Shown: piece by piece, positions 1 through 64,000 of the stretch
Numbering within the stretch: the stretch's first letter is position 1
Layout of the letters: the number at the start of each line of letters is the position of its first letter
Source: Phyllosticta citribraziliensis
Taxonomy: Eukaryota
Direction: 5' to 3'
Length of the DNA stretch: 64,000 bases
NCBI RefSeq assembly: GCF_038025025.1
Contig: NW_027117352.1
Coordinates: 124,001 to 188,000, forward strand
Notes under the pieces: model-generated
The model's database searches: none
Told to the model about the DNA's origin: nothing
The model's input: the letters and a program-made list of their open reading frames with translations, nothing else
Made by a program: the position numbers and the translations under genes

Positions 1-26
1 CTTTTGGAGACTGTCAAGCCTCCGTC

Positions 27-422
27 TCATCCTCTGGTGGGAAAGGCGGGGGATGAGGTGCAGAAGGCGATGAGACAGAGGAGCGGGTCCAGGCTCCCGC
101 CGCAGAATTTCTTGCAGCCCCTGCTGCACTCGCTGGACACATCGTCGCTCCCGTCGTACTTTTGGCGATCGCTGGCGTCATGGCTGTCGCCTCGGGTGCG
201 CGAGATAGTCAACCGCGGGGGCGTGTCGGCCAGGACGCTGCGCAGCAACAGGGACAGGGTGCGCGAGGCAATCCGCGAATGCGTCAACCGAGGATCACAG
301 CTGCCGACGAGCTCGCTGAGGAGTACGAGCGGACGCACGGCGGCAGGTAATTGGGAGCGGGAAGCGGCTGTCATGGTGAGTTCTATTGTCGGGGTGCTGA
401 GATGAAGGTCTTGGCCTTGCAT
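27..422 (-). CDS. Possible small hypothetical protein with Cys-rich C-terminus (ECSRGCKKFCGG..LLCLIAFC)
   Basis: Minus-strand ORF with ATG at 422 (or 374) and a TATATA element near 524-531 about 100 nt upstream; divergent from VTS1; no recognisable domain. Confidence 0.3.
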   Translation of the reverse strand: MQGQDLHLSTPTIELTMTAASRSQLPAAVRPLVLLSELVGSCDPRLTHSRIASRTLSLLLRSVLADTPPRLTISRTRGDSHDASDRQKYDGSDDVSSECSRGCKKFCGGSLDPLLCLIAFCTSSPAFPTRG

Positions 423-1376
423 GGTAGCAGGAGGTGTGAAGGCAAATGCCGGGAACAAAGAATCGTCTGACAGGGCGGGACCGTTGACGTCCTCTGGAAT
501 ACACGATGCACAAAGGCGTTGTCTATATATAGGAGGTCGAGGACTGGTGAGGCGACGAGGGAGGGAGACGAAGCCGTGGGGCTCGGCAGGGTCGGCAGAG
601 GGATATCGGGATGTGTGATTGTGAGTCGAGCGAGCACTCAGTCCAGACGCGGCCGGGCAGCACATGCAAATGAAGGAACAGGCGCAGCGAGGTGAAGTGA
701 AGCGCTCAATTCTGGTTGACGTGCCCTGTCTTTGTGTCTAGCGCGACGAGTGCCCCAGAGGCAACCCTGCGCGGGCCGCCCTGCCAAGTGCAGTGCAGTA
801 CAGTACAGTACCCTGGGCTACAGCCTGAGAGTCAGTCCCTCCCGTCGAGCGCCAGAAGCACCAGAGCTGCTCTACCACCCAACCCTGTCCACCACACCTC
901 TTCCTCTTCCTCTTCCACTTCCACTTCCCTTCGCCTGCCGCCACCCTCTTCTTCCTCCTCCTCTTCCGCCAACACCATCGCAGCGCTGCTCCGCCTCTCC
1001 TCGCCCGCTCGCCTTCTCTTCTTGTACTTTGGCCTTTCCGCTGCTCTTTGCTCGTCTCCGGCCACCAAGCCGCCAGTCCGCTTCCGCTCCGTCCCGCACA
1101 CTTCTGCGGCGCTGCATCGCCGCTTTCATTGTTCCCCCTCCTGAAAGCCACACATCGAATCTCCCTTGAGGCCAGTTGATCTGCGGGCGTTTTCGACGGT
1201 TCCCCGGCTCCTTCTCTCGCTCTTCCCATTGTGCGTCAGGTCCCCGCCCTCGGTCTCCACCGCATGTGCCAGCTTGCCCACGGCTAACCACCTCACCAGA
1301 GACTCTGCTCCGCCACGGACCACACTTTTTTTTCTCCATCCCAACTCGACCTCGTTTGACCCGTCGTCTCGCCACC

Positions 1377-3265
1377 ATGTCTGTAAGCCAGATAGCCGGC
1401 AACCGGAACAGCACTCCGGAAACATCCAGCTCCTCGCTGCGCCCGCCTTCGTCCCGGGCCATGGGCGCCAATCACCACCTTCGCGCCTCTGCCGACATGG
1501 GCGTCTTCGCCTCGTCGCCCCTGTCGAACCGTGGCATCCGGCCCTCGAGCGAGGTTTACTTCAACAAGCACGGCAACCACGATGAGGATGCCATGGAAAA
1601 GGCCGCGCAGCAGTGGATCGCCGACATTGACCAGTACGAGATAACCCTCGAGGAAATGGCGGCTGCTACGTTGGATCAGGACTTCAAGGATGAGCTGAGC
1701 GCCATTGAACAGTGGTTCCGCGTTTTGAGCGAACCTGAGCGTACTGCTGCCTTGTACCAGCTGCTCCAGCAGACAACGGGGGTCCAGCAGCGCTTCTTTA
1801 TTCAGGTACTCCAGCAAATGGCCAAGAGCCATCCCATGTCCAGCGTCCTATCGCCTGCCAACTTTGGAGAAAAGGACCCCATGTCCCAGAAGCTAAATGA
1901 TGCCATGAACAAGCTTTCCGTCGAGGGCAACCGCAATTCTGTTGGACTTGGGCGCCCGCCTCCCTCCCCTGGTGCGAAGCGCAACTCTGGATTGGACACC
2001 AACACCATCAACTCCATGTTTCCTGACGCGGCCGCTGCTATAGCAAAGCAAAAGGCCGAGTTCACTCAACACACTGGGACGGCTCCCACTTCGCAACGCA
2101 ACAGTGCTGTAGGCGAGCGTTCGTCCATGGTGGCCCCTACCATTTCGGCTCCTGATGACGGCAAGAGAGACCACCTGCCGCAGCCTCCTTCCTCTCCTTG
2201 GGGATCTCGTAGCTCTGAAAACCAGCATCCCCAGCGCCCCAAGTCCTCTTCTGGTCATCAACCCATGGGCCAGTTCACTCAACCACCTCCGTCTGCCGGT
2301 GGACTCCGTTCTCCTCGCCCTATGCACCTCTCGGGTGACAGTAACATCCAGAATACGACACTGAATGCCCCGGATAACTCCGGTGCCGGTATGCCGATGC
2401 TATCGCCGTACGGAGGTGCAAGTGGAAGCTGGGCGTCCATGGTCAACACTCCAATGATGCCAAACTTTCAGCAAAATGCAAGTCAGGCCGACATGGTTGC
2501 AAATGCAACCGCTATGAAGCTTGCTGCTCTTTCCACGGTAAACAATCGCATCCAGCTCGACGACGCTAAAAAGTATCGCCGTGCGCGCTCGTCTGAAGGA
2601 CAGGGCAACGGACACAACAACCAGCCTGGCCAGCAGAATGTGCCAGCAAGCTTGGTCATGACCAACGAGTTCGGCCAAGTCTTGACTCCCCAACAAGCGG
2701 CGGCGCTGCAGGCCCAGCAACTTGCCGCCCTTAACGGTCGTCGTTCTCGTCCTACTTCTCCTGGCATTGCAATGCAGGGCAATCAACTGGGGCCCATGAA
2801 CTTTGCTTCGCCGCAGAACAACGGTTTCCTCTCTGCCTACGACAACAGCCTTGGACCCATGAACTTGAGCCAGTTTGGCGTAGGACTTGGTGGCGGCCAC
2901 GAGGGCTACTTGTCTGACCATTCTGAGATCAATCGTGGCCGCTCACCACGTGGCAGAAGGGGAAGCTCCAAGCCTCCGGAGGATCCCACGGACCCTAACT
3001 TGTTGCAAGACATCCCGGCTTGGCTCCGGAGTCTTCGCCTGCACAAGTACACGGACAATTTGAAAGACTTGAAGTGGAGTGAGCTCATCGAACTGGACGA
3101 TGCAGCCTTGGAGAGGCGAGGCGTCAATGCGCTGGGCGCTAGACGAAAGATGCTCAAGGTGAGTTTTGGGTTTTGTCATGTTCAGGATCAAGTTTACTAA
3201 CGAGCGAGCAGGTGTTTGATCAGGTCAGGGACGCCAAGGCCGAGGGAAAGATTTCCGTTGGATGA
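1377..3265 (+). CDS. VTS1: Vts1/Smaug-family SAM-domain RNA-binding protein
   Basis: Strong context gccaccATG at 1377; conserved block [40 protein letters not shown] domain [18 protein letters not shown]...[13 protein letters not shown]; intron 3159-3211 (GTGAGT..ACTAAC..CAG); last exon [17 protein letters not shown]. Confidence 0.93.
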
Positions 3266-5772
3266 TGGAGCTGGTGAAGCCAAATCGTCTCCGCTCTTTC
3301 ATTTCTTGAGTTTTTCATTTCTACTTTGCAAAATCACAGTTTGAGGGCACATACTCGACGAGAAGAAGCATGGTCGGCCAGACAAAAAACTTTCATTTAC
3401 AACCCCGCTGGAGGGTTAGCACGCATCGCGAATGTCCTCGGCGGGAATGTCACGCTGAGGACCACAGATACAGCGTATCTCGTCGTTTCCCTTCTCATTA
3501 TCTCACTTATTTTCTCTTGAACAGTGCGGTTGATTGTTTCTTGCTCTTAGCGCCAAAACACATACCATGGAGAGGCAGGAAGCGGCGGGCCTTTTTGGGT
3601 CGATTGAAGCTTTTCTCTTCAGCATCCAGTTCTGCGGCTAATTTGTGAGCAAGATGGAATAGCAGCGTTGTCAACCATGATTTGTCTGAAAAGTGTTTTA
3701 TAGCTGACAACCGAGGCGTCATTTTGTACCATTTTGTCATGCAGCCCTACGTATATTGCTGTCAACCCCCGCCACGGCGGCCAGCTCTGGACAGTTGATC
3801 CCGGTAGGTCTGGAGCTCCTCCTTCCCTTTTTTGAAAGCATGGCGTTGAATCACCTGCAAGGTCGTCGGCTCCTCCATGTCCTGGTACCCAACGTCACCC
3901 TGTACCGTTCGCTTCGAACCAAGAAAGAATTCGCCGAAAATATGCAGCTTGGCGTCATGACCGTTACTGCCCAAGTTTCACACTTGACGCAGCACAACAA
4001 CGCCTTCAATTAAATGAGCTTGTTGCAACTTGGGAGGGACGGGATGATCCGCCAACCCGCTCAATAACAACCCGGGCCGACATGTCTGATCGCGGGTCTC
4101 GAGTTCGACGGGAGTTCCATCGCCGCCGCCTCTGCCTAGTCGTGTTTCCCTTCACATGCAGACGCTTTTTTTCTTTCTCTTTATGACAGATCCGATGATG
4201 GCGGTGTACAGGCCTTTGTTTCATTCCTCCGCTCTTTGTCATTCATCCTCCGCCCAAGAAGCCGTGAACCTGACGCTCGGCTCATTCTCATTCATATTGG
4301 AGTCTGCTGCAAAGAGCGCTTTTTCTCATTTTTGAAAAACGCCTTCGTCATAGCGCCGCCCACACTCTCTTCTTTATTCACCTCCAACAAATGTTCCTTT
4401 AAATTTTTCTCTTTGCGGCTTAGACCGCGGATGATGCTGCCCCCCGCGTCTGGCCATTGTACGCGCACCGCGCCACCTCGCTAGCTTCATACCTGTGCTT
4501 CCCATAGCCCTGCAGTCCTTGGATATCCCGCCAGCCCCCTCGATTCTGGCGGTTGACATGGCTGCTGCAATCTCTCCATCGCCGCCAGCGAGCGAGCGAG
4601 CTGTCATGTCTTGCTTTTGCTCTCGCTGGCGTTCCACAGTACCGGTCTTGTCTGGCCTGCAAGACGCCCTTGCGCTCAAGCGCGCGGTGTCGCTGCGAGG
4701 CGCGGGGAGACGAGCATCGGCGGACGGCTGCTGGCTGGCTGTCTGCCGCGAGCGAGCGAGCGAGAGGTGAGGCAACCGAAATGCTACTGCCATCCAGGAC
4801 CCGAGAATGCCGCTCTTGGCGTGGCGGGAGGCGTGACGGCGTCTCAAACGCGGTTTGGCACTATAGGGCGCATGAAAGAGCTTGGGCATGAGGCGGTGCT
4901 GTCTGAACAGGCAATCCCTTATTGCGACTGTGGCTCATTTCTCTTCGCAGCCTGCGTGGCGTCCCTGCTGGGAGTCGTCTGCTGGCCTCCCCTTGTCACG
5001 TCATTGTTCATTTCTTGTTTGTTTTCTTGCTCTCTTCCCTTCCCGATCATCCAGGCCCTTGGCATCAAGTTGGCGATGGATGGTCAGGTGTTTCCGCAAC
5101 GTGTGTATCATGCCTACGCATCGATCTTTCCCTCGTTCCCCTTACAGCCCGCGTGGTTGCACGCACGAGACTTGGATAGCGGTGATAGGAACGGCGGGAG
5201 GCCGCAGGTGCAAACGTTGGTTCCTGGTGTTGTGTTTTTGTGGCACCATGAGCCTTTTTCCCGTGTTCCTGTTCAACGTGCATCTGGCTGGCACCTCAGT
5301 GTCCCGCATCTGGTGTCACGTCCTGCACTATATGACAGCGCACACTGAACGAAACTTCAAACACTTTGCGACGACATGGCAGGCACGGCAGAAAAGCAGC
5401 AGACTGACCGCTGTTCGTGATGGTACGTCTTTGCTCGGGCCTTGCAGAAACGCACGAGCTGCTATTGGCTCGTTGTTTCGAGGGCGCCAGGCTGCACCCC
5501 AGAGCCTCGACAAGAGTCCAAAACGGGCCAAGCAAACACACCTCCGAGTTTGATGGCTTCAAGCAGCGGACGCAAGTTGTGGCACACATCATCCGCAGAG
5601 ATTGGGATGAGGAGGGTGTTCAAGACAAGCAGTGATGAGTAGATTCTATCCTGTCCTGAGCGGGAGACTCCGGCTGTGGGTGCCACGGCTTCCACCAACC
5701 TGATTGGACGTTAGGTCGAACTACATGGTAAGGCGACGAGCTCTAGTACCTATTGTTTACCTGGCCTTCCTC

Positions 5773-5783
5773 TATTATAAAAG
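5773..5783 (+). promoter_or_regulatory. TATA box upstream of GH16 gene
   Basis: TATTATAAAAG about 290 nt upstream of ATG 6066. Confidence 0.5.
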
Positions 5784-6065
5784 CCTCGAGGCTTGGCTTT
5801 TGTCTAGGTCTTCTTGTCTTTGTGTCTAGCTTCGTGGTGGAATCACCTTCCTTTTGACTCATAACAAACCTTTGTGGGAATATTTTCTGATACTCCCTAC
5901 CTCAACACCAGTTTCCGCCTCAGGCACACACCAACTAGGAAATTGTTCTATTTTCTTAGCGCGTATCCAGCCTTTCCTTTTCAACACCAACCTTTTGCAC
6001 TCACGGTCGCAACATACTTTCTACCTCACTGCCCACACTTTCGTTTATCCCGCCCGCTCAACGGC

Positions 6066-8009
6066 ATGGCCCGTTTTCATCTTCACCTCGCAACCCTGGC
6101 GGCTGCGATTCTTGCTCCCACCGGCAGCGCCGCCCCAACCTCGTCAAGCACGCTCAGCTATTGGCTTCTTCATGATTACGTCCCGGAGACGTTCTTCAAC
6201 AATTTTACATTCTTCTCTGGCCCAGCTGACCCAACTCACGGCACTGTCAACTACCTCTCTTCTCACAAGGAAGCTGTCAACAAGCAGCTCATTGGCACTG
6301 GCACTGCCGACGATGGCACCACGACTGTCAAGATTGCAGTAGACGCGAAGACCAAGCTGCAGGGCAATGCTGGACGCAACTCAATCCGCATCACGAGCAA
6401 GAACAAGTACAACAAGGGCCTTTTTGTATTCGACGTGATCCACATGCCTCCCTCCGTCTGCGGTCTTTGGCCAGCGCTCTGGCTGCTCGGCGAGCCCGAG
6501 GCCGAGTGGCCCAAGAATGGTGAAGTCGACATCATCGAGGGCGTCAATCAGCAGAGCGGCAACCTCATGACGCTGCATACCAAGAGCGACTGCAAGATCG
6601 GCAACTCCGTCTCGAGCACCTCGACCAATCCGGATGCCATCACATACACGGGCAAACGAACCACTGTCAACTGCAACGCCTACGCCGGCAATGGCTGCCA
6701 AATCGCTGCGCCAAAGGGCTCTTCTGCGGCCGATTCTACTGAGCAGGCTGCGAACAGCTACAGCTCCGGTGCCACCTACGGCACGGCGCTCAATGCCCAA
6801 GGAGGTGCTATTGTTGCAGTCGAGTGGACCACAGGCGGCTTCAAGATCTGGTCCTGGCCGCGCAACTCTGCCCCGTCCTCTGTCAAGTCAACCACCGCTA
6901 GCAACCCTTCCAATGTCACGCCCAGCAGCGACTTTGGCACGCCCATCGCCCACTTTGGCGGCCAGGGCTGCGCTTGGAACGACAACTTCAAGGACCTCGC
7001 CTTTGTCATCAACACCGACTTTTGCGGCGATTGGGCCGGCAACGTGGACTGGAACGGCGGCACTTGCACCAAAAAGACAGGCTACAAAACCTGCTCCAAC
7101 TACGTGAGAGACCACCCGGAGGCATTCGCTCAGGCATACTGGGAATTCGGTCCCGTTCGTTACTTCGCGCCATCGACTTCTTACGGCTACAGCGGCAGCA
7201 ACTTCGCTGGCGAATCGTCCAGTGACGGCAGCGCTCTCGAGAGCAGCAACGGCATCGACAACGACGACTCCTCTCAGCTCGCCGGCGACGTCCAAAACAC
7301 GACCGCTCTCGTCGACGACACTTACGATGCTCTTACCAGTGACACTCAGAACTCGACGACGCCCATTCCCGACGCGGTCCCGTCGACGCTGCTTTCCATT
7401 TCCAGGCTGACAAGCACGCCCGTGAGCATACTAGCATCTTCTGCATCAGGGAGCGCAGCTCCGTCCGCAACTAACGCGCCCAATCTTTTTGCAGGCATGA
7501 CGGAAACGCACGTATCTTCGTCCCTCGACGTCTACCGAAACGCCTCTGCCCCGTCCTCGTCCTCCTCGCGCCCTTCGTTGATCGTCCCGCCGTTCTTCCA
7601 CTTCAACCTTTCGCGGCCCGCTGCTTCGAGTTACGCCGTTTCGTCCCTCGTAAACGTCACTTCGACGCCGTTGCCGTGCGCGGGCTACAATGCTACCGCA
7701 CGTCTCCTCGGCTGCTCTCCCCGTCTGCCGCCGTACCCCAACAAAGCGTTACCGCGTCCGTCGTTTACTCCGTTTTTGAACAGTAGCAGTAGCAGCAACT
7801 GCAACAGCAGCGCCGTCACTTCGACAAGCAGTACCACAGCTCAGGGCCCTACTCCGCCAACCGCTTCGCTCATGACTTCAACTACGACTGTCAATCCAAC
7901 GACTACGCTGGTCGTGCCTGCTGCTTCGTCGGCGGCCGCGGGCGGCATGGTCGAGGCGTCGTTGGCGGCCTTGATCGCCGTCATGGTCTTCATGGTCGTT
8001 TTCATGTGA
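6066..8009 (+). CDS. Glycoside hydrolase family 16 (Lam16A-like endo-1,3(4)-beta-glucanase), secreted, Ser/Thr-rich tail, probable GPI anchor
   Basis: Signal peptide MARFHLHLATLAAAILAPTGSA; motifs DPTHGTVNY, GRNSIRI, CGLWPALW, catalytic GEVDIIEGVN, NTDFCGDWAG; long S/T-rich linker; hydrophobic C-terminus LAALIAVMVFMVVFM. Confidence 0.92.
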   Translation: MARFHLHLATLAAAILAPTGSAAPTSSSTLSYWLLHDYVPETFFNNFTFFSGPADPTHGTVNYLSSHKEAVNKQLIGTGTADDGTTTVKIAVDAKTKLQGNAGRNSIRITSKNKYNKGLFVFDVIHMPPSVCGLWPALWLLGEPEAEWPKNGEVDIIEGVNQQSGNLMTLHTKSDCKIGNSVSSTSTNPDAITYTGKRTTVNCNAYAGNGCQIAAPKGSSAADSTEQAANSYSSGATYGTALNAQGGAIVAVEWTTGGFKIWSWPRNSAPSSVKSTTASNPSNVTPSSDFGTPIAHFGGQGCAWNDNFKDLAFVINTDFCGDWAGNVDWNGGTCTKKTGYKTCSNYVRDHPEAFAQAYWEFGPVRYFAPSTSYGYSGSNFAGESSSDGSALESSNGIDNDDSSQLAGDVQNTTALVDDTYDALTSDTQNSTTPIPDAVPSTLLSISRLTSTPVSILASSASGSAAPSATNAPNLFAGMTETHVSSSLDVYRNASAPSSSSSRPSLIVPPFFHFNLSRPAASSYAVSSLVNVTSTPLPCAGYNATARLLGCSPRLPPYPNKALPRPSFTPFLNSSSSSNCNSSAVTSTSSTTAQGPTPPTASLMTSTTTVNPTTTLVVPAASSAAAGGMVEASLAALIAVMVFMVVFM

Positions 8010-9203
8010 AGAGATGGATGGCAGACATGAGGTACTGACGTACTGACCTGCAGCTTTCCCCAAATTTCCCTTTTCCTATTTCCCGCCCTCCCAGGCCTCT
8101 TTCTCTTTTTCTCCCGTCGATGCATGGCTGGCTGGCTGGCGGACGCATGCATGAGGCGGAGTGGAATGGTGGACGGAGTTTAGGGATGGCACGAAAGAGC
8201 CTCCAGTCAGTCGAGTCGGGGGTCGCCGCATTTCCTCTTTATCTTCTTGGTTCCTGTTACTGCTGCAGGTGACAGCGTAGCGCAGCTTTGGGAAGCATTT
8301 CTGCAGCGGGATTCGACGAGCGTGGTTCGTCCGTGGGAGGGGACACTTCTTCAGCATCAATGAAAATGGCATGGCCTCGTTTTCTCATCCAACGAGGCAT
8401 TCGAAATTGTGAATGTCCTGGACTGTAGCGTCGTCTTCTCACCTCTGAAGTGCACTAAGAACTTGGAGAACGAGTCAACGAAGGATCGCGTGCTCGCGCC
8501 ATGGTACGTTAGGCGTCAGCACATCCGGATTCATACAATGAGTACGGTACGAACTACGAGACCCTGATCACGAGGCAGAGGTCAGGAATGGTACGCTAGT
8601 GCGGTCTTCGACTGCCGGCGGCAAAATGCCGTTTGTTGCATGCTATTTTGCGCGCACGCCAGGGCGAACTTGTGGCGAGCAGGGGAGAATCCTTCGTCAA
8701 GCAAAAAAAAGCCATTGTGTACGTCCCTGATTTGCAAAAGGCGAACAGCGAGTAGAAGACGGCCACGCGCGATGCGCGCTGCGCAGTCGTACGGCATATC
8801 TCTGGTGGGAGGAGCTTTGGCAGACGGTGATTGAGCGAGGATGCGATAAGGCGGAGCAGAACCAAGACGGCGACACGGTGAAACGTGCAATGACCAGTGA
8901 CGTTGCCGGGCCATGAGTCTGAGAGACGGTGCAGCCAGCCAGCGGAGGCCGAAGATCGCTGCTGCCAAACCAACAACCAAGCACACTGCTCGAACGAACG
9001 TCCAGACCAAACCCCCACTACTACTTCCACCGCCAACTCTCTCAACAGGCATCCTCCGCCCCGCGCGCAACGGGGGCGAAGAGCGCGACAAACAACCTTC
9101 CTAAACAAACACTTCACAACCATCCAATTCCCGCGCGCTCCAGCGGTCCTCTCGTCCTCCAGCCACACGGTCAAGTTTCTGCTGCTGCATCAGCACCTCC
9201 ACC

Positions 9204-9797
9204 ATGTCGCAATTCTTCGAGAACCTGTGGAACTCGGTCTTCACGCCAGGCCCCACACCGACGCTGCTGGTGGCGACCAACGCCAGCTTCGCGGCGCTGC
9301 AGCTGGTCCTCTTTGCGCTGCTCCTCGCAACATACAGCATCCACTTTGTCGTGCTGTCCGGGCTGTGCGGCGGGCTGTGGTGGTCCATCAACTGGTTCGC
9401 AAACGAGCTGCGGGCGGCCACGGAGAAGGAGGAGGCGGCCCAGAAGCTGCGCGAGCGGCGCGAGAAGGAGAGGGAGAGGAGCAGGGACAAGGACGGCCGT
9501 GATGAGGGCGGCCGCGAGCCTGCCATGGGCAGAGACGGCGGTGAGGGCGAGGGCATGGACACGGGCGATGATACGGAGACTGAGACTGAGACGGAAGTCA
9601 TGAGGAAGAGTGCTATGAAGGCACGCGAGGGTGGGGTGTCTGCTGAGAGTACTCATGAAGCGCAGACTGCTACGACTACGGGCACGCAGGCGGCGGGCTT
9701 GGGCGTGGATGAAGCATTGAAGAAGCGGAGAAGCGTGGGCGACGGCGCCGAGAGCAGCACGGACAGCGAGTGGGAAAAGATTGAGCAGGAGAGATAG
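9204..9797 (+). CDS. PKR1: ER membrane V-ATPase assembly factor Pkr1
   Basis: MSQFFENLWNSVFTPGPTPTLLVATNASF...SIHFVVLSGLCGGLWWSINWF with two TM helices; acidic tail ending STDSEWEKI. Confidence 0.88.
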   Translation: MSQFFENLWNSVFTPGPTPTLLVATNASFAALQLVLFALLLATYSIHFVVLSGLCGGLWWSINWFANELRAATEKEEAAQKLRERREKERERSRDKDGRDEGGREPAMGRDGGEGEGMDTGDDTETETETEVMRKSAMKAREGGVSAESTHEAQTATTTGTQAAGLGVDEALKKRRSVGDGAESSTDSEWEKIEQER

Positions 9798-10157
9798 TCC
9801 GGCTGCGGCAGACTAGAGGGGACCTACGAGACCAGGAACCAACGAATCAAGACGTCAACCAAGCTGTAGATACCTGGTGCCCATGGTGTTTGTCGTGACT
9901 GAATGCGCAGGCCTCAGGCCAACAGCTTGATATAGTGTAATCATACAACGCGTAGTCCGTGCCCCGGCCGCTAAGCCTGTTACGCGCCACTTTTACGGCG
10001 CGTTGTACTGAACCTACCTCACCAGCTTGCCGACCACCGCCTTCTCAAACTCGACCATCACCACTCATTCGCCGCATTGCGCCTCGACCCGTCAATCCGC
10101 CCTTGCAATATACCCTCGTCTTGCTTGTTACTCGGCGCAAGCCCCTGAACATCCACC

Positions 10158-10786
10158 ATGAAGCTCGTCAGGTAAGCTGCTCCCATGCACACACACGGCG
10201 CAAGCGTAGCAGCTGCTGAGCTTTTTGACCCCAAGGCGCGTCCCCCGCGACACTGGCTGACGGCTTGTCCAACAGATTTCTGATGAAATGCCAAAATGAG
10301 ACGGTCACCATCGAGCTCAAAAACGGTACGTCGAAACACGCCGGACATGCGCCTGCGCCCCGCAGCATCCCCAGAGCGCACAACGACACGCCGAATCCGC
10401 CGTCTCCCCCCCCAACGGCAGATTTGAATTCGTCATGAACAATCCGCTAAGACACGAATGAATGGGCAGGAACGGTCATCAACGGCACCATCGCGTCGGT
10501 GTCGCCGCAGATGAACACGGCGCTGCACAGAGTCAAGATGACGGTCAAGGGCCGCGAGACGACCGAGCTCGACACCATCAACGTCCGCGGCTCGACCATC
10601 CGCTACTACATCCTCCCCGACTCGCTGCCTCTCGACACGCTCCTCATCGACGACGCACCCAAGCCCAAGAACAAGGCCCGCAAGGAGCAGGCAGACCGCG
10701 GCGGCCGTGGCGGGCGCGGGCGCGGTGGTAGGGGCAGAGGTGGCGGCGGCCGCGGACGCGGACGCGGCGGTGGCCGTGGCTTCTAA
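10158..10786 (+). CDS. SMD1: Small nuclear ribonucleoprotein Sm D1
   Basis: Exons 10158-10171, 10276-10325, 10470-10786 give [23 protein letters not shown]...MNTAL...[23 protein letters not shown] plus an RG-repeat tail. Confidence 0.96.
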
Positions 10787-11805
10787 GCAAGAGAGGGAGA
10801 GTCTGGTTTCCGAGGCTGACATTGTCGATATCAAAAAGACGGAAGTGCGCGGGCGTCAGGAGACGGGGCCCAGTCTATGACAGCCAGCTTATGTGGCTGA
10901 ACTGGGCACGACGAAAAGAGCGCATTGAGGATCACGTTGGAGAGGAGATGGAGCGAGCGGCCGCCCGGGGAATTTCAAGTGGACACTTTTTTCTATTCAG
11001 CGATGCTGCGGGCATTCATTTCCCATTCAAACGGGGCTGCAAGGAGCTTGGGAAACAGAAGAGCGAGTCCTCGATGTGATAGGATTCAGTAAGCCCGACA
11101 AAGGACAAATCAAAGTCACAAAAACAGGTGAAAGAACATGAGCTCGCGCGGTCTAGTCATGCATGCGCTTTGCTGTCTGATATCTTGCGAGGGAGGGCGT
11201 CATTCAAAATGCACGCCGCACATCTCACAGGTTGGCTGATGGCAGTGCAGGTGGTCCAGCTTACAAGTTCAATGTCCAGGTCTTATGGACTTGGTGGTCT
11301 ATTTTCCCGGAAGCTTGCCTTTTGTCGTTCAGGCGCAGTGGTTGTTGACATTTGACGAGAGCAGATTTTCCAGTGGAGGCGCTTGGAAGGAACACGTGCG
11401 TACCTTGACCACCAGGCTATACAGCCAGATGGTCAGCCCTACGACTCAGGAACGAGAGGTTCTGGCCTGCTCGCAATGTCCTCGACGATCTAACTTGAAC
11501 GGTATGTTTGGTGTCAAGAGCTGCGCATTAAAAGTTGAACGTCTGGCCGTGACAAGGAAGCACTCGACTCGGCATCGGGTATCCCCGCCGAGATTGTTGA
11601 CCAGTGACGCAGACCGGATCCAGTTCCAGCGGACATGTCTACATGTTTCAGTCTTGATGTTTGGGGCGAGGGAGTGATCAAAGTGGGTTACGCAACGGCG
11701 CCGCGTGGATGTGGTCCTGAAGAAGTTCCGGTTCGATTCCAGCCTGACGCGGGTGCCGTCGAGGATGGCGTGCTCGTCAAAAGATCTTATCTCTGGCGGC
11801 GGAGC

Positions 11806-11832
11806 GGGACCACAGGGACCACAGGGACCACC
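11806..11832. repeat. 9-bp direct repeat (GGGACCACA)x3 in the promoter of the dioxygenase gene
   Basis: gggaccaca gggaccaca gggaccacc read directly. Confidence 0.7.
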
Positions 11833-12168
11833 GCGAGCGTCTCGTCGACATTTTTGGTTTTGGCTTGGCCCAAACCCCGCAGCGATCGCCAGCTTGGGAT
11901 ATCGTGCTCCGGCAAAGCTATCACGCAAGAGGCCGCCTGGTATGAGGAATACCCTCGCCCGCCAACAGACCCGGTTTTGTCGTCTGCGACGCCGGCCATT
12001 GTCAGGCCAAGGTGCTTCGATACACTATTCCCGGCTCTTCCATGCCGATTGTTCCTCGTGAAGTCGCATTGCTACTCCACCACCCCCCAGAGCTTATATA
12101 CCTACCATTTACCCCTCCACTGACTCTTTGCTTTTCCCACCCCATCCTGCAACCCTCTTCTCACCACC

Positions 12169-13589
12169 ATGGCCCCCGCATCCGTCGCAGAAACCGCCCC
12201 TCAGGCCCCGCACACGCTGCCATCCAAGGCCACTTCTGCTCCCGTCGACAGGAACGTCTTCCCTGACGGCATCAAGACTTCTGGACAGCACCCTCCCCTT
12301 TACGACCAGCTACGACCTTACGAAGACTTTCCCAAGGAAATCACCGGCCCCACGGTATGGAAGGCCGAAGACTACAAGAACAACCCGGAGCGCTGGACGC
12401 ATCCCTTTAGCGACGAAGAAGTGGCTGAGCTGGGCGCTGCCGCCGACAAGTTTATTGCTGACGGCATTCCATTGACGGGAATCAGCAAGGTAAGTCTACG
12501 ATGTCAATCAATTCATCCTCGAAATTAAACACTAACCAATTCGACCAGGAAAACTTCATCATCCCCAAGCTCTCGCAGACCATGATTGCGCTGCGCAACG
12601 AGCTGCTCAACGGCAAGGGCTTCATCCTCTTCAAGGGCTTCCCCGTCCAGCAGTGGGGTATCCACAAGTCGGCCGTCGCCTACATGGGCTTGGGCACCTA
12701 TCTGGGATACTTTGTCTCGCAAAACGGCCTTGGTCACGTCCTCGGCCACGTCAAGGACGTCGGCGACGACCCGACCCAGATCGACTCTGTGCGCATCTAC
12801 AGAACCACTGCACGGTACGCCAGCCACTTCTCCCAACAACCCAATCCCTTCTTGTCTGGGACGATATTAGCTGACACGCAACCAACAGCCAATTCTTCCA
12901 CGCCGACGACTCGGACATTGTGGGCCTGCTGTGCATTGCGCGCGCGCTCGAGGGCGGCGAATCCGACATCGTGTCGTCGCACAACGTGTGGAACGTGCTG
13001 CAAAAGGAGCGGCCCGACGTCGCCAGGACGCTGACGGAGCCCATCTGGTACTTTGACCGCAAGGGCGAGACGAGCAAGGGCCAGGAGGACTGGATCCGGA
13101 CGAGCGTCTTCTACCTCGAGACGGGCGACAACCCACGCGTCTACTCCAAGTGCGTTGCCAACACCCTGAGCTTACCAAACCACCACCACAGTAATTTCTC
13201 ATGCTAACAACACCCCCGAAAACAGATGGGACCCCTACTACGTGCGCAGCCTCTCCCGCTTCTCCGACGCCGGCCTCATCCCGCCGCTCTCGCCCGCCCA
13301 AGTCGACGCGCTCACGGTGCTGGAAGAGACGTGCCAGCGCCTGGCGCTGCACATGATCCTCGAGATCGGCGACATCCAGTTCCTGTCCAACGAGCACGTG
13401 CTGCACGCGCGCACCGCCTACAAGGACTACCCGCCGCCGGCGCCCCGTCGCCAGCTGATGCGCCTGTGGCTCAGCACCCCCGAGAGCGAGGGCGGCTGGC
13501 GCCTGCCGTTCCATGATTCGCATGAGAAGAAGCGCGGGGGCATTCAGGTTGATGATACCCCGCCCAGGGCGCCGGATGACGCGGAGTAG
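12169..13589 (+). CDS. TauD/TfdA (clavaminate synthase-like) Fe(II)/2-oxoglutarate dioxygenase
   Basis: Introns 12490-12548, 12815-12888, 13150-13225; HxD motif QFFHADDSD, GGES, distal His in VLHARTAY and RxLxRLWL. Confidence 0.9.
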
Positions 13590-14147
13590 ACTGTTTTTCT
13601 CTCCTTTCTCCCAGTTCTTTCTACAACTGTTCTTGAGTTTTTGTTTGTTTGGAGATATTTGTCTCTTGAGGGTTAGCGTAGTCTTGATTCTTTAAAAGAC
13701 GGGTTTGACGGCGGTGGCGGCGGCGGCGCGTCTTTAGCCGGCGCAGAGCAGGGATGACGCGGCGGTGATTTATATCTAGCGAGCTAACGGCGAGCCACAT
13801 AGAGCCGTTGCGTGAGGTGGGCGAGCGGTTGGCGGCGACGGGAGATATACGCCCAATGAATCAAAAATAACATGACTTGCAAAGCACTTGTTAATATTCC
13901 TTGATATGTGAGAGATACATGAAGTCGAGGGCTGGGTGCTGACTCGAAGTGGACGTTGGATAGACGGGCTGGGAAGTTTGATCGCATATTTGCTGGAGCT
14001 GTTCGATTTGTTTGTCTGTCCACGGACACCAGAAAATCCTCACATAGCCCGCAAATCTAGCGTGCACGCCGCCTGCCGCTGCATCGACCCATCGCTCTAC
14101 CCATCTACATCTCTTCCTGCGCTCACCACGCTTCCTCCCGTCTCTCT

Positions 14148-16259
14148 CTACACATCCCAACCCACCCACTCGCCCTTCGGCGGCACCTCCGGCACAACGC
14201 CATCCCGCCACATCCCCGTCTCGCGAACGAACGCATACGCCTCGGCCAACTCGCGGCCAGCGTCGCCCTCGTACGCGGCGGGCGGGCCCTCGTGGAACGG
14301 ATTCGCCTCGGCCGGCGGCGTCGGGTGCCAGATGCGGATCAGCGCGCCGCTGCGGTCGGCCGGGTCGCGGTAGCAGGGCACGTTGGGCGCCGGATACTCG
14401 ACGCGCTGCCCTTTCCACGTGATGAGGCGGTTGGTGGCGGGGTCGTGGGTTGCGGGGTGGACGGCGGCGGAGGCGTGGAGGGAGGAGGAGGTGGTGGTTG
14501 TGCCGTTCGGTTGCTGCTGTTGTGTGGTGCTGTTGTTGGTGGCGGCGGGTTGGCCAAAGGCGTTGAGGCCGCCGCCGCCGCCGCCCGTTGTCGTGGGCTG
14601 CTGCTGCTGCTGCTGTTGCTGCTGGAAGGGATTGCTGGGCTGCGCTTGAGCGGGTTGGCCGAAGGGCGAGGGCGTCGGCTGCTGCTGCTGCTGCTGCTGC
14701 TGTGCCTGTGGATTGCCAAAGGCGCCGCCCGTCGGCTGAGCAGGCGGGAAACCACCGCTGTTCTGGGGTGCCGCTGGCTGGCCAAAAGCCGGCTGTCCGA
14801 ATCCTGGTGTTGCGGCCGGTTTGCCGAAGACTCCGCCGCCTGGTTGCGATGGCTGCCCGAATGCTGCGCTGCCGGGTTGCGATGGTTGGCCGAATGCTGC
14901 TGCTCCGCCGGGTTGCGATGGTTGGCCAAATGCTGCTGCTCCGCCGGGTTGCGATGGTTGACCAAATGCTCCGCCGCCGGGTTGAAACGCCTGGCCAAAC
15001 GCTGGTTTGCCGAACGCACCGCCTGCTGGCTGGCCGAATGCGCCGGGCTGAGAGGGCTGGCCAAAGGCTGCTGGTTGGGTCTGGGGATGGTTTTGGCCCG
15101 GGTTGGCGGGCTGTCCAAAGGCAGGTTTTCCAAAGGCGCCGCCGGCTGCGCTGCTGTTGGCGCCCAGAGACGACGGAGCACCAAACGCGCCGCCTTGGTT
15201 GGGTTGGGAAAAGGACGAAGGCCTACCAAACGCAGACTGCTGTTGTTGTTGTTGCTGCTGGCCACCGGCGGGCGCTCCGAAGCTGGGCTGGCCGAAGCCG
15301 CTGGGCTTGTTTGCTCCAAAGGCCGCGGGACCAGTTGGAATCGGCCGGCCAGAAGCTGCGCTTCCGCCTCTAGAGAAGGTGTTGGAGGTTTGAGAAGAGG
15401 TTTGATCGCAAATATCGTTGCGGTTGGGATGCATGTTATCCCCATCAAGCACAAACTTGATTGCTCCAGGCAGGTCGTTCAAGATGGACTGGACCTGTTG
15501 ATTTGATTGTTCCAAGAGGGCAGTCTCTTCGGCGGCCTACACGTTCTGGTCAGCTGGAAGTGATCTTCCTGGCGTCGTGAGACTTACAGCTTGCTGTGGA
15601 TTGCCCAAGGCATAGAATCGGAACCGCATCTCTTCGGGGCTCTGCTCAATGGCGCCCTCGATCAGTTGTCGAGGCACAGCCTTGGCCGGTCCGTAGGCTG
15701 AGAAGGGCCATATCGGTCGTTCGGTGCTCAAGTCGATGCGGATCACTTCCTGATCCAAGTTGTATCTTGCTGCGAGGTTAGATGGGCGAGCCGGGAAGGG
15801 CGACTTGGGCGACGTACTTGTTGTTTGGGACTTTTTTATTTCGACTCCAGTTAGACGCTTTGAGCGAACGCATCGTGAAATGGTGAAGTAAAGAGACGAG
15901 ACTTGTTCAAAGTTGAAGGAGAGAAGAGGTGGCAAGAGCAGGGGATTGAAATATCGTAAGGTCGAGGCAAAGCAGCGAGCGGGCGAAAGCCAAACATTGG
16001 AAACATGGATCCAAAAATCAACAAAACTTCAGACTCACCATTGCGGGGCGGCGCTCTGGCAGCACCGCCGCCAAACTGATTATTCAGAGCTCCGTAGCGA
16101 TTTTGGGTCTGTTGCGGCGCGCGACCTTGGGTAACTTGTCCTGGATGCTCAAACTTGCATCTCTCTGGACAGCGTGAGCATGCAGCCAAGCCGGTGTCAG
16201 AGTTGTCGCTCACCTCCGAATCTACAGTTGCCCTGCTGGAAGTACCTGCATACGGTCAT
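14148..16259 (-). CDS. NUP42: CCCH zinc-finger FG-nucleoporin Amo1/Nup42
   Basis: N-terminal MTVCRYFQQGNCRFG-ERCKFEHP zinc finger; DLSTERPIWPFSAYGP..EQSPEEMR block; many FGQP/FGKP repeats; C-terminal GVVPEVPPKGEW; three GT-AG introns. Confidence 0.9.
14835..14990 (-). repeat. Intragenic ~33-36 bp tandem repeat encoding AFGQPSQPGGAA units
   Basis: Near-identical units ccgccgggttgcgatggttggccgaatgctgctgct on the + strand, about 4 copies. Confidence 0.85.
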
Positions 16260-16773
16260 GGCGAAAGATCTAACGTCCAATACCCACTGGTCGAATTAGC
16301 ATATTATGAGAGGTGAGGTTGACGGCGCTGGAGTCAAAGGAACTTCATTGTCAGCTAGCCGAGTGTCGCTCATTGGCGGGCCGAGAGGAATGCGGCGTGC
16401 GGAAGCGCAGCACAACAACAGCACAGCCGGCAGCGCGCTTCAAAGGACATCGAGAACGCCGGCGTACCTATGGATGTATGACTGTGTGGTGTTGAATTTT
16501 TCGACGGCTGCGAGTGCCGTCCGGTCGCCGTCGTGACGCGCGCCGCGCCAAGAAGCACCCGACCACTGGCCTCCCAAGTCCCAACGCGCCGCGCCAACCT
16601 GACTTGATCAACTCCCGTCCAGTCCGCATATCCCAGACGGCCCGCCAAAGCTTTGCCCTCGTCATGCGCCTGGCGTCCGACACGCCCATCTCCACATTCG
16701 CCGCCGACGTCTGCTTCTCCTCCAGTCTCCATTGACCTGACCCGTCCCGCGCCGTCGCCCATCTCCCCGCCTC

Positions 16774-17168
16774 ATGCACCCATTCTCCGTCCTCACTCTC
16801 GGCATCTTCATCGCGGGATATATTACTGCTCGCTGGGACCTCGTCACTCGGCTGTATGAGCTTGCAATCTTTGCTTGGGATCACGGTGTCGTAGTACGAC
16901 TGCCCGCTCCGCAATGCTTCGCCAGGAATGCTGACTCGCTTCTCCAGACGCGCGCTGCAAAGGGAGCTGCCATCCTTACCGTGGCCTTCGTCGTCATTGC
17001 TCTGCCAGTATCGCTGATAGCAGAACACGAGTCGAAGCTGGTGTGTTTGACCCACTCGCGCAACCTGAGCCTTGACCGAATCGCAACGACTGACTGGCGC
17101 AGCATCCTCGGACCGGAGGCGTGGGCATATCCGCACGGGAGCAGCTCAAGCGACGCGGCTCCTTTTAG
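16774..17168 (+). CDS. 92-aa small membrane protein of unknown function immediately upstream of GPI1
   Basis: Exons 16774-16893, 16948-17040, 17103-17168 with canonical GT/CTGAC/CAG signals give MHPFSVLTLGIFIAGYITARWDLVTRLYELAIFAWDHGVVTRAAKGAAILTVAFVVIALPVSLIAEHESKLHPRTGGVGISAREQLKRRGSF*. Confidence 0.78.
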
Positions 17169-17188
17169 CCCCGGGGCGGAATGTTGAC

Positions 17189-19612
17189 ATGGTCACGAAC
17201 AATGGGTTGATGCGCGTTTTCTGGCCCTCAGATGCGTCCTCTGGATCGAGCGCCGGAGTCTTGCTGGGATGGAGAAACTCGGAATCGGACTTTTTCGTCA
17301 TAACGGTAATGCGCGATGTAGAGGTGAGTCGTCTACCCAACTCTGCAGACCACGACTGACGCGACGTAGCCGCGCGCGGTGGAGAACGCCTTGCGCGTAG
17401 GGACGCTCTTTCGCAATGCCCCTTATGCGATTGAGGACATTCTGGAGCGATGCGGCCATTCTACTCTACAAGTCCTCGGCGTCCTCAACCCTCAAGTCCC
17501 GCCGACTGGCTTCGATCCTGGATACTTGGTCTCCCATACCTCACCCAAATCGCGATTCCCCAGAATATACTGTCCCGAGGCCTCCGTAACCGTCCAGGTC
17601 ATTCTTTTCGACCGACCAGATCCAGCCCGCATGCAATACTTTTCACTTACGCCCATTTCATTGGCGCTTGGAGACAAACCAGACAGCGCGGCAAGAGACA
17701 TGGTGCCGGTCGACGGAATAGACGCCGAGGAGCAGCAGGAAAAGATAAATCGACAGAAGCTCGTGGAGAAGCTCAAATTGCACACGGTCATTAAGCGCGT
17801 GCCGAGTCAAAAAGAGTTGTCACTTCCGGACATTGTGGTTCAAGCCAACTGCTCCCACGAAATCGCCGCCTTGTGCCAGAAGAATGCACGACTCATCGGG
17901 ACCCGAACAAGGCGAGCTTTAAGTATGGGAGAACGTGTCGTCGAATCTGCTACAACATTGTGGCATCAAGTCTTGGTTTTCATTTGGCACGTCTTGAGCG
18001 TTTGGATCTACCCGGTGGTGACGCAACTGTTCATTCTGGGGCTCATAGCGCATAGGATCGCTGGAGAGTTGATTCTCCGCGTCCTGGACTGGCGATTGCT
18101 CCCCGATTCTGCAGCTCTAAAGGACGTATCGGCCACGGCACAGCAAGTGGACATTCGGCTCCAGCAATTTTGTTATTGGCCGATCCAATTCCAGACTCTC
18201 CAAAAGAGAAAATGCCACTGGCAAAGCATCACGAGCAGCCACCCCGAATATATTCGCTTCTACAACAGCTTGTGGCTGGTTGCGAACGACGTCATTATCG
18301 GCATCGCCCTCGGTTCCTACATCATTGAGAATGCCGAGTTTGTTGCCTGCCAGGTAGATGAAGTCCTAACAGAGTGGTCCATCGAGGGCTTGCGGAGAAT
18401 GATATCCTGGCTGATGGATTGGCCGGCGGGATTGAAACTCAACAATGAATTGGCGCAATTCTTAGGAGACCTCTTCTTGTGGGTTATCGACTACTGGGCT
18501 GGTGAGTCTTGCAACAACAAATCTCCAATCTTTTCTGACAAAACAGGCTGCATCGCAACGCTCCGTCCATTTCTCCCCGAAGTTATTAGCTTCATCGGCT
18601 TCTCCAGCTTTGCCGGCGCGACCATGCCGATTTCCCTCTTCTCCGACTTGGTCTCAGTTCTTACGCTGCACATATACTCCTTCTACATTGCGTCTGCCCG
18701 CATCTTCAACTGGCAGCTCAACATAATCTTCTCCCTCTTCCACCTCTTCCGCGGAAAGAAGCGCAACGTCTTGCGTAACCGTATAGACTCGTGCGACTAC
18801 GACCTTGATCAGCTGCTACTCGGGACGATTCTCTTTACGCTACTGTTTTTCCTCCTGCCAACAGTCTTTGTTTTCTACCTCACTTTTGCATCAGCGAGAA
18901 TGTCAATAATAGTCCTCAAAGCTGTTCTTGATACCCTGCTAATGCTTTTGAACCATTTCCCAATATTTGCCTTGATGCTCCGCATCAAGGATTCTGGGCG
19001 TTTACCTGGTAAGCAACGCAAGTTAATGCACTTCAAGGTTCCGTGCTTATCAGTCTAGGCGGCATCCGTTTTGATCTTCAAGATACCCGTTCCGCAAAAC
19101 TTCCGGAACAAAGCCCGCATTCCGCTCCTACTTCGTACATCATTCTCAAGGTAACGATTACTTCATCTTACACCTGCAGACTCTTCTCTGACCTCCGCCA
19201 GTCTGTCCCTCTCAGTTTCTGGGCCATGTTCCACCAATACTCTCAGCTCGGCACGCGGATACGCAAGCACTACATCTCGCCCGGCGTCTTCCTGTGCCTG
19301 GTCACGGGCCGCTTCGTGCCTCCCATCCACCGCAAAAACCTCTACAGCCTGCAGTACAGCATGCTGCCGGCTCGGCGAGCCAGCATCTTGGAGCTCTGGG
19401 CCCGGCTGACCGAGGACCACGATGGCAACAGCAAGGATCACCATCACCACCACCACTACTACTTCTCCAACAACGATAAGAAGATCAAGGATGGGAGGCG
19501 CACCTCGGGCTTGGGGTCTGGCGCTGGCTGGAGCGGCGTCGCGAATGGGTATGCTGGTGCGGCGGGCAAGGAGAGGGTCAATGGTGTGCCGAGGAGGCAG
19601 AAGGGCTTGTAG
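17189..19612 (+). CDS. GPI1: GPI N-acetylglucosaminyltransferase subunit Gpi1 (PIG-Q)
   Basis: MVTNNGLMRVFWP..GVLLGWRNS; SATAQQVDIRLQQFCYWP; WLMDWPAGLKLNNEL; SLFHLFRGKKRNVLRNRIDSCDYDLDQLLLGTILFT; introns 17324-17369, 18502-18546, 19009-19058, 19151-19201. Confidence 0.95.
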
Positions 19613-20181
19613 ATGTGCCTGCGGGGCGAGCGTAATTCTAGACGATTCCCACGACTGGATTGAGCTGAACATGCTTGGTTATATGTTGGCTGTCTTGCAA
19701 TGTGCTTGAATGGATTTGTGTCAGTAAGTCCTCGCGTTACAGGGCGGAATCGACGTCATCCCTATCGCTCTCTAGGTACATCTGCGCCATGGCTGATGCG
19801 TTCAGCCGCCGAATCTGGAGGGAATATCACAAGGGGGGCAGTAAGAGAAATGGCAGCTCCTGGCAATGCGATTGGACATATGGAGCCATGTATATACCTC
19901 GAGACAGTGGAGACGGTGGTGGCCGAGGCTGTTGAGATTATGTGGGTATGTCGGTGGCGAAGAATAAGGAAGGCATTGCATATGGATTTGGAGCAACGGC
20001 CTTCGAGGAGGACACAGCTGCACCTCAGGAGCGATATTTCAGGATCACATCTGATGTTTGGATGCGCTTGTGTGGGTCTATCGTTACGATGAAGTTGAGT
20101 CCAATAATTCAATCCTTCTCATTGCGTTGTTCAACTGTCTGTCCACAAAACACCAAATCGTCCTCCCTGCATGTACTTCGC

Positions 20182-22700
20182 TCATCCCACAAACCGCCTC
20201 AATCGTCTCTTCGCACCCATGACGCCAACACCAGCCTCACTCGCGCCACTCTCCCTGTGCACCCACGGCACACGCCCGACATCAACCTCCGATCCTCCGC
20301 CCGCCGCCGCCGCAGCACCCTTCCTGTCCCTCTCGCGCCTCGCCCACTCATCCATCTGCACGTCCTCGAGGTACGCCCACGCCGGGACGTCGAGCGCGCC
20401 CAGCACGAGCAGCGTGCGCCGCGGGTCGCGCAGCTCGTCGAGCAGGTGCTCGTTGGCGGGCGGCACGAGCAGGTGCAGCGCCTGGTTGGGCGCGTCGATG
20501 CCGCGGACGAGCGCCAGCGTGACGAGCCGCGACGTCTGCGGAGACGGCGGCTCCAGCGTGCGCCGGTTGCGCCGCGGCGCTGCGATGTACGGGATGTGGT
20601 GGGGCGCGGGGCTGTGGGCGACGCGCGAGGCGAAGGTGCTGTCGTTGGTGTCGTCGGTGTCGGCGATGGCGCTGGTGGTTGTCGAGGAGGGGGACAGCTC
20701 GACGACGCCGACGATGGCGCCGTTGAGGACGGTGGGGAGGTGTGTTGGCGCTACGGCGTCGCCGGTTGCTAGCACCGCGAGGAAATCGGGTGAGCTGCTA
20801 GCATAGGAGACAACATAGGGCCGGAGTTGCGTCAGGGGCGTCGCGTCCCATGCTTGGTGTGAGTCGTTTTGGCGTGGGGTCGCGAGGTGAAAGTACGAGA
20901 GTGCTTGCATTGTGCGAAAGTCGGCCGGAGAGCGGGACGGGTGGCCCGAGGGCTGCGATGGAATGGGTTGAAAGCGCTGAACGGTAGTGGCCGAAGTGGT
21001 CGTGGCAGCGGTTGTGAGGGCCTCGAGAGCTCGGCTGGGCTCGTCGCTTGTGAAGATGAGGTCCGTCGGGGAGAGGCGTGAAAGCAGGGACAGGAGGATC
21101 TGGAGGCCTGTCCCGATGGTCCAGCCGGGGCAGTTGATGATGAGTGGTCCGCGCGTGTTGCCAAAATTGAGGTGTTTGTGGTAGGCAGTGGCAAGATCAA
21201 TGGCGCACTCGACAAAGTGCTCTGGGTTGTCTTTGGGACTGTTTGCTCCGATGAAATGTGCTCGCACGGTGCGCTGATGCGTGCCTGTCGTCGCGCTGGG
21301 GTGGGCAAATGGAGGGCCGAAAAATGGCAGGCGAAGTTCTATCAGTGAGATCTGCCCGGGTGGTCCGTATTCGGGTTGTCCTGGGTCAATGTCGAGGAGA
21401 AATACAGAATGACTCTCTGACTTCATAGCCTCGCGGTCAATGGTGAAGAGACGATTGAGCAAAAATCTGCTAAATGTGGACTTTCCAGACGATTTGGGAC
21501 CACAGACTAGGATTTTCTCGAAGAGATTCGATTTGCGCTTTGACGCCGCCGAACAAATCTTGTCAATAGCCTTGTGCCACTCTGGAGGCATCTCGAGATG
21601 ATACAGCGGTCTGCCTAGCGAGTCATCTGATAAGACGTGGATCTAGAGCCATATGTCAGCAAAATTTGAAGTGGTGCAAAAACCGGCAAGCCTACATTTT
21701 CAAACGACCAGCGCTTCTTTTGATTCCGCAAAAAAGACTGATCCACAGACTCTTCGGCTTTCCAAAGACGTCCGTACAAAGGCGAAAGCCTTTCCATCAA
21801 AGGCAGCTGTGAAGTGATAGACTTCAGCTCCACTTCAGCTCCACCCGGGGAAAGGCACTGTAAGACGGGCAGAGCATGTGTAGCTGGAGCAAAGACTCGA
21901 TAGAACATGGCATGAGGCCCCGCACGCAATATTGCTCCGTACAGTGTAACAACGCCTCGCTTGACAAGGACGTCATACATGCCCACACTGGCGAGGGTCT
22001 GGCCAGGCGCAAGACGAACCGTCATGCCATTGGAGTTGTGTTTTGAGACATTTTCCAGAGACGGCGTCCAAGAGGAGACCTCGACACTCGGTGCTGCGTA
22101 CACTGCATTCCAAGTGTCGCCAGACGCTTGATTACGGGAATCATTTTGAAATCCAGTTTCGGCCTCATCACTTGGCCTTGGGAGGTAGTCGGGCTCATAG
22201 CTGTCCACGCTATTGTCGCTGTCGTCAGCGTCTTTAAGAACCAACAACTTGGCCTGTTCCTCGAGCGCTGCTCGTCGAGCCTCGACAGCAGAGAGAGGCT
22301 TGGGCACGTGAGCAGTAGAATCGACAGGCCGCTTTCCAGGTGCTTTTCCAAGAGCTTCTGCTATAGGTGCAGTCGCACCCACAGAACTCGACGCGTCTTG
22401 GCCATTTTCGGCCGATTTAGCCTTGTCCTTGCTCTTTTTTCGCACGCGCGACTTTGACGAAGTTTTGGCACCAGCAGCTTCACCTAAGCTTTCTTCTCTC
22501 GGCGCTGTCCCACTGCTCTCGGAAATTGCCTGCTGTCTGCGCGCACGAAGTGCAGCAGCAGCACTCAATGGTGCTAGAAAAACACATCTGTCAGGGATAT
22601 TAGATCCAACGAAACTGCATTCAAAAGGATGCATACAAGCAGGATCATTGGAGGTTTCCGGGAATTCAATTTTCCTCCGTTTGGGCATTTTTGTATCCAT
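20182..22700 (-). CDS. GRC3: Polynucleotide 5'-hydroxyl kinase Grc3/Nol9 (pre-rRNA processing)
   Basis: Walker A VCGPKSSGKST, DIDPGQPEYGPPG, LIINCPGW, LALVRGID; two short introns join ORFs 21615-22700 and 20182-21591. Confidence 0.92.
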
Positions 22701-22919
22701 GCTCGAAGCACGCGGTTGGGTGGAATGTTGGAGAGCGGCAAGCTCTTTCGGGGCAGACCTGAGGTCATGGCGGCGATTAGATGGATTAGATCCACCGCCT
22801 TGCTAGCGTCGCACTAGCGCAAATCCCCCGACGGTAACCCCGAAAAAGTTTCCAGAGCGCGTCGAATCGCGCAGTCACACAACTCCACCTTACCCTCCAA
22901 TTACTTTCCACCTGTGGCC
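22701..22919. promoter_or_regulatory. Compact bidirectional promoter GRC3/RPA34
   Basis: Head-to-head ATGs 219 nt apart; RRPE-like CGAAAAAGTTTCC at 22841-22853. Confidence 0.65.
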
Positions 22920-23994
22920 ATGTCGAAGAAGGTCAAAGAGACGCGAGTGCCAATCCCTGGCGAAACGCCCAAATCTGCCGCCAAGGAGCCCAAAAAGGAC
23001 AAGAAAAAGTCGAAACCTGTCGCAAAAGTAGAGCCGAGCCCAAGTCCAAGCGAAAGCGACAGCGAGAGTACATCAGAGGCCAGCTTCGAGGACGAAAGCA
23101 GCGAGGAAAAAGTTTCCAAGGAGAAGAGCTCTACCGGCAAATCCGCACCCGCAAAGACGAGCTCCGAGAGTAGCGAGAGTGAGAGCAGTTCTGCAGAATC
23201 AGAAAGCGGAAGCGAGTCAGAGAGTTCAGAAGAAGAGGCACCACGGTAATGAGCGACTTAGCATTCGATAATGGAGTCCAGCTAACAGCAGCAGCGATGT
23301 GCAGACAGTTTCGCTTCGACCCGCCAAAGCCTTTCAACCACCCCCGGGCTTCAAGAAAGTCCCATCGAACATAAACCCCGCGTCAAACCTCTCCAAACTC
23401 CTCAAATCCACAGACCTCTCAAAGAAACAAATATGGCACATTACTGCGCCGGCCTCTGTCGACGTCAAGGCAGTCAAGGAGATCGCTTTAGGGCAGGGCA
23501 TGGAGAATAAGACGGTGTTGCAGCACAAGGGCGCAGAGTACGCTTTCGCGCGCGAAAGTGATGACGGTCAAACATCCGGGAAGCTCTTGGTGCCCACGGA
23601 GAAGGGTTACGCGGCGATCCCCGACGATTTCTCCCAGACACTGCACCTCAAGCAAGTCGTGCGGCTTCCCGCAGTGTCAGAAAAGCAGGAAGAGAGTACA
23701 CAAGATGCCATGAAGTTTGTCATTCGACCGGAGAAGCCTGCGAGGCCCCAGCCGGAGGGTCTTCGGATGCGCTACAGGCCGGCAGGAAACGCGGATGCCC
23801 CCGAGAAGCCAAAGGCAAAGAGACGACACGAGAAGACGGGAGGAGACGAGGAAACGGCCGAGGTCAAACCTAAGAAGAAGAAGAAGTCCAAGAGGGAAAG
23901 TGCCGGTGAAGCAATGGACGGCGTTGAAATGACGGGAGTAAAGGAAGAAGACGGCGAGAAGAAGAAAAAGAAGAAGGAAAAGAAGAAGGCGTGA
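22920..23994 (+). CDS. RPA34: RNA polymerase I subunit A34.5 (Rpa34)
   Basis: S/E-rich N-terminus; FQPPPGFK, KQIWHITAPASV, RPQPEGLRMRYRPAG; poly-Lys C-terminus; intron 23246 to about 23294. Confidence 0.85.
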
Positions 23995-24746
23995 TTGATG
24001 GCTGTTTGAGAGAGGAAGCGTTATACCATGATGGATCGAGGCTTGATAGCACAAGTCGTGACACAATACTAGTAGGGACCCGACCATTGCCGGAGTATTT
24101 CTGAGACAGACAGAGAGTGGATGGAGCAGTTGGCCCAGGGACAGGCTCACAGACGGTGTCGCACACAGTCAGAGGCGTTGTGGCGTGTGGCTGGTAGCTT
24201 TGTGTTTTGCAATGAAGAGGACCGGATGAGATCAGCCTTGGCATCTGCGGTGCAGCAGTGCAAGCAACTAGCAAGAGGGCGCATCCCTGCCTGTTGTTTA
24301 GGTCCAACCCAACCCACAGGCTGACCATGGCCAAACCGCAAAAGTTGATCTCCGCATGTTGCACCTGTCCCATTCCTGTCGTCGCGTGTTTTGACATTCC
24401 AATGCCGCCCAGCGCTCACGCTGTCGCAAACGTGTTTTCAAGGCCGTTCACCTATTCCCACTCGGGCTTGACACGACGCGCTCGGCCGCATCCCACGCGC
24501 ACCAACCGTCTCCCAGAGCCCCCCTTTGAGCTTCATCTTCGCTCGGTGGCTCCGCAGTCGGCACACTGCTGATCCTTCAGCGCTCAGACGTCCCGAAGCC
24601 ACGCTCATCCACAAGCCGACGACCGTCGCCTGGCTCCCCAAGTTCCCCAGCGACCAGATCCACCAAAAGAGTATCAAGTCCCGCCCAAAAGCCGCGTACA
24701 AAGCGGCCGGCCCGACCCTCAACCGACTTCACTGCATGGGCTCCAG

Positions 24747-27700
24747 ATGGCGCACTCCACCCAAGACGATGAGGATGTGCGCTTGTTCGAACACTCCGAC
24801 TCTGAGCTCCCGCCGCTGCCTCCCGACGACGATGACAGCTTCTTGCGCCCACCGAGCGACCTCGCCGACGGAAGCCAGCTGGGCAGCAACGATGGAAACT
24901 CTCTCATGGAACGCGAGATGAACCGCAAGCTTTTGGACATTGAGTCGAGCTTCTTACCCGAAGCCGACCTTCCCAGCACCGACGACCGTCCAAAGGGAGC
25001 CGATGACACATTTGTATTTGGCGCGATTCCTGAGGAAAGTCCGGCCAAGGAGCAGGACAATGGCAACATCGCGCCCAAAACTGCGACCCCTCCTGCGGAG
25101 GACATAGCGTTGCCCGACACACCGCCAACGGCCCCGGATGCCTTAAAGACCCAGGCTCCTGGCCGGGAGGCCGACGAGCACAACGACCAGCACTACGACG
25201 ATTCGCACATGGGCGACAATTCATCAGAAGCACCGGCGCCTTCTTCGCCTGCTGCTGCTGCGGCTGCGCGGTCAAATTCGAGGACCGTGCCACAAAATGA
25301 GCCGGAGATTGAAATAAGCCGTGCAGACGAGCACGAGGGACAAGTTCACGAGGATGAAACCCATTCGGCTCGGCCAACTTCGAGTGCGTCGACGGTCAAA
25401 GCTGCGCTCGAAGGCAACCCATCCACAGACACAGGAGAAAGCGGGATCCGTTCGTGGAGCGAATCAGTAAATTCAAATACTTCTACACTCCGTACAAGCA
25501 ACAGTTCCACGAACATCCGGCAAAGGTCCAGTTTCCTTCGTGACCGCAGCCGTCAAGCCAGCTATCGATCGTCTGCCTCCTCAACTGGAGCACAATCAAG
25601 CGGCGCCCCTGACGTGCAAGACAGCACCCTCACTTCCGATTTTGCTCTGCAGTCTGGCGGAGCAATGCCCAGTTCGGGCTTGCGCAATCCGTATGGCGAC
25701 CTCTCACGACTACCCAGCCTTGGAAGCGTCGCCTCGTCTCTCTCCGCCCTGAGCGATGAAGGCGCAAGCAGAGGCTCATATGAGCGCGCAAGAAGTACGC
25801 TCAGCCTTTCGGGAATGGATGCCAACTTGGACAGGTTAGAGGAAGAACCAAGAGCAGGATCCGCTTCCCCGCCTGTTACACCACGACCTGGAACAGCGGG
25901 AACTAATGCCCCCACCGACACCGTCATCACCAAGCACGTGCAAAACATACTTGTTCCCGACACTGTCGCAAAAGAGTATCGGGAAAAACATGGCGAAAGA
26001 TCACCAGACAAACGCGCTTCGACCGCCTCGTTCGCATTCAGCAGCCGGACAAAACACAATCTCACTCTCAAGGAGCAAAACAGCAAGATTGACAAGCTGA
26101 GCAAAGAGAACTTTGACCTAAAACTAAAGATTCACTTTTTGGACCAGGCATTGCAGAACCGGTCGGATGAAGGTGTTAAGGACATGATCTCAAAGAATGT
26201 ACAGCTGCAGACCGATTTGGCCAATGAAAAGAAGGAGACGCAGTCGCTCAAGCGGAAAATGCGGGAGTTGGAGAGAAAGTTCAAGGCGCAAGAGGAAGGA
26301 ATGGCAAAGAACAAGGATTCAGGCACCGGCAGCGACGATGGGAGGAGCGATAATGAACGGATCCAGTCGGAGATGGAAGAAGAAATCACGTATCTCAGGG
26401 AGTGTCTGCAAAATTCTGAAGTGGAGATTGAACGTCTGAGGGAAGACAGTTTGGCTAAAGAGGTGGAAAAGAGACGCATGGCTGAATATGTCAAGTCGAT
26501 GGGTGACCGTAAGAACTCTGAGCCCAAGGCTGGAGTTGAAGAAGCCATGGAGATGTGGAAGGACCTGCTCGAGGCGGAAACGGCACGCCGTGAGCAGGCT
26601 GACGAGGACGCCGAACGTCTGCGCGAGGAAGTTCGACGTTTGAGAGCCGAGCGTGAACAAACCAGCTCCACTGCAAATGCGCGAAACAACTTCAACGTCA
26701 GCCGCCAGAGCCGAGTATCGTATGCGCGCTCGCAATCCGGCTCCGAAGGTACAGCGGAGAACCGAGCGAGTACCAGCCTGAGCGGCGTGACCCTGGTGGA
26801 GCAACTCAAACACGAAAACGCCGAGTTGCGCAGAGACTTGGGTGCTCAAACTTCGATGCTCGTCTCGAGAAACCGCGAGAGGGAGCGCTTGCAACAAGAA
26901 ATTGAGGAGCTCAAGCTATCCCTTCGCAGGGGTGCAAGCGGGTCGGTGGTTGGGGACAGCATATTCGAGCGCTCAATTTCTCGCGCCAACCAGCGACCCA
27001 CTTCTCAGTCGAGTGCCATCGCCCGCACTGAATTGGAAGATGCTGAGCGCGACGAGTACGAACAGAAGCAAGCACAACTTCGGGACGAAATCGCCACTGT
27101 CAAGATGCAGAACCAGGAGCTGGATCGAGAGTTGAACAATCACATTGACCTGCTGGAAGCCAAGGAGGAAGAGTTGGACCAGATGAGGGAAGAGCGGAAC
27201 CTGACTATCGAAGACATGCAGGCCCTACAAGCCGATCGGGATGAAGCTCTCCAGGCCCTGCAAGAAAAGGACGAGGAATGCGAAAACCTCAGGGAGGAAG
27301 CACTCGGTGAGATTCAGCACCTCGAGCAGGAAGTCAACCAGAAGGACCAGGAGCTCGATAAGCTGTTGAACGAACTGGAGAATCGCAACGAGGACTTTGA
27401 TGCCCTGCAGCAAGAGATGAAGAACGTCAGCGAGAGTCTCATAATGCTCGAGGATGCTCGAACAGTCAACGAGCGCAAGATTCAGTCTCTGGAACAGGAG
27501 CTCGAAGACGCGAACAACGAACTCGAGGCAATGGACCAGAAGCTGAATGAGGCTCAGCAGAAACTTGAGCGGTTCGAGGTTCAGCAAGAATCCAATCAAG
27601 CCGAAATTTCCTTTTTGCGAGAAGAGCAGGAGGGCGACAAGATCAAGATTGGCGATCTTGAGGCCGCGCTCAACCAAGCACAGATGAGCATACAAGAAGA

Positions 27701-29202
27701 AAAGGAGCGGATGAAAGACCTCGAGGATAGGTTCGCAGAAGAGAGGACACAGCGCGAAGCTCTGGACAGCCAGGAGAAGGAGACTGTGCAAAAGGCATTC
27801 GACGACCTCAACGGCCAAGCCTCGAAAGCTCGTGACGAAGTCAGGCGGCTTAGGAAGAGTCTTTCGTCCAAAGAGGTTGAAGCAGCACAGTGGAAGCAAC
27901 GTCTTGACGATTTGGAAACGAGTCTGCGCGAAGCTCTTGGCAGCCTGGACGGCACCAAGGCCAACTTGCTCAAGGTATTACACACAAGACTTGAACAACC
28001 ATGCATCGCTAACGCTGGCACAGGACGTACAAAAGCTCCAAAGAGACCTCGATGCCACCGTCCACGAGCTCGACCACGCCAGGTCAGACCTCGCCGACAA
28101 GGAACGCACTTTGCGCAACAGAGACACGCTTCTCGAAAGCACCAGCCTGGAAAGCCGTAAGCTGGCCGACATGCTCGACAAGGAGCGCCAGGCTCGCATG
28201 CAGGACAAGCGGGAATACGAAAAAGCTCAGCGTTCACACCAAACGACGCAAAGATCTGCGCAGTCATACGAGAGCCGCGTGCTCGAGCTCGAGACTTCAC
28301 GCAGTCAAGAGCGCCGCCGCATCGCCCAGTTGGAAGCTCAGTACCGCGACCAGCTGTTGGAGCGCAACAACCTCCTTCTGGCCATTTGGAACCGCCTCTC
28401 GACGCTCTGCGGTCCCGAGTGGTCCCAGCGAAACTCCCTTGTCAACGGCGAGTTGCCATCTCTCGAGGTCATTGGGCGCCACCTTCCCGCCTTTAGCAAG
28501 AATGTCCTCTCTGCCGTCAAGAACGTTGAGGCCATCCTCGGCGGCTTCAAGTCTCGCATCAGGGGCATCGAGAAAGATCTCTGGAAAGAATATCAGGCTC
28601 TTGAGCACAAACTCGATGTTCGAACCAAACATCTCGACTCGATTGAAAAGACGATCCGTGCCGGCAGCATCGGCTTCGTGCGCAATGAAGGCCTCAATTC
28701 AGAACTCTCGCGTCTCAAATCCGAAAACAAGATGTTGCGCTCCGAGCTTCAGGGCAGTGGCCCTCTCAATCGCCTTCCGACACGGAACTCGATGGACTCA
28801 GCCTCGCAGTTGGCCACGCCACAGCGTAATGCATCGGGCACGTCCAGCGCCTCCAATCGCAATTCCATTGCCTCGACACTTCTTCGCCACAACTCGGCCT
28901 CGTCTGATCGAGACCGTGACCACAAGTCTCCGGCCCCTACTTCGCAACCGTCATCTCTACAGCCCACCGAGCAGCGCTGGATTCACCGTCTCAAAGAGCT
29001 AGAACGCCGTCTTAAGGCGGAGCGTGAAGCCCGCTTGCTCGACCGCCGCGGTGCGCGAGAGCGCCTCGAGGAGGGTCGTCAAGAGAATGAAGAGCTTCGC
29101 AACATGCTAGAGCGCGAGCGCGAGCGTGAGCGTTTTGGCGAAAGCCAAAGTGGGAGAAGCAGCCCCAACCATGCCGAGTATCCGACGATTGGGACGCGGT
29201 GA
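24747..29202 (+). CDS. apsB: Gamma-tubulin complex receptor/MTOC protein ApsB (Mto1-like)
   Basis: CM1 motif LTLKEQNSKIDKLSKENFDLKLKIHFL; long coiled coils; C-terminal WIHRLKELERRLKAEREARLLDR motif; one intron at about 27975-28024. Confidence 0.9.
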
Positions 29203-30913
29203 CTCGAGCAGCGGGCGGGGTCTAGGTCGTCTTCACTTTCGCTCAGCAATGTCCTCGGTCAGGGCGCAGCGAGTGGAAGTGCCAATGGCAGTGGAAGTGG
29301 AAGTGGAGGTAAAACCAAGTGGTGGAAAAGGAGACTCGGCAAGGAGAGGTAGGAGATGAGCGGCACCCACGTCCCTCGTCTCTGAAGCAAAACCAAGCAC
29401 CTCTGCCTTGGTTGAATTTGAGACTGATCAGGGAGACAGGCCACGGCGGCAATGGTGCTGCACAGCAGCTCGCTAGCCCCGGCCGGCCAAACGATGAAGA
29501 CGGACCATGCCACCTGTCTTTTTCTCTCTCTCCTCGCCTTTATTACTCCGCACCACCACTTTCTTACATCCTCCAATCTGTTGACCGACCAACTAGTCGA
29601 CTTTACGGCCTCGCCTGCGTTGCATTTACTCTCAGCCGCCCGATTGTACACTTATCTATATAACACCTACCCGTCTTTCTACTCACCTTGGGCGGCCAAA
29701 GAACTTCGGGCTAAAGGAAAAGAGACGTCCCCGACGTCACGCATTGGTTCCATCTCGTCCAAAGAGGCGAATCAATAAACATGGGAGGAAAATATACCTT
29801 TTCCTCCTTTTTCCTTTGCGTCTCACATTTCCTTGCCTCTCCTAATTTTCCTGCTTTTCCTTCTCTTTGTCGGGCTGTGGGTATCCGGAGCAATGCTGGT
29901 CGGCTGGGTTGGAGGTCTTTTGTGCATCGTTTGTTTCTCTTGCCTTTGATTCTCTTGTCCTTTCTTCCTTTGCGTCTCTACATTTCCTGAGCAATGCTAC
30001 TTTGTGACAACTGCTACTTTTACTACTTCCACAACTGCTGCTCCTACTCTAATCATCGCTGTCGCGTGTATTTGTACTTTATTCTATCGTGTCGTGAGTA
30101 TCCTATGCTGCGAGTTAGTGGGCTGGATTGGTCGGCCGGGCAAAAAACCACAGGCGAGAAAGGGCGGGATTTTCCTGTTTTTGTTTCTTTTTTCTCTTCT
30201 TTGTGCCACTGTTTCCTTTGCTCGTGGTGTTTCGAGTTTGAGAGCCTTTGATTTTTTCTGGTATTGGAGTCTTGAAGAGGAGTCGACTCTCGGGAGGCAA
30301 CATCAGGAGTACGTGCTTGTGGGCTGGTTGAGAAAGAGGGTGGGTGCGGATGGATGGGCGGATTAGTTTGCCGTTGTGTGAGAATTGAGATGTGTTTTCC
30401 TTCTGCTTCCGGGGCTAGAAGAGAGCTCATTCGCATTGTCTTCGTTGCAGTTGCGTGCTGCAAGCGAGATGCAGTGACTGTGGTCTTGGAAGAAATGGTG
30501 CTCCCTGGGTTTAGCTGACATGAATAACCAAGCAGTAATGCCAAAGAAGAAGGAATGATTCGAGACTTCCCCTCCGGCGACTGCGGCAAGGTCAGGCGTC
30601 ACTGTGGTCCCGCGCCTGCTTTTCAACTATCTTCTTACTGGCCAGTATTTACCTTACTCTCCAGCGACGTAGGTTGTTGGTTGGTTGGTCTCCTCCAAGC
30701 GCTTACCTGTCTAATTGAAAGTGCGATGTTGGAAGACGGCGGTTACTACAACTCGCCTGGCAGTCACGGTAGAGTACATAAGTAAGGTAAGGTAAGTAGG
30801 AAGATGGTAGTAGCCCTGCGCCTACCTGCCTCCGCCCTCTCCCTCTGTTTGTTGATTTGATCTTCCTTTCTCTTCCACCAGGGGTGTTAAATTGCTACCA
30901 TTTTTTGCCCGTC

Positions 30914-31520
30914 ATGAATAACACTCCACCACCAACTCCACCAACAGCCACAAACTCAACGCACAACACAACCTCTCCTCCAAACACCACCAAAACCCAA
31001 CCCAGCACTGCGCCGACCATGCGTCCACCACTGACTGGCCCCACGCCCCGCCCCAAGCCCGACAAGACGTACGTGCCGTGACCACGACAACCCCCTCGAC
31101 ATCCCCAGCATCCACAGACCCACCGAGCTGACGGAGCAACTGACCGGACACAGCAACCCCGAGCAGCGGCGCAAAGAGGGAGAGCAGGGCGTCACGTACC
31201 TGCAGCGCGCGATGGGCGAGGCGTCGGCTATCTTTGCGCGCTTGAACGAGGGCGACAAGATGATGCAGAAGGTGAGTGAGGCCGCACATACCTACATGCG
31301 CTTCGACCTGCTGCTGCTTCCTGGTGTATGACGCACGCTGACGACGAGGACACTGCCTCAGCGTACTGATGAGCTGCTCATGCGGCCTGAGGTGATTCGC
31401 GCCAGTCAGAGAATTGAGCGCGAGCAGAGAGAGAAGAACGAGTGTGATGGTGGCAAGGATGATGGTAGCGCTGGCCGCGTGGAGCGTGAGTCGCAGGGGG
31501 ATGAGGGAAAGGAGAAGTAG
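30914..31520 (+). CDS. Orphan 143-aa three-exon protein (Pro/Thr-rich N-terminus, charged helical C-terminus)
   Basis: Exons 30914-31068, 31154-31271, 31362-31520; donors GTACGT and GTGAGT, CTGAC branch points, CAG acceptors; phases match and the frame stays open to TAG. Confidence 0.7.
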
Positions 31521-32415
31521 AGGGGTCTGACGCGGTAAGCGTGTCTTTTCTTGTCTCGCGATGTTTCTTCTGTGCGATAAGTTGATGGACTGACTGATGA
31601 TTTGCAGCGCCTACTCGCATGCTGAAGGGTAGCCATGAGGTCGAAGTGCGGATTGGCTCCGTTATCGCGTTGCCTTTCTTCAAAGGTTGAGAGAGCTGCT
31701 TTCGGGGGTGTCGCGAGCGTCTTTGCAGGGCCATGCTACAATCTCCACATCATACACACGCCCTGAAGCTTGACTTGGCTGAGCAGTCAAGGGCATTCCC
31801 TAGTTTATAACAACTTTGTTTCCTCGTGGAAGAGGCAGTGCGCAGCTCTGCTGGAGGTGGCAAGGACGTGGCATTTGATACGCAATTAGACAGAGCTGCG
31901 TACACAATTACTTCTGCCCGGTTTACTTGACAGGAAATGGAATACTTGCCCCGGGAGTGAATGAGCTTCCTTTGCGGCTTGTTTTTGAATTCGCATGATA
32001 TTTGGACGGAATCTTCTGGGGCAATTCGAGCGTCGCCCAGAGCTACGAGGTTGTGGATAGACATTACGGCACTGAGTGATCTTTGGTCTTTCTCACAACT
32101 CACCCACCCTTCGCAGAATGTTGGGAAAATTTGATTGTCAATGCACTATCAAAAAAGTAGTCAAACCCACCACCCTAAAGCTCAATTCACACGAAAGTGT
32201 TCTGATTCCATCCTCATGATAAGCAAACCGCCGATGTATCGCAAGTGCCCTATTGTACAGACCGATCCTGTGCCGTTGCCTGTAAACTCAAACAGGGCCG
32301 TGGCTGCGAAAGCTTGCAGCTTCATCGGCGAAAGTTGGCACCAATCGCTCGTCGGTATGAAATCAAGGAAAAACCCGTAAAAGAGAAAGGAAAAGTCCTG
32401 GCCCGCATTTGTGCC

Positions 32416-33558
32416 TCATTCTATGACATGCACCTGATTCTTGCGGAACGCCGCAGACAACTCCTCCCAGAAGCCAACCTGATTTTTCTTGAGGCACGAT
32501 TTCGACGGCGGGTCGTGTGGCTCGTGGGTGTGGTAGCTGCAGATGGTGTCGGCGTGGGTGAACCTAGAGTTCGGATGGGCCTTGATCAAGCCCTTGAGGC
32601 CGCCAGCCATGACCATGACGAGGTCGACAAAGTGCTTCTTGAACGGCTCAATGTCGTGGGGGTGCACGGCGTCCTTTGTGACGAGGCGGTTGCCCTTGAT
32701 GGGGCTGAGGCGGTCCATGGCGTCGCGCAGGCTGAGCAGCAGGTTGTAGATGAAGATGGCGGGGAACTCGCTCAGCACCTCGCACCGCAGCTCCGGCACG
32801 TGCAGCAGGTAGAAGTAGGCCATGTAGTCGCGGGCGTAGGCGTAGAGGCGGCACTGCAGCGGCACTTCGCCTGCGATCCAGCCGATGGTCTTGAGCGAGC
32901 TGTCCAGCTTGCGCATGCGGCTGTCGGGCGCGGATTGGGTGAGCAGGATGATGCGCGCGTGGATGGCCTCCATGATGACGTTGGCGAACATGGGCGCCTC
33001 GATGCGCATTGCCGTGTTGTGGAGCCGGGCGAGAGAGCACATCTTCCAGTCCTTGCGATCGGCTTCGGACTCGAAGAGCTGCTTCGATTCCATCCAGCGG
33101 TAGAAGATGGCGAACTCGTCGGGATGGACGTCTTCGAGTATGTGGTGCATTTGTCCATCCCGCTTGCGAGCAAACTGAAGCCGGAAGAAGCGAGAGTGGT
33201 AGGCCAGGAGCTCGACGTGGGTGAAGAAGCTCGTGCCGTTGGTGCCATCTTCGGCGACAAAGATGCGGATGGGCGTCTGATGAAGCTCACTGGAAAAACG
33301 GTCAGTCGAGATCATGGGAAACAGTCACCAGCGAGCTTACAGGAAGCTTGGCTTGCGCGGCGGTGAGGCCTGCTCGTTCGGCGGCGATGGGCGCTCGACT
33401 GGGGGAGATGGCTCTGGAAAGAGATCGAGTGACCGTGAGGCGCGCGAGACAGAAGACTCGCCCGGTGTGTAATCCATCGTCTGGTCGGATGGGCTCTGCT
33501 CATGAGAGGACTGCATGGCTGACCATCGCCTGCGCGCAGGTCTGGGCCAGTCGGACAT
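32416..33558 (-). CDS. BTB/POZ-domain protein
   Basis: Exon 1 33558-33341, intron 33340-33290 (GTAAGC..CTGAC..CAG); PSFLELHQTPIRIFV..FFTHVELLAYHSRFFR..LEDVHPDEFAIFYRWM; C-terminal CSYHTH typical of fungal BTB proteins. Confidence 0.8.
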
Positions 33559-33946
33559 GTTGGTCGGATGGTTGGTGAGGTTCTGTTGTTGAAAGAGAGT
33601 TGGTGGATCAGAGGAATGACGAGGTAAAGGTCAATCAAAACTATTTTCAGTGAGGGTTTGACGCCGTTATTGCGATGAGCTTCGTCACCGAAAAGTGATT
33701 AGGCCCTGTTTGGCTGCAGCGAAAGTCGGTTGAAAAACTGCTGTGTCGGGGCAGACTGGCGGAACATGGGAAAGACTTGTGAATGGGAAGGAGGATGTAG
33801 CAGTAGCATTGCAAGATAAGGAATTTGTGAGTCGAGCGAGATCATAGAGGTCACGCAGAGAAGGGGCACGGAGATGCGGGATAATTTTCGTATACCGTGA
33901 GCCTGGAGACACTGGTTGTTGTTGCGCGAAGACGCCGACAATTTTA

Positions 33947-34381
33947 TCAGTCCAGGTTAAATGCGCGGGACTGATACGGAAATAAAGTGAATGTGGGTGA
34001 CTACAGTATTAATGGGAATATCAACAAAGTGCAGCAGCGGTTCAGAGTTGTTTGAAGTATGGGCCGTCAAAGGGGCGTTCTTGGTCATGAAATCCAACAA
34101 AGCAGCATTTTCGCACCGAAAGAGAATCAGAAACCTGGTCAGACTATACTCACTACTTCCGCCCCGAGTATCGAGGCGATATAGCTTTCATTCGTCTTAA
34201 CCATGTTCCCAACCATGCCAAACAGGGGAAATTTCTCAGTCGCTTTCACGAAATGATGCGATTTTTTGTAATATTCGCCCGTCGAGGAGTCAGGAATATC
34301 TCGAAATGGGTCATCAGTCTTTCCCACCTCTTTCCAAGGCTCAGCATCTTTTTGACTTTGACGGGTTGGAGTGAGATTCAT
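33947..34381 (-). CDS. Possible small orphan protein (~93 aa)
   Basis: ATG 34381 (MNLTPTRQSQKDAEPWKEVGKTDDPF...), GTGAGT donor at 34153, possible TAG acceptor at 34001; no recognisable domain. Confidence 0.28.
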
Positions 34382-35035
34382 CTTGGCAGTACTACTCAGC
34401 CACAGACATGGCTGTGCATCTGAGGCTTGTGTGCAGGTTGACATCACCTTGGGCCACCGTGTCCTTAGGCGATGTCCCTTGGCACAGACCTCTTGGTGTC
34501 GGCGACAGTCGTGGACAATTTCGTTCAGGGAGATCGCCTTTGAAATTGATGAGGCGCGACAGGAGACGGACAAGGGCGCGTCAGGCGAGACAGTTGCCGG
34601 CACATGTAGAGTGGTGGGAGCAAAGGAAAACTGGAGGCGCCGCGCGTAGGTAGGGGCCAGCAGGAGAGAGAATCAAAGAGGCAGCCCAGGAGGGCGATGG
34701 GCAGGGTGTCTCGTAAGGACAGGCAGCGGGGTGCGACGTGTTGCAAGTTGCAGTCGAAAGCGGTCGTGTCGAGGTGACGAAAAAGGCGGAGGGATGGATG
34801 GCAGCGTCCAGCGGCGAGCGCACGTGCCAGCGACTGCTGGAAAACGGGCCCCTTGATGTGCCATCCCGCCGAAGACCTCCCCGCCATCAAACACCTCTTC
34901 TCCCTACTTTTCGACCACTCTTCTCTCCCAATCCACTCCTCCGCCGCAAGACCACCGCCCCTCCACCTCCTCCACCCAGCGAACTTGCTGTCTTGCCCCT
35001 CATTCCTCCAAGCTTCCTCTCTCCCAACAGCAACC

Positions 35036-36232
35036 ATGGCCGCGAAGACGCTCAAGACCGACCCCAAGTACGACGACTATGACTTTCCCACCGTCCCGGC
35101 CGACCCTCTCCCCGGCCACCCGGGCAACTTGACGCCCGAGCAGGAAAAGGCCGTTGAGGACCTGCGCGCCGCTCTCGAGAAGGACGGCTACACGGAGAGG
35201 TTGGACACGCTGACCTTGGTGAGTGCTTCAATTGGTCTCATTACTTGGCAATCCAGCTTACATTCCACTTCTAGCTCCGCTTCCTGCGCGCGCGCAAGTT
35301 TGACGTCGACCTGTCCAAGCAAATGTACGTTGCCGCTGTCAATCCGCGCCCAGCCCTACCCTGACATGACCAGGTTCATCGACTGCGAGAAGTGGAGAAA
35401 AGAGTTTGGCGGTGGCGTCGACGAGCTCGTCAAGACGTTCAAGTACACCGAGAGGGCTGAAGTCTTCAAGTACTACCCGCAATACTACCACAAGACGGAC
35501 AAGGTACGTTGTGCAGTCGCTGCAATTGGTCACGGTTGGTGCTAACGAGCGCAGGATGGCCGCCCCGTCTACATTGAGCAGCTCGGCAAGGTCGACCTCA
35601 CGGCCATGTACAAGATCACGACGCAGGAGCGCATGCTGCAGAACCTGGTCGTCGAGTACGAAAAGGTTGCCGACCCCCGCCTCCCCGCCTGCTCGCGCAA
35701 GGCCGGCCAACTGCTCGAGACGTGCTGCACCATCATGGACCTCAAGGGCGTTGGCATCAGCAATGCCAACTCGGTGCTCGGATACGTGCAGGCGGCTTCT
35801 AAGATTTCGCAAAACTACTACCCGGAGCGCCTGGGCAAGCTCTACGTCATCAACGCGCCATGGGCCTTCACCGGCATCTTCGCCATCATCAAGCGCTTCC
35901 TCGACCCCGTCACGGTCCAGAAGATCCACGTCATTGGCGGCGGCTACAAGGACGAGCTCCTGTCGCAGATCCCCAAGGAAAACCTGCCCAAGCAGTTTGG
36001 CGGCTCGTGCGAGTGCGGCGACGGCGGCTGCGAGATGAGCGACCTGGGCCCGTGGCACGACCCCGAGTTCGCCAAGCCGCCCAAGTGGCAGCGGGCACAG
36101 GAGGCCGCGGCGGCCAACGCTGCCACCGGCACCGAGAACACTGCCAGCGCCGACGCCACTGCACCGGCCGCTGCCGTGCCGGCGGAAGCTCCCAAGGCTG
36201 AGGTCGCTGCCCCGGCTCCCGCGGCGCAGTAA
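35036..36232 (+). CDS. SEC14: Phosphatidylinositol/phosphatidylcholine transfer protein Sec14
   Basis: [73 protein letters not shown]; three introns. Confidence 0.96.
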
Positions 36233-36499
36233 ACGAGATCTGCAGCCTTTTGCAACAAGCGTTTTGCTCTTTGGCACTGGGGGTTGGTGAGGGCGGGGAA
36301 GAGGAGTTTTCCAGGTGATATGTTGTTTTCGGACCGCTGGGGCGGCAGGTGCTAGGGTTGATGTCATAGACCACACCACTAAGCAAGGCAAGGAAAAGCA
36401 TCTTGCCTTTTCTTTCTCATTTTCACATTTCTCTCCACCCCTTCATCTTTTCCTTTTTTCTCTCCATCATCATAAACTCGTAGGGCTGCACTAGTGCGG

Positions 36500-37600
36500 G
36501 TGTTGTTGTTCTTGTTGTTGTTGTCGTCGTTGTTGCTGCGGTTTGTGAGCGAGTGAGCGATCGTCTTGAGACAAGAGCTCTTGGATTTCTGAGAAATATG
36601 TTCTGTTTAGAAGGTTGAGAGGTGGCAGTGGTGTTGATGGCGGTGAAAAGGGGGCCGGCGAAGAGGTGTTGACGCAGTGGTGTAGTGCGGAGCGTTGTCG
36701 ATGGAATCGTTAACAGTGCGCCAGAAAAGAAATACCGACTTGCCGTTTTTTCTCCCTCTTCTTCTTCTCCTTCCTCCTTACATGCTTGCAGCAAACTACC
36801 ACATTAGTATACCTGCTCAACAACCCTTTTGTTTTTCGGCATTGGCATAGGTGGTGGTAGCGGCGGCGGCGGTGGTGGCTTAGGGAGGGAATTGAACAGA
36901 GCACGGCACAGCAGAGCAGACGTTTGAAGAGCAGAACTTTACAGAACAGACTTTTGCTGAATAGGAGAACAGAACAGAACAGAGTATAGATAAGCGAATG
37001 CAATAAATGTGGATTCTTGGAACGATGTCGCGGAGTGGCTTGCCACATCACTACCACCACTACCACTACCAATACTGCTGCTACGGTGCATGAAGTACTG
37101 GTACCATGCTTTGAAGATTCCCTACCGTAGTCGGCGTGCTAGATCAGGAGGGGGAGGGAGAAGGGAGGGAAGGAGGTACATAGGTAGCTCAGTGAAGCTT
37201 CCATCTTGGCCTTGGAGAGATGTCCCGGTGTACTCCTGTGTGACTACTATCTGACGTTACGACAGATGTAAAGCAGACGGCCGCGATATCCTTGGTTTGC
37301 GTAGGGGACAGACGTGTATACATGCCTGCCTGCCTGCCTGCCTGCCTTCAATCTTCCCTCATGCAGTGGCGATGGGAGAAGAATGACCACCGACCTGAGC
37401 AGCAGAGGCACACGCACGCGAGACATTGCTGGAAGACAGCAAGGCAATGGAACAGGATCAAACCAAGTTTTCTCTCTACCCGTATCGTACCATACCATAC
37501 CATACCTACCGAAGGTAATCTACCTACTTACCCATACCGTACCGGAGCCCAAACAAACAAACGACCAACCAACCCACCCACCCACCCAACCAATCAGCGG
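36500..37600. repeat. Microsatellite-rich spacer between convergent SEC14 and PDI1 ((GTT)n, (GCCT)n, (CATAC)n, (CAAC/CCAC)n)
   Basis: Short tandem repeats at about 36501-36535, 37324-37346, 37488-37506 and 37551-37592. Confidence 0.75.
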
Positions 37601-37730
37601 TTGTACCATCGCTTCGCATCATCGCGTAACACTGGGGAGGGAAAAAAGAAAAGACGGAGAAAAGGGAAGCAAGAAAGACCTGCAGAGGGAATAATCAAGA
37701 AAAGAGAAGACGTAGAGTAGAGCAAGCATT

Positions 37731-39546
37731 TTACAACTCGTCGTGGCCCTCGACGCCCTCGTCGCCGTCCATGACGACCTCCTTGGCCTTCTCCGCCGCG
37801 CCCTTGACCTTGTCCTTGACCGAGTCCTTGACCTTGTCCTTGGCCTCGTCGACCTTCTCCGACGCCGCCGGCGCCTGCATGGGCTTCTGGTCGTCCTTCT
37901 CGTCGTCGACCTTGGGCGCCGTGTACGCGTCGACGCCGTGCGTGCCCTGCTCGGCGATGAACTTGGCCAGGTCCTCGACCGACCGCGACCCGCTGTACTC
38001 GACGGGCTCCGTCTTCTTGCCCGCGCGGTACAGCTTGATGGTTGGGAAGCCGGCAATCTCGTCGGGCACGTCGTTGGCCGTTGCGTCGATCTTGGCGATC
38101 TTGACCTTCTTGGCGAAGTCGCCCTTCTGGTAAAGCGATCCAAGTTCTTCGTACTTGGGGGCGAGACTGCGTGGGGGTTAGCTTTGTGGTGGAGGAAAAA
38201 AGGGGGCCAAGAGAAAACTTACGCCTTGCAGTGACCGCACCAAGGGGCGTAGAATTCGAGCAGGACGTCCTGGTCGTTCTCAATGACATCTTGCTCGTAC
38301 GTGTTGGCAACAACGACGTGGACGGGACTGTCCTGGGACTCGGGAGTAGGCTCCGACTTGATGCTGGGCTTGACCTTGCCGGCAGCGAAGTCGTCGACGT
38401 ACTTGCCGACCGTCTTAACCGTGAGCTTCTCCTCTTGGTCAAGAGGGAATTTTTGGTTCTTGACAGTGTCTTGGATGGCAAAGGCGGGCCACTTGCCGAC
38501 CTCAAGGTTAAGGTTGGCACCGTGTTGGCCAAACGTCTTTGCGTCAATGGTGGCAAAGTTGATGGCGCCCTTGTGCTTCTCAGCAATAGGCTTAAGCTCC
38601 TTGGCGAGCTTCTCGCGCTCCTCGGGAGTCTCGGCAAAGATGTAGGCAAGAGGCAGACCAGACTGCAATCGTCAGCACGCACTTGTACCAATTTGGGGTC
38701 AAGACTTACGGTCATGTAACCAGTGTAAGTCTCAGGACCAACCTCGCCAACAAGCGGCGTGGCGGCGGCCTTGATGAACTTTTGAAGTGCCTCCTTCTCA
38801 ATCTTCTTCTCCTTGTAAATATCCTTGCCATCGTCGAATGACTTGTATACCACAATGGCGGGCTGCTTGACACCCTCGGCCTTGGCGACATCGACGTCGT
38901 TGGTGGCGCCAAAGAGGTACTCGTCACGAAGGTTCTTCGCGACATCAGAGAAAGTCTCGTTCGTTGCCTTGTCGTCCTTGTCGAAGAAAGCCACCAGTAC
39001 GACCTTGTCTGCCGTCTTGAAGTCGGTGATGGTGTCCTTGGAGAGGGTAGACACGGCAGGCATGGACTGCTTGGTCATGTAGGAAATGATGCTACCATAT
39101 TTGTAAGCAATTGTCGTATGTCGGACAATTTTGCGAGTCAACTCACGCATCGGCTTTCCGTTGTCCTTGGTAGGGAGAAATGTTCTCGAGCCCGCGGAAG
39201 ACCTTGAGGGTCGGGTAGCCCTCAACACCGTGGTCGGAGCAGAGCTCGCCGTGTGCTGTGCAATCGACCTTGGCCAGCTTGATGTTCTTCTCCTTCAGTT
39301 GGGTGGCGGCCTCCTCATATTCGGGGGCGAGGGCCTTGCAATGGCCGCACCAGGGAGCAAAGACTAGGGCCGTTAGAGTGACAACTGTACATGGTAGCAG
39401 AGGAGGAACCTACACTCGGCGAGGACAAGTTCATTGTCCGAGACAAACTCGTTGAAGGTGTCCTTGGTGAGCTCATGAACGTCGGAAGCCGAGGCGAGGG
39501 CAGCGGCGCCAACGAGGCCGTAGAGAGCGGTGCGGAAGTTGCGCAT
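37731..39546 (-). CDS. PDI1: Protein disulfide isomerase
   Basis: Signal peptide [20 protein letters not shown]; two APWCGHCKA active sites; GYPTLK/GFPTIK; C-terminal HDEL; four introns. Confidence 0.97.
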
Positions 39547-39786
39547 AGTGATGGATTGAACCTGGAGGAGAGATGTCGACAATGGGGCCCACACGCCGGT
39601 TCAGATGAGACTCTCTGGGTGACGGGAGATGGGGCAGCGGTAGTTAAAAGTCCGGGGCAGAGGCAAGCTGGCCTTTCGCACGGTACGGGCAGCTTCCTTG
39701 GCGTTTGGGAGCTTGGGCCCTGAGGGGTCCATGTGCGTTGCCGTCCGGTGGGTGGAGACTGCGGACAGGCAGTGACAGGGCCGCTG

Positions 39787-39795
39787 CTTATATAA
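39787..39795 (-). promoter_or_regulatory. TATA box of PDI1
   Basis: TATATAAG on the minus strand about 245 nt upstream of the ATG. Confidence 0.5.
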
Positions 39796-40079
39796 TCACC
39801 CATGGGTAACCTTCGTCACTCCCGGGAAATGAAGCCACCGTTTGGCCTCTTGTACCTTATCGCCCTGCCTGCCACTCAAATGTCGCTTCACGGCTTCCAA
39901 TGTCTTCGATCTCGTCTTGCCTGACCAAACTCACGCTCCACCAAACACTTTGCCAACGCCCCCAACCCACTCCAACCAACCTAGCGCCCGCACGTGAAAC
40001 ACAAACGCACCTCGGTGACGGCACATGGGACCTGCATCATCTATTTGACAGCTCCCTCCAGTCTACTCTAGCCTCTATC

Positions 40080-42437
40080 TCACCGCCTTTCGACACCTTC
40101 GCCTAGCAGCGGCTGCGCTTCCGCCTCTCCCGCCGCAGGCGATGCGACGTTGCTCGTCCCTCTCACATGGTCCGGCTCCTTTCCCCTCGTCTCATTCAGT
40201 GCCCGTGACAAGGCCTCGCCGTCTGCGCGGCCCCGTTCGACGTCGACTGACCACAGTATCGGAAATGGCAACCCCACCAGAGCCGCGAGGAACCAAAATG
40301 CCTGCTGGCGTTAGCTATTACGACTGCGCCTCATGATTCTTTGACGTACCGGACGAATCTCCCCCGTTCTATCAGTAATCGCCCCCACCACCGCGGGGCC
40401 AAATATGCTGCTGCCCTTGTCTGTGATTGCGTAAAGCGCGTAGAAGGCAGCTTCGAAACCGGGAGGAATCAGCTCGCCGTATAGGCTGCGGCAGTAGCTT
40501 GACAGCCCCCCAAGCACAAATCCAAAGACGGCCCCAAGCGGGTACATTTCCCAAGGTTGCTGTAGTCCAAAGACTCCGAGTTTGCGTATGGCTGGTATGA
40601 AGCCGAGAAGACCGTAGATGGGGATGATTTCAAAGAGACAGATGCACACGAGAATCGTGTGTGCTGGCTTGAGCCCCATCATTACGGAAAGTCGACTCCA
40701 CGAGAAAGCGCCGACAATACCAGATATCGTGACGACGACGTTGATGAGGGCAACGGCGGCCGGCTTCATGTTCAACGACGTCTTGGCAAAAAGCACCGCC
40801 GTGCCGCTGACTGTCGCAATGGCATCGCTAAGAAGAAACCAGCCGGCCAGGAAAAGGAGAACATCCTTCAGCTTGCGGGCGTGCATTACTGTCCTTCCAA
40901 GAGATTTCCACGAGTAAGCAAAGTAGGCAAGCCAGGTCCGACTCTTGCCGCCGTGATTGGCTTGTAAGGGCGGTCCGGGCCTTGACTTGAGCCAGTACGA
41001 AGCTGGGATGGTGAAGATGAACCACCACGCGCCAACAACAAACAGCACTAGGCGGAGAGAAAAATTGGTGGAGCTTTTGTTGACTGTAATAACAAGAAAG
41101 ATGGCAAACGCTTGAACAAGAAGGGCGGCGATGTAGCCTATGCCGATGCCGTATGAGCTTATTTTGGAAGAGAGGGCCAATTCTTGAGATGGTGTCTGTT
41201 GGTTTTCAGATTAGCCAAGATACCGCTTCGACAGCGCAAAACCCCAAGACTTACGGCTGGCGATTTTGCCAGTGGCATTGTGAAATCTGCCGTCGATGAT
41301 CTGCGCAACAAGCCCGTCCTCGAGTCTGGTCTACTATGGTAAGGAGTTCCCTCGTCGTCCGCCTCGTCCACGATTGCGCCCTCCGCTGAAGAACTATATT
41401 CGTCGTCGTCTTCGTAGTCTTCATACGGCCGGACCGTAGGATGATTGCGGACGAGCAGGGGGAGAAAGGAGTTGAGCAACACGTTGGATGCGCCGTACGC
41501 GGTATTAGCGATTATGGCCAGCAGTGCCCCAAGAAGGAATACTGGAGGAGTAACGGGCAGGAACAGCATGGTAGCAACCGAGCCAATTGCTGCAAAAGTG
41601 ACGAGCAGGGTCTTGCGATATTGGCCGTGGTCTGCGGCGCCGGACATGGATATGATCAACAGTGCCTGTACGAGGACGCTGATGGAGAACGTGTACATGG
41701 CAAAGCTGGCAGTGTTGATCTCAACCCCGAGGACGTAGACAACACATTGCACCGTGTCTGGGGAGGGCGGTTTCGAGAGCAAGCCATGTGGCTGGGGGGC
41801 CGGAACGTCGAATGAAGACCTGCATGGCGTCGTCTTGTCTGAATGCAACACACCCACCTCTCGCGCAAGCTGCTCAAGAGTTATGGGGATGAAGGAGCCT
41901 TGAGCAATGTGGTCAGCCTAGCCAGAACGGCCATGTCAAAGTCGAGATCTGGGAAATGGGCGTGTCGAGCTCAGCGCCGTTTGACGGAGCTACGTGCCGT
42001 TCTCCGCATGGAAAAAGGCTTGTGCGCGGACCAGTATTTCCCAGAACCAAGATGTAGCGTAGCGGTCGAGGGCTTACCAACACCACAGACGACAAAGACC
42101 TTGCGGACAAGATCAGCGACTGGTTTTTCGGGTTGACTTGTACATTCAAGAGGCGTACCTCGGCGGCCCATCCATAGACATAGAAGCCAAACAGCTCGCG
42201 CCTCGAGGTAGGCGTCGTATCTTCGCCAGGGTAGAGCGGGGCGGCGGGTGGGAGGGCGGGCTCGGAGTCGGGGCCCATGATGGAAGAGTCGTAGATTACA
42301 GATTGCTCATCGTCGGCGCTGTAGGAAGAGTGGAAGGAGAGCTTTGAGAAGGTGGACGACTGTCGCGGCGGCAGCGAAGGGCGAGGTGGTGTTGATGGAG
42401 GATCAGCTGGTGGCGGTGGTGGTTTGCGCGGCACCAT
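40080..42437 (-). CDS. ATG22: Vacuolar amino-acid efflux MFS transporter Atg22
   Basis: [84 protein letters not shown]; multiple TM segments; exact start uncertain. Confidence 0.92.
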
Positions 42438-43057
42438 GACGGAGCGCAAGCTGGGGTTGGTGGGTACGTGCGAGGGGCGGGGGAGGGAGGGACAGGGGCT
42501 TTGTCCAAACAACAATCGGCCTCTTCACGCGTCCATGTCGACAACGAAGTGGAAAAAAGTACAGAGAGAAAGACAGCAGAGGAACCGAGGACTCGAGAAG
42601 TGGAGCATCTGGCGATAGACAGGCGCGTGATCGAGCCAGCAACGGCCAGCGGCCTATGTTCCCTGCTCCCGCCAGGTGACGGCGGCCAAAAGCCGGCCGA
42701 GCTGGATAGCCTCAGCCGACACTTGGCTGCCCTGATGCACATGGACGCGCAATGCCATCGTGAGAGATGGAGTTGCGCTGCGCGCGGTCGACGTCGGGCC
42801 TTGGGGTGTTTTCCTGCTGGGGAGTTGCATCGACGAGACTGGTGGGTTTGCATAGACATGCAGCTCATCTGCAACGCTCTACCCTAGAGCAAACCACGAC
42901 CGTGGTGAGGTGGAAACGCAACCAGGCAAACCGACGGCGGAGGATGGGACCTGCATCAAACGCTGATCTGCCGCCGTCCTGGTTTCAGCAGCGCACGAGG
43001 TCATCATGGCCGTATCACAAGGAACTTGTCGAGAGGGCGGGCCCAACGGCCATGATG

Positions 43058-43355
43058 GGACAAGGACAAGGACATGGACATGGACATGGAGCGAGAGAAT
43101 GTATAACTATAGGTACAATAGGTACATGCCTATAGAGAACAACTACACGCACCTACAGCGTCGGTGGCGTGGCCTTGGCAGCCGTCCAGATGCGGGCACC
43201 ACGACATCACTGCCGCCGACCGACCGCGCCGCGCCGCTCCAATCTGCGCTGCACCCACTACCTTGCCCTACCCTACCCTTCCCTACCCTACAGTACCTTG
43301 CCCGACCACCACTCCACTCCACTCCACTCCACCCTCTCACTCTCACTCTCACTCT
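43058..43355. repeat. Compound microsatellites in the ATG22/MED14 divergent promoter ((GGACAW)n, (CCCTA)n, (CTCCA)n, (CTCTCA)n)
   Basis: Read directly from the sequence. Confidence 0.75.
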
Positions 43356-43718
43356 CGCCATCAAACAAACCCACCCCAGCTCTACTCAACCACCACCGCC
43401 GCCCGAGCCAAACACTTCGCGCCCTCCGCCGCCCGCGCTCCGCCCGAACCGCCTCATCGCACCCTCGTCTTGCCTTGCCCGTTGCGCCCGCCAGCCCACC
43501 GCCCTCCGCCGCGCCTTTGCGCCGTCATCCCGCCCGCCGTTTGGAACCCATCCACGACCCCTCCTCTCTTCTCTCAGCCCGCCATCCTCGCCGCGACCCT
43601 GTCCCACCGCCTCCCCTAATCATTCAAGATACCGTTGGCCGGGCACAAGGACGAGGACGCGCTCGCGGGGGCGCTGGGGAAGTCCGGCGACGGCGACGAC
43701 GGCGTGAAGGGGGAGAGC

Positions 43719-46700
43719 ATGCCTGGAATTGTCTCCATGGATCGCAATGGCCTGCACGGCGCCGCAATGAGCAAGAAAGATGACGTCCCAACCAAGGTCA
43801 ACGGCCAAATCCCACTCTCTCAATTCGACAGTCCCTCGGATATGAATCCAAGTCATGCCACCAACGGCGCACCATCGTCGTCTCGATCGCCGCCTCTCGA
43901 CATGTCGCAACCTCCGCCCGAACTGCCCAAGCTCGAGGAGTGCTACTTGCCCTTTGGCAGGCTCCTCGGGCGCGTCGCGCAGGAGACCAACAACACGCTC
44001 GGCGACCTGCTTGAAAAAATGTCAAATCTTCAAATCAGCCCGGCGCAAGCTCTGACCAACGGAGTCAACGGTCACTTGCCCAACGGCGACGCAACCCCGC
44101 CCGCTACCAGCGACGCCAGGAAGAGGATGCTGCTCGACTGGGCTTGGGAGGAGAGGGAAAAGTTTGTCAAGCTGTTGGTTCTCTCCAAATGGGGCAGAAG
44201 AGCAGACGACGTCACTCGCTTGATTGAGCTCAACATGTGGCTCTCTGAACAAGAAAGATCCTACGACGATGCTGCAACGTGGATCGGCCACCTCAAACTC
44301 AACATGCAGAGAGCAATGGACCCATCCCCGGACCTCAAGACTGCGCTCGAGGTTTTGAGCACTGGTAAAGTAGCGGCCATGCCAGATGTACGTTCTGCTG
44401 TTACATCCAATCCACGCACAGAGCTAACCGGAATAGCTGGGCTACGTGCCCTCTGAGCCTCCAAGTCCGCAGCAAATGCTCAAGACTGTTGCGAACGTGA
44501 ATGCGCTCCTCTCCATCCGCATCAATTTGCATGAAGAATTACCCCGCCAATTGCAAGACTGGACCATAGCCCATGGGCGAGCGACATTTGTTGTTCCTTC
44601 GGAATTCGAACTGGACGTTTCCATAGCAGACGAGGACCCGTCTACGCCCTTTTTCATTGTTGATGTCAGATTTCTTTTCTCTCCCAAGCCGGACGTTTCC
44701 GACGATCTTTTTCGAGAATACATTGAACCGGAGGCCAATCGCGTCCTCGCCAGTTCCGGGCTTGCTGGCTGCTACAACTGGCTCCACGGTTTCGTGCTCA
44801 CGCACAAGATAACGACTTTGAAGGCGCAAGCAGATGAATTGGCGGCCACGGCGTGGGCTGGTGCTCTTTACGTGAAGCAAATCCACCGGTCTTTGATTGT
44901 GCAGTATTGGATAGATACCCCTGGTGCGAAAAGCTGGATCGAGATTGGAGTATCCAGCGGAAGGCCCAAAGACGGCAAGGTCTCCTGGCGTGGCCCAAAT
45001 CCCCCGGAAATATCTCTCAAATGGGTGCGTAAAGGCACGCCTGTCGAGCATATCCCCATCAAAGTGGACTGGACCTCTCTCTCTCTTGAGAGCATATTAA
45101 AAGCCATCGTCGCCCTTCACATCAATTTCATTTTCGAGTCGACCCGAGACCACTTGTATGACTTGGTCCCTGGGGCCTCGGGACTCTCCGTGGGCCTGGA
45201 GACTTCGGATCAAGAGCCAACAGACTGCTGTCTTGCGGTGAAGCCAGGAAGCTTGTCCCGCTCAACCGAAGTCAGGATAGATCCACTCTCTGGCCGGCTA
45301 TCATTCCAGCCATCAACGGCCCGGTCAACTCAAGCCGAACATGAAATCAACTCAAAGGACTTGCTTACCGACGTGGCCTCGAGAACAGAGACACTGATCT
45401 GCACGGACCTCAAGTTACGTATTGACAAGCAAGCGGAAAATGCTGGTTGGGTCCGCATACGGAATGTCAACATCAAGCGTGAGACCACGGCGGAAAATGT
45501 GGGACAAAAGGTCGTTGCTCAAAGCTTCTACCGTGGCAATGGATGGAAGTCGAATTGGGTCATTGGTTTGACTATCGATTTGACTGGCGAGAGCTGGTGG
45601 CTCTTTGAACTGTAAGTGACGCCGACTCAGGACCGTCTTTAACACTAACATTACTAGTGACGACAACAAAGTGGCAAGCAGAATTCACAGTTCGATGTCG
45701 ATATTAGGCTTGCACAACAGGCGGAAGAGACCCGTCTCACAAGATTTCCTCCAAGCGCTGGAACGCTTGACTGTGTCCGAAGCGACCTATGCCGTTGCAA
45801 TGAAAGAGCTCTCCCGAATCAACGTCCACTACGCTCTACGATCAGAAAAGCGGTGTCAGCCGCAACTCCCAGAGCGGCCCTCGAATGCCCCCGTACTCTT
45901 CCTCGAGGTCGGTCCCCTTGCTGGAGACAGAGGAACCGACGGCGCCTGGGCTCACAGCATTCTCAAATTTTCCCACTGCGGCTTCGAGAGAAAGAGTCGT
46001 CGTATCATTCTTCTCATCGAGGGCCGCATGGCTCAACGCCAGCCCGACGTCGAGTTGGCTTCTGCCCAAGGCGACGATGTCACGTTCAACAGCGACGGCA
46101 CCTTTACGATTACGCTGCAAACTGAGCTTGGACAACCATTCATGCACAGCGTCATGAGCCGCCTCAAGCGCATCGAGCGTGTAGGCAGCTACATGGATGT
46201 CATCAAAACCCACAGCCTCCGCTTCGAGCATCTTGGCCTCTCGCGGATGGTGGTTCGCTACGGTGGAAAATTCAAAGTCGATATTCATTTCCCCGAAGGC
46301 GAACCAACACAGCTCGTCCTGGATTCGAAAAACCCGCACAGGCGTATCTTAGGGCTCTTGCGGCGTGCGCTGAACGACCCCAACACGGGCTTTGGCTATT
46401 TCATGCGCAACCTCCTCCTCACCCTGCCTGTCATGCAAGCTTTTGACGCCATCCAATCAAGTGCACCTTCATATCCTCACCCGATTGTCCACAATCGAGA
46501 CTTGCTCTGGTACCGCATCAGCTACGAAAACCCGCCTACGAACTTTGACTTACGATTACGACCTCGCAATGACGTGCTCGAGTGGTATCTCCACGACCCC
46601 CTTTCCTCGACTCCCAGCAATCACAACAATGCCAACAACAATCAGCAGCAGCAACCCGTCCGCGCCCCCGAATACGCTGCGGCAATCAAGGAGATGCTCA

Positions 46701-47206
46701 AACAGCGCGTGCCCCGGTGGAGAGGCATTCGCTCTGGCATCATCGCCGAGTCGGACGGCATCAAAGACGCGATCATCAAGCTCGACGAGGTGGTCAAGCG
46801 TTTTCAGCAGCGTCCGCCGCCTGGAGGCCAGCCGCCACAGCCGCAGCCGCAGCCCCAGGCGCAGCCAAAACCTCGCCAGCAACAGCAACCGCCGTCCAAC
46901 CAGCACCACCAACAGAAACAACCCCCTCAAGGACAGCAACATCATTCTGGGCCGCACCACCAACCGCAACTGCACCAGCGTCCGCCCGGACCGGGAATGC
47001 AGCCGCACCACGTCGGCCCGCACGGCCAGCACCAGGGGCAGCGGCCTCCTCCCCCAGGCGGCATGGCGCCGCGCGCGCCACAGGCGCCCATGCAGAGCAT
47101 GGGAAGCATGCAGCAGCGACCGCCGCCGCCACATCAGCAACAGCAGCAGCCGGGGGGTGGGCCGGGGCCAGGCAAGGGCCACGAGGTCATCATGTTGGAT
47201 GATTGA
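43719..47206 (+). CDS. MED14: Mediator of RNA polymerase II transcription subunit 14 (Rgr1)
   Basis: YLPFGRLLGRVAQET, REKFVKLLVLSKW, PSPDLKTALEVLSTG, GRATFVVPSEFELDVSIADEDP..FFIVDVRFLF; introns 44388-44436 and about 45612-45657; Q/P-rich tail ending EVIMLDD. Confidence 0.92.
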
Positions 47207-47666
47207 TTGGACAGGCGATTCTGGCTCGATGCATGGCTCTTTTATCGACATGGTCGAAGAGGCGGCGGTGGAGTGGGTGAATTGATGTGCGGGTGGGTGC
47301 ACGGTGCTGCTTGCTTGCTGGCTGACTGGATGGTTACCTGCTGGTATGGTGACTTGACCCAGGAAGGGTTTCTGCGGATGCGGATCGGCCAGACTGACTT
47401 GCTCGTCTGTCTGTCTGTCTGGCTGGCTCGAGACAGGCCAGCCCAGACCAGGCCAGGCCGACCATACTTCGTATGTACATACACATACGAGCATACTAGA
47501 CTGGACTAGACTGGACTGAGCCGAGTTGATTTGAATCAAGTGGAGTCGCTCCAGCAAACCAAAATGGCACCTCGCTTCACCTCACCACTCCTCACCTGCA
47601 CATGCACCCTGAGTGCGTGCTTGGGAGCAGCGCATTCCTTCGGTCCTTCAGATGCGGCAAATGCAC

Positions 47667-47743
47667 GCAGGTGGGAGGCTTCGAGCGCAGACAGACAGGT
47701 GCGTGCGTGCAGGGGAGGCTTCGAGCGCAGACACAGACAGGTT
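47667..47743. repeat. ~40-bp imperfect tandem duplication (GGGAGGCTTCGAGCGCAGACA...) amid (GTCT)/(CAGA) repeats between MED14 and SRO7
   Basis: Two copies starting at about 47673 and 47713. Confidence 0.75.
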
Positions 47744-48348
47744 GATGGCTGTGGGACGTGGTTGGGTGCCTTAGGATCATACCGGCAGGCAAGCAGGCAG
47801 ACGAGTAAACAGGCAGACAGTGGGTCAGACAGGACAGACAGGTAGGACAAGACAGGGTATTGATATTTTTCTTCTGGGTTTTGCGAAGTGAATGAAATGA
47901 AAGGACGATCCAACGGACAAATAGAGCACGGATGGATGGATTGAGTCAACGAATGAATGTGCGTTGAATGGTTTACTTGGCTGTCTTGTGGTGAGGCGAG
48001 GTGAGGCAGTGCGAGTGTGGGATCGGGATTGTGGAGAGGTCTCGGTCAAGAAGAGGAGGAGCGAACGGCGAGGAATGATTCCATGCTGTCGGTTGCCCTC
48101 CCTGTCTAGTCGGCCACTGAGCTAAAGTCTTGATGTTATGTATGTGTGTATGTATGCTGCTTACTCGGCTGGTAGGACGGACAGGATAGGACGGCTGATT
48201 TGAAGCAAGCAGAAGAAGAGCAAGAAAGTGATGGATAAAGATAAATCCTTTGATCATCTCACAGAGCCCACCCACCCCATCCTTCCATTCATTCCCCGAG
48301 CAAGGCACCCCATCAAAAACCGAAACCAACACCCCCACCCACAACCCC

Positions 48349-51300
48349 TCAAAACCCAAACTTGCTCTTCATCGCCCCCATAACCATGCCCCTCTTCTGC
48401 TTCGCCACAAACTTCTGCACGTCGTTCGCAAACCCAGCGCTATTATTCTCGAGGCGATCCATATTATCGCTCATGATGCCCAACCGCTCCGTCCGCTCAT
48501 TGATGGCCTTGGTCATCTGCGCCCAATAGCTGGCATCCTGATTGCCGGAGGCACTGGAGGACCCGTCGCCCGCGGCGCCCGCCGCGCGTTCCGCGTCGCT
48601 GATTTTGGACTGCCGCTCGGCGTCGTAGCGGGCGCGCTCCTCGGCGCGCATCTCGGCGACCATGCGCTTCGAGGGCGGGCGGTCGGGCCCGGAGATGAGC
48701 AGGTCCATGTCGGCGGGTGTGATGTACTGCGTCCCCGAGAGCCACTGCAGGTTGGAGATGGTGGGCCGCGGCGGCACGGCCATGTTGGGGTTGAAGAGGG
48801 CGTCGTCGTTCTTGTCCGTCAGCTGGAGGCCCTGGCCCCAGACGTTGACGAGGGCGAGCTCGGCGGGGCCGACCCAGCCTAGTATGTCGCCGCTCGACGT
48901 GATGGTTGCGTCGCTGAGGCGCCGCGCGTCTAAGATGTGCCCGATGGGGGTAGAGGCGATTTCTTTGAGCGCCGGGAGTGTGTAGGCGCGCACACAACCG
49001 TCGCCGAAGAGGCCAACGAGTGCGTAGCCATGGTCGGCGAGGTGGGTTATGGCGGCGCTGTCGCAGAGGAACTCATCCCAGGATTTGGATGCGCCCTTGG
49101 AGCTTGCGGGTTTGAAGATGCGGGCGCCGGATTGGGTCACGGCAACGAGGACACCATTGACCTTGATGCCTTCTCTCAGATTGGCCATTGCGCGCGGCGT
49201 TGCATATGCTGGAGCTCCAGTGTTGGCTGAGATGGGAGCTATGCGAATGACGCGGTCGTCCAGGGCCACAGCGCCACAAAAGTCGACACGGTATCGGCCG
49301 TCAGACTCGGGCAGCAGCTTGAAGGTTGCAAGACGGCCAAGATTTGTGCCGACATGAAGGAGAACGCTGGAGTAGTCGTCGCTATCAAGAGTCATAATCT
49401 ACCATGGTCAGTGTTTCGTCCTCTCCGACAGTCTGAGGCGACTTACGCTAAATTCGATTGATGTCGGGAATTCTGGCTGCATTGGAGCGCTGCTGCTGCT
49501 CTTCCTGAAGCTAGACCTCTTATCCTGCTTGATAAAGTCTGTCATGCTTGCGTGGAATATGATGGCAGGTCCCCTGAGATCCATCACCACCAAGCTTCCC
49601 CCTTCAAAACCTGCAGCAACGAAGCCGACATCTGACAGTTTGACTGCCGTGACAGGTCCGTTTTGGTCGTCCAACAACGTAAAGGGCATCAGGCCTTGAG
49701 ACAGGGCAGGATCCCTCCGATTGACAATATTGGTCAACTTCTTGACCTCGTTCTCGCCAGGGGGTGGCGGCTCGACGCCAATATGGGGATTGGAGCCCCA
49801 GCGGAAGATGACTAATTCGCCACTTCGCAGACCAGCTGCAAGCTCGCCAGAGGTTCCCGCAAGGGAAAGCTTCGAAACTTCGACATTTTCCTGCCTGCCA
49901 ACGGCACGAGCGCAGTCAGCTTGAAGAACAGCTTCGTTTTCAATCTCGTCACCGTGTCCGGCGTCCCAGAGACGAATTGTGCCGTCAGCATGCGCAGTCG
50001 TCACAACATTGCGGCTTTCAAACCGCTTGAGGGGCTTCTTGGCCGCTATTCCACCCTTAACGAAGGCAGGGCCACGAGACCGGCGCTCGGCCATCCCGAG
50101 CCATCTGGTCCGATCCACTGGCGAGAGGGTAAATTGGTTGACGAATGGGTGGACAAAAGTCATGGAGACATGGAGCTGGTTCGTGGGAGAAATTGGCAAG
50201 CCGCTCGGGAAGCTCATTGAAATGATCTCTCCAGAGGAGAGGGTTGCAAGAACGGCAATGGGGTCGTGAGCGCCAGCAAAGTGAGGGCTCTCACGGGGTA
50301 TCAAACAAAAATCAACGACTGAAGCGTTGGGTGGAGTAGGAAGAATTCGCTGGCGCTGGGGATCCTCAAAGTGTTTGGAAAGCGCCTGCCAAGGGGTCGT
50401 GTTGTAGACGGGAGTTCTCCCGAGTTCTAAGAGTGTGAGGCCCTTGGTTGGTAAGTCGGAAGAGGCACCGCCAGCGATGAGAATGGCTGTGTTATCAGGA
50501 TCCTGCCCATTTGCACACCAAGCTATTTTGAGGATCGGTTCTCTCGGGGCAAACGTTCCTGCGGTGCTCGCGCCACCTGGAATGTGGACGTTGGTGTCCG
50601 ACAAGGTCCGCGCCATGATGATGCGGCTTTGTTTGGGGTCTTTGCCGTCTTTGGGATCCCAAATTACAATGCTGCCATCCTCGTGCCCCGTCAAGATAAA
50701 GGTTCCAGTTGGGTGCCAAACCGCCTGCGTCAGTCTTGGATTTCTTGCCATTTTGGCGGCCGCGGGGTCCGAGTCTCCACCAGGAGCACCAGCAGGCAAG
50801 TGGTAGTGAAAGTATCGCTGGACTTCATTCTGCTTGAATGTATAGACCACCGCACCCTCGTTGTATCCAATCAGGAGCTTGCCCACGTCGCGGGGATGGA
50901 GACTCAGCGTAATGACGGGCGATAGTCGTGCCCTTTGCTCAAAGTCTTTCCAGAAATAGGGTATTCTGAAAGGTGCGAGGCATTCCCGATCAAGGTCGTA
51001 CGCCATGACATCGCCTATTGTCCACATCAACACAAGGGTTGGGTTGTTTTTGCCAAGAGCCTACCGTTCTGCAAGCCTAGGAATGCATAGTCCAGCGTTG
51101 GGTCGGTGTGTAGGGCGGTTACGTTTCCTGGCGGCGAAAACGACGCCAGCAAATTCTTCGTCTCCAGCGAAAACACTGAAAAGTCATGCTTCGAGTCTAA
51201 GCAGACAATCTTGTCGGCGCAGAATTGGAGGGTAACGACGGAGGCCTTGGTTGGCAGCTTGAAGACGACTCGCACGCGCGCTTCGCCGAAGACGTAGATC

Positions 51301-51539
51301 TGACCGCAGCCAAACTGCGAATCCTTTGTGCCGACAGCGATGAGGGATTGCACGGGGTCGTAGGCTATTTGGGCGATTTGCGAGTTGATGCCGAAGCGGT
51401 TGATCTGTGCAGCGAGTTAGGCAGAAGCAAAGCAGGCAGGATGGAGGTTTACCTCGTCGAGCATGAACAGGTCCGGGGCCAGACCTGCAGAGAGATCATT
51501 GTCAATACCGGCTTGCTTGCCCCTGAGAAAATGTGACAT
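48349..51539 (-). CDS. SRO7: Lethal giant larvae/tomosyn homolog Sro7/Sro77 (WD40 propellers plus C-terminal SNARE-like coil)
   Basis: MSHFLRGKQAGIDNDLSAGL; AYDPVQSLIAVGT; LHPRDVGKLLIGY; C-terminal INERTERLGIMSDNMDRLENNS; three introns. Confidence 0.92.
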
Positions 51540-52054
51540 GATGGGCCAAGTTGTTGTTGACGTTGGGAGTGTTTCGGAGCGGTGCTCGATGCGGTTGCGA
51601 CGCTGGCGCGGGGCGGGCCCAACGTCATCTCCCGCCGGCATGCGCAGGGCAGGCCACAGCGGGCACCGCATGAGAACAAAGGTCCTTGTAAGGCCATGCA
51701 GGGAAAACAATCATTTTATTTTGCCATGTAAAAATACGAATAGAACTCCCAACGCGAACACTTAGATAGCGGATCTTTTCAAAAGCGCCGTCCTGTCGAA
51801 AACCCCCTCAAACTACCATCACGACCTTAAAGAGCTTGGAAGATTCCTCGCATCCATTTCTCCAATGGCTAGTCTGTCTCCACACTCGTAATGGTATTCT
51901 TTCAATGGAATCGTAAACGCCGTGCGCACCGTCTCCATGCTTCCCAAGCAGCCCATCCATCATACCTTGTCTCCCAACATCATGTCTTCGTTTCCAACTT
52001 CCGTTTGCGCGCTCTGGTTAACGGACCCGGGCTGGTCAACGGATCCGGGCTCTC

Positions 52055-53028
52055 CTAATGAACCATGACGTCTGAATGCTGTGCCGCGACAGCTTGGGCC
52101 TTGTGATCGTCATCCATTTCCATGTCGTCGTCTGCGTTTCCGTCGCCTTCAATCTCATCTTCGTCTTCGTCTTCGCTGCTCTCGGCCTCAATGTCCACCG
52201 AGCCAGCGTCGGATGCCGCATCGTCGTTGTTCATGCCGGCAGTGTCTTCAGCGCCGCCCATTTCTTCGTCGTCGCCCTCGGCCTTGGTGCCGTCGTCCTC
52301 CTCTTCAAGCTCCTCCTCGTTCTCTCCAGCGGCGTACGCGTCCTCGTCGTTGTCAAGCAGGTCGGCGTCGGGTTGGTCCGGAGGGAACTCTGCAGGCGCG
52401 GTTTCGTCAGAGTCCCTAGCGTCTTGTTAGTTTTGTCCAAGAGTGGTGGTATTTTTATTACCATTTTATGGCAAAGCGAGTGACCCTAGGCTTCTCGGCG
52501 AGAATGTTGCGGCGGACCTTCTCGATGACAGGCTTCGAGGGCGGCTCGACATTCAGAGCTTCATCCATGTATTCATTGTTGACGTAGTATCCGACGCGTA
52601 CAAACTCGCGCTTGTCGTAGCTGCAGCTGAGGAGAATGACGGTGACGCCCAGGATCTCATTGTTGGGGATTCTTTGCAGGTTTGGCGGGTCGGCCTCGAA
52701 GACAAACTTGTTGACGCCGACAGGAATAGGTCCGACAAGCAGAGAGTCGAGCTCTTGGTCGTAGTCGGAGCTATCGAACTGTTAGCGGATGGGGAGGACT
52801 CGGTCGGTGTGGATAAGGCATGCGTACGAAGTAGCGGAGCCGACGTAGGTCAACTTCCACTCGAGGTCTGAGGAATAGTCAGCGCGAGTTGCAGGTAGCA
52901 TCTGTCGGGGCCCTCTTACCAGACTTGAGCGACTCAACGCACTCGAAAGTAATCTCGAACTCGTATTTCGCGTCAAAGGGCGCGGGGTTGTTCAAGACGC
53001 TGACGTTCAGAAGCGACACGACAGACAT
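52055..53028 (-). CDS. ASF1: Histone H3/H4 chaperone Asf1
   Basis: [77 protein letters not shown]; acidic tail; three introns. Confidence 0.97.
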
Positions 53029-53238
53029 GATGGTAACAGTAAGTAAGGTTTGGTGGGAAAGAAAATCTGTCGCGGTAGGGCTACACGCCTTTGAAGATGG
53101 AAAACGTGGAGAGGATGGAACAAGCAGAGCGATCAACCCTGGGTGAAGGAGAGGCGGACCAGAGTGTTTACCAGGTCCCGTCGGCGCAAGGTAGGTCGCT
53201 TGGTCGAGAAAGCGCGCACGGCCCGCAACACGTCAGGT

Positions 53239-53250
53239 ACGCGAACGCGT
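53239..53250. promoter_or_regulatory. Tandem MCB-like boxes (ACGCGA-ACGCGT) upstream of ASF1
   Basis: ACGCGAACGCGT about 210 nt upstream of the ASF1 ATG. Confidence 0.45.
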
Positions 53251-55124
53251 CGAATCACCTCGCCCTCGTCCTCATGCTCCTCTCACCTCGCAACTAGACT
53301 CATCCACGACACCACTGCCCCGTTTCCAGATTCCATCGTTGGTTTGCAAGACGTTCTCCCTGGCGAGAGATGGTTCTGATGATTCTTGCTGATGCGCTGC
53401 GACCTGTCCACAGCCTCCGCGGTCCTCATTCTCGTCGACATGTAGCAACCGATGCGTTCCTGGACCAACTCCCCAAGCCAACTCTGCCCGTTTCACAGCA
53501 TCTGTACAAGACCGTTGCCGAGACAAGATTTGATTCGATGACAGGATGATCTCCTATCTATGCTCTATGGAGCGACCGCTGTCTTCATAGGGGCTGTCCC
53601 ACTGCGGCCGATGACTTTCTTTGTTTTTTTCGTTTCGAATCTCGTTCCTAGTGTCTCATCTCAGCTCTTCACTTTGAACTCTATTCTTTCTACATGTCTG
53701 AATATATCTCGTTATCCTTGCCAATAATTTCGTCCCCATCTTCTCCCCATTCTCGAGTGTAGCCGGACTTCCAGAAATCGCGGCAACGAGGAAGACACAT
53801 CCACAACTTGGACCATCTCCAAGGCAACAGTCTCTCAGACATTCATCACTACCCGACTTTGCCAGCTTGTAAAGGCAGCCTTGTCGTGTCGGGGACAGAT
53901 GAGTGGCGGTGCAAACACCTGCTGTTCCACTCACGTCATCTCCGCAGCTACCGACTCACTTTAACATTTTCCATTTTGAGGGCCTGTATTCAGCTTGCAA
54001 CCGCCTGCGGCTCTTGCTACCCCGAGCTCCGTAGACGCGACATGTCGTCAGGACATGCGCGTGCTCGAGAGCCGTTGTCTTGGAAAAGTTGAGAGATGGC
54101 AGGTGCAGTAGCGTTGGACGGCACGACAGGGTTGACCCCTTTTGCTTCGGTCCCCTTTTGCATGGAGTCTTGGGCGAAAACGGAAGGAGGCAATAATTTT
54201 TTCGGGCAGCAATTTCACGGCCGCAAAAATGGACAATCTTAAGATGACGTTGTAAGGGCAGCGGATACGTCGTATTCGGCGCAGGTGGTAGCAGAAGGCG
54301 AGGCCGCTGAGTGGGAGGGACTCAGCCTCTGGGGCGAGGTTCACGTGGAAGGGCGCAGCGCGGTGGTGTCGAGAGTACTTAAGCTTATGTAGATAGATAG
54401 TTTGATCTATTACGGGCAGCGACCTTAATCTTCGTCTAAAAGCTTGACCCGATCTGCGGACGAGGAAGCGCGGGCCATTGTCGACAAGGCCGACGCGTGT
54501 TTTTTTGAGGCGCAACACGCTGGGCGGCCGGGCAGCCTGAGTCGAGGCGAAAGGGGAGGCCGGCGGGTCGAAACAGGCAGAATCACGATTGATTGATCAA
54601 AGCAGACCTATCAAGGGCGCGCGTCTTCTTTGTCGTGTCTCAAGCAATTCAAGCTCCCGCTTCCGGTCCGGGCTGACGCTGTCAACTGCGCAAGGTTATA
54701 TCCTACACGGCCCCCGCAAACTGCGTCAGCGCTGCTTGCGTCGACCAGACCGACCGACAATTTCTCTGTTCGCCCGTCCTGCTGCCATCCATCTCTGCAA
54801 TAATCTCCAAGCAAACACCTGGATCCAGTGCGCACGCTGCCATCTTCCACCCACGGCCCAAGAGCTTCCTGTACGTTGCACCGTCCGTCACCCTAGCGCC
54901 CAGGCCCGCCACTCGATCCCTCGTCCATCCCTCTGCAGCGCTGCGCTGCACTGCACTTGATTCTTGCCCCCTCCGACGCCCATGTGTCTACACACTGTCT
55001 TTGCTGCCGAACATCCAGACCCCACGTGCAGAAAAGCAGGGGGCTGACCGGGTCTCACACAGCGCGCGGAGTTCTAAGCCGAGCTGAGGTCGATGCGCCC
55101 CCTCAGGGCAGCGCAAAGCGAACC

Positions 55125-57786
55125 ATGAGCCATCACCACTACTACCAGCAACCTCAACAGCTGGGCCTAGGGGCTACCTTTGTACCTGGCGGAACAGACG
55201 ATTATTACATCCCCCACCAGCCCGACCTCGTTTCCCCTGCCCCGCACAGAGTCTTACAGGACGACGTTAGCCAGATCCAGCAGTCGGTCGCCCACCTCGA
55301 ACTCGCAGCCAACGGAACACCGGGCCTGAACGGACGCCAGGCGAGCAGCGCCGGCTCGACAAAGTGGAAGCACGCCTCCGTCTACTCGCAATTTTCAAAC
55401 CACAACACCGGCGACATGCCCAACTTCACGCCCTTCCCCAAGCTCGCGAACCAGCCGCCGAACGTGCCCCCCACCGACGACGAGAAGGAAGCCATACTCG
55501 AGAATGCCCGCACCGGCGTCCTCAACTCCAACGACCCGGAAATGCAGCTGGCATGGGCTCAGGATGCTCTGACCTTTGTCGACGCCGCCATGGTCCACGC
55601 CGAGCGCGTCCACGCAAACTCGCCGAACCGCCCTCCCACTCCTGCTGTCGAGCACCAGCTCCGCGTCGACGCCATGAACATTGTGTCGTTTCTGGCCGAC
55701 CAACACCATCCGCGCGCCGAATTCATGCGCGGCATGTGGCTCGAGTTTGGCAAATTTGGAATGAGGGTGGACAAAAAGGAGGCCTTTCGGTGCTATTCCC
55801 GCGCCGCGGACAAGCAATACACTCGCGCCGAATATAGGATAGGAATGCTCTTTGAGCAGTCCAACGACCCTGTCAAGGCTTTGGCCCATTACAAGCGGGG
55901 TGCTGACGCGGGAGATTCGGCTTCCAACTATGTAAGAAAACCTCGAAGAAAAAAAAATAAATAAGCAAAAAAGAAAGAGAGAATAAAATTCAGACAACGC
56001 TAACATGAAGCCAGCGCCTTGGAATGATGACTTTGCTTGGTCAGAACGGGCAGCCTCAAGACTTTGCCCGTGGTATCCAGCTCATCAAGCACGCTGCTGA
56101 AACGGCAGACGAAAACGCCCCTCAGGGCGCCTACGTGAGTTTGAATTAAGCTTACAATCGATCAGCCAATGATCTAACCGCGGGACAGGTTCTGGGCATG
56201 TTGCAAGCGCGAGAGCTCCCGCAAATCAACGTTCCTGAAATCTACTTGCCCTACGATGAGCGCGCGGCAAAAACCAACATTGAAAAGGCTGCCTTCCTTG
56301 GGTTTGCCAAGGCTCAATTGAAAATGGGCTCCGCCTTCGAACTCTGCACTCTTGGATGCGATTTCAATCCGTCACTATCGCTGCATTACAATGCTCTTGC
56401 AGCAAGGCAAGGTGAGCCTGAGGCCGACATGGCCATCAGTAAATGGTTCCTCTGCGGTTACGATGGTGTTTTCCAAAAGAACGAGGAGCTCGCGTACGTC
56501 TACGCTGAGCGCGCCGCAGCATCTGGCCTCGCCACGGCCGAATTTGCTCTGGGATACTTTTTCGAGATTGGAGTCCATGTTCCGGTAAACATTGAAAAGG
56601 CCATGGAGTGGTACGACAGGGCTGCCAAGAATGGCAACAAGGACGCCATTTCTCGTCTTGAGAACATCCAACTAAACCGGACTTTGTCCAAGAATGACCA
56701 TGAAAAGGTCGCCATTAACAAGATCAGGTCCCAGTTCGGCTCGAAGAAAGGCCAGAGGCCCGATAGGTTCAAGACTGCGCAGGCAAACCCCATGCCCGCC
56801 ATTCCTGATGGCATGCCATCCCCGCCTAGCAGTGTGACTTCGCCGGGAAGCTCACGTCCACCCACCCACGGCTCGACAACGCCTTATCCGCTCGAAGACA
56901 GGCCTCCCACGGTGCCAGCCGGAGCCCCCTATGACCGTCCCACCTCCGCAGCCCCCTACCCGATGGACAATGGTCCTCCTATGGTCAATGGTCCGCCTCG
57001 TGTTGGAAGTGCAAGGCCAGCGGGTTATGAAAGTATGCCTCTGCCCCGGATTAACACTCGGCCGATGTCAGCGTTTAATTTTGCTCCTCCAGGTCCCGGA
57101 ACTCCAGGTACTCCTTCAGGCCGTATACCGCCACCCGGACCCGGCCCGAATTATGGTCCTCAACGCCCGCACACGAGCAACGACCACATGAGCCCGAACG
57201 GCCGCAAGCCCGTTGGAAATGGTCAGCGCATACCGTCCGGCCCGTCTGGTTACAGGCAACCTGGCGGATACCCTGTCGAATACCCCGAACACGGCCCTCG
57301 TCCAGGCAGCGCCGCCCCCATGGGTCCAGGAGGTATGCATCCCAACAACCCTAGCAGCAACAAGCTCCGCAAGTCCAACGCGCCGTCCGTAGACATTGGA
57401 TTCCAGGCACCTCTGGAGCAAAAGAAGCCCATGACGTTGCCCGTCGGCTACGAGCGCCACAGCACCATCAACTCTACCCCCGCCACCGGACCGCCCGTCG
57501 TCGCCCCTAACAGCAGGCCCGGAAGCGCACGCCCCCAAACGAGACCAGAGAATGGCCACCGTCCTGTCCCGCAAAAGACTGAGAGTGCTCCTCCTCCGAA
57601 CAACCAACAGACGCCGCCGCCTTCCACCGGTCCCAAGCCGGCTGCCACGGCCCCCGTACCCAGCAAAGGTCCCAAGACTTTTGATGAAATGGGAGTGCCA
57701 AAGGTCAAGCAAGACTCTGATTGTGTAAGTTGTTGTCCTGTGCGATTCAAACAGCACGTACTGATACGCCGTAGATTGTCATGTAG
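55125..57786 (+). CDS. CHS4: Chitin synthase activator Chs4/Skt5 (Sel1-like repeats, C-terminal CAAX CIVM)
   Basis: DPEMQLAWAQDAL, AEFMRGMWLEFGKFG, Sel1 repeats (ADMAISKWFLCG, AEFALGYFFEIG); GPKTFDEMGVP; terminal intron 57725-57774 yields ...DCIVM*. Confidence 0.9.
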
Positions 57787-58464
57787 ATAGGAAACGGGCG
57801 CACAGGCTCCTTGGATACCTTCACATTGATACCAAATAAGGAGTTCTAGGTCACTTGCAAACGACGGGAGGTTGTGGCATTAGGAAAGGTTTGGCTTGTT
57901 GGAACCTCAAACTTGCACTTATTGTTTCTTGTCCGTTTTTTGCCTACAGCGAGAATTTTGGCATAGCGTTGCACAGACATTGGACTGGGAGGTCTGAACC
58001 TCCACCAATGCGTGTTCGCATTGAGGAGATGCATGGTTGAAGACACTGGGTTTTGCACTGGGCATGGATGCATCGGATGCTGTTTTGGATCCTTGGTCCT
58101 TTTCTGTATGTGTTTTCCGTTCTAATGCCATCACGCCCGCCATGTGGGCTTTGTAGAAGGGGTGACGATGGAACCCTAGTGAGGTTTATGTGCTGCAAGG
58201 TCCTGGCCAGACAGGTGGACTTGGCCGCGAAGGAAAGAGTGACTTGCAGGTGAGGCATCAGAGGAAGGTGGGTGTCGAAGGGGCATGTTTATCAACCGCT
58301 GACCCGACTGAGTCTTATGCCAAAGACTCATTTTGCATCGATCGACTATTTTGACTTGTCTTCCATTGCTAGTGTTCTTGCATTCTATTGAATTTCGCAA
58401 TCAATCGTTGCTTCGAGCACCATCTTTCGTGGTTACCGGGAGGCCTCCGCCTACCCCACCAATT

Positions 58465-58572
58465 ATGTCCTTTGATCTCTCGTTTGACACCACCTTCGCC
58501 CTCTACTGCACACTCCTCTTTCTCATCTTTCTTATTATCTTCACACATATGGCACTGTCGCGCTCATCCTGA
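58465..58572 (+). CDS. Possible 35-aa single-pass membrane micropeptide
   Basis: MSFDLSFDTTFALYCTLLFLIFLIIFTHMALSRSS; hydrophobic core, but the DNA is pyrimidine-rich and could produce this by chance. Confidence 0.2.
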   Translation: MSFDLSFDTTFALYCTLLFLIFLIIFTHMALSRSS

Positions 58573-59102
58573 CCGCCTTCGTCGCCCACGCTACCGTGTA
58601 CTCCGCGCTCACGTCTTCCGTCTCTAACGACGCCTTTCTCACTTCACCTGAAAGCCGATTCCGCCGCCACCATAGCAAATCCGTCTGAGCTCGGCAAATT
58701 TCTTACGAAGGCGGCGACGCTGTCTACGAATACCGTGTTCCGTCCCTAGTCCGCACGCCGCCAACTCGCATTGCCCCGGTTCCGCGCGTACCGATTCTGC
58801 GCTGCGTCTCTGGGACTCGGCTTCATTCGTCTCCCCCTTCTCAGCAAGCGACGAGTCTCCTAGCTATACGAACGCACACACGGCACACCCAATTCCTCTC
58901 TGGGTCAGTCGCGTATCATTTACCTCAACGCTGTGCCTCTTTGGCGCTCCCTTCGGTCAAGTGGAGAGCTCCCTCAGCGCCATCGTCTTCACGAGGGTAC
59001 CAAGGAGAATCGAAGGGCGCGCGCTGGTGGAACAAGAGGAGAGGAGTAGCAAGAAGCCGCTGCAGAAGTTGAATGCGGGACGTGCGTTGAGGGAAAGACG
59101 AC

Positions 59103-59956
59103 ATGCCGCCGCGCAAGGAGAAGGATGCAAAGGACGGGGCGAAGGCCGAGAAGATTACTGGATCTGAGGGTATGTACGTGTGGAGCGAGGGTGGGACGGA
59201 CACGATGCTAAGATTGGACTGGCAGCGGCGGATCTGGTGCTCAAGTATTTGAGTAAGTTGCGATTCCACGACCCTCGACTCGAACGGTTCTAGGGTCTTT
59301 TCCGTGGCTTCAATGCTGACCAGAGACACAGACGAGCAAAACCGCCCTTACTCCGCCAACGACATCAGCGCAAACCTGCACAACAAGGTCACCAAAGGTC
59401 CTCATCCCCCCTCCCTCTCAACTCTTCCATCCCGTACTGACCAACCGCCGCCACAGCCGCCGCAACCAAGCTCCTCAAAGACCTCGCCGACAAAAACCTC
59501 CTCATCTGCCGCGCCTCCGGCAAACAACTCGTCTACCACGTCCCACAAACCGCCAACGACGCCGCCGCCTCGCCCGAGCACCTCGCCGCGCTCGAATCCC
59601 AGACCACCACGCTCAAGTCCAACACCGCCGCCGCGCTCGCAGAAGCCAAAGCTCTCCGATCGACCGTTGCGACGCTTGGCGCGACGGTGCCGCTGCCGGA
59701 GCTGCGTGCCACGGTCAAGGCGCTCGAAGACGAGGTCTATGAGGCTGAGACTCGCGTTGCGGCGTTCAGGGGTGGCAGCGTTGTCCCTGTCAGTGCGGAG
59801 GAGCGCCAGAACCTGGACCAGATGGTGCGCAGGTGGGAGAGGGCGGAGAAGGCGCGGAAGAAGATTGTCAATGAGCTGTGGGGCATCATTGTTGATAATG
59901 TCGGAGACAAGGACGCCCTGGCTGAGTTGAGGGAGAGTTTGGGTCTGGATGAGTAG
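59103..59956 (+). CDS. HOP2: Meiotic recombination factor Hop2 (TBPIP)
   Basis: Introns 59170-59225, 59253-59331, 59398-59456; AADLVLKYLNEQNRPYSANDISANLHNKVTK..GKQLVYH winged helix followed by coiled coil; ends LRESLGLDE. Confidence 0.9.
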
Positions 59957-61000
59957 GAGAAGCAAGTGGAGTGACTCGCTGGGATGGAGTTGAGGTGTAC
60001 CGGGAGCGATGTGTTTGCGTCTTTGCTGGCTTTTGCTCACTTCCAGCAAAGCTTGGATGGCCGGATCCTGCGCGTAGTGGATGGCCGGGCCGCGGGTTTT
60101 CTGGAGTTGCTGTCGCCGTCGTTTCCACCATTCTTCGATTTTCTCTTCTCGTCATGTCAAGCTTTTCGTCTCATTGCTCGTGCGGCCCTGGTCACATAAT
60201 AGTACAAAAAGCTGCGAATCGAACAAATCAATTGCTAGGTGGTAGACTCTGCTGACGACTCTGCTTCCTCCCTGTCTGTCTGTCTGTCTGTCTGTCTGCA
60301 TTGCTTCGCTGAGGCTATTTGTTGTGCATGCTTGCGATTCTTGTACTGACCGGCCGCTTAGAGCATGTCTGCGGTTGATTTGGATATAGCTGGTGATATT
60401 TTGGTGGATGACGATCGTGGTCTGAGAGTTTTACTGTGTCTCCATGGTCGTGGGTGGAGTTTGAGGTGGTAGTGGTATTTGCAGTGGTGGTGTTCCCATT
60501 CTCTACTTTTCATCCGTGTCCTTTTTCCTTTTTCCTCTTCTTTTTTGGTCTTCGCACGCCCCCCAAGTACGCTGTCGGATTGCAAGTAGATACACTGTAA
60601 ACCGAGCAAGTCCGTGTGCGCGCATTGAAGCTTTGTTCCGTGGATTTTAATGTCCTTCTTAGCAAAAAAGGGGTGGATGTGACAGCATTGTGTGAGCTTG
60701 AATTGTCTATTGATTGAATTCACAACGAAGATATCTAGCTTGACCGTTCTATATCTACTCGATAAACAGTCTGTGTGATTTGGCATGGACTCTATCGTTT
60801 TACGGGGTGGGCGTGCCGGCTGCCGCTTGGGTCGGTGATGTGCTTCTTCGATACCTTCTTTTGTTCGTCGCTATATTTCTGTGGGTACGTTTGTTCTTGT
60901 CTGGGGTGCGGTGTGTTCTCTTGGTCTCGTGCTTTCTTTGGCGTTGTGGGATGCTGAGGTGGCGTTATTGTCGGCGCTGGGAAAAGGGGTCAGTGAGTTT

Positions 61001-61899
61001 TCAAGGGGGGGAGGGAGGGGGTTGTGGATGAAAGGTCTAGTAGAGGTGGAGTTAAGGGAAAGGATTCGGTATGTTGGTTTGAAGTTGGCGTATGGTGAAA
61101 TGTGTGTAAAGATTATGGCGGAGGGAGAAGGAGAAGGGAGAAGGAGAAGAGGGGAGTAGAGGAGAGAAGAAGAGGAGAGAAGAAGAGGAGAGAAGAAGAG
61201 GAGAGAAGTAGAGGAGAGAAGTAGAGGAGAGAAGTAGAAGGAGGAGGTAGAAGAGAGATGTGGAACAGAAAAGTGGAAGGGAGAAGGAGAAGGAAGAAGT
61301 TGAAGAGAGAAGCAGAAATGGAAAAGGGTGGAGGACAGGTAAAAGGGAAACTCAAGCTCACCCCTGTCCTCCTGAGACGACCCGCACCCCGCCGCCACAC
61401 CCTCCGCCGCGTCAGCGCCACAACCCCAGTCCAGCGTACCCACGCTCGACGAGTAGACCGCATTTCGCACGCCAACCGAGGAGAATCGTTCTCATAAAGA
61501 GGGAGAATCGTCTGTTGATATCGTCCGCGCTCCAGGAAGATGGGCCGGGGTCTTGTTGGGAGAGCGACAAGGTCTAATCCTTTGTGGGGCCATGGGTAAG
61601 TGGCTTGATCAAGAGGAGAGTAAGATATGGAGTGAACGAAAACGACGGACCAGACGCCGGATGTTGGACTGTGTTGTTTTGGTGGTGTTTGTTGAAGTGT
61701 TTCCACACTGGCCGCCAAAGGCGCTTGCGAATAATGTAACCAATGCAAGGGACAAATACCATTAAGACGAGACCGAGTATTCCGACGACGACCTCGGCGG
61801 ACAGTGAGGTGCTGTTTGAAGTTGATGGGGTGGTGGTTGGTTCTGGAAAATGTTACTGGAAAGTTTTGTTTTCTGAAGAAAGCCCGGCTTACCGCTCAT
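61001..61899 (-). CDS. Orphan single-pass membrane protein, copy A (~150 aa)
   Basis: TATAAA at 62032-62027; ATG AGC G|GTAAGC intron 61892-61843; exon MSEPTTTPSTSNSTSLSAEVVVGILGLVLMVFVPCIGYIIRKRLWRP..ASG; intron 61650-61580; exon ..GRYQQTILPLYEND..; intron 61361-61037; 3' exon uncertain. Confidence 0.6.
61120..61315. repeat. ~200-bp polypurine/polypyrimidine (GA-rich) tract with GAGGAGAGAAGAA/GAGGAGAGAAGTA units
   Basis: Almost exclusively A/G on the + strand; lies inside the predicted last intron of copy A. Confidence 0.9.
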
Positions 61900-63278
61900 C
61901 GTTGAATATGTGGACTGGCGGATTGCGACAGATCAGCCTTGAGAAACTTTCTTGTAAGCGGATTCAGGTGATTCTGGACTTGAAAGTCTCCTAGCATCCA
62001 GAGTTCTCGAAAGGTGCCGAAGACACTTTATACATGAGGTGAACTCTAACACAGGCGGCATTACTAGACTAGCAGTAGGGATGCCGCGGGCAGTGTTACT
62101 GCGCAGCAAACGATGATGAGTCGCCTCAACGTGGTCAGCATGCAGGATTCAGGGCCATAAGTTGATGCATGCAGGAACTTACCCACCAATCAGTGCTGTT
62201 TTTTGACATGCTCAAAACTCACTTCACCCCACACTCGGGAGGCGGCTTTGCCAACCAATCCGCCCCATTTCTCGCCACCTATGGTTACACAATAATTATC
62301 AGTACACTGTTAGAGTGCATCTTGTAAAGAAAATTTTGGTGTAGACAGACAGTCGGTGATGAGAGTGATTCGGCTGACTGCCTGATGAGGACTAGCTTAG
62401 GCAGTGCGGCCGTGACATCAAACAGGGCCACTTGCGGCCAATCGATGTCCTGAGCAGCTGCGAGTGGCTGCCCACGTTTGATCGGTCGCCTGCATGGATG
62501 ATCACCCTATGGTGCGGCGCCTATCAGCCTTTTTTGTGCATGGGCATCCGGTCGTGTGGCGACCATCGTCCTTTGCACTGCGTCTCAATTTCTCTTCGAC
62601 TCCATTCCAGCTTTCAGCCTCTTGCCAGTCGACCAGAAGCCGTTCCAACGGCATCCTGTCAATTTACTTGGATGAGCTTTGTCCCCATTTGGTTCGTCGC
62701 CGCTCTCGCGTTTCTGAACCTTTCCCCGCGTCAGACTGTTATTTATTTGGCCACAAAAACGGCGCCTTGAATTTTCGCTGACGCAACTACTTTGTACGTT
62801 TCGCGCCTGAGTTACGAAATGAAGTCGTGAGGACAGCGGACAATCCGATTCCCGCTTTTGTACACACTGATCAGGGGGGACGGGATAATGCCGCCTCTGT
62901 GCAACAAAGACTCGTGTCCGGTGTTCTGGCAAACGAATCGGACCCATGATCCCTGACCGTAGCGCACCCGAGAACCGTTGCGGACACGCGGCTCTGTGTG
63001 AGGCGACAATTCCTGCGCGATGACGTGGGGTGGGGGACCGACAGGCGGGGACGGCCGAGCGATAAAGGGCAAGCTGTGCCCGTCTGATGGACTGACTTTG
63101 GCTCTATCACGACTGCACCTCAGGGTGTCGATGGTCCACAACATTTTTTCGTCTTGAATTTGCGCATTATTCAACTATCCACAACGCCGTCACTTCGCGA
63201 TACCTGTTCCCAATCGCTCAACTCCGTACCTGAACACCCCAATGGTCCGCGAACTCACTATATGGATACACCATGCCG

Positions 63279-64000
63279 TCAGGGATGTGTCTCCAAGGTG
63301 TCCATATCCGTACACTCCATATTGTCCTCAATGGTAGTGACGGAGCGCCAGACTCCAGTAGTCCTCGACGAGGGTAAGCTGGAAGGAAGATCTTCAAGAT
63401 CAAGATCGAGTTCAAAAAAGGGCAAAATGTTGCGACGGACATGGCGTCGGTGGCGATATCGGCCCTGCTGGCCAGGACGAAGGCCTCGGGACTGGATTGG
63501 TGACTGGCTTGGCCCTGATGGCAAGGGTTCTGGAGAAATTGGCGTGTTAGAAGTTAGTCTGCCCGAAGTACGAAAGAAAACAGAAAGTGGTGCCAGGTAT
63601 GGATGGTTCAAAACCAAAATATCCATCATGGAGCGCTCAGTGATTGGTGACGGTCCCAGACAAGGAGAGTCCACCAGATTGTGTGGGTCGAGTTGTTGAC
63701 CACGGACCGTCCGGAGTAAGAGATGAACTGACCTGACGCTCCGCAGTTGCGCCTTGTCGAGTCCTTCTTCATGACGGTTGCCATGAATGGCCAGAACCAT
63801 TTCCGACACATGAAGCCGGTGAGTGGAACGGCCACTGCCAGAGCTAATCCAGCTAAACCGATTTTGGCCTCCATTGACCAAGTGGCATCGTTCTCTGGCG
63901 CTGAGTATGATCAGTACTGAATCAGACTGTTGTTTTGGGAAGCGACGAACCAATGAAGCCAGTTGAAGATGCATTTAATAGGTCGGTATGCACAGATTCG
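63279..64000 (-). CDS. Orphan single-pass membrane protein, copy B (5' end may lie beyond the window)
   Basis: Intron 63950-63901; exon ..NDATWSMEAKIGLAGLALAVAVPLTGFMCRKWFWP..ASG; intron 63732-63530 (GTCAGT..CTAAC..CAG); exon ..GRYRHRRHVRRNILPFFELD..*. Confidence 0.6.

Follow-up and report, generated by a model that had tools for sequence, protein, structure and literature searches.

A conserved small ORF directly upstream of GPI1 in Pezizomycotina and its candidate bicistronic mRNA

Gene structure of the locus

The window analysed here is a stretch of 64,000 nucleotides from Phyllosticta citribraziliensis, on the forward strand of which a small ORF of three exons is followed closely by GPI1 (Table 1). 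The coordinates of this ORF, including its canonical splice signals and the TAG ending at 17168, were confirmed as given in the initial annotation, and both introns were found spliced out in assembled RNA contigs. In gene models of relatives, the position of intron 1 is kept. The AlphaFold2 model of the small protein (mean pLDDT 80.6) contains three helices, two of them hydrophobic (residues 2-18 and 39-71), which agrees with the two hydrophobic segments noted earlier. The nearest ATG 5' of the small ORF, at -110, is that of a 23-codon uORF, and the region of about 500 bp upstream is common to the small ORF and a divergent CCCH zinc-finger gene. The unspliced small-ORF frame is likewise open, running from 16774 to a TGA at 17185-17187.

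The downstream gene was identified as GPI1/PIG-Q by Pfam PF05024, which exon 2 alone matches with an E value of 3.2e-39 (135.4 bits vs a cut-off of 22.2). Its ATG at 17189, in a frame other than that of the small ORF and 20 nt beyond its stop, and the out-of-frame ATG at 17181 were all found where they had been described. The GPI1 start carries G at both -3 and +4 in the window, and the GPI1 frame extends open upstream as far as 17069. The TGA (17208-17210) of the mini-ORF that begins at 17181 overlaps the ATG of GPI1 Met8 (17210-17212), and the resulting ATG-N5-ATG arrangement at the GPI1 start is present in 30 of 53 distinct relatives.

Three candidate nucleotide elements around the junction were rejected. 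The palindrome GCCCCGGGGC reported at the stop codon does exist, but it is broken in a ~95% relative (17172 C>G) and absent from other loci, and hence is incidental rather than conserved. The RNA fold at the small-ORF/GPI1 junction is not unusual (z = +0.63), and a conserved RNA element in exon 3 upstream of the stop is not indicated, as the third codon positions there are saturated (mean 1.6 bits).

Table 1. Features of the small ORF-GPI1 locus (positions in the window)
Feature	Position	Strand	Remarks
23-codon uORF, probable 5' leader	16664..16735	+	within the run X6 RNA contig starting at 16644
Small-ORF start context	16768..16777	+	weak; C at -3, C at +4; compared in relatives
Small ORF	16774-17168	+	3 exons, 92 aa; ATG 16774, stop TAG 17166-17168
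Small ORF exon 1 (codons 1-40)	16774..16893	+	first hydrophobic helix and nearly invariant amphipathic helix; AlphaFold2 helices 2-18, 21-36
Intron 1, 54 nt	16894..16947	+	GTACGA..CTGAC..CAG; joint 16893/16948 in run X1
Small ORF exon 2 (codons 41-71)	16948..17040	+	long hydrophobic helix; AlphaFold2 helix 39-71
Intron 2, 62 nt	17041..17102	+	GTGTGT..CTGAC..CAG; joint 17040/17103 in runs X1, X5, X6, X7
Small ORF exon 3 (codons 72-92 and TAG 17166-17168)	17103..17168	+	family-wide ...REQL(K/R)RRGSF tail at end
Palindrome GCCCCGGGGC	17168-17177	+	overlaps small-ORF stop
Intercistronic spacer, 20 nt	17169..17188	+	covered unbroken by RNA contigs of 4 runs
9-codon mini-ORF	17181..17210	+	ATG 8 nt 5' of GPI1 ATG; out of frame
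GPI1/PIG-Q gene, 743 aa, 5 exons	17189..19612	+	PF05024; introns from RNA joints; translation
GPI1 exons	17189-17323, 17370-18501, 18547-19008, 19059-19150, 19202-19612	+	RNA joints
GPI1 four introns	17324-17369, 18502-18546, 19009-19058, 19151-19201	+	RNA joints

RNA contigs across the gap

The RNA evidence consists solely of assembled contigs, and four runs (X1, X5, X6, and X7) of X1-X23, belonging to two studies, were compared. In contigs of the source organism and of the ~95% relative, the two introns of the small ORF and the four of GPI1 have been removed, and the contigs of all four runs, from both studies, are uninterrupted across 17168-17189. The contig of run X6, with a length of 2691 nt, covers 16644-19633, which is just the two ORFs. 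That of run X1 (6085 nt; 0 mismatches to the window) reaches into both neighbouring genes, so this contig does merge units. Spliced contigs also cross the gap in five or six other species, with just both ORFs in loci L010, L011, L017, L022, and L043, and intron-bearing genomic twins exist for L022 and L043. A splice joint fusing the small ORF with GPI1 was found neither in the four RNA runs nor in the spliced contigs of other species, in line with the initial annotation, where the nearby CAG/TAG acceptors checked did not fuse the frames. The proposal of one mRNA for both proteins is thus backed by spliced contigs that bridge the gap in several species; because a contig across two genes cannot prove a single transcript, these assemblies suggest rather than establish that both ORFs lie on one molecule. 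Mis-joins of overlapping fungal transcripts by short-read assembly are documented in the available text of a Zymoseptoria Iso-Seq preprint (10.1101/2023.04.26.537486).

Conservation and linkage of the small ORF

The small peptide has 747 database relatives at E ≤ 0.01, and a protein of 91-93 aa, closed by a stop codon in each case, was recovered in 78 of 78 gene models (77 loci and the window), so the small ORF is far more than a chance reading frame. A profile search of 1.84 billion representatives returned 264 proteins at E ≤ 0.001; the best 150 of these all belong to the same family, mostly as ORF calls reading into introns, and no distant family emerged among them. The small protein matched no Pfam family (the unspliced ORF, and three spliced homologues at E ≤ 10), the family profile matched 0 PDB chains at E ≤ 10, Foldseek of the AlphaFold2 model against the PDB gave a single meaningless match at E 6, and the ESM Atlas held only the family's own two clusters, without a named neighbour. 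No paper describing this gene pair was found in the openly accessible article and preprint texts searched. Judged by its homologues, the small peptide is a conserved, unnamed Pezizomycotina family.

The conserved adjacency and short spacing that the initial annotation had proposed as a point of comparison were both found. Among 80 metagenome loci, all 74 that are testable have GPI1 as the next gene downstream, on the same strand; in the remaining six, the contig stops no more than about 170 nt from the small ORF. Of 53 distinct sequences, 52 have a spacer of 6-32 nt and the other a spacer of 63 nt (median 20), and the lengths fall into the three frame classes as 19/16/18, so that all three frames are used. 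A further uORF of 3-5 codons ends about 10 nt before the small-ORF AUG (AUG1) in 28 of 55 relatives; the window is without this near uORF.

Start-codon signatures and protein-level selection

Across 56 distinct sequences, which are kin, so that the counts given here are not independent events, the small-ORF AUG has a pyrimidine at -3 in every case (T48/C8). C occupies +4 in 52 of 53, and positions -1, -2, -4, and -5 vary. At the GPI1 AUG, position -3 is a purine in 47 of 53 distinct sequences; the ATG 8 nt before it, present in 30 of the 53, likewise has a -3 purine in every case. Internal Met is absent from all 5093 residues of the small peptide, compared with 562 of 24,502 (2.3%) in GPI1 of the same loci, and of the variable aliphatic columns, 65 of 143 contain Met in GPI1 vs 0 of 23 in the small peptide. 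The avoidance of out-of-frame ATGs in the small ORF is milder, with 54 observed where synonymous shuffles predict about 67, and counts as low as this arise in 1-2% of the shuffles. One or two such ATGs are retained in 41 of 56 distinct coding sequences, mostly at nt 82 (36/56), where the Tyr28 codon TAT is not avoided. His37, which precedes Gly38, is encoded by CAC in 42 of 42 sequences, though CAT would make an ATG, and His72 is CAT in 30 of 50; the argument from His37 is weakened because His2 is always CAC with no ATG at stake. Nor are the contexts of the internal small-ORF ATGs independent evidence, because their weakness is forced by the coding sequence.

At the protein level, 49 small-ORF codons are at least 90% conserved, yet their third-position entropy amounts to 1.3-1.6 bits in all three exons. 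Exon 3 combines invariant amino acids with saturated third codon positions, and nowhere is the family better conserved than in the 13 residues preceding the stop, the Peziza homologue included. As synonymous sites are saturated, selection acts on the small protein itself, and from this substitution pattern we conclude that the small peptide is under strong protein-level selection.

Translation of GPI1

The gene structure, conservation, spacing, and start-codon signatures described above are direct observations, and the reading that best accommodates them, which we regard as probable but far from certain, is that a single transcription unit comprises the small ORF and GPI1 and gives a spliced bicistronic mRNA, from which GPI1 would be translated by leaky scanning. 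Transcription would be driven from the region of about 500 bp shared with the divergent zinc-finger gene. A fraction of scanning 40S subunits would initiate at the weak small-ORF AUG and yield the 92-residue helical membrane protein, while the remaining 40S would bypass it, traverse an ORF with no in-frame AUG and few out-of-frame ones, and initiate in good context at the GPI1 AUG, 20 nt past the small-ORF stop. In many lineages, tiny uORFs precede one or both of the AUGs and probably adjust the split between the small protein and GPI1. Among the routes named in the initial annotation, leaky scanning is favoured because AUG1 stands in a weak context and Met codons are lacking, whereas recoding by readthrough or frameshifting is excluded by the occurrence of the spacer in all three frames. 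Several observations count against leaky scanning. The good-context ATG at -8 (30/53) should capture scanning ribosomes, ATG avoidance in the small ORF is partial (41/56 coding sequences keep one or two), and a spacer kept at 6-32 nt is not required by leaky scanning alone. An mRNA whose first ORF ends upstream of four introns is also expected to undergo nonsense-mediated decay.

The same bicistronic mRNA might instead yield GPI1 mainly by termination-reinitiation, in which 40S subunits retained after the 92-codon ORF restart a few bases on. The spacer (6-32 nt in 52/53 sequences, median 20) lies in the range typical for coupled termination-reinitiation, the mini-ORF beside the GPI1 start repeatedly shows stop/start overlaps (ATGA, TGATG), and the highly conserved last 13 residues could act from the exit tunnel. 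Yet this mechanism would gain from a strong AUG1, where a pyrimidine stands at -3 in 56/56, it gives no reason for Met codons to be absent, exon 3 lacks nucleotide conservation for a ribosome-tethering motif (third-position 1.6 bits), and the junction fold is ordinary (z = +0.63); with reinitiation after about 90 codons normally inefficient, we consider it unlikely. A comparably low probability is given to two overlapping monocistronic mRNAs, with GPI1 transcription starting in the small gene, the small-gene 3' end lying in GPI1, and the contigs mis-joined. Overlapping fungal transcripts do get joined in short-read assemblies according to the available text of the Zymoseptoria preprint (10.1101/2023.04.26.537486), the 6085-nt X1 contig merges neighbouring units too, and if the 3' half of the small ORF acted as a GPI1 5'UTR, a scarcity of ATGs there could likewise be selected for. 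However, two mRNAs would leave the universally weak AUG1 context unexplained and would need a promoter and a poly(A) site embedded in coding regions in every lineage, given a gap of only 6-32 nt, and contigs with exactly both ORFs recur across several species.

Two further explanations deny the small ORF an independent product. That it merely regulates GPI1 in cis as a uORF, its released peptide being functionless, would suit its position, which is where a uORF sits, its weak start and invariant C-terminal tail at the stop codon, and the failure to assign either a partner or a family (Pfam, PDB, ESM Atlas). The fixed length of 91-93 aa in 78/78 models, the two conserved introns, the full-length amino-acid conservation at saturated synonymous sites, and the three confidently predicted helices, two of them hydrophobic, make this quite improbable, and known peptide-dependent uORFs are much shorter than 92 codons. 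The least credible explanation makes the small ORF the N-terminus of GPI1, attached through splicing, readthrough, or frameshifting. Although 107 of the 120 longer matches listed are GPI1 models of 500-1100 aa (PF05024) that start with the small ORF, and a poor donor at 17045 in the window could connect the frames, no fusing joint occurs in the four RNA runs or in spliced contigs of other species, a stop codon ends the small ORF in 78/78 models, the spacer occurs in all three frames (19/16/18), and the fusion points are inconsistent, with three models from three genera using three different junctions.

Comparison with known systems

The closest parallel to a bicistronic small ORF-GPI1 mRNA is offered by green-algal nuclear bicistronic genes, in which leaky scanning past a weak ORF 1 start, with start codons depleted before ORF 2, has been tested by mutation, as described in the available part of a preprint (Duenas et al. 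2024 preprint, PMC11291117). Those genes share with this locus the weak ORF 1 context and, on the bicistronic reading, two conserved ORFs per capped mRNA. They constitute a genome-wide class, whereas the locus described here is a single pair, subphylum-wide in filamentous ascomycetes and known by its sequence signatures, and the extra mini-ORFs at both starts are a feature of this locus, unlike the algal genes as far as the available part of that preprint describes them. Polycistronic fungal transcripts have also been detected by long reads (Gordon et al., 2015, PMC4503453; Zymoseptoria preprint 10.1101/2023.04.26.537486). They resemble the arrangement proposed for this pair in placing adjoining same-strand genes on one RNA. 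In the available text of these reports, however, they are mostly rare read-through or overlapping transcripts, and evidence for ORF 2 translation is not given, whereas in the present pair the translational signatures are conserved and only 6-32 nt separate the ORFs.

In human, PYURF-PIGY is named as a characterised bicistronic transcript in the available text of PMC13303939. As is proposed for this locus, it combines a GPI-GnT component and a small unrelated ORF on one mRNA; there, the small downstream ORF encodes the GPI-GnT subunit (PIG-Y), whereas here the large downstream ORF does (Gpi1/PIG-Q), and the small proteins of the two loci have no sequence relation. The original paper on the human transcript is reportedly that of Murakami in 2005. 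In GCN4/ATF4, reinitiation is delayed after very short uORFs, and the 3-5-codon uORF before AUG1 in 28/55 relatives, but not in the window, could similarly make 40S subunits skip AUG1. The HIV-1 vpu-env mRNA encodes a small membrane protein from a weak AUG, followed by a second ORF to which ribosomes gain access by leaky scanning, and so resembles this locus in having a weak-AUG small membrane-protein ORF ahead of the second ORF.

Possible function of the small protein

Eri1/PIG-Y, Gpi19/PIG-P, and DPM2 are small membrane subunits of GPI-GnT, according to the available text of PMC3184424. Like them, the small peptide is small, has two hydrophobic helices (predicted here), and is tied in the genome to the GPI-GnT pathway. 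No similarity to PIG-Y/Eri1, PIG-P/Gpi19, or DPM2 was found via Pfam or PDB (E ≤ 10), Foldseek, or the ESM Atlas. A complex prediction of the small protein with Gpi1 residues 1-690 scored 0.00 and, being run without alignments or controls, is uninformative either way. The role of GPI-pathway partner proposed earlier is thus so far unsupported, with position as the only link and no similarity to Pfam families or solved chains. Considering its position and co-expression only, the most plausible role for the small peptide is at the ER membrane, as a partner or regulator of Gpi1 or GPI-GnT. It is conceivable, although we hold this more doubtful than otherwise, that the 92-residue protein is a Pezizomycotina-wide subunit or assembly/regulatory factor of GPI-GnT, which catalyses the first step in making GPI anchors, and thus an independently arisen functional counterpart of PIG-Y/Eri1. 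Its ratio to Gpi1 would then be set translationally on the shared mRNA, where weak-AUG leaky scanning and the tiny uORFs would make it responsive to initiation-factor status, and the ...RRRGSF C-terminus might serve as a phosphorylation-controlled ER-retention signal.

Implications

For genome annotation, the small ORF accounts for the chimeric N-termini of GPI1 models (107/120 of the longer matches listed) and also for 92-aa database proteins labelled 'PIG-Q'. Most moulds that infect plants, and many that infect humans, belong to the Pezizomycotina. In fungi, the cell wall requires GPI-anchor synthesis, which is also an antifungal target, with Gwt1 inhibitors as an example in the available text of PMC11294708. 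If the bicistronic reading is true, the pair would be a rare case for Ascomycota, a bicistronic mRNA that codes for proteins and is deeply conserved, with a translation mechanism that is directly testable thanks to its clear sequence signatures. With this locus, the GPI1 gene of an entire subphylum gains a membrane-protein neighbour that is strongly conserved but uncharacterised.

Gene structure and transcription of the locus

The small ORF of 92 codons, together with the PIG-Q gene GPI1 identified downstream of it by a PF05024 match (Pfam, E 3.2e-39), has the arrangement proposed in the initial annotation, including the three exons, the 20-nt gap and both ATGs at its downstream end. The unspliced frame of the small ORF is also open, up to a TGA at 17185–17187, and the GPI1 frame extends open upstream as far as 17069; therefore, the gene model is undecidable from sequence alone.

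Features of the small ORF–GPI1 locus in window coordinates
Feature	Position	Strand	Evidence
Small ORF	ATG 16774, TAG 17166–17168, 92 codons after splicing	+	sequence
Small ORF intron 1	16894–16947, 54 nt	+	sequence and RNA joint 16893/16948
Small ORF intron 2	17041–17102, 62 nt	+	sequence and RNA joint 17040/17103
GPI1 start	ATG 17189, 20 nt past the small ORF stop, other frame	+	sequence
Out-of-frame ATG before GPI1	17181	+	sequence
Divergent CCCH zinc-finger gene	starts near 16258, upstream of small ORF	opposite	
CLP1_P-family gene	20182–21642, downstream of GPI1	convergent	

RNA was compared in four of the 23 runs found (X1, X5, X6, and X7), all as Logan contigs, assemblies from which transcript ends, strand, and expression levels are unreadable. 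Run X1 is spliced and has zero mismatches to the window, and is therefore an RNA assembly of the window's own organism, while X5–X7 are plant-metagenome RNA-Seq runs containing a relative of ~95% identity. The joint of intron 1 was present in X1, with an equivalent intron differing by three letters in X6 and X7; the joint of intron 2 and all four spliced GPI1 introns were seen in every run. No joint links the small ORF with GPI1 in the contigs of the four runs, in keeping with the initial view that the two frames are not fused. These contigs prove the 92-codon gene model and rule out a dominant fusion isoform. In all four runs, contigs also cross 17168–17189 without a break, showing that the gap is covered by transcribed RNA, which in assembled contigs falls short of proof of one molecule. 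The X6 contig (2691 nt) covers 16644–19633, the two ORFs only. The X1 contig (6085 nt) extends into both neighbor genes (about 16128–16300, and beyond 19900), which shows that such assemblies do join separate units; the cause is either transcript overlap at each end of the unit or a join made during assembly. The same joining artefact for overlapping fungal transcripts is described in a Zymoseptoria Iso-Seq preprint (10.1101/2023.04.26.537486). Five further contigs are intronless over both genes and carry little else (L010, 2623 nt; L011; L017; L022; L043), and L022 and L043, which have intron-bearing genomic twins, are therefore cDNA assemblies covering both ORFs. Given the two flanking genes, the pair has a shared upstream region of ~500 bp, and the ORFs themselves lie too close together for a promoter to fit between them. 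The C-terminal tail of GPI1 is unalignable across relatives, and its histidine run (19431–19440) differs by 3–6 bases in the ~95% relative.

A conserved protein family linked to GPI1

The conservation of the peptide and its close linkage to GPI1, both named as checks in the initial annotation, were borne out. A database search returned 747 relatives of the unspliced ORF at E ≤ 0.01, and among named Dothideo-, Sordario-, Leotio-, and Eurotiomycetes, the 92-aa products of the spliced ORF have a mean column identity of 85%. A Peziza homolog is the most divergent full-length one found and Orbilia is among the listed sources of 92-aa forms; thus, the family spans Pezizomycotina. No fungal group outside Pezizomycotina is named among the best matches listed in these word-seeded searches. 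All 78 gene models that could be built from 80 metagenome loci and the window encode 91–93 aa, and introns, if present, follow codons 40 and 71. Across 51 distinct 279-nt CDS, 49 codons are at least 90% conserved as amino acids, with third-position entropies of 1.3–1.6 bits in all three exons, indicating that the protein rather than an RNA element is under selection. An AlphaFold2 model (17-sequence alignment, pLDDT 80.6) has helices at residues 2–18, 21–36, 39–71, and 82–88; searches for a Pfam family, a similar solved chain, a fold match to the model, and a named ESM Atlas cluster gave no match.

In 74 of the 80 loci, the small ORF is followed immediately by the GPI1 N-terminus in the same orientation (tblastn, window's GPI1 as query), and the remaining six contigs run out about 170 nt or less from the small ORF. 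Among 53 distinct sequences, the gap from the stop to the GPI1 ATG is 6–32 nt (median 20, one of 63 nt) and falls in all three frames (19/16/18), which excludes readthrough or a fixed frameshift and thereby the recoding initially considered for GPI1.

In the databases, 107 of the 120 longer matches listed (P0258–P0369) are PF05024-containing GPI1 models that start with the small ORF, from Neurospora, Fusarium, Colletotrichum, Penicillium, Aspergillus, Histoplasma, Blumeria, Xylona, lichen fungi, and Phyllosticta citriasiana. The junctions are ad hoc: those of three such models, each from a different genus, all differ. The fusion is an annotation artefact, systematic across Pezizomycotina, and accounts for the name 'PIG-Q' given to 92-aa proteins that stand alone. 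In Sordariomycete models, a PF05254 (UPF0203) gene located upstream is joined to the small ORF as well, in some cases together with GPI1 (P0085, P0142, P0259, P0262, P0265, P0269, P0276, P0297, P0302, P0303, P0319, P0340, P0349, P0350), and is therefore a close same-strand neighbor there; it is not the neighbor in the window. The GPI1 match is broken between residues 318 and 319 by ~2.4 kb in loci L070/L071 (about 5409–7868) and by ~0.65 kb in L073/L074, which is an unusually large intron or insertion.

Translation of GPI1

GPI1 is probably translated by leaky scanning on a bicistronic mRNA, a route ranked first because the AUG of the small ORF (AUG1) is weak, the GPI1 AUG is better, and the small ORF contains no further in-frame AUG. 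Position −3 of AUG1 is T in 48 and C in 8 of 56 distinct sequences, with −1, −2, −4, and −5 free to vary, and +4 is C in 52/53; at the GPI1 AUG, −3 is a purine in 47/53. Internal Met is absent from all 5093 residues of the peptide and accounts for 562 of 24502 in GPI1 of the same loci; variable aliphatic columns contain Met in 0/23 and 65/143 cases, respectively. Out-of-frame ATGs in the small ORF number 54 against about 67 expected, a count that low occurring in 1–2% of synonymous shuffles. His37, preceding Gly38, is CAC in 42/42, where CAT would make an ATG, and His72 is CAT in 30/50. The same signatures were used for green-algal bicistronic genes, for which leaky scanning is reported to have been confirmed experimentally (PMC11291117).

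However, a simple leaky-scanning picture is opposed by several features. One or two out-of-frame ATGs are retained in 41/56 CDS, predominantly at nt 82, a position that shows no avoidance of TAT, their weak contexts are set by the surrounding codons, and His2 is also always CAC. Moreover, an ATG in good context lies 8 nt before the GPI1 ATG in 30/53 distinct sequences, including the window, as an ATG-N5-ATG pair, opening a mini-ORF of 3–9 codons in 24/30. Its stop overlaps the GPI1 ATG as ATGA in the 3-codon class (10/30) and the conserved Met8 ATG as TGATG in the 9-codon class (9/30, including the window, 17181–17212), and lies elsewhere in the other 11/30.

Termination–reinitiation predicts a tightly held spacer, as observed, but nothing else favors this route, and it is unlikely to yield GPI1; production from two overlapping mRNAs is doubtful to the same degree. 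It is improbable that the small ORF is purely a cis-acting uORF, and least credible of all is a fusion protein of the two ORFs, against which stand the use of all three frames by the spacer and the lack of a connecting joint in the RNA of four runs.

Upstream of AUG1, a tiny uORF of 3–9 codons (mode 4) ends 0–25 nt (mode 10) before it in 28 of 55 distinct relatives, its own ATG having a purine at −3 in 25/28; loci with such a uORF ~25 nt ahead of AUG1 include L031, L036, L059, L062, L065, and L073. In 13 further relatives, an upstream ATG opens an ORF that overlaps with AUG1. The window's only uORF is 23 codons long (16664–16735) and lies at −110 from the small ORF ATG. The tiny uORFs could allow a GCN4-like skipping of AUG1.

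Possible function and significance

Only genomic position argues for a role of the peptide with Gpi1 or the GPI-GlcNAc transferase (GPI-GnT). The invariant C-terminal ...RRRGSF resembles an arginine-based ER-retention signal beside a basophilic kinase site and is a candidate for such a signal. The peptide has no similarity to Eri1/PIG-Y, Gpi19/PIG-P, or DPM2, which are the known small GPI-GnT subunits (PMC3184424). The human PYURF–PIGY transcript provides an earlier example of a bicistronic mRNA that encodes a GPI-GnT component (PMC13303939). No description of the small ORF–GPI1 pair was found in the literature searched. Eukaryotic bicistronic mRNAs read by leaky scanning are already known as a kind of system; the present pair would be a new, deeply conserved Ascomycota member of that kind, with an uncharacterised protein family.
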